In this document: positions 1 to 11,381 of the stretch, in pieces
How positions within the stretch are numbered: the first letter of the stretch is position 1
Layout of the letters: each line of letters begins with the position of its first letter
Virus record (IMG/VR): IMGVR_UViG_2703718769_000013
Span: 1 to 11,381 of that record
Strand: one strand, 5' to 3'
Length of the DNA stretch: 11,381 nt
From: a virus
Taxonomy: Duplodnaviria; Heunggongvirae; Uroviricota; Caudoviricetes
The notes under the pieces: model-generated
What the model was told of the DNA's origin: nothing
The model's input: only the letters and a program-made list of their open reading frames with translations
Databases searched by the model: none
Translations under genes and position numbers: made by a program

Positions 1-1119
1 TTAAATAACCAACTTAACCCATTCCTGACCTCGGGTATCGTTATAGCGATCGGTGGTAGCCTGGACTTTATGTCCCAGTAATGTTTTTGTATCGACACCC
101 TGTGCGCGGTACAACCGTTCTGACAGGGAGCGTTGTTCATGAAATGTTGGCGGTGTTTTTCCTGCTGGTGGAATTATTCCAGCCAGATCTCGCGCTTTGG
201 CGAAGTAATCGCTCAGGTTGTCTTTACTCATCGGTTTTGGTTGTTTCTGGTGCCTACTATGGATTAGGTATGGACTCAACATTCTGTCCCTGCATCCATC
301 AATAACTTCTTTTAACGATACCCCAATTTCATCGCATCGTAGCGTAAGAGGTAAGGCCAGACGCATTCCAGTTTTTCCTTGGGTTATATGTAGATGTCCA
401 TTCCATACATCTGAAAAACGCATGTGGCAAATGTCATCACGGCGCTGACCAGTAACAATCGCAAGAAGCATTGCGTTACGGATAAAGTGTTTTTCTGGTG
501 TTGCATTATAAATTTTTTGCCAGTCTTCCAGGGTGAGTCTGGATCTGGTCACTTTAGGGATCGGTTTACGGGTAGCCTCCGGAGGATTCCATCCAGGAGG
601 AACTTCTCCCGCATGCTGTGCTTCTTTATAAATATCAACCCATAATCCGCGATTTACTCTTGCTGTGCTGACCATGTCTTTATCCATCCACTCGTCCAGT
701 ATTAATGCAAAGTCTCTTACCTCCAGTTCTTTCAATGGGTGGTTTCCCAGGCGGGAAACCAGGTATGCAGCCATTCGCACTTTTTCTTTGTGGGTTGTAG
801 CTGCAATGTCTCCATTTTTCAGTCGCGAATCCTGTATTTTCAGATATCGATCAACCCATGCCTTTAATCTGATACCCCGACGTTTTGTTGCTGATGGACT
901 TTCATCAATTTTGCGCATGAAATATTCTGCTTCTGCTGCAGCTATTCGCTGATTGGCTGTTGAAGCGATTTTTTCTGCCTTGACTTTGTCTGTCCCGAGT
1001 CCGTGAAATTTTCCAGTCACAGGATTTTTATACTGGTAGTAAACCTTGCCAGTTCTGCGATCAAACTTTTCGTAAAGAGCTGCTACGTCAGTACTGTTTT
1101 TTCGTGGCCTCGGTGACAT
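1..1119 (-). CDS. int: Phage tyrosine integrase (lambda Int family)
   Basis: 372-aa ORF, stop is the reverse complement of bases 1-3 (TAA), ATG at 1117-1119 preceded by AAGGAG. Recognisable lambda-Int-like motifs: TFHEQRSLSERLY (His/Arg box) and C-terminal LLGHKVQATTDRYNDTRGQEW with the catalytic Tyr. Overlaps the upstream xis by 32 nt as in lambda. Confidence 0.9.
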   Translation of the reverse strand: MSPRPRKNSTDVAALYEKFDRRTGKVYYQYKNPVTGKFHGLGTDKVKAEKIASTANQRIAAAEAEYFMRKIDESPSATKRRGIRLKAWVDRYLKIQDSRLKNGDIAATTHKEKVRMAAYLVSRLGNHPLKELEVRDFALILDEWMDKDMVSTARVNRGLWVDIYKEAQHAGEVPPGWNPPEATRKPIPKVTRSRLTLEDWQKIYNATPEKHFIRNAMLLAIVTGQRRDDICHMRFSDVWNGHLHITQGKTGMRLALPLTLRCDEIGVSLKEVIDGCRDRMLSPYLIHSRHQKQPKPMSKDNLSDYFAKARDLAGIIPPAGKTPPTFHEQRSLSERLYRAQGVDTKTLLGHKVQATTDRYNDTRGQEWVKLVI

Positions 1120-1357
1120 GGGTTAAAATCTCCTTCAGTGCGTCATCATCGCCAGTATGAATTTCCGGCGCAATTCCAGCTTCACCCGGTCCAACAAAGA
1201 CTGCGCGGCGATCTATTAGCCAGCGACCACGAATTTTTTGTGGTCTTGGAACGATGTATCCTAGTTTTCCGTATTTCACCAGGGTAGTGTTTGTTATTGG
1301 GAGACTGAACCGTTTTGGTTTCCACTCGTCGAGCGTTATCAGGTACTGTTCGCTCAT
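1088..1357 (-). CDS. xis: Excisionase (Xis-like)
   Basis: 89-aa product MSEQYLITLDEWKPKRF... resembles the lambda Xis N-terminus (YLTLQEW...). GGAGTGA Shine-Dalgarno 6-7 nt before the ATG at 1357; an in-frame GTG at 1366 is an alternative start. 3' end overlaps the int start. Confidence 0.65.
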   Translation of the reverse strand: MSEQYLITLDEWKPKRFSLPITNTTLVKYGKLGYIVPRPQKIRGRWLIDRRAVFVGPGEAGIAPEIHTGDDDALKEILTHVTEATKKQY

Positions 1358-1418
1358 GGCTATCACTCCGGAACGCGCCAGTTGCAGAATATCAACGACA
1401 ACTGGCGACGGTTGAACA

Positions 1419-3893
1419 TTAAAAATCAGCCTGACTCGGGATCAGTTTTTGCCAGATAACTGAAACGTATTTTGCCTGGTAACGGGCGTCATCAAGTGCA
1501 TTATGGCGCTCACCTTCGAATGGAATAGCCGTTCTGGCATCGAAGTCTATGGCTTTCCCCAGCTCAACGATTGTGCGTACATCGCGATCGTTGTAGTAAC
1601 GCCACGGGCAGGGGATCCCCTGCCGTTCGTATGAACGGCGCAAAATCGTGTTGTCGAAGTTGGCTCCATTTCCCCAGACCTGAACAAAAAATTCACCGGA
1701 GTTTTCGTCGATAAATTCCCGCAATTGTAACAGTGCATCATCTAACGGGATTTCATCGGTCATAATGGCAGATTGCGCTTCGCGTGATTGCTTAAGCCAC
1801 CATTTAATGGTGTCCCGATCAATGACTCCGCCAGCAGTTTCCAGATCGATAGTCTTACTAAATTCCGGTCCCATATCTCCGGTTTGCGGATCGAAAAATA
1901 TTGCACCTATTGAGATGATCGGGGCATCAGGATTTTTTCCCATGGTTTCAAGGTCGATCATTAGATGGTCACACGTCCTGCTGGTGGATGTGATTTCTTG
2001 ATGACTGTTCACCTTAATTGAGTGATCTGCCGTCTCGCCAGTTTCATTATCGCTATCGTGATGCTGATTGCCGCCAGTGTTCTCCTTGTGTGGATGTTCA
2101 GCGCCTTCCATTTTCTCCGGATCATCTTCCTGAACTTCAACCTGATACTCTTCATCGAATGTTTCCTGGTATGTTGCGTCGCCCATCACCGCGCCACAAT
2201 CAGGGCAGTTGCCGCCGTCGGTCTGACCGCAGGCGGTGCAGACTTTTTCCACTTCCTGTTGCGCCACTGGTTCAGGCTGTTTCGTTTCTGGCTCGTTTTG
2301 TAACGCATTTGGGCTGTTTTGTTCCGCTTTTTGGTAGTTCCGTTCCGATTCATGCTGGTTCTGGTTTACAGAATCGCGGGTCTGGATCCCCTTAACCCAT
2401 TTCGGATCATTCGGGTCGCTAATCCCTGCAACAAATTCTCCGCGAGAGGCAGCAAGCAACTTATCGGCGTCAGGCTGGCTGATATTGGCTGCCTGCATAA
2501 TTTTGTTTACTTCGTCAGCGGTAACTTTTACCGGCTCTGGTTGTGCGGTCGTGTCAGATGCACCAGTATTTTGTTGTGAACCTGAGTATGTACTGTTTTT
2601 GCGGGCGAAATATTCTTCTTTCGTGATTTCAGTAGCCCCGGCAGCCAGTGCCTTATCCAGACCAGAAAGTTTGTTTGCGCGACCGTATTTTTCGCCATCC
2701 TTGTCGGTGAAGAGGAAGTAGAACGGCCCCTCACGCTCTACAGATGATTCGACTTCCACTTTGCATTCGGTTTTTTCGTTGTCCTGAATTGCCGTTTCCA
2801 CTGCGTCAGTTTCTGGTACTGGCGACGAGAGAGTATTAGCTGTGCCCTGATTTGTTCCTTCGTCATCTTCAAACACGCCCTTTGTAGTCAGGTATTCAGT
2901 GATGTATTTGTTCAGTGCCACGGGATCTTTGTGAATGTCGATCGGGCGTTCACGGACAAGGCCAAAAATAGTCTGGCGGCTGTAGCGAAGCGCATCAGGT
3001 TGTTTGCGCATTGATGCGGAGATGCGCTTCCAGTCTTCGCGATCTCTGGCGATAATTTCATTTTTAGCCCAGCGAAGGATGCTGCCGTCAATGTTTCCGG
3101 CATCCGCATCACCAGGCCAGAGATAGTAGGCCAGCTCCCTGTCCAGGGTTTTCCATGTCTGCTTGTATTCGCGATGAATGGCGGCAGTTACAGGAGGGAT
3201 TTTTTCTGCTGGGTTTTCAGTGTGCTGTCGGTTGGCTTTGGCGCGGGCAAGATCAACAACAGACGTGTATTTTCCAGTCTCTTTGCGCTCTGCGTCCTGC
3301 CGTTTTTTCCAGTTACGTAATTCAGCCTGAATTTCGGGCCATTTGGTACCCGGCTTACATTTGTGTTTAACCCATCCGATAGCGAACAGTTTGCGTTCCG
3401 GATACATAGCGTTAATTTCAGGCGTTTTCATCAGTGCTTCAACGATATGCCCGTCAAAGGTAGCCACGTCTTCTTGCAGTAATTCCTGCGCGTCAATCGC
3501 CATATCAACGGTGATGTTTTCACATGTACCGAACTTAACTAGGGCCGCGTTCTGTACTTCAAGGGACAGCTTGTCAAAATTGACGTTAATAGGATCGGAT
3601 TCTGGTTCGACCGGAATAAAGGAAGCGGATTCCTCATCCCAGCGGTTTTCCTGCATATATTCGGTATCCCAGGAGTCGATAGCAGGGCGGGGCATGCCGG
3701 GTTTATCTTCGCAGACAAGAAATTTATAAGCGCAGTCCTGAGCAGCAGGATATTGCTCCAGGAATTGCCAGGTAAATTTGGCACGGGCGCGGCGTTCATC
3801 ACCGGCTTCAATGGCAGTGGCTACAGCAACTGCGCCCTCTTCTTTTATTGCCTGTTCGTCCGGAATGGCGGCGCAAATAAAGACTTTACTCAT
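1419..3893 (-). CDS. RecE-like prophage exonuclease (exodeoxyribonuclease VIII family) with C-terminal DEDDh (DnaQ-like) 3'-5' exonuclease domain
   Basis: 824-aa ORF, ATG at 3891-3893 with GAGGT upstream. The last ~180 aa carry the three DEDDh motifs directly visible in the translation: MIDLETMG (Exo I), VWGNGANFD (Exo II), HNALDDARY (Exo III). Central CxxC-x7-CxxC (CTACGQTDGGNCPDCG) and long acidic low-complexity linkers. The segment LLAASRGEFVAGISDPNDPKWVKGIQTRD matches what I recall of RecE-family prophage exonucleases (memory only). Sits between xis and the dicB module, where ydfE/recE sit in Qin/Rac. Confidence 0.7.
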   Translation of the reverse strand: MSKVFICAAIPDEQAIKEEGAVAVATAIEAGDERRARAKFTWQFLEQYPAAQDCAYKFLVCEDKPGMPRPAIDSWDTEYMQENRWDEESASFIPVEPESDPINVNFDKLSLEVQNAALVKFGTCENITVDMAIDAQELLQEDVATFDGHIVEALMKTPEINAMYPERKLFAIGWVKHKCKPGTKWPEIQAELRNWKKRQDAERKETGKYTSVVDLARAKANRQHTENPAEKIPPVTAAIHREYKQTWKTLDRELAYYLWPGDADAGNIDGSILRWAKNEIIARDREDWKRISASMRKQPDALRYSRQTIFGLVRERPIDIHKDPVALNKYITEYLTTKGVFEDDEGTNQGTANTLSSPVPETDAVETAIQDNEKTECKVEVESSVEREGPFYFLFTDKDGEKYGRANKLSGLDKALAAGATEITKEEYFARKNSTYSGSQQNTGASDTTAQPEPVKVTADEVNKIMQAANISQPDADKLLAASRGEFVAGISDPNDPKWVKGIQTRDSVNQNQHESERNYQKAEQNSPNALQNEPETKQPEPVAQQEVEKVCTACGQTDGGNCPDCGAVMGDATYQETFDEEYQVEVQEDDPEKMEGAEHPHKENTGGNQHHDSDNETGETADHSIKVNSHQEITSTSRTCDHLMIDLETMGKNPDAPIISIGAIFFDPQTGDMGPEFSKTIDLETAGGVIDRDTIKWWLKQSREAQSAIMTDEIPLDDALLQLREFIDENSGEFFVQVWGNGANFDNTILRRSYERQGIPCPWRYYNDRDVRTIVELGKAIDFDARTAIPFEGERHNALDDARYQAKYVSVIWQKLIPSQADF

Positions 3894-3986
3894 TTTGTTT
3901 TAACCTCATTACAGATTTAAGGGTGAACAAATCCCTGCCATTGCTGGCATATAAAAATGAAACCGGATATTAATTACGGTGCTGTT

Positions 3987-4178
3987 TTAAAGTCCTGCCG
4001 GTATTTCGTTATTATTAGTGTGAGTAGTTTTATCTACCGGATAACAGTTACCGGGAATTTTTTGTTCTGATGCTGCAGCCATGCATTCTTTCATTGAACC
4101 GTATAAGCCAGTCACCAGCTCAAGAGATTCGCCGGAAACAAGATAAACTGTCAGAACGAGTGCAAATGTTGTATTCAT
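3987..4178 (-). CDS. ydfD: YdfD-like small lysis protein (63 aa, N-terminal hydrophobic segment)
   Basis: 63-aa ORF MNTTFALVLTVYLVSG... immediately downstream of dicB with an ATGA start/stop overlap (4175-4178); AAGGA Shine-Dalgarno. Same size and position as ydfD of the Qin prophage; the family assignment is from memory. Confidence 0.65.
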   Translation of the reverse strand: MNTTFALVLTVYLVSGESLELVTGLYGSMKECMAAASEQKIPGNCYPVDKTTHTNNNEIPAGL

Positions 4179-4363
4179 TGTTTATATCCTTTTTGCAGCA
4201 GGTCCAGACGAGCCAGCATTGAAGGAATGCATACTTCATTTAACAGGTCCTGCTCGAGTTTTCTCTGCTTAATGGCGTCTTCAATAAATGTTTTGTCTCC
4301 AGTGATAACGCCAATTTCGAAACGAAGTTCAGACGTGCTGGCATTACATGATAACTTTTCCAT
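4175..4363 (-). CDS. dicB: Cell-division inhibitor DicB
   Basis: Internal ATG at 4361-4363 of the 97-aa track ORF gives a 62-aa protein MEKLSCNASTSELRFEIGVITGDKTFIEDAIKQRKLEQDLLNEVCIPSMLARLDLLQKGYKQ. This aligns along its full length with E. coli DicB as I recall it (…FEIGV…TEDAINKRKQERELLNKICIVSMLARL…). The longer 97-aa form is rejected because DicB is 62 aa. Confidence 0.85.
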   Translation of the reverse strand: MEKLSCNASTSELRFEIGVITGDKTFIEDAIKQRKLEQDLLNEVCIPSMLARLDLLQKGYKQ

Positions 4364-4533
4364 TATCGCGTCCTCAACAATGAATTTTGTGATGCGGTGC
4401 CTGGTGCCTCCAGGTGACGTTAACCAGTTAACAATTAACGCCGGATACAGAGAATCCACCCATAACACTGTTTTTGGTTTTAACTGTTCCGCGTGCGCTG
4501 AGCCGCATTCACCGCATCACAAAATTCACTTTT

Positions 4534-4591
4534 AAAAAAGGGCGGCAGAGCAGTCACGGAGTAAAACTGATACCGCCAAATGTCACCAGAA
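4534..4591 (-). ncRNA. dicF: DicF small regulatory RNA (Hfq-dependent sRNA repressing ftsZ)
   Basis: Minus strand reads TTCTGGTGACATTTGGCGGTATCAGTTTTACTCCGTGACTGCTCTGCCGCCCTTTTTT, nearly identical to K-12 DicF as I remember it, ending in a GC stem plus U-tract. Lies about 170 nt upstream of dicB, the conserved arrangement. Ends are approximate (a few nt). Confidence 0.8.
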
Positions 4592-4868
4592 TATTGATAA
4601 CAGAGGGCGTTGTAGCGGGGTTGTCACTTAAGCGTATGGTCAACCTGACAACCCGGTGTCCTCAACGGGGAAAGGCGTCCCTCCCACCCCCGCCATACTT
4701 ACCGCCGCGCCATTTCGCGGGGCGCCACAACCGGAAGCGCACGGTCGAATTAAATTTAACGACACCGTGCAGTGAGACGAACTTCGCCGTGCGCTTTCGT
4801 GTTGTGTGCCTGCTTTTAACCACGTCAGGCGAGGTGGTTTCCGTCATTCCCCAACGACAGGAAATCTG

Positions 4869-4874
4869 TATAAT
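4869..4874 (+). promoter_or_regulatory. Candidate -10 element (TATAAT) for the plus-strand 148-aa gene
   Basis: Perfect TATAAT at 4869-4874, 30-70 nt upstream of two plus-strand start codons; no convincing -35 hexamer. Confidence 0.3.
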
Positions 4875-4940
4875 CTGGATATCCCCAACGATCCAAGGAA
4901 ATCATATGACAGAGCAAAGAGCACAAGCAGGTGATGGTGT

Positions 4941-5387
4941 ATGGACCGGGATGATATTCTTGACAGAATTTTATATGGCTATTTTCTTGAGCAACTGTTT
5001 TCTGTAGCGACTGGTCGTCTCGATAAACTTCTCTCAGTAGTGAGTATTATCCTCGGTTCATCTGTCATTGGCGGATTCATTCCGGAAATTTCTGGCGTTT
5101 TTATTGTTGTGATCGCAACCGACCAAACGATTTATGGATTCGGACAAAAGTCAGGTAATGCCATGAGAAAATCCGCAGAATATTTGCAGCTTTTTGATGA
5201 TGCAGAAAAATATTCTGATTCGGAATTGAAAATTCAGTTAAAAACTCTGGGAAAAACAGATGATCATATTTGGTCATCACTTAAAGATATTGCGATCTTA
5301 AAAACACAGATCAAAATAGGCGTCTCCATCGAACAACACGAGAAGTTGCCCACAAAATCCAAATTGATGCGATTTCTTTGTGGTTAG
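4941..5387 (+). CDS. Hypothetical two-transmembrane membrane protein (candidate superinfection-exclusion / abortive-infection effector; SieB-like or SLATT-like, unverified)
   Basis: 148-aa ORF with AGGTGA Shine-Dalgarno 6 nt before the ATG. Two adjacent hydrophobic helices (LLSVVSIILGSSVIGGF, ISGVFIVVIATDQTIYGF) followed by a charged helical tail. Visibly AT-rich compared with its neighbours. Encoded on the strand opposite to the surrounding dicB operon. Confidence 0.55.
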   Translation: MDRDDILDRILYGYFLEQLFSVATGRLDKLLSVVSIILGSSVIGGFIPEISGVFIVVIATDQTIYGFGQKSGNAMRKSAEYLQLFDDAEKYSDSELKIQLKTLGKTDDHIWSSLKDIAILKTQIKIGVSIEQHEKLPTKSKLMRFLCG

Positions 5388-5412
5388 GAATATCCAGATT
5401 GTTAAAGAGCAT

Positions 5413-5436
5413 GCCGGAGGTTTATCCGTGTCCGGC
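5413..5436. terminator. Stem-loop between the convergent 148-aa gene and ydfC (possible bidirectional terminator or RNA-stability element)
   Basis: GCCGGA-N12-TCCGGC inverted repeat 26 nt after the 148-aa gene stop and about 40 nt after the ydfC stop; no clean U-tract on either strand. Confidence 0.25.
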
Positions 5437-5476
5437 GCACGCACTTCATCTGCGGAGAACTACTTGAGCTCATTGG

Positions 5477-5692
5477 TCAGTAGTTTTCAATCACTCGCGA
5501 AACGTTTAATGCCGCGCTTTTTGCCAGAGTGGTAATATCCTGCTCCGCTGACACCAGTTCTTTAGAGAGGCGCTCTTTGTAGTCAGCGGCCTGCTTCAGG
5601 TCATTAATGGCGCGTATCTTTCCGCACATCCATTCGTAAATTTCATCCTCGGTATAGTCTGGTGCGATGATGACGGGTTCTCGTTTCTGCAT
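5477..5692 (-). CDS. ydfC: YdfC-like protein (Qin-type dicB operon)
   Basis: 71-aa ORF MQKREPVIIAPDYTEDEIYEW... with GAGGAA Shine-Dalgarno; third gene of a tightly packed ydfA-ydfB-ydfC array. Name assigned by size and synteny, from memory. Confidence 0.6.
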   Translation of the reverse strand: MQKREPVIIAPDYTEDEIYEWMCGKIRAINDLKQAADYKERLSKELVSAEQDITTLAKSAALNVSRVIENY

Positions 5693-5721
5693 ACTGATTC
5701 CTCGCGGTGCCGCTTCGCTTA

Positions 5722-5850
5722 TCAGTCGTTAGATTTTGCCGAACTGGAAAGCGCCTGTTTAAACTCACTGAAGCTGAGAGCTTCTTCGCCTTCGGCAAGG
5801 CCTTCGAAGTATTCTTCGTAAGCCTTTTCCATGATTGCGTCGAAATCCAT
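5722..5850 (-). CDS. ydfB: YdfB-like small protein (42 aa)
   Basis: Not in the supplied ORF track (under 60 aa). Hand translation from the ATG at 5848-5850 gives MDFDAIMEKAYEEYFEGLAEGEEALSFSEFKQALSSSAKSND, stop TGA at 5722-5724. AGGTGA Shine-Dalgarno; start lies 2 nt from the ydfA stop. Confidence 0.55.
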   Translation of the reverse strand: MDFDAIMEKAYEEYFEGLAEGEEALSFSEFKQALSSSAKSND

Positions 5851-5851
5851 A

Positions 5852-6007
5852 TCACTCACCTGAATTTCTTTCCAGCCAGCGACGCGCGCCAGCTTCGGTT
5901 TTAAACGTTTTGCTTCTGGTATACGTCATCGCGGTGAACGTACCGTCTTGGTTTGGAAACACGCCGTACACCAGAGATTCGTTGTTGCCAAGATCGATAG
6001 TATCCAT
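5852..6007 (-). CDS. ydfA: YdfA-like protein (51 aa)
   Basis: Internal ATG at 6005-6007 with GAGGT Shine-Dalgarno gives a 51-aa protein MDTIDLGNNESLVYGVFPNQDGTFTAMTYTRSKTFKTEAGARRWLERNSGE. Size and sequence fit what I recall of Qin YdfA. The 78-aa extension has no ribosome-binding site. Confidence 0.65.
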   Translation of the reverse strand: MDTIDLGNNESLVYGVFPNQDGTFTAMTYTRSKTFKTEAGARRWLERNSGE

Positions 6008-6186
6008 GCTGACCTCATTTCCCCTTAACGCCGGGGTAGCGGAACAAAAACCTGCTGCATAGTTATTAAAGTTGAACCCTGCCGTCATGTTCTTACGCCT
6101 CGGGCTGGCTACTTAACCCCTGACCACTGCCTGGTAACTCGAAGTATTGCCCTGCGTTCTGTGGGGCGGGGTGGGTTGGTATGTAT

Positions 6187-6234
6187 ATAATGTACTTTAT
6201 GTTCAGTGTTGTAAAGTACTTTAAGTACATTTTA
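6187..6234. promoter_or_regulatory. OL-like operator cluster and candidate leftward promoter for the ydfABC-dicF-dicB operon
   Basis: Three related TGTACT-core sites: aaTGTACTtt (6189-6198), aaaGTACttt (6213-6222, part of the perfect 12-bp palindrome TAAAGTACTTTA at 6212-6223), aaGTACattt (6223-6232). Candidate minus-strand promoter: -35 TTTACA (6215-6210), 17-bp spacer, -10 CATTAT (6192-6187). Confidence 0.4.
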
Positions 6235-6305
6235 TGTGTAAAAAAATGAGATGGGAAAAAGTGAAACACAAACCCGGAGGGGGACGCTACCGGATTTATG
6301 CTGGT

Positions 6306-6725
6306 TTAAGAGGCTTTTTGTTTTTTCTTTCGTGCTAACTCTTCGTAAATTGCATTGTACTTTTGTTTTTTCTCCTCAAGAGTTTTTAAAAGTTCATCTG
6401 TCTCACTGTCAGGGAGCTCGTCCAGAAGATCAATGATGATTTTTTGTCTTGGATTTAACTCCTGATAGAAACGTACCTGTCCACTTTCTTCTGTATCCTC
6501 TCCCAAAAGATAGGTTGGTGTTGTTCCAATGAGTGTTGCTAATTCCCTTAATTTCTCTCGGCGAGGAATTGTTTCGCCATTAAACCATTTGCTAACCGCT
6601 TTTGGTGTTAATTTCATTCGACGGGCAATTTCTGCCTGCCTTCCATGTTGTTCATAACCAGCGTTTTCACAGGCTAGCGCAAGCCTACTGGCGAACTCTT
6701 TACGCGCTTTATCTTCATGAACCAT
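6306..6725 (-). CDS. dicA: DicA/cI-like XRE-family HTH repressor
   Basis: 139 aa. N-terminal HTH (GRQAEIARRMKLTPKAVSKWFNGETIP) and acidic C-terminal LLDELPDSETDELLKTLEEKK... resembling the DicA C-terminus as recalled. Divergent from the Cro-like gene and upstream of the dicB operon. No Shine-Dalgarno before the ATG; a -10-like TATCAT lies 8-13 nt upstream, which suggests a leaderless mRNA as for lambda cI. Confidence 0.8.
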   Translation of the reverse strand: MVHEDKARKEFASRLALACENAGYEQHGRQAEIARRMKLTPKAVSKWFNGETIPRREKLRELATLIGTTPTYLLGEDTEESGQVRFYQELNPRQKIIIDLLDELPDSETDELLKTLEEKKQKYNAIYEELARKKKQKAS

Positions 6726-6732
6726 AAGTTCA

Positions 6733-6785
6733 ATGATATTCGCTCTTGAATGTACTGTCAGTTCTGTTATAGAGTGTACTCAAAG
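6733..6785. promoter_or_regulatory. Divergent PRM/PR-like promoter-operator region between the repressor and the Cro-like gene
   Basis: Two TGTACT-core sites (cores at 6752-6755 and 6776-6779, 24 bp apart, the same spacing as two of the OL-like sites). Rightward candidate: TTGAAT (6746-6751), 16-bp spacer, TATAGA (6768-6773). Leftward candidate: CTGACA (6761-6756), 17-bp spacer, TATCAT (6738-6733). Confidence 0.45.
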
Positions 6786-6804
6786 TTCACATTGTGAGGG
6801 TGAT

Positions 6805-7059
6805 ATGAACCAGAAAACACTTGAAGATGTAATCAAAACTGTTCGCGTTTCTGTTGTGGCCGACGTTTGTGGTGTCAGCCAAAGAGCAATCTACAAATGG
6901 ATGGATAACGGAAAATTGCCTCGCACTGAATATACCGGCGAAACAAATTATGCTGAAAAAATCGCTCATGCATCAAACGGATTATTTTCTGCCGATGCAA
7001 TTTTAACTATTGGCAGAAATAAAACTACTACGAAAAAGCTGTTGGGAGTTGATTCATGA
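6805..7059 (+). CDS. Cro/DicC/YdaS-like small HTH regulator
   Basis: 84-aa protein from the ATG at 6805 (GAGGG Shine-Dalgarno). HTH region VADVCGVSQRAIYKWMDNGKLP typical of Cro/YdaS-type regulators. The upstream ATG at 6733 would leave only 7 bp between divergent genes. Stop overlaps the next start (ATGA at 7056-7059). Confidence 0.75.
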   Translation: MNQKTLEDVIKTVRVSVVADVCGVSQRAIYKWMDNGKLPRTEYTGETNYAEKIAHASNGLFSADAILTIGRNKTTTKKLLGVDS

Positions 7060-7481
7060 AAATCAAGCATGAGCACATCCGCATGGCGATGAATGCCTGG
7101 GCGCATCCGGACGGCGAAAAAGTTCCGGCAGCTGAAATAACCCGGGCTTATTTTGAACTGGGTATGACGTTTCCGGAACTGTACGACGATACTCATCCAG
7201 GCGCTCTGGGTCTTAATACCCAGAAGATTTTCCGCTGGGTAAAGAAAGATACTCCTGATGCCGTTGAAAAAATGCAGGCTCTGTTACCGGCGATCGAAAA
7301 GGCGATGCCGCCTTTGCTGGTGGCCCGTATGCGCAGCCACAGTTCTGAGTATTACCGTGAGATTGTCGAACGGAGGGATCGGTTGATGAAAGATGTCGAC
7401 GATTTTGTTGCGTCAGCGGTTGTTTTGTATGACCAGATGAATCGCGGCGGCCCGGCAGGAAATGCCGTGGTGATGCACTAA
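7056..7481 (+). CDS. YdaT-like protein (proposed CII-like regulator; historically annotated as a toxin)
   Basis: 141 aa, MKIKHEHI... N-terminus. Translationally coupled to the Cro-like gene; GGGAG Shine-Dalgarno. Same position as ydaT after ydaS in Rac-type prophages (family call from memory). Confidence 0.6.
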   Translation: MKIKHEHIRMAMNAWAHPDGEKVPAAEITRAYFELGMTFPELYDDTHPGALGLNTQKIFRWVKKDTPDAVEKMQALLPAIEKAMPPLLVARMRSHSSEYYREIVERRDRLMKDVDDFVASAVVLYDQMNRGGPAGNAVVMH

Positions 7482-7503
7482 AAGCACGGTGTTCGGGGGT
7501 TTT

Positions 7504-8472
7504 ATGAGCAGCAAGCTTCATGGTCTTGTCTGGGAAGGGTGCGCCTTCACCGGCATGATCTTATCCAGGGTGGCGGTTATGGCCCGTCTTGCAGACTACA
7601 GCAATGACGAGGGCGTGTCATGGCCTGCCATTGAAACTATCCGGCGTCAGATCGGTGCAAGAAGTGAATCCACCGTTAAATCTGCTATTGCAGAACTGGC
7701 GAAAGAGGGCTGGCTGACGAAGGAAGAGCGTAAGGTCGGTGGGCGTAACGTAAGCAATATCTATCGGCTTAATGTGGAAAAACTCGAAGCAGCTGCAACT
7801 GCGGCGCGTGAGGCATATAAACCGAAAAGAAAAATTATCCCGGCAAAAAATGACCCGTTAACAGTTAACCCGTCAAATATTGCCCCCTCAACGGTTGACC
7901 CGTCAAATGTTGATGGATCAACGGTTGATAAAAAACTGCGTATTAGGGGGGCGATGATTGACCCCGATCCGTCAGTATTAAAACCTGATCCGTCAGATAA
8001 AAGATCTTTTTGTCCGGACGTTTCACTGCCGGACGAAAAACGATCATCACCAGTTGAGCGATTTCTGGAGAAACACCCGGATGCGCATACCTGGAATGTA
8101 CCGAAGCGACAGTGGGGTACCCGTGAGGATGTCTCCTGTGCGCAGTGGATTTGGGGACGGGTTGTGGCGTTGTATGAACAGGCCGCCAGTGATGATGGTG
8201 AGGTGTCACGCCCCAGGGAACCTAACTGGACGACCTGGGCGAATGATGTGCGCATGATGCGTATGCTGGATGGACGTAGTCACCGACAGATTTGTGAAAT
8301 GTTTGGGCGTGTTCAACGGGATTCGTTCTGGGTAAAAAACATCATGAGTCCGGCAAAACTCCGGGAAAAATGGGATGAACTGGTTATTCGCCTGGGGCGT
8401 TCGCCCGCGCAGCGTTGCGTGAATCATATTTCTGAACCGGATACCGAAATTCCGCCGGGGTTCAGGGGGTAG
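7504..8472 (+). CDS. Replication initiation protein (lambda O analogue / replisome organiser) with N-terminal winged-helix domain
   Basis: About 322 aa from the ATG at 7504 (GGGGG upstream); the track starts at an in-frame GTG at 7489. N-terminal HTH-like region; internal DNA repeats that double as peptide repeats; located directly upstream of the DnaC-like loader. Confidence 0.65.
   Translation: MSSKLHGLVWEGCAFTGMILSRVAVMARLADYSNDEGVSWPAIETIRRQIGARSESTVKSAIAELAKEGWLTKEERKVGGRNVSNIYRLNVEKLEAAATAAREAYKPKRKIIPAKNDPLTVNPSNIAPSTVDPSNVDGSTVDKKLRIRGAMIDPDPSVLKPDPSDKRSFCPDVSLPDEKRSSPVERFLEKHPDAHTWNVPKRQWGTREDVSCAQWIWGRVVALYEQAASDDGEVSRPREPNWTTWANDVRMMRMLDGRSHRQICEMFGRVQRDSFWVKNIMSPAKLREKWDELVIRLGRSPAQRCVNHISEPDTEIPPGFRG
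7852..7999. repeat. Iteron-like direct repeats inside the O-like gene (candidate phage replication origin)
   Basis: Five copies of GAYCCGTYA (starting at 7852, 7867, 7897, 7966, 7987) plus two copies of near-palindromic TCAACGGTTGA (7888-7898, 7918-7928), followed by an A-rich stretch (7929-7937). This matches the lambda arrangement of the origin inside gene O. Confidence 0.5.
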
Positions 8473-8478
8473 CGCATC

Positions 8479-9219
8479 ATGAAAAACATTACGTCAGGTG
8501 GTGTTCTGGCAAGAGTCAGCAGATTTGTGCCGCAGGATGCAATCCATCCGTACCGTACGGTGTCGGAGTGGCGGGAATGGCAGCTTGCTGAAGGGCGTAA
8601 GCGAAGCGAGGAGGTTAATCGTCTGAATCATCAGACGCGGGTTGAAAAAATCATTAACCGCTCCGGTATCCAGCAGCTTCACCGGAAGTGTACGTTCGGT
8701 AACTACCGGGTGCAGAACGATGGTCAGCGCCATGCCCTGAGTCAGGCGAAATCCATTGCGGCAGAGCTGGAAGGCGGCTGTACGAATTTTGTTTTCAGTG
8801 GCAGGCCTGGCACAGGAAAAAACCACCTGGCGGCGGCTATTGGCAACCACCTTCTGGCGAAAGGTCGCAGTGTGATTGTGATAACAGTGGCGGATGTGAT
8901 GCTGGCGTTACATGGCAGCTACGACAACAAAAACTCGGGCGAAAAATTTTTGCAGGGATTGTGTGGCGTTGACCTGCTGGTACTGGATGAAATTGGCATG
9001 CAACGGGATACGCGTAATGAGCAGGTCACGCTGAATCAGATTGTTGACCGCAGAACGGCATCGTTACTCAGTGTGGGGATGCTGACAAATCTTAACCATG
9101 CAGCGATGAATACACTTCTCGGCGAGCGGGTGATGGACCGCATGTCCATGAACGGTGGTCGCTGGGTGACTTTTAACTGGGAGAGCTGGCGTCCGAACGT
9201 CAGCCAGCACAGGAACTGA
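8479..9219 (+). CDS. DnaC-like helicase loader (AAA+ ATPase, IstB/DnaC family)
   Basis: 246 aa with Walker [12 protein letters not shown] and Walker B LLVLDEIG; follows the O-like gene as in the lambda P / Rac ydaV position. Confidence 0.85.
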
Positions 9220-9248
9220 GAAGTAATTTTTATCCGGAGGAAATTTTA

Positions 9249-9965
9249 ATGGAAACCGTATTTGACGCACTGAAAGCACTGAAAAGAGCCTCTTCACAGG
9301 TAGTGGCATCGCGCCTTGGAATCAGCCGTGAAGATGCGGTCAACGAACTGTGGAAACTGAAGCGCCGCGGTGAAGCGGATAACAAGGGGTCGATGTGGTG
9401 GCTGACTCAGGCTGGTGAAAGTGAACCGGTGTCACCGGTACCGAAAGTGACTGCGCAAATGCTGACAGAGGCGATTGAACAACATGGCCCACAAACGGCG
9501 GATGAACTGGCACTGATGTTCGGAATTACCTCCCGCCGGGCGAATTCATCGCTGGCGATGGCAATCAGCAAAGGGCGTCTGATTCGCGTGAATCAGGGCG
9601 GTAAATTTCGTTACTGCATACCGGGCGCTGATTTACCGGCAGAGCCGGAAGCTGCATCCGTAGCGGAAACGGATGGTAAAGCCTTTCCTCAGCCAGCAGG
9701 TGTTGCGTTACCAGTCCGGGAAGCGGAAACACAGGAAGAAATGAAAACAGAAATCGTGGAAGACATTGTGAAGTTACAGCCATCGATCACCGAAACGAAA
9801 GCAGATGACCTGATTCTACCATCGCTGCATGTGGCTAACCGCGAGCTGCGCCGGGCGAAAAGTGATGTCCAGAAGTGGGAGCGTGTCTGTGCTGCGCTGC
9901 GGGAACTGAACAAACACAGGGATATTCTCCGGGATATTACCACCACCAGAGAGCAGCAGCGGTGA
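9249..9965 (+). CDS. Hypothetical phage protein with two N-terminal winged-helix-like repeats and a charged coiled C-terminus
   Basis: 238-aa ORF, GGAGG Shine-Dalgarno 8 nt before the ATG. Two similar ~50-aa segments each ending in a basic beta-hairpin-like motif. No family recognised with certainty. Confidence 0.55.
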
Positions 9966-10279
9966 GTGGCTGGAAGACGTGGTGCCGGGCGGAAATCCTG
10001 ATACTCCGGCAGTGTGCGGGAACAATGACGGTGGAATGCATCGGGATGCTTATTGGTCGTAGTGAGGCTGCGGTCAGAACGAAAGCGCGGGAACTGGGTA
10101 TTAGTATGATGTTACGGGGTGATTATCACCAGTCAGCAAAATATCCGCAGAGTGATATTGAGCTGGCGCGACAGCAGCATCAGCGTGGCGTGTCGAGGAG
10201 AGAAATCGCCAGAAAATTCGGAATGCCGTTGCGCACAGTGAATAACTACGTTTATTTCGACAGGAGGGTGTCTGCGTGA
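9962..10279 (+). CDS. Small DNA-binding protein with tandem HTH repeats (GcrA-N-terminal-like pattern)
   Basis: GTG at 9962 overlaps the upstream stop (GTGA). Two repeats of the pattern W-x2-W/E-x3-L-x5-G-x-(T/S)-x2-E-I-(A/G)-x2-(F/I)-G-R-S-x2-AV ([42 protein letters not shown] and [32 protein letters not shown]). The ATG at 10025 is an alternative start; the track start at 9875 overlaps too deeply. Confidence 0.5.
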
Positions 10280-10503
10280 AAATCCTGTATCAGGATTACG
10301 GCCCGGTGGGGCAGGTGCTTATCAGCAGTACTGTAATGGAGTTCCGGAAGCATAACCGTGTGGTGGATTCTGTGCTGTTAACCTGTCCGGGGATATCGGC
10401 GAGTCGTGCAGGTGTGTTTATTATGAAGACGAAATTATATGGCAGTAAGGCGTGGATAAAGAAGGCGTATCGTGTAGCGTTGCAGGAGGTTAACAGTGAG
10501 TGA
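10276..10503 (+). CDS. Hypothetical small protein (75 aa)
   Basis: GTG start overlapping the upstream stop, preceded by AGGAGG at 10263-10268 (7-nt spacer). No recognisable family. Confidence 0.45.
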   Translation: MKILYQDYGPVGQVLISSTVMEFRKHNRVVDSVLLTCPGISASRAGVFIMKTKLYGSKAWIKKAYRVALQEVNSE

Positions 10504-10807
10504 AATTAAAGAAATGCCGGTAGTTCGTGACGAATATGGCTACTGGACACATCCTGAATATGAAAAATTCTGTGATGGTCGGGAGAATATTTCAACGGAA
10601 GAATTTAACGCGTGGATGGAGGCAAATAATCTTCAGTGGACTATCTGCACTATGGATGAAGATGATTTTAACCTGGACGCAGATGGCCCTGATATTTCAG
10701 CATGGGAACCGGAACGACCAGAGGGCGATGGCTGGTTTATTGGTTCCATTCATGATACGGAAGATGGCCCGGTTTGTGTCTGGTTGCGAAATAAGGCTGA
10801 AGCATAA
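10496..10807 (+). CDS. Hypothetical acidic phage protein (103 aa)
   Basis: GTG at 10496 with strong AGGAGG Shine-Dalgarno (10484-10489, 6-nt spacer), overlapping the previous gene by 8 nt. Very acidic, Trp-rich sequence typical of small nin-region phage proteins. Confidence 0.6.
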   Translation: MSEIKEMPVVRDEYGYWTHPEYEKFCDGRENISTEEFNAWMEANNLQWTICTMDEDDFNLDADGPDISAWEPERPEGDGWFIGSIHDTEDGPVCVWLRNKAEA

Positions 10808-11153
10808 AGGCGATAAACCAACTAACAACTAAATACTGAAGATTTAAATCAGAAACGATTTTTATTAAATCCTTAACCGGAGGGATTCCTGCACCCTCAG
10901 AATATCAGGAGGCCGCCCGAAAGGGCGGTAAGAAATGAAACATTATTTAGAAAAAATTACCCACGAAAGAGCAGAACAACAGAGTTTCTGTTTTTCATTC
11001 TGTTTATAGTGTTGATGATACCGATATCCCCGCTATTACTGGTCTGGATAATTGGAAGGACATTTGAACCAGTTATTGAGCTATATACCGATGTGACATG
11101 GGAATCATTCAGCGCACTGCACAATAAAATTAATCCGTATAAGGAAAACTGAT

Positions 11154-11381
11154 ATGAGCACTATTACCAGAGAACGCGCGGAGATTAAATCATACATCAC
11201 AGGCTTCCTGAGCGACTCGGCGCACGATAACAAGTCTTCAGACAGCCTGCTGGCTAATGTGTTTCGTATCGCGCTGGCATCACTGGAAGCAGAGCCGATA
11301 GCAATGGTAGTGCCTGATGAAATGGATTTGCTTACCTGCCATCTCGACGGTGTAACTAAAACATATGCTGATGGCTGGAAC
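11154..11381 (+). CDS. Hypothetical protein, 3'-truncated by the window end
   Basis: ATG at 11154 preceded by AAGGA; open frame MSTITRERAEIKSYITGFLSD... runs to the last base of the window. Confidence 0.5.
   Translation, partial: MSTITRERAEIKSYITGFLSDSAHDNKSSDSLLANVFRIALASLEAEPIAMVVPDEMDLLTCHLDGVTKTYADGWN

Follow-up and report, generated by a model that had tools for sequence, protein, structure and literature searches.

A DEDDh Exonuclease on a YdfE/RecE-Type Scaffold, Encoded without an Annealase in the Early Region of a Lambdoid Prophage

An 11,381-nucleotide stretch of tailed-phage DNA (IMG/VR record IMGVR_UViG_2703718769_000013, positions 1 through 11,381; herein the window) encodes a large protein that was predicted, from the sequence alone, to be a RecE-family exonuclease with a DEDDh domain, a zinc-ribbon-like cysteine motif and no annealase beside it. 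Is this gene a form of recE at all, and what might a temperate phage do with an exonuclease of this kind when the usual partner recombinase is missing? Here, we describe its domain layout and genomic slot, compare it with its known relatives and weigh the roles that it could play.

Domain Layout and Genomic Slot

The gene lies at 1419 through 3893 on the minus strand, as do all features described below, and is a single intact open reading frame (ORF) of 824 aa with an ATG start and zero internal stops, as judged from the ORF list and the translation. PHROG 2082 matches this complete coding sequence end to end, across a YdfE-type scaffold, a RecE-like linker and a DEDDh exonuclease. The N-terminal module (aa 1 through 260; 3114 through 3893) is of the YdfE_N type, comprising an α/β block and a helical block. 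The middle module (aa 261 through 440; 2574 through 3113) covers YdfE_C, and the BLASTP match to RecE begins within it, at aa 279. A RecE-like acidic linker region follows (aa 441 through 630; 2004 through 2573; BLASTP against K-12 RecE 433 through 591); it contains a putative zinc knuckle, C552-x2-C555-x7-C563-x2-C566 (2196 through 2240), located by a regular expression on the translation and found as the same motif in RecE. The DEDDh 3′-5′ exonuclease domain (aa 643 through 814; 1452 through 1967) is defined by Pfam PF16473 (E = 2.4e-67).

The domain composition of the 824-aa protein is already annotated publicly and so is less new than the original prediction assumed: An identical protein in public assemblies has precomputed Pfam matches to YdfE_N (PF27430), YdfE_C (PF27432) and the Rv2179c-like domain, and close homologs match PF27430 and PF27432 too. 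What the present analysis demonstrates is how the protein is built, that its catalytic residues are intact, which genomic slot the gene occupies and that head and annealase co-vary.

Downstream of the gene lie an excisionase gene (xis; 1088 through 1366; Pfam Exc, E = 8e-5), annotated at the equivalent position in Escherichia coli and phages, and a lambda-type integrase gene at the prophage end (1 through 1119; Pfam Arm-DNA-bind_1 and Phage_integrase). The exonuclease gene does run directly into xis, as predicted; its last base is 1419 and xis starts at 1366, 52 bases further. Immediately upstream is a ydfD-like gene (3987 through 4178; Pfam DUF1482, E = 1.8e-19), preceded by dicB, which encodes a cell-division inhibitor (4175 through 4363; Pfam DicB, E = 3.6e-38 over ORF aa 36 through 97), an order that matches dicB-ydfD-ydfE of K-12 Qin. 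The DicF small RNA is encoded at 4540 through 4591 (Rfam RF00039; 77 bits, gathering score 48). The exonuclease gene is the last member of this dicF-dicB-ydfD early operon, with xis-int directly after it, and K-12 Qin, E. coli 07_3636 and the phages Tritos and HannyBb all share the arrangement dicF-dicB-ydfD-gene-xis-int.

A promoter and terminator scan remained at the level of shuffled sequence and gave no evidence for a promoter belonging to the exonuclease gene itself. Based on the gene order and on the Qin dicB operon, the gene would be expressed as part of the early-left operon. It lies at the far end of a repressor-controlled early operon, and its expression in a lysogen is unlikely.

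A DexA-Like DEDDh Head

The C-terminal domain scores 226.5 bits against PF16473 (Rv2179c-like 3′-5′ exoribonuclease domain; cut-off 27) and spans profile positions 2 through 177 of 177; the Pfam RNase_T profile also matches it weakly. All three DEDDh motifs read from the C terminus in the original prediction are present: D647 and E649 in MIDLET (ExoI, DxE), D747 in NFD (ExoII, D), and H797 and D802 in HNALDD (ExoIII, H-x4-D), equivalent to D7, E9, D119, H186 and D191 of T4 DexA (alignment A3). These five catalytic columns are invariant in a five-sequence MAFFT alignment with T4 DexA, EcD and two phage homologs. Domain searches likewise agree with the prediction that the C terminus is not the PD-(D/E)XK nuclease of RecE; they place it in the DEDDh/Rv2179c-like class rather than DUF3799, and T4 DexA is the solved structure closest to it in sequence. 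Searches against PDB sequences (E ≤ 0.1 with the single protein and E ≤ 0.01 with the family profile) reached only DexA (8kel) and one weak match described as a “3′-5′ exonuclease.” From locus to locus, the DEDDh segment hardly differs in its DNA (dS 0.016); the conservation is thus a mark of recent sharing and no independent evidence of selection, and dN/dS is uninformative for this segment.

T4 DexA (PDB: 8KEL, 8KEN), the best PDB sequence match, belongs to the same Pfam family, shares the five catalytic residues and is annotated as a 3′-5′ DNA exonuclease in the T4 record. It differs in being a stand-alone protein of 227 aa from a virulent phage, with extra loops and 25% identity over the domain, and its W152 and D169 are replaced by Y767 and K780 in the 824-aa protein. 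Homology to DexA suggests a 3′-5′ polarity for the head, and a DNA substrate would follow from the same comparison, extended to EcD. Bas106_0031, a stand-alone DEDDh protein of lambdoid/P22-like recombination modules, is 59% identical to the C-terminal domain; its gene lies in an early-left recombination region, where abc2 flanks it on one side and genes for an Erf-like annealase, an SSB and an endonuclease flank it on the opposite one. Unlike the gene described here, it has no fused scaffold and has an annealase encoded beside it.

Scaffold, Linker and Cysteine Motif

The likeness to Rac RecE lies in slot, size and center. Both genes occupy the early-left operon upstream of xis-int and are of similar size, and aa 279 through 626 match RecE 294 through 591 (BLASTP E = 3e-63) with 41% identity overall and, by eye, roughly 80% identity over aa 470 through 626; both proteins have acidic linkers and a four-cysteine knuckle in this region. 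In contrast, K-12 RecE has a PF06630 N-terminal domain (E = 6.1e-98), which has no match in the 824-aa protein, and a PD-(D/E)XK DUF3799 5′-3′ nuclease (E = 4.1e-28), which is absent from it. The name “RecE-family” given in the original prediction thus holds for the noncatalytic center only; the N terminus is of the YdfE type and the nuclease is of the DEDDh type. With the NCBIfam equivalog for exodeoxyribonuclease VIII (NF007259), the 824-aa protein reaches 288 bits, far under the 1269-bit cut-off, with only aa 445 through 626 matching.

The closest N-terminal relative is K-12 Qin YdfE (b1577), which is 84% identical over aa 1 through 256 and whose neighbors dicB and ydfD are identical; ydfE differs in being a pseudogene truncated by IS2, so that linker and nuclease are missing. 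The N-terminal module has a dN/dS of 0.12 to 0.13 at a dS of about 0.7 and is therefore under purifying selection; dN/dS is about 0.26 in the middle module and 0.34 to 0.43 in the linker region. AF2 models the N-terminal module with a pLDDT of about 90, and fold searches with the scaffold model against the PDB returned no informative match. According to the AF2 model, the middle module consists of a helical domain common to RecE, a disordered acidic stretch (344 through 384) and a small β-hairpin/helix domain (390 through 435). This middle segment is seen in DEDDh-headed, PD-(D/E)XK-headed and most Rad52-like-headed members.

The predicted CxxC-x7-CxxC motif amid acidic linkers was recovered, and the 40-aa blocks beside it reach 30 to 33% Asp+Glu. 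The four Cys are kept in 78 of 80 DEDDh-type and 77 of 80 RecE-type loci (155/160) while the residues between them vary, giving 11 sequence versions; this pattern argues for a real, if putative, metal knuckle and against chance. The motif is lineage-specific, occurring in 1 of 66 long family representatives at 50% identity, and none of the Pfam zinc-finger models matched the 824-aa protein significantly.

Co-variation of Head and Annealase

The absence of an annealase between the gene and xis was confirmed: Pfam and PHROGs scans of all ORFs lying between the repressor and int gave zero annealases, and neither RecT, lambda Bet nor an Erf gave a tblastn match in the window. A survey of related prophages for RecT, suggested with the original prediction, was also run. 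RecT, Bet or Erf was found near the DEDDh-type gene at 0 of 80 IMG/VR loci (flanks up to 10 kb), whereas RecT accompanied the RecE-type (PD-(D/E)XK) gene at 80 of 80, although both sets consist of close relatives rather than independent lineages and the real weight lies with a handful of mosaics. RecT, Bet and Erf were similarly absent from five genome loci. A contig scan covering one genome per species returned five loci, which serve for mosaics, not for statistics. Tritos and HannyBb, both complete phages, have neither an annotated nor a detectable annealase.

Among the natural mosaics, which pull the variables apart, one (L034) joins a RecE-type N terminus to a DEDDh head and continues into xis/int without RecT, and another (L035) joins a YdfE-type N terminus to a PD-(D/E)XK head with RecT directly after it. 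One IMG/VR locus combines a YdfE N terminus and a dicB/ydfD context with the RecE nuclease and RecT. An apparent fusion of the scaffold to RecT (P0261) is a single case, probably a recE-recT read-through or a frameshift, and is not relied on here.

A third head occurs in paralogs that make up PHROG 2489, annotated “exonuclease.” Like the 824-aa protein, these have a YdfE_N-type module, mostly the middle module, and the same slot before xis/int. Pfam Rad52_Rad22 matches the third head only at E = 0.03 to 0.05, a profile of the head against PDB sequences gave nothing, and hhalign comparisons with single Erf, Bet and RecT sequences gave no significant match; its identity as a Rad52-like (Rad52/Sak) head is settled by structure comparison alone. 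The Rad52-headed genes are often coupled to a Gp157 ORF; we considered a stand-alone DEDDh nuclease of the EcD type after these genes and rejected it, the coupled ORF being Gp157. No scaffold gene precedes EcD at its own loci.

Proposed Role and Its Rivals

We put forward, at roughly even confidence, that the gene product is an enzyme that processes DNA ends in a lambdoid prophage of the Qin/DLP12 type, trimming 3′ ends without an annealase of its own. In this proposal, aa 1 through 440 (YdfE_N and YdfE_C) would form a conserved, noncatalytic scaffold and aa 441 through 630 a linker, acidic and for the most part disordered, that bears the four-cysteine knuckle and is common to RecE. The scaffold would act as a platform with interchangeable heads, which in other prophages are either the RecE 5′-3′ nuclease, always with RecT after it, or the Rad52/Sak-like annealase; here, a single 3′-5′ nuclease would take the place of the “5′-3′ nuclease plus RecT” cassette. 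During lytic development, 3′ DNA ends would be trimmed or degraded without a phage annealase, and the trimming could serve recombination and end processing or the removal of 3′ tails and linear DNA. The original prediction looked to a role other than classical recombineering; the family context points toward a recombination/end-processing slot and not toward a role away from recombination. Two observations run against the end-processing reading. The Pfam family is named for an exoribonuclease, so an RNA substrate is possible, and a 3′-5′ nuclease makes 5′ overhangs, a misfit with the classical Red/RecET mechanism.

An RNA-directed role would have the protein work on the 3′ ends of RNA, trimming or degrading transcripts of host or phage or small RNAs, for instance the co-transcribed DicF, or act on short oligonucleotides like oligoribonuclease. 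PF16473 takes its name, 3′-5′ exoribonuclease domain, from its founding member Rv2179c, a Mycobacterium tuberculosis protein, and the name that PGAP gives the gene, “3′-5′ exoribonuclease domain-containing protein,” agrees. The RNA exonuclease REXO2, moreover, is the closest structural neighbor of the DexA dimer (PMC12153337). Yet the PDB sequence matches are an exodeoxyribonuclease, DexA, and the one weak “3′-5′ exonuclease”; DNA is the substrate of DexA and EcD, the two close relatives that have been characterized; and the other heads of the scaffold are DNA recombination proteins, so that we find an exoribonuclease quite improbable. A role in host takeover or counter-defense, which we think distinctly unlikely, would have the nuclease scavenge linear DNA of the host or of competitors, or remove the 3′-ended DNA of host recombination or immunity, of which 3′ tails for RecA loading and the DNA products of defense systems are examples. 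The established role of DexA in T4 includes host DNA scavenging, an annealase partner is absent, and a head that varies on a constant scaffold is a pattern also met in arms-race proteins; host ExoI (SbcB), too, is a DEDDh 3′-5′ single-stranded DNA exonuclease that suppresses a recombination pathway. The other heads, however, have constructive recombination functions, not destructive ones, and we know of neither host chromosome degradation by temperate lambdoid phages nor a described anti-defense protein of the DEDDh/DexA family.

A relative with a defense function is EcD, a DexA homolog of 189 aa borne by E. coli, which digests T4 DNA selectively, leaving unmodified DNA, and protects against T4 (PMC12153337). 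A defense or exclusion nuclease of this EcD/HREX type would degrade the 5hmC DNA of superinfecting T-even phages from their 3′ ends; EcD is 37% identical to the C-terminal domain with the catalytic residues kept, and many Escherichia DexA homologs could be this very prophage gene. EcD nevertheless stands alone, whereas the 824-aa protein has a 640-aa scaffold in front of the nuclease, and the residues that define EcD are not conserved. In the five-sequence MAFFT alignment, on which these positions depend, D90, W152 and D169 of DexA correspond to A78, W132 and E145 of EcD and to D719, Y767 and K780 here (the EcD sequence, recovered from the primers in PMC12153337, begins MIDTET and has A78). 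The Asp equivalent to D90, a tetramer contact lost in EcD, is thus kept as D719, and the Trp and acidic residue of 5hmC recognition at the W152 and D169 positions are Tyr and Lys. The gene also sits at the far end of an early operon rather than as a moron under a promoter of its own, PADLOC returned no match for the protein, and the same scaffold bears recombination heads elsewhere; altogether, we regard a defense function of this type as unlikely. That the gene is a decaying remnant, an illegitimate-recombination mosaic in cryptic prophages with no current function, is barely credible, even with a K-12 ydfE cut by IS2, a Shigella flexneri copy (L036) riddled with stops and many partial database entries. 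The reading frame is unbroken here, at the loci where it was checked and in Tritos and HannyBb, both deposited as complete phage genomes; the catalytic residues are all kept; the N-terminal dN/dS is 0.12 at a dS of 0.7; and most of the partial entries stop at contig edges, as expected for a multicopy gene.

Beyond the end-processing role itself, we suggest tentatively, and with more doubt than conviction, that the YdfE/RecE scaffold serves generally to deliver its heads to a single shared target, for instance DNA ends or a replication/recombination factor of the host. If so, the DEDDh version would constitute an annealase-independent phage pathway of 3′-end processing in most E. coli genomes, either a recombination of polarity opposite to Red/RecET or a means of neutralizing 3′-ended intermediates of host recombination or immunity, and the role of the N-terminal two-thirds of RecE would be explained. 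The RecE N-terminal domain is of practical importance, since linear-linear recombineering works better with full-length RecE. Its function was still called unknown in a 2023 review (PMC11611040), and one scaffold with three heads offers a concrete, testable handle on the role of the scaffold.

Database Names and Distribution

Many database names of these genes are transferred from the scaffold and not from the catalytic head, “exodeoxyribonuclease VIII” being found on DEDDh-headed genes and “exonuclease” on Rad52-like-headed ones. The literature on Rv2179c-like prophage genes, PF16473 and ydfE yielded no functional study, and the same was true for scaffold-fused DEDDh members. Escherichia is the main bacterial source of DexA homologs (PMC12153337); many of these may be the prophage early gene described here, which lacks the EcD signature, and the HREX proposal would be qualified to that extent.

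Of 5426 complete E. coli genomes, 4800 (about 88%) contain relatives matching in any part, and 3511 (about 65%) have a place covering at least 80% of the gene, with a median of two places per positive genome. Several copies per genome are common, and Stx-converting phages are among the carriers.

The C-Terminal Head Belongs to the DEDDh Family

The exonuclease gene (1419 through 3893, minus strand) is a single unbroken ORF of 824 residues in the window. Residues 643 through 814 match the full profile of the Rv2179c-like 3′-5′ exoribonuclease domain (Pfam PF16473; E = 2.4e-67, 226.5 bits against a cut-off of 27), with RNase_T as a weak second Pfam match. The DEDDh site consists of D647 and E649 (MIDLET), D747 (NFD), and H797 and D802 (HNALDD), which align with D7, E9, D119, H186, and D191 of T4 exonuclease A (DexA); all five catalytic columns are invariant across the gene product, DexA, its Escherichia coli homolog EcD, and two phage homologs. 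The original prediction of C-terminal DEDDh motifs and a 3′-5′ exonuclease fold family is thus borne out, and the domain search places the C terminus in this family, with the RecE PD-(D/E)XK domain (DUF3799) absent.

The Protein Is a Mosaic

The same prediction assigned the whole protein to the RecE family, which holds for the center but not for the YdfE-type N terminus or the DEDDh nuclease. By BLASTP, K-12 RecE aligns only to residues 279 through 626 (RecE 294 through 591; E = 3e-63, 41% identity); identity is ∼80% by eye over residues ∼470 through 626, a stretch that holds the same four-cysteine motif in both proteins. RecE combines a PF06630 N-terminal domain with a DUF3799 nuclease, whereas Pfam finds neither in the 824-residue protein, which has the linker region in common with it; the NCBIfam exodeoxyribonuclease VIII equivalog scores 288 bits, far below its cut-off of 1269. 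Residues 1 through 256 share 84% identity with ydfE, a K-12 Qin pseudogene cut short by IS2, and precomputed Pfam assignments for an identical protein in public assemblies are YdfE_N (PF27430), YdfE_C (PF27432), and Rv2179c-like. The protein is therefore a mosaic: its scaffold is of the YdfE type, its acidic linker, which holds a cysteine knuckle, resembles that of RecE, and its head is DEDDh.

The expected CxxC-x7-CxxC motif amid acidic linkers was confirmed: C552-x2-C555-x7-C563-x2-C566 gathers 4 of the protein's 12 cysteines within 15 residues, between blocks of up to 30 to 33% Asp+Glu. Residues 344 through 384 are disordered in the AF2 model. All four cysteines persist in 155 of 160 loci against a background of variable intervening residues. 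Among 66 long family representatives only 1 carries the motif, which is thus characteristic of the Escherichia lineage.

RecT Co-varies with the PD-(D/E)XK Head

As predicted, no RecT/Bet-like annealase lies between the gene and xis: Pfam and PHROGs find none among the window's ORFs between repressor and integrase, and RecT, lambda Bet, and an Erf have no tblastn match in the window. The survey of related prophages agrees. The 80 IMG/VR loci closest to the linker region all carry the DEDDh head, and none has RecT, Bet, Erf, lambda Exo, Gam, SSB, or Abc2 in flanks of up to 10 kb; RecT is present in all 80 loci closest to the RecE nuclease, one of which has a YdfE-type N terminus and a dicB/ydfD context. 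In the phages Tritos and HannyBb, no annealase is annotated at any position, and tblastn detects none. Because both samples consist of close relatives, most weight falls on two mosaic loci. One (L034) joins a RecE-type N terminus to a DEDDh head 99.5% identical to that of the gene and runs directly into xis and int; the other (L035) joins a YdfE-type N terminus (85% identical) to a PD-(D/E)XK head, with a RecT-family gene immediately after (E = 2.7e-44). Together, the mosaics, the counts, and the two phages argue that it is the PD-(D/E)XK head, rather than scaffold or operon, that the annealase accompanies.

Three Heads on One Scaffold

With the N-terminal 349 residues as query, only 177 clusters were recovered among 1.84 billion representative proteins. 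The 65 long members include 7 with PF16473, 12 with DUF3799, and ∼20 with a third C-terminal domain lacking a Pfam assignment. Either nuclease head occurs with a YdfE-type or a RecE-type (PF06630) N-terminal module; the heads are interchangeable on the scaffold. The third head carries a conserved motif (KKSLTDAxKKALSxLGFSADV) reminiscent of the Rad52/Erf superfamily; it reaches only E = 0.03 to 0.05 against Pfam Rad52_Rad22 and has no significant PDB profile or hhalign match, and structure comparison settles it as a Rad52-like fold. Its gene overlaps the start of a 164- to 193-residue ORF in 40 of 80 IMG/VR loci, and all four overlapping ORFs sampled are Sipho_Gp157 (E down to 3.6e-45). No DEDDh, RecE-type, or lambda-Exo nuclease lies within 6 kb of third-head genes by tblastn, and the PHROG label of these proteins, “exonuclease,” is evidently a transfer from the scaffold. 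One scaffold, in one slot before xis-int, thus bears a 5′-3′ nuclease accompanied by RecT, a 3′-5′ nuclease alone, or an annealase accompanied by Gp157; we infer that the scaffold is a recombination-module platform.

Four further proteins, P0125 and P0190 (PHROG 26058), P0259, and P0265, join the scaffold to C-terminal regions of 120 to 290 residues with no match to any of the three heads and no Pfam assignment; these may be additional head types. In P0261 (756 residues), one ORF spans a RecE-type scaffold, a partial PD-(D/E)XK domain, and a RecT domain; its probable origin is read-through or a frameshift between overlapping recE-recT genes.

The domain content is already in public annotation and the gene occurs throughout E. 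coli, so the protein is not new as a sequence object. No functional study of it was found in the literature searched, where three things appear undescribed: the exchange of heads on a shared scaffold, the strict pairing of RecT with one head only, and the Rad52-like third head. RecET and Red are two-component recombinases and DexA and EcD stand alone, whereas the gene product is a scaffold-fused DEDDh nuclease without an annealase.

Operon Context

By gene order, the gene is the last member of a dicB operon of the Qin type. Toward int, all on the minus strand, the order is repressor (6306 through 6725), a DUF1391 gene, a 71-residue ORF, the DicF sRNA (4540 through 4591; Rfam RF00039, 77 bits) upstream of dicB (4175 through 4363), a ydfD-like lysis gene (3987 through 4178) adjoining the exonuclease gene on its 5′ side, the exonuclease gene, xis, and int. 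The prediction that the gene runs directly into xis is matched by a spacing of 52 bases between its last base (1419) and the xis start (1366). The same order is found in the K-12 Qin dicB operon, in one E. coli chromosome, and in Tritos and HannyBb, both complete phages. Searched at the DNA level, 4800 of 5426 complete E. coli genomes contain relatives, and 3511 have a place that spans 80% or more of the gene (median of two places per genome with any; maximum nine). RefSeq names are “exonuclease,” “3′-5′ exonuclease,” and “3′-5′ exoribonuclease domain-containing protein”; “exodeoxyribonuclease VIII” is frequent in phage records.

Proposed Function and Alternatives

We give roughly even credence to a function in phage DNA-end metabolism, in which the protein would trim or degrade 3′ ends and need no phage annealase. 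Judging from the intact DEDDh site, DexA, and EcD, the head would remove nucleotides from free 3′-OH ends by two-metal catalysis. From the gene order, and by likeness to the Qin dicB operon, the gene is predicted to be expressed with dicF-dicB-ydfD once the repressor is lifted; a promoter scan around the gene was at chance level. The scaffold presumably localizes or oligomerizes the DEDDh head, as for the RecE nuclease and the Rad52-like head. Full-length RecE is reported to enhance linear-linear recombination (PMC11611040), which hints at a scaffold role in DNA-end handling. Members of the DEDDh family do sit in recombination modules, which in some lambdoid/P22-like phages include an annealase. 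In phage Bas106, the genes for an Erf-like annealase, SSB, and an endonuclease precede or follow a 182-residue homolog (4998 through 5546 of locus L004; 59% identical to the gene's domain), with abc2 at its opposite flank; this homolog stands alone, unlike the scaffold-fused gene product with no annealase.

A defense nuclease like EcD, proposed to be specific for 5hmC DNA (PMC12153337), is unlikely. The only solved structures matched by sequence are T4 DexA chains (8KEL, 8KEN), and EcD, recovered from IMG/VR via the published primers (189 residues, starting MIDTET, with A78 as published), is 37% identical to the gene's domain. At the signature residues named in that study, the gene product has D719, Y767, and K780 where EcD has A78, W132, and E145 (DexA D90, W152, and D169), so by these criteria it is not an enzyme of the EcD type; nor does PADLOC match the gene product. 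Host-takeover or counter-defense degradation is quite unlikely, and an RNA substrate, for which the name of the Pfam domain speaks and the DNA-directed relative EcD does not, more doubtful still. A decaying remnant is very improbable: in a codon analysis against five orthologs, the N-terminal module is clearly under constraint (dN/dS 0.12 to 0.13, dS ∼0.7), with dN/dS of ∼0.26 in the middle module and 0.34 to 0.43 in the linker. The dS of the DEDDh segment is only ∼0.016, too low for an informative dN/dS, and it is recent sharing of DNA, not measurable selection, that accounts for heads 99% identical on divergent scaffolds.

Additional Observations

Decayed copies occur in Shigella flexneri SFBU0723 (10001 through 12438 of locus L036, many frameshifts and stops) and as K-12 Qin ydfE (5079 through 5999 of locus L003, interrupted by IS2), unlike the intact copies in the other loci examined. 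EcD lies on viral or prophage contigs at six IMG/VR loci (L008, L013, L023, L024, L026, and L029) and may therefore itself be phage-borne; its upstream neighbors there include no YdfE-scaffold relative. Between DicF and the 71-residue ORF, a 148-residue ORF on the opposite strand (4941 through 5387, plus) inside the early-left operon matches PHROG 6315 (unknown function) but nothing in Pfam or PADLOC. Public assemblies annotate it as a gene, and it is a candidate moron. Annotations conflict for the gene after cro (7056 through 7481, plus): YdaT_toxin in public precomputed Pfam versus PHROG 163, “CII-like transcriptional activator” (E = 1.3e-46). The prophage with the identical gene (L201 through L205) is integrated beside a permease gene and a binding-protein gene of a polyamine-type ABC transporter, likely potC-potD, which lie downstream of int; SIR2 (cobB-like), ROK-kinase (nagK-like), and lol-type ABC genes come next. 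Its closest phage records, by contrast, are PPompW phages, whose names point to integration at ompW.

Follow-up and report, generated by a model that had tools for sequence, protein, structure and literature searches.

A recurrent natural allele of the DicF small RNA with two 5′ substitutions and predicted weaker pairing with xylR

Results

The dicF locus in an apparently complete prophage

We analyzed a window of 11,381 nt of phage DNA (IMG/VR record IMGVR_UViG_2703718769_000013, positions 1 to 11,381), which along its entire length shares 98.3% identity with a prophage lying beside potC in E. coli OkiPb01678 (bovine faeces; NZ_AP042495). Read from the left end, the minus strand carries an integrase gene (1–1119) followed by an excisionase gene, the gene for an 824-aa exonuclease (1419–3893), a DUF1482/ydfD-like gene (3987–4178), dicB (4175–4363, 62 aa; Pfam PF05358, DicB, E = 7e-39, together with BLASTP and the PGAP annotation of NZ_AP042495), dicF (4540–4592), and the ydfA, ydfB, and ydfC-like genes (5477–6007, from the NZ_AP042495 annotation; the ydfC-like gene at 5477–5692) that make up the upstream part of a dicBF-type operon. 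The order ydfA-ydfB-ydfC-dicF-dicB-DUF1482, which rests on the PGAP gene calls for NZ_AP042495 and the Pfam DicB match, is as in Qin, so that dicF has the same operon position here as in K-12 (ydfABC-dicF-dicB-ydfD). A minus-strand gene for an HTH repressor (6306–6725; Pfam HTH_3) stands in the position of dicA, and beyond it the plus strand carries cro-like, ydaT, and replication genes in divergent orientation.

The ydfA-ydfB segment is 95% identical to K-12, and DicB is 55% identical as protein and 74% as DNA. The spacer between DicF and dicB (4364–4592) is ∼97% identical to K-12, with identity falling sharply at the very start codon of dicB. The repressor shares no more than 29% identity with DicA (BLASTP), and the two prophages therefore differ in immunity; the DicF cassette is common to prophages with different immunity regions. 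Qin is cryptic, whereas the window prophage, at potC, is apparently complete. As a whole, the window looks like the Qin/dicBF arrangement in an apparently complete, mosaic lambdoid prophage.

DicF in the window and its differences from the K-12 allele

A single Rfam family was found in the whole window by cmscan, namely DicF (RF00039), at 4591–4540 on the minus strand. The match scores 77 bits (gathering threshold 48; E = 5e-16) and spans model positions 1–52 of 52. The RF00039 model begins at nt 2 of the 53-nt K-12 RNA, and the dicF gene is accordingly placed at 4592–4540. In the predicted fold, nt 1–15 are free and nt 16–52 form the terminator hairpin, after which comes the U6 tail of the intrinsic terminator (4534–4539, minus strand; U5 in K-12; sequence, alignment, and fold). 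The MFE and centroid structures are the same, with an energy of −15.9 kcal/mol (z = −2.5), and three of 200 shuffled sequences reach an equally good fold. The earlier note on this DNA had reported a DicF homolog with its terminator on the minus strand, upstream of dicB, and all of these results agree with it; the span that it gave, 4534–4591, covers DicF but takes in the U6 tail (4539–4534) and leaves out nt 1 (4592). The element is a genuine full-length DicF, an ordinary and already known sRNA in its known context.

As reference we used the annotated dicF ncRNA of MG1655 (NC_000913, 1649382–1649434; b1574, Qin; RF00039). Pairwise alignment showed the two RNAs to be identical at 51 of 53 nt, with exactly two substitutions, both toward the 5′ end, where the earlier note had reported one or two differences from K-12. 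These are U > A at nt 1 (U1A, position 4592), directly 3′ of the RNase E cut, and G > A at nt 12 (G12A, position 4581), which the alignment and the duplex model described below place in the middle of the seed that pairs with xylR. DicF nt 13–53 are identical to K-12, and the hairpin and terminator are shared, the tail 3′ of the hairpin reading U6A4 in the window and U5A3 in K-12. The 232 nt that run from nt 1 of DicF to the start codon of dicB contain five substitutions and one indel of 2 nt, and a leader hairpin differs from its Qin counterpart by an 8-nt indel.

A 598-bp insertion upstream of dicF

Relative to K-12 Qin, the window has a 598-bp AT-rich insertion (4817–5414) that separates the ydfC-like gene from the dicF processing module. 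In operon orientation it lies 225 nt upstream of DicF, and its GC content is 40%, compared with 58% for the dicF leader. Inside it is a 148-aa ORF (4941–5387, plus strand; a PGAP CDS in NZ_AP042495), convergent with the dicBF operon, that matches phrog_6315, a family of unknown function (E = 2e-22). The ORF had no Pfam or PADLOC match, and a homologue search returned only hypothetical proteins from E. coli and Salmonella. The encoded protein has a hydrophobic segment near residues 29–60, and the ORF is present in 72–89 of 5426 complete E. coli genomes. The insertion also contains a perfect TATAAT on the plus strand (4869–4874) and, starting at 4906 in another frame, an ORF of 33 codons that has a good Shine-Dalgarno sequence.

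The junction at ∼4817, just before an RNase III stem, is a shared recombination point. Seven IMG/VR loci carry the window DicF allele (L091, L111, L117, and L119 were compared with L058, L088, and L113), and at this place three of them have the 148-aa ORF and four have other cargo of ∼900 bp, which looks like a variable cargo slot beside a conserved dicF cassette.

Any plus-strand transcription from the insertion had been expected in the earlier note to be antisense to DicF, an expectation that the orientation of the ORF contradicts. Its transcription runs to higher coordinates, away from 4540–4592, and the ORF is antisense to the precursor upstream of dicF and not to DicF itself; since it reads away from dicF, no antisense RNA to DicF should arise from it. 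Below 4540, the annotation of NZ_AP042495 has minus-strand genes only. A promoter and terminator scan of 4100–6900 gave results at chance level (five promoter-like matches found, 3.9 ± 1.9 expected), and the sole plus-strand promoter-like match to the left of dicF (4428–4455, 9/12) is in sequence common to K-12.

Processing signals

In K-12 the operon promoter upstream of ydfA is the sole source of DicF, no internal promoter having been found; RNase III yields a species of 190 nt, and RNase E makes the 5′ end of the 53-nt RNA (PMC10448788); an RNase III site for a 72-nt DicF species has also been described (PMC9438474). The flanking RNase III stems and the context of the RNase E site are the same in the window as in Qin. 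An inverted repeat upstream of dicF (4731–4800, minus strand; ACGAAAGCGCACGGCGAAG ... UUCGACCGUGCGCUUCCGG), the counterpart of the stem cut by RNase III in K-12 to give the 190-nt species, is conserved with K-12 in alignment and folds into a long stem in both, its 3′ arm holding the 5′ end of the 190-nt species. Downstream, folds and alignment point to a long-range dicF-dicB stem (4380–4529, minus strand) with arms at 4529–4510 and 4399–4380. Two substitutions relative to K-12 fall in its opposite arms and each turns a G·U pair into G-C, a pattern that fits selection on the stem as an RNase III substrate.

At the RNase E cleavage point, the context is AAU↓AUUC in the window and AAU↓UUUC in K-12. 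The consensus for RNase E is reportedly RN↓WUU, as Chao and colleagues are said to have found in 2017, and we take AAU↓AUUC at window positions 4593/4592 still to fit it. U1A is probably neutral because A or U is retained at the +1 position of the RNase E site. In MFE folds of the 190- and 198-nt precursors, the RNase E site lies in the loop of a predicted hairpin (4581–4602, minus strand; UGUUAUCA / UGGUGACA) in which DicF nt 5–12 pair with the 8 nt directly upstream, and G12A turns the closing U·G of this hairpin into U-A.

Pairing with target mRNAs

Published mutagenesis has mapped pairing with the ftsZ ribosome-binding site to the 3′ region of DicF and pairing with manX to its 3′ end, and pykA control depends on G36; only xylR uses the 5′ end, at nt 4–15 (PMC5069750, PMC5861419). 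We computed pairing energies against the K-12 target regions with a home-made model that combines ViennaRNA duplexfold on sub-windows with opening energies. Full-length RNAduplex against 200-nt targets was discarded, as it ignored intramolecular structure and paired the RNAs from end to end at unrealistic energies of −35 to −52 kcal/mol.

In this model, DicF nt 25–37 pair with ftsZ −13 to +1 with a hybrid energy of −12.8 kcal/mol, equal for both alleles; pykA pairs with nt 26–43 at the same energy for both, and the manX duplex with nt 35–53 is unchanged. A difference between alleles in the manX output (−10.8 vs. −7.9 kcal/mol) was not interpreted, being due only to the opening-energy term for the terminator hairpin and not to the duplex. 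All three pairing regions are within nt 25–53, which the window shares with Qin DicF. The earlier note had assigned ftsZ pairing to the 5′ region, and both the mutagenesis and the model place it in the unchanged 3′ part instead. Repression of ftsZ, pykA, and manX is expected to be as in K-12, because nt 13–53 are identical.

The xylR segment from +9 to +20 (UAAACGUCACCG) pairs perfectly with nt 6–15 of K-12 DicF (GGUGACGUUU), with hybrid and total energies of −15.9 and −12.6 kcal/mol, respectively. For the window allele the corresponding values are −11.3 and −7.95 kcal/mol: G12A places an A·C mismatch midway along the duplex, and perfect pairing shrinks from 10 to 6 bp, leaving GGUGAC. The supposition that small 5′ changes shift the targets of DicF is thus plausible for xylR, G12A being inside the mapped pairing region, but does not extend to ftsZ, pykA, or manX.

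Laboratory mutants affecting the same duplex allow this loss to be calibrated. From the supplementary oligonucleotides, DicF3 was read as GGU6-8 > CCA, DicF9 as CUC32-34 > GAG, and DicF23 as G36C, and DicF11 was identified as G7C from oligo O-DB451. Like G12A, DicF11 and DicF3 disrupt the duplex between the 5′ seed and xylR, and DicF11 relieved xylR regulation in the laboratory (Balasubramanian et al. 2016; PMC5069750). Its modeled energies against xylR (−11.2 and −7.8 kcal/mol) are about equal to those of the window allele, so the predicted energy loss is the same, and the window allele is therefore predicted to be about as impaired as one in which xylR regulation was lost. The two laboratory mutants were engineered and tested by over-expression, whereas G12A is natural and leaves the GGUGAC core intact. 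Of 5408 complete E. coli genomes, 5386 have the same xylR segment from −15 to +49, so that hosts offer no compensating change. By the model, the window allele probably represses xylR more weakly than K-12 DicF does, although the GC-rich 6-bp seed GGUGAC, together with Hfq, may be enough for repression. We also searched the window for a complement of the variant seed, as a phage-encoded target would have; only dicF itself matched, and one further match with two mismatches is at chance level.

Distribution of DicF alleles

We counted alleles as exact matches to 64 nt (12 nt upstream plus nt 1–52) in complete E. coli genome records. The K-12 allele U1/G12 was present in 3759 records, the window allele A1/A12 in 204, and a third allele, U1/A12, in 121, including O157:H7 strains. 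Strain E2865 carries both the window and the K-12 allele, and OkiPb01678 has three places matching the 261-nt dicF region. A1/A12 is a recurrent natural allele and is not unusual; the base at nt 12 in the RF00039 consensus is itself A (“a”).

Among 133 IMG/VR contigs, nt 12 was G in 109, A in 16 (seven of them with A1), and U in five, and the only other changes in the seed were G10 (two contigs) and A9 (one contig), making nt 12 the most variable position of the DicF 5′ seed. Each of these natural variants (A12, U12, G10, and A9) lowers the predicted pairing with xylR in the duplex model. In representatives chosen as one genome per species, the dicF motif, with G12 in every case, was confined to Escherichia and Shigella apart from two MAG contigs that are probably mis-binned. 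These two contigs (L145 and L146) are labelled Veillonella parvula and Collinsella sp. and have E. coli-type dicF and flanks; they are most likely mis-binned Escherichia prophage DNA.

The DicF copies of EHEC O157:H7 include a U1/A12 copy with the same G12A (exact in strains 4276, 9234, and others) beside a canonical copy. The best listed O157:H7 match to the window allele, in strain Z563, has one mismatch, and the exact O157:H7 matches listed are to U1/A12, none of them to A1/A12. A review that covers Melson and Kendall (2019) reports that all four DicF copies of EHEC, each when over-produced, reversed the narL effect. With both U1/A12 and K-12 alleles present in O157:H7 genomes, that reported result suggests that some functions of DicF are unaffected by A12.

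Discussion

We consider it likely that the window holds a working copy of DicF in the early-left operon, with standard biogenesis and action and probably with weaker control of xylR. By analogy with K-12, DicF would be cut from an operon transcript whose start lies between ydfA and the repressor gene, with RNase III cutting the conserved upstream stem, RNase E making the 5′ end between 4593 and 4592, and the hairpin with its U6 terminator making the 3′ end. With Hfq, the RNA would then repress ftsZ, pykA, and manX as K-12 DicF does, and the G12A mismatch would weaken the duplex of 10–12 bp with xylR codons 3–7, such that xylR would be repressed more weakly.

The xylR part of this account is challenged by a neutral polymorphism, with both substitutions lacking effect and the window copy acting on the same targets as K-12 DicF, xylR included. 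We lean against this but regard it as a serious possibility: A1/A12 is widespread (204 records), A12 is the Rfam consensus base, a perfect GC-rich seed of 6 bp remains against xylR, and the occurrence of G, A, or U at nt 12 in natural copies fits relaxed constraint. What speaks for weaker control is that a single mismatch elsewhere in this duplex, that of G7C, was enough to abolish control of xylR, with a predicted energy loss the same as that of G12A. That the 5′ changes alter ftsZ targeting and that the insertion sends plus-strand transcription antisense to DicF is, by comparison with the data above, highly improbable. In its favor is only that the 5′ end of DicF does differ from K-12; ftsZ pairs at equal energy with the unchanged nt 25–37, the ORF in the insertion points away, no plus-strand gene is present below 4540, and promoter-like matches are no more frequent than chance.

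The insertion could act in another way, lowering DicF and DicB output by Rho-dependent termination, transcriptional interference, or cleavage of double-stranded RNA. The precursor crosses ∼885 nt of untranslated RNA (∼340 nt in K-12), part of it antisense to the convergent gene, and the insert brings both that ORF and the perfect plus-strand TATAAT. Dependence of K-12 DicF on the distal operon promoter alone, without an internal one (PMC10448788), is consistent with such an effect, as is the lack of a minus-strand promoter-like site between 4592 and 5476. The argument is nevertheless purely inferential, and it has to be set against intact RNase III and RNase E modules, a C > G bias on the operon strand that is weak, and the finding of other cargo at the same junction in related prophages, which suggests that the arrangement is tolerated. 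We think reduced output quite unlikely, and return to a working DicF copy with weaker control of xylR as the preferred interpretation.

A bolder extension of this interpretation is that DicF nt 12 is a naturally selected switch, A12 and U12 copies keeping control of ftsZ and losing that of xylR and perhaps of other 5′-seed targets responsible for much of the toxicity of DicF. It seems to us rather unlikely; if true, prophages with A12 or U12 would cost their host less, or would complement a canonical DicF copy that shares the cell.

DicF, its making, and its targets are already well described, and hundreds of public genomes already contain the A1/A12 allele. The comparison indicates that not every natural copy of DicF is equivalent to the others, nt 12 being variable within the validated xylR duplex and the target site invariant. 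Where studies take multiple DicF copies as interchangeable, as in EHEC, allele-specific effects on xylose metabolism and toxicity would be worth checking.

Follow-up and report, generated by a model that had tools for sequence, protein, structure and literature searches.

What is the gene that occupies the long interval between the DicF small RNA and the ydfC-like gene of this prophage, and what might it do there? The window, which is the whole 11,381-nt stretch of viral DNA that was analysed, was found to derive from a Qin/dicB-type lambdoid prophage, of which it covers the left arm and immunity region. An identical locus, adjoining potC, was found in the RefSeq record of E. coli OkiPb01678. 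The genes of the window that frame the interval were assigned as follows.

1-1119, minus strand: integrase gene.
Between the integrase and exonuclease genes in minus-strand order, minus strand: excisionase gene.
1419-3893, minus strand: large exonuclease gene.
3987-4178, minus strand: DUF1482/ydfD-like gene.
4175-4363, minus strand: dicB, cell-division inhibitor, the downstream neighbour in the leftward operon (Pfam DicB, 3.6e-38, and the RefSeq annotation of the identical locus).
4540-4591, minus strand: DicF small RNA (Rfam RF00039, full length, 77 bits against a gathering score of 48).
4941-5387, plus strand: ORF148, a 148-aa ORF annotated in RefSeq as a hypothetical protein.
5477-5692, minus strand: ydfC-like gene, the upstream neighbour in the leftward operon (phrog_1744, 2.3e-27, and a partial alignment to K-12 ydfC).
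Beyond the ydfC-like gene, minus strand: ydfB, then ydfA (DUF1391).
6306-6725, minus strand: DicA-like repressor gene.

ORF148 is the sole plus-strand gene of a block that otherwise lies on the minus strand. The GC content over ORF148 was 36-38%, compared with 49-56% in the flanks, and DicF and the stop codon of the ydfC-like gene were separated by 885 nt (4592-5476). Much of what an earlier note had read from this DNA was borne out by these results: the minus-strand orientation of the neighbours, of which dicB, DicF, the ydfC-like gene, ydfB and ydfA were confirmed using Pfam, Rfam and RefSeq; the spacing of approximately 885 bp between DicF and ydfC; a GC content markedly below that of the neighbours; and a plus-strand 148-aa protein with two hydrophobic helices.

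The size of the extra DNA had to be revised. The earlier note held that DicF follows ydfC in Qin after only a short gap, and it regarded the interval as an insertion of ~0.9 kb. In contrast, the ydfC-dicF gap of K-12 Qin is 340 nt, and the gaps of phages Tritos and vB_EcoS-640R1 are about equal to it. Window positions 4536-4817 could be aligned to K-12 and Tritos, with 92-98% identity across two main blocks (4536-4670 and 4686-4763), and the homology restarted at ~5411-5426; therefore, the extra DNA spans ~4818-5410, or ~0.6 kb, and the rest of the interval is ordinary spacer. The following features were located in the interval.

4592-4817, no strand assigned: GC-rich structured Qin-type spacer 5' of dicF, part of the backbone and outside the insertion.
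4819-4838, plus strand: hairpin ACCACGTC-AGGC-GAGGTGGT, the left edge of the sieB-type upstream module.
4848-4891, plus strand: promoter-like core in which direct repeats TCCCCAACGA (4848-4857 and 4882-4891; repeat family D2) flank TATAAT (4869-4874).
4906-5007, plus strand: frameshifted remnant of a mini-ORF, 33 codons, with the Shine-Dalgarno sequence AAGGA at 4895-4899, overlapping the main start.
4923-4933, plus strand: ACAAGCAGGTG, an 11-bp repeat of which one copy is left, marking the site where 110 nt were deleted.
5413-5436, no strand assigned: stem-loop GCCGGA-N12-TCCGGC, part of the backbone, which is also present in loci without ORF148.

The folding z-scores of the spacer at 4592-4817 were -2.1 on the minus strand and -3.3 on the plus strand. 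The possibility that 4593-4817 is a non-coding RNA partner of ORF148, as in retron- or DRT-like systems, was rejected on three grounds. The segment was found in 4302 of 5426 complete E. coli genomes, compared with 72 of 5426 that carry the whole 884 nt with the ORF; it lies on the opposite side of the ORF in a Salmonella prophage; and the only Rfam match was DicF. At the other end of the interval, the closing stem-loop that the earlier note had described is present at 5413-5436 and is homologous in K-12, Tritos, L004 and L012, but it is not the cassette's own terminator. It belongs to the backbone because K-12 has it without ORF148. Additionally, the stem-loop has no T-run, and a near-identical one (GCCGGATTC/GCCGGATGT...TCCGGCGCAC) immediately precedes other plus-strand cargo in L012, L067 and PPompW. 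No canonical terminator was found 3' of ORF148.

Hydropathy analysis of the ORF148 protein revealed two hydrophobic segments at residues ~29-46 and 52-67, which are linked by IPEIS. The C-terminal 80 residues are rich in lysine and arginine (14 K+R) and hold the largest share of the basic residues. The window protein falls in phrog_6315, a PHROGs family of unknown function, and showed no match to Pfam (E<=1), PADLOC-DB v2 (E<=10) or NCBIfam models; the profile search for SieB and defence models that had been proposed as a check thus came out negative for both Pfam SieB and PADLOC. A word-indexed search identified 23 close relatives, and an exhaustive profile search identified 138 cluster representatives, nearly all of 145-180 aa. 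A profile search of genome contigs with alignment A1 found no relatives. A further search revealed relatives in Enterobacter, Serratia, Yersinia, Providencia, Edwardsiella, Klebsiella, Citrobacter and other genera, all of which are annotated as hypothetical. The between-clade dN/dS values of 0.07-0.17 showed that the ORF148 family is under purifying selection. The AlphaFold2 model built with an 81-sequence alignment was all-helical, with a pLDDT of 93 and a pTM of 0.85, and the model built with 9 close sequences was unusable (pLDDT of 49). Together, the hydropathy peaks and the all-helical model match the architecture of SLATT proteins, a domain of ~150 aa in which two neighbouring membrane helices are flanked by further helices.

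Two families, SieB and SLATT, were considered for this protein. SieB membership was rejected, as none of 81 family members matched PF14163 (E<=0.1), for which the positive controls Rac SieB and lambda SieB scored 1.5e-31 and 1e-29, respectively; in addition, hhalign of alignment A2 against Rac SieB gave a probability of 0.4%. A Foldseek search against BFVD, a library of viral structures, returned SLATT proteins as 11 of the top 17 matches and as 9 of the top 11 that carry a description, with probabilities of 0.98-1.0 and TM-scores of 0.47-0.65, yet with E-values of only 0.03-0.4. Searches of the PDB gave nothing specific. Profile matches were weak: NCBIfam SLATT_4 was matched by 31 of the 81 relatives (best E-value of 2.2e-5) and SLATT_1 by 11 of the 81. 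These matches were co-linear and in register, as for residues 36-104 against profile positions 34-111 of 154, and their centre is the hydrophobic hairpin, a region in which similar composition may pass for homology. Upon individual inspection of 20 relatives, SLATT_4 scored 12.6-21.9 bits against a curated cut-off of 55 and SLATT_1 scored 14.6-15.7 bits against a curated cut-off of 41, so that none of the 20 reached a curated cut-off. With PADLOC, relatives weakly matched the CBASS 2TM effector and RTasSLATT models, none of them significantly. Since these SLATT signals are weak and below the cut-offs, we refer to the protein as SLATT-like and not as a member of a curated SLATT family. Taken together, the fold search and the weak profile matches lend remote support to a possible relationship between the ORF148 family and SLATT proteins. 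The suggestion of a SLATT-type pore in the earlier note gained remote support of this kind, although the window protein itself has no Pfam or NCBIfam match.

The position of the gene was compared with that of sieB. Rac of K-12 has, in order, racR, ydaG, ydaF (DUF1391), the opposite-strand gene sieB, the small RNA kilS and kilR, and in the window the order is the dicA-like gene, ydfA (DUF1391), ydfB, ydfC, ORF148 on the plus strand, dicF and dicB. The architecture of the window is therefore that of Rac, with ORF148 in place of sieB and with dicF and dicB in place of kilS and kilR. ORF148 and its relatives share the SieB layout, in which a lone opposite-strand gene lies between the immunity region and kil/dicB-type genes.

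The upstream DNA corresponded as well. Window positions 4800-4908 showed 74% identity over 92 aligned positions with the 100 nt preceding lambda sieB, with an alignment score of 76 compared with 18.8 +/- 5.0 for shuffled sequences, which is ~11 sd higher. The DNA upstream of ORF148 was 68% identical to that upstream of Rac sieB and 68-78% identical to that of the Enterobacter, Providencia and Yersinia cassettes; the proteins encoded at these cassette loci are only ~25-30% identical to ORF148. Alignment A3 and nhmmer also supported the sieB-type homology of this upstream DNA. In particular, the hairpin at 4819-4838 is conserved upstream of lambda and Rac sieB and of the cassette relatives, and the layout of repeat, -10-like element and repeat also occurs in the lambda, Rac, Enterobacter, Providencia and Yersinia loci. 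The promoter-like core at 4848-4891 was not called by a simple -35/-10 consensus scan, and its -35 is poor. The -10 element that the earlier note had assigned to the gene corresponds to TATAAT at 4869-4874, a putative -10. The earlier note's picture of the gene was supported: it differs from its surroundings in composition, runs opposite to the repressed leftward early operon that contains it and has a promoter-like region of its own. As for the SieB logic that had been invoked, the slot and the upstream DNA are indeed those of lambda and Rac sieB, but the protein has no Pfam SieB match.

All that the K-12 Qin prophage retains of the sieB-type upstream module is its left part, a remnant compatible with an emptied slot. 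Other dicB-type phages carry different plus-strand ORFs here, of 66 aa in mEp460 and 77 aa in PPompW; the interval therefore appears to be a site where cargo is exchanged behind a shared, reused leader region.

We examined relatives of ORF148 in 10 distinct prophage contexts (lambdoid, Rac-like and P2-like) from Salmonella, Enterobacter, Klebsiella, E. coli, Yersinia, Providencia and Edwardsiella. Wherever the contig covers both flanks, the relative is a lone plus-strand gene amid minus-strand early genes; the Rac-like relatives adjoin kilR, and the P2-like relatives have cox on one side and the replication gene on the other. The repressor gene is no more than about 3 kb away in the lambdoid and Rac-like contexts. 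Each of the 10 contexts has 230-1270 nt without a called gene upstream, and in every intact relative examined this DNA was found to contain a mini-ORF of 26-52 codons with a strong Shine-Dalgarno sequence, which encodes a hydrophilic, proline-rich product and whose stop codon lies 3-14 nt ahead of the main ATG. The mini-ORF was present in all 38 IMG/VR loci of the wider family (25 distinct peptides) and in all other intact loci that were read. The peptides share a common FHVPxxKPAPxPE / QVPYRP-type motif, examples being MTEQRAQAGGGNSTHKTVWDHIPEKNIRPKPSPTPSEERGNSNNQTSR, MSDSDKFHVPRQPAPAPEKGQGWDDEED and MSSNKPTPGSHVPYRPAPVSPPKPQK; the intact relatives of the window remnant encode 48-52 aa with the motif HIPEKNIRPKPSP. 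The mini-ORF is not annotated in RefSeq, its peptides showed no match to Pfam or PHROGs, and we found no description of the cassette in the literature. The ORF148 family is thus real and uncharacterised, and it occupies a meaningful position together with a conserved, unannotated partner.

The distance of 3-14 nt between the mini-ORF stop codon and the main start suggests that the two ORFs are translationally coupled. When 11 relatives were folded, no conserved RNA hairpin masking the main ribosome-binding site was found, with P(unpaired) values of 0.41-0.66. A switch of the stalling-peptide type that acts through such a hairpin was therefore set aside, as sequestration was not consistent among the 11 relatives, and this mechanism stays speculative.

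In the window, the first of these two cistrons has been lost. The close E. coli relatives L023, L024 and L025 have both copies of ACAAGCAGGTG and the intervening 110 nt, and the window lacks those 110 nt. The window allele of ORF148 also carries V61D, E104G and Q133H. V61D lies in the second membrane helix, where it lowers the hydropathy, and all 8 relatives in alignment A1 have V, I or M at this position. The 110-nt deletion is common to 7 of 39 close IMG/VR loci, which represent four alleles: one that is otherwise normal (L027-L029), one with Q69*, one with a frameshift, and that of the window with V61D, E104G and Q133H. A truncated main ORF occurred in none of the 31 loci with an intact mini-ORF. 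Relative to its nearest intact relative, the window copy shows 7 nonsynonymous changes and 1 synonymous change, compared with a family-wide ratio of ~0.1; the loci behind these decay statistics are few and mutually related. Loss of the mini-ORF followed by relaxed selection, or by selection against the membrane protein, is compatible with this pattern. With the mini-ORF lost by deletion and with V61D, E104G and Q133H in the protein, the window copy is probably attenuated or inactive. Both the bicistronic norm of the cassette and the loss of its first cistron in the window copy had been overlooked in the earlier note.

The reading that we favour, with about an even chance of being correct, is that the locus is a SieB-like, prophage-expressed abortive-infection or exclusion cassette in the sieB slot, the copy in the window being degenerate. 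We infer the membrane topology, the expression in the lysogen, the coupling and the defence function of this cassette as follows. The extra DNA at ~4818-5410 would take the place that sieB has in lambdoid prophages, and it would be read from the sieB-type upstream region in the direction opposite to that of the repressed leftward early operon. An intact cassette would encode, as its first cistron, the hydrophilic proline-rich mini-protein of 26-52 aa and, as its second, a remotely SLATT-like protein of ~150 aa with a predicted N-in/C-in two-helix membrane hairpin and a helical cytoplasmic domain. In the lysogen, the sieB-type region probably drives expression of such a cassette, and the membrane protein would be made through coupling to the mini-ORF and kept harmless or inert in the inner membrane. 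Upon superinfection by another phage, by analogy with SieB and SLATT proteins, the membrane may be permeabilised or depolarised and the infection aborted. When the resident prophage is induced, convergent leftward transcription, which is antisense to the cassette, would damp its expression.

Three other explanations were weighed against this reading. The one that comes closest, with a likelihood that we place somewhat short of even, is that ORF148 of the window is a non-functional relic, inactivated by the mini-ORF deletion together with V61D. The 110-nt deletion shifts the frame so that upstream translation crosses the main start, V61D places a charge in the second hydrophobic helix at a position that is otherwise V, I or M, the excess of nonsynonymous changes points in the same direction, and sister leaderless alleles are truncated; against this, the ORF has kept its full length, three independent records (the window, L001 and L026) carry it in identical form, and the promoter-like region is intact. 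The locus might instead be a toxin-antitoxin-like addiction or stress module, or serve another membrane function of benefit to the lysogen, with no anti-phage role and with the mini-protein neutralising or regulating the toxin. The two-gene layout with a short upstream partner and tight spacing would agree with this, as would the nonsense, frameshift and charged-residue changes that the membrane protein has acquired where the upstream gene is lost. Nevertheless, the leaderless allele with an otherwise normal protein in three contigs (L027-L029) indicates that loss of the mini-ORF is not immediately lethal, the cassette always lies within temperate phages at a sieB/rex-type position in the contexts examined, and a toxin-antitoxin architecture is also compatible with abortive infection; we consider this explanation unlikely.

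Entry-blocking superinfection exclusion of the P22 SieA, T4 Imm or HK97 gp15 kind, in which the hairpin would block DNA injection and the cell would survive, also appears improbable. In favour of such a blocker, the gene neighbours the immunity region, at an accessory locus of the prophage, and its product is predicted to be a small inner-membrane protein. However, the fold and profile signals favour SLATT-type effectors over any known entry blocker, and the damaging mutations that follow loss of the mini-ORF suit a potentially toxic protein better than a passive blocker. Moreover, the slot and upstream DNA belong to sieB, which acts late and not at entry (PMC10883804).

A bolder form of the abortive-infection reading, which we put forward only tentatively and consider rather doubtful, is that the mini-ORF and the stand-alone SLATT-like protein form an undescribed two-component abortive-infection system that has repeatedly replaced sieB in temperate phages of Enterobacterales, with the mini-ORF or its translation as a safety catch or infection sensor. 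The mini-ORF product could then serve as a labile antidote, or its translation could serve as a switch through the HVPxxKPAPxP-type motif. If the cassette does defend, it would be a compact module of ~0.6 kb in which a SLATT-like effector has no enzyme partner and is controlled only by a mini-protein, and it would bear on how SLATT effectors are silenced and then triggered. The lambdoid sieB position would likewise be an exchange slot, where one conserved regulatory region serves unrelated exclusion genes, and this rule would offer a simple way to locate further prophage defences.

Among known systems, lambda RexB is, like the ORF148 product, a membrane protein whose gene sits next to the immunity region in an accessory locus of the prophage. 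RexB spans the membrane with four helices and depends on the sensor RexA, and Pfam and PADLOC searches detected no similarity to RexB for the window protein. The loci also differ, in that the rex genes lie directly beside the repressor gene, on the same strand, left of the pL operators and outside the leftward operon. The SLATT 2TM effectors (SLATT_4 NF033632, SLATT_1 NF033634, PF18186 and relatives) share with ORF148 the ~150-aa domain, the membrane hairpin with flanking helices and the setting of mobile-element defence, whereas the relatives of ORF148 score far below the curated cut-offs and the window protein is unmatched. Known SLATT effectors act with an enzyme partner, either a CD-NTase or a reverse transcriptase. 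In contrast, ORF148 has a mini-ORF partner instead of a CD-NTase, SLOG, TIR or reverse-transcriptase partner, no gene of these four kinds being found in the window or beside the relatives examined. SLATT proteins have been described as predicted pore-forming effectors of type I CBASS (PMC11381338) and of the reverse transcriptase-based system DRT10 (bioRxiv 10.64898/2026.04.29.721553). SieB of lambda, P22 and Rac (PF14163) has no sequence relationship to the ORF148 family. P22 SieB is expressed from the prophage and stops macromolecular synthesis midway in superinfection (PMC10883804), and SieB is controlled by the internal product Esc and the antisense RNA sas (PMC7067206). SieB and ORF148 are similar in size (148 aa for ORF148, 162 aa for Rac SieB and 184 aa for the lambda sieB ORF), and the two genes share their slot on the opposite strand of the leftward early operon, their place adjoining a module of small RNA and cell-division inhibitor, and homologous upstream DNA.

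The interval between the ydfC-like gene and dicF, in which the 148-aa membrane protein gene ORF148 lies in the window, was found to carry other cargo in other phages. Two small, unrelated slot ORFs were identified:

L003 (phage mEp460) 2776-2976, plus strand: 66-aa ORF, ydfC-dicF slot, behind the same sieB-type leader as ORF148
L021 (PPompW phages) 2334-2567, plus strand: 77-aa ORF, ydfC-dicF slot

A hairpin, GCCGGA-N12-TCCGGC, followed by a CTCCAC...GTGGAG-like segment, forms a second portable leader, which was located at the following positions:

window 5413-5470
L021 (PPompW) 2253-2333
L012 (Klebsiella prophage) 5780-5870
L067 (Edwardsiella prophage) 4790-4890

Plus-strand cargo genes lie directly 3' of this leader in PPompW and in the Klebsiella and Edwardsiella prophages; in the window, only a remnant of it is present, 3' of ORF148.

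The dicF side of the slot was compared with that of a Salmonella P2-like prophage (L004), as listed below:

window 4592-4817: GC-rich spacer 5' of dicF, GC 54-56%
L004 6460-6520, minus strand: DicF-like hairpin small RNA variant, just 3' of the cassette

In L004 the ORF separates the GC-rich spacer from the DicF-like RNA, so the positions of cassette and dicF module are independent of each other. The window spacer, which is present in 4302 of 5426 complete E. coli genomes, includes a long imperfect inverted repeat (4727-4745/4787-4806). On either strand it folds better than shuffled sequences do (z -2.1 and -3.3), and it may act as a processing platform for the DicF precursor.

Downstream, the dicB frame has no stop codon over the 97 codons that begin at a GTG (window 4175-4468, minus strand), and residues 2-70 of this longer form match phrog_24763; the RefSeq annotation of DicB contains only the 62-aa form. 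Between dicF and dicB, a below-threshold Rfam match to STnc100 was observed (window 4386-4526, minus strand; 37 bits versus a gathering score of 47).

The small RNA kilS of K-12 Rac aligned with the window dicF region through its 3' half and flanking DNA (L017 3406-3503; nhmmer, 2.5e-26). Judged from this alignment, kilS appears to correspond in Rac to DicF, with the same position in the operon.

Follow-up and report, generated by a model that had tools for sequence, protein, structure and literature searches.

A repeat array inside the initiator gene of a lambdoid prophage is a probable replication origin

Phage initiator genes must encode a protein, but the gene studied here also carries, in its middle, a closely spaced set of short symmetric repeats, and the question is whether these repeats serve the encoded peptide or the DNA and, if the DNA, for what function. 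The gene lies in a stretch of viral DNA of 11,381 nucleotides (the window), the whole of which represents the early region of a lambdoid prophage. In the closest genome, which is 98.8% identical over positions 7400-8600, the prophage adjoins potC, and its genes run in the order integrase, excisionase, 3'-5' exonuclease, dicB, ydfA/ydfB, cI-like repressor, cro-like gene, YdaT-family gene, a "helix-turn-helix domain-containing protein," an "ATP-binding protein," and DUF1627. The repeats had been proposed, from the sequence of the window, to mark a likely replication origin. Comparison with homologues and constraint at the DNA level support this proposal, and we consider, with a probability of about 0.8, that positions 7850-8013 form the replication origin of the prophage, placed inside the linker-coding part of the initiator gene.

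The replication initiator gene occupies positions 7504-8472 on the plus strand and encodes 322 amino acids plus stop. In its product, a winged-helix domain at the N terminus is joined by a disordered linker to a lambda-O-like C-terminal domain, behind which a short tail follows. Consistent with the earlier description of the gene as O-like, the protein aligned from end to end with the PHROGs family phrog_391, "replication initiation O-like" (E 2.5e-104, protein 1-322 to profile 1-298). The likeness to O, however, resides in the C-terminal domain and not in the N-terminal domain. By BLASTP, the alignment with lambda O was limited to amino acids 203-302, which are 41% identical to amino acids 188-277 of lambda O (100 residues, E 1e-24), and tblastn with the C-terminal part gave matches in lambda, 21, phi80 (gp15), and Stx phages, whereas the N-terminal part gave no match to the O proteins of lambda, 21, and the Stx phages or to phi80 gp15 by tblastn or BLASTP. 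The Pfam search returned only HTH_36 (amino acids 25-71; 27.7 bits against a cut-off of 25) and a sub-threshold match to DnaD_N; Phage_rep_O, the family of the lambda O N-terminal domain, was not matched by the N-terminal domain.

An AlphaFold model of the initiator, built on 30 homologues, showed a winged-helix domain at amino acids 1-105, a linker at amino acids 108-177 that is predicted to be disordered (pLDDT 31-46), a confident helical domain at amino acids 180-300, and a disordered tail. The winged-helix domain, encoded at 7504-7818 on the plus strand and delimited by HTH_36, AlphaFold, and Foldseek, is presumed to be the origin-binding domain. Its best Foldseek matches were winged-helix DNA binders of the PadR/MarR/ArsR type with weak E-values; these are generic regulators, and no E-value fell below 1e-3. 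The C-terminal helical domain (approximately amino acids 190-300, 8071-8403 on the plus strand) is delimited by the 41% identity to lambda O, the tblastn matches, and a pLDDT of 86-95, and presumably contacts the helicase-loader complex. The C-terminal tail (8410-8469 on the plus strand, ending in EPDTEIPPGFRG) resembles the final 20 residues of both host DnaT and K-12 YdaU. It matches positions 159-179 of the NCBIfam DnaT model, is identical to the YdaU tail at 13 of 19 positions, and was the sole part of the initiator matched in a sequence search of the PDB (DnaT chains, E 0.009-0.03). A DnaT-like tail is also found on the initiators of PhiR49_1 and LLS, whose C-terminal domains differ. The database holds 783 homologues of the initiator, mostly annotated only as "helix-turn-helix domain-containing protein." The next open reading frame, at 8479-9219 on the plus strand, encodes a DnaC-type helicase loader (NCBIfam PRK12377, 469 bits; DnaC equivalog, 298 bits; Pfam IstB_IS21; PHROGs phrog_50), in agreement with the DnaC-like gene originally proposed, and is the partner of the initiator.

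The first part of the repeat region is array A at 7850-7921, five 12-bp dyad units that we presume to be iterons and that were defined by Tandem Repeats Finder, a dyad search, and simulation. Each unit has dyad symmetry with the consensus TTGAC-NN-GTCAA, and the units start at 7850, 7865, 7880, 7895, and 7910, in exact 15-bp phase (TTGACNNGTCAA, up to 2 mismatches). In order, they read ATGACCCGTTAA, TTAACCCGTCAA, TTGCCCCCTCAA, TTGACCCGTCAA, and TTGATGGATCAA. Tandem Repeats Finder found 5.2 copies of a 15-bp repeat at 7851-7928, as well as a 30-bp period (score 89), and this was the best-scoring tandem array of the whole window. The number of 12-bp dyads alone was not significant (7 in the window compared with 6.07 expected), but none of 1000 Markov-1 simulations of the window gave a phased chain of more than two units at a spacing of 10-30 bp; the signal therefore lies in the phasing. 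The repeats had originally been described as five copies of GAYCCGTYA. Five plus-strand copies are indeed present, at 7852, 7867, 7897, 7966, and 7987, provided that the motif is relaxed to RAYCCGTYA: four are strictly GAY, and the copy at 7867 is AACCCGTCA. The relaxed motif was observed 6 times in the window compared with a shuffle mean of 0.64, and none of 200 shuffles reached 6. Two palindromes, TCAACGGTTGA at 7888-7898 and 7918-7928, had been called near-palindromes, but both are perfect (5-1-5, 11 bp). They arise at the junctions of neighbouring dyads, whose half-sites can also be read in a second register; TCAAATGTTGA (7903-7913) sits between them. The positions given in the original prediction were correct to within 1-2 bases.

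The repeats are in frame within the open reading frame at 7504-8472, in which array A corresponds to initiator codons 116-142. The encoded peptide reads DPLTV NPSNI APSTV DPSNV DGSTV ... DPDPSVLKPDPSD, and the codons are AAT GAC CCG TTA ACA / GTT AAC CCG TCA AAT / ATT GCC CCC TCA ACG / GTT GAC CCG TCA AAT / GTT GAT GGA TCA ACG. Because the repeats lie inside the open reading frame and the segment is predicted to be disordered, they encode part of the linker between the DNA-binding domain and the lambda-O-like domain, as had been proposed. Units 2, 3, and 5 of the window depart from the consensus that close relatives keep; in those relatives, units 2 and 3 match better, and most retain the consensus. 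The copy in the window may therefore be a weakened origin.

To place the array in a wider context, we compared it with the corresponding loci of the phages PhiR49_1, Klebsiella phage Kp4871-1, phiP27, and LLS, with 80 genome loci across Enterobacterales (one per species, with N-terminal domains 52-78% identical to that of the window), and with 80 near-identical viral contigs. The absence of the repeats from close homologues, which would have counted against an origin, was not observed: repeated units were found directly behind the winged-helix domain in 81 of 81 intact homologues. Under a strict criterion (TGA-N4-TCA, no more than one mismatch, and another unit at a distance of 15 bp), there were 398 phased units in the linker of the 81 genes compared with 2 elsewhere in the same genes. 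Seventy-nine of the 81 genes scored by this criterion, and the other two have visibly diverged units. The number of units per locus ranges from 2 to 11 and is typically 4-6. It is polymorphic even in close relatives, with 3-8 units in E. coli and Salmonella proteins, and one viral contig lacks one 15-bp unit, whereas another lacks one B box (see below). The repeats fall into several types: TTGA-SSSS-TCAA units in the subfamily of the window (Erwinia, Mixta, Edwardsiella, Morganella, and E. coli relatives), TCTGAC-NN-GTCAAAA units encoding the peptide SDxSK in a larger subfamily, and TCAGAATCTGA or CCAGAATCTGG boxes in a phiP27-like group. Common to all of them is TGA-N4-TCA at a 15-bp period. 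Approximately one third of complete E. coli genomes match the segment.

The homologues also revealed that the array is inherited together with the N-terminal winged-helix domain, across proteins with three different C-terminal domains. The phiP27 L17 and LLS initiators share only the N-terminal domain with the protein of the window, and the initiator of PhiR49_1 has another C-terminal domain; in all of them the TGA-N4-TCA array is kept. In lambda O, conversely, the C-terminal domain is shared and the iterons are unrelated. The residues that differ between the two repeat subfamilies include an insertion at 53-54, residues 59-60 in the predicted third helix, and residues 73 and 83 in the wing; because they reflect a single phylogenetic split, they lend weak support to a pairing of array and domain.

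Downstream of array A, still within the segment that codes for the predicted disordered linker, GATCCGTCA occurs twice, at 7966-7974 and 7987-7995, with a spacing of 21 bp; each of these B boxes has a GATC (Dam) site. By peptide and codons, both B boxes were recognisable in all of the 81 homologues, and with a strict DNA pattern two boxes were detected in 58 of 80 homologues, one in 18, and none in 4. Across the family, the box takes the form GATCC(G/A)TCA, and the spacing is mostly 24 bp, compared with 18 bp in the subfamily of the window and 21 bp in the window. What is noteworthy about GATC is only the family-wide conservation of the two B-box sites. We rejected a GATC cluster as an anomaly at the level of the window: five sites fall in 7916-8045, but a similar cluster is found at 1817-1959, and the total in the window is below expectation.

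Between array A and the B boxes is an A-rich spacer at 7926-7945 (GATAAAAAACTGCGTATTAG; approximately 64-67% AT locally). The A-rich tract that had been predicted as part of the origin is present within it (GATAAAAAAC, 7926-7933) but is a weak and poorly conserved candidate for an unwinding element; a further A-rich tract lies at 7820-7850. An A6 tract occupies the spacer position in the five phage homologues examined there, and many genome loci lack the encoded Lys-Lys. Within the gene, AT content is highest at 7814-7850, 7904-7945, and 7974-8013, where it reaches 61-67% in 30-bp windows. A strongly AT-rich unwinding element was not found in the stability profile, in which none of these patches ranked with the ten stretches of lowest stability in the window. 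The best candidate, a weak one, is 7974-8013 (61-67% AT), where B box 2 and a third GATC (8003) also lie. Averaged over the family, AT content peaks at 0.65 just past the last B box, and the AT patches are modestly conserved. A DnaA box (TTTTCCACA, 7773-7781, minus strand) was rejected because matches across the window are at chance level and the box is absent in 80 of 80 other homologues. Promoter-like sites occurred at chance frequency (4 sites compared with 3.3 expected; the site at 7861-7834 on the minus strand scores only 9 of 12).

The position of the array within its gene closely resembles that of ori-lambda, which lies in the middle of gene O and combines dyad iterons with an AT-rich tract (PMC7466680). 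The four lambda iterons occupy O codons 116-145, compared with codons 116-142 here, and thus the predicted lambda-like placement was borne out. Both systems carry dyad-symmetric repeats within the initiator gene, where they also code for a flexible linker; in both, the homologous C-terminal domain (41% identity) follows approximately 50-60 codons past the repeats, and a helicase-loader gene comes next. The origins of 21, 82, phi80 (gene 15), and Stx-phage O belong to the same group for this comparison. The two systems differ in that the N-terminal domain here is HTH_36, unrelated in sequence to Phage_rep_O; in that lambda has a 19-bp repeat (ATCCCTCAAAACGAGGGAT) every 20-24 bp, whereas 12-bp dyads recur every 15 bp here; in that two extra GATC boxes are present here and a 40-bp strongly AT-rich tract is not; and in that the loader is of the DnaC type and not lambda P. 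An origin within the gene is an arrangement to be expected; what differs here is the DNA-binding domain and the repeat.

To distinguish constraint on the DNA from constraint on the peptide, we compared codon use in the repeats with that in the N-terminal flanking domain of the same genes. In these counts, which are not corrected for phylogeny, serine in the D-x-S context was encoded by TCA in 586 of 681 cases (86%, compared with 11% in the N-terminal domain), serine before aspartate by TCT in 231 of 281 cases (compared with 9%), and lysine in the repeats by AAA in 94% (compared with 59%). The aspartate of B box 1 was GAT in 81 of 81 genes, whereas invariant aspartates of the N-terminal domain were GAT in approximately 50%, the rest being GAC, and an invariant proline of that domain used all four codons. 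Within the subfamily of the window, codons at conserved residues were identical in 95% of cases in the B-box segments compared with 52% in the N-terminal domain. Further, the dyad occurs in both orientations within the same arrays of this subfamily: TTGACCCCTCAA-type units (n = 26) encode DPS, DPP, or NPS, and reverse-complement TTGAGGGGTCAA-type units (n = 18) encode EGS, KGS, or EGL. A related box, TTT(G/C)ACCC(T/G)TCAGAWTCTG, occurs twice in phiP27 and in a Citrobacter prophage; its two copies, 32 bp apart, lie in different reading frames, one encoding FDPSDSG and the other VLTLQNL. Residue variation also tracks the dyad. Among members of the large subfamily, variation in SDxSK (P, A, T, G, V, or R at x) falls on the two central dyad bases, and in the subfamily of the window, the serine position varies among S, P, and L while the half-site YYAA is kept. 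Because of four independent lines of evidence, namely the fixed codons, the two orientations, the two frames, and residue variation that follows the dyad, we favour the view that selection on the repeats acts on the DNA and not on the peptide, and it is close to certain that the repeats are a functional DNA element.

DNA-level constraint does not specify which DNA function is under selection, and the repeats could instead be protein-binding sites with a regulatory role, the true origin lying elsewhere. Bound by the initiator or by another protein, such sites might autoregulate or roadblock the transcript of the replication operon, titrate or handcuff the initiator, or serve a host factor. This view would accommodate the fact that no clear unwinding element adjoins the array, and the strictly conserved GATC of the B boxes could serve regulation rather than initiation. 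However, the array is the best tandem repeat of the window, and the replication module contains no other repeat array or origin-like feature; its position equals that of ori-lambda relative to the shared C-terminal domain; and iteron systems normally combine origin and control in the same sites. We therefore regard a purely regulatory role as improbable.

It is more improbable still that the constraint acts on the mRNA, for instance by way of hairpins or rare codons at which translation would pause between the two domains. The palindromes do fold well as single strands (z = -3.87 compared with shuffles for 7840-8015), and TCA and TCT are minority serine codons in these genes. Nevertheless, nothing in the repeat region reached threshold in Rfam; inverted and other-frame units keep the duplex dyad and not the codons; a dyad in exact 15-bp phasing is typical of sites for dimeric DNA-binding proteins; and the array co-varies with the DNA-binding domain. 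The least probable and largely refuted explanation is that the repeats are a low-complexity linker of DPS/NPS pentapeptides generated by slippage and devoid of DNA function, for although the region encodes a predicted disordered linker, varies in length by whole units as slippage would produce, and keeps all array units in one frame, synonymous codons are fixed by position in 81 diverged genes in which the flanking domain is about half randomised, the two dyad orientations encode unrelated tripeptides, a related box is repeated in two frames, and the residue that varies in SDxSK is the one at the dyad centre, just as S/P/L variation in the subfamily of the window spares the half-site. Overall, the conservation of the array, the constraint on its DNA, its inheritance with the N-terminal domain, and its ori-lambda-like position mean that the origin reading is well supported by comparison.

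Other replicons provide further parallels. Gene 18 of phages P22 and L has its own repeats within the gene, which are taken as origins on comparative grounds (PMC8022706). As described in that text, these are six imperfect 11-bp repeats (TGTCCAACGGA) that, as here, are short, lie within the gene, and are specific to the initiator type; they differ from ours in the repeat and in the initiator family, and the P22 and L initiators pair with a DnaB-type helicase (gp12), whereas a DnaC-type loader is present here. In the Rac prophage, an active origin, oriJ, has been reported (PMC3945230). The YdaU-YdaV region of Rac shares with the window the order repressor, cro-like gene, YdaT-like gene, initiator, and DnaC-like loader, and the initiator tail IPPGFRG is common to both. 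K-12 YdaU itself is a DUF1376 protein with its own mid-gene repeats (AAGCAGATGTTCAA, four copies), and we rejected it as a homologue of the initiator because only its last 19 residues align. The iteron origins of theta plasmids (Rep_3/RepA-type: pPS10, F, R6K, and P1) resemble the array in having tandem sites, winged-helix binders, variable copy number, and, in P1 as in oriC, GATC sites within the origin. Plasmid iterons are direct repeats of approximately 17-22 bp in helical phase; they are situated outside the rep gene and are usually accompanied by DnaA boxes. The elements found here are 12-bp dyads that recur every 15 bp inside the gene, and a plasmid iteron origin of the Rep_3 type was rejected because the unit size, the spacing, the in-gene position, and the chance-level DnaA boxes contradict it. 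In the open-access text, we found neither published binding or origin activity for any member of this initiator family nor, with searches for motif strings, SfII and SfIV origins, and replication-module reviews, a publication describing these repeats.

If the segment is an origin, then initiation could proceed as follows. Amino acids 1-105 of the initiator would bind the five TTGAC-NN-GTCAA dyads, 15 bp apart, and probably also the two downstream GATCCGTCA boxes. The bound initiator would assemble into a complex akin to the O-some and would, presumably nearby, open moderately AT-rich DNA. The lambda-O-like C-terminal domain and the DnaT-like tail would then bring in host DnaB, which the DnaC-type protein of the phage, the product of the adjacent gene, would load. 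The 15-bp spacing corresponds to approximately 1.4 helical turns per site, compared with approximately 2 turns (20-24 bp) in lambda, and thus an O-some of lambda geometry is not expected. The array might instead build an initiator-DNA filament unlike that of lambda, and the GATC sites of the B boxes may permit a Dam/SeqA-sensitive licensing by hemimethylation, of the kind known from oriC and P1 oriR; we consider these suggestions speculative and rather unlikely. The conserved GATC of the B boxes and the tight 15-bp packing are nonetheless the least expected elements of the locus, and they may leave room for methylation control or an unusual geometry.

The results leave the understanding of how such origins work unchanged, and their value lies in providing a candidate origin for a replication module that is very common in Enterobacterales prophages and yet barely annotated. 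The inverted and other-frame units are unusually clean natural experiments in which a coding stretch has been shaped by a DNA-binding site. In conclusion, origins in such prophages, among them the Shigella serotype-converting phages SfII and SfIV as well as phiP27, could be annotated with the consensus TGA-N4-TCA every 15 bp together with the GATCCGTCA boxes.

Comparison of the array of five 12-bp dyad units inside the O-like initiator gene with its counterparts in close relatives revealed that these differ from one another by whole units. The initiator on the IMG/VR contig L115 (315 aa) has one fewer of the 15-bp units, and that on the IMG/VR contig L134, like the related initiator protein P0016, has one fewer of the GATC-bearing B boxes; further, two other related proteins have three units (P0005) and eight units (P0036). 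In E. coli ECDA1023 (locus L086, 1501-1734), the first 79 residues of an initiator homologue are fused in frame to terminase-like sequence and the fusion gene lacks the repeat array; this gene looks like a remnant left by a deletion, of the type represented by ymfN in e14.

A related repeat was found in phiP27 L17 (L005, ~1912-1972) and in Citrobacter sp. NCU1 (L080, ~1909-1969), where copies of a 20-bp box, TTT(G/C)ACCC(T/G)TCAGAWTCTG, lie 32 bp apart within the same gene and are read in two reading frames, as FDPSDSG in one and VLTLQNL in the other. This pair constitutes a natural frameshift experiment and shows conservation at the DNA level. The window itself does not contain the box.

Five GATC sites fall within 130 bp of the window (7916-8045; at 7916, 7966, 7987, 8003, and 8042), but their density alone is not unusual for the window because a comparable cluster is present at 1817-1959. 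The GATCs of both B boxes are kept family-wide at a synonymous position, and the GAT of box 1 is present in all 81 intact initiator genes. The array is preceded, at a distance of 70 bp, by a consensus DnaA box, TTTTCCACA (7773-7781, minus strand), which was found in none of the 80 other homologues examined and is therefore probably a chance match.

The Rac prophage of E. coli K-12 has the same gene order as the window, although its initiator, the DUF1376 protein YdaU, is unrelated. The middle of ydaU (codons ~118-148; L002, 4472-4563) contains four copies of AAGCAGATGTTCAA at spacings of 33, 33, and 12 bp, and we regard these repeats as candidate iterons of oriJ, the Rac origin. In the window, the gene directly preceding that of the initiator belongs to the YdaT family (7056-7481; Pfam YdaT_toxin) and sits where lambda has cII. 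Close to dicB, the window also has a full-length gene for the antisense RNA DicF (4540-4591, minus strand; 77 bits to Rfam RF00039), the same arrangement as in the dic operon of the Qin prophage.

The window's initiator closes with a DnaT-like tail of ~20 residues (8410-8469, ending in EPDTEIPPGFRG), which resembles the C-terminal tails of two proteins: DnaT, a primosomal protein of the host (its residues 159-179), and YdaU of the K-12 Rac prophage. The same IP(A/E/P)GFRG ending is found on the initiators of PhiR49_1 and LLS, whose C-terminal domains are different; on this sequence comparison, the ending looks like a portable peptide, and its role is possibly to contact the DnaB-DnaC complex.
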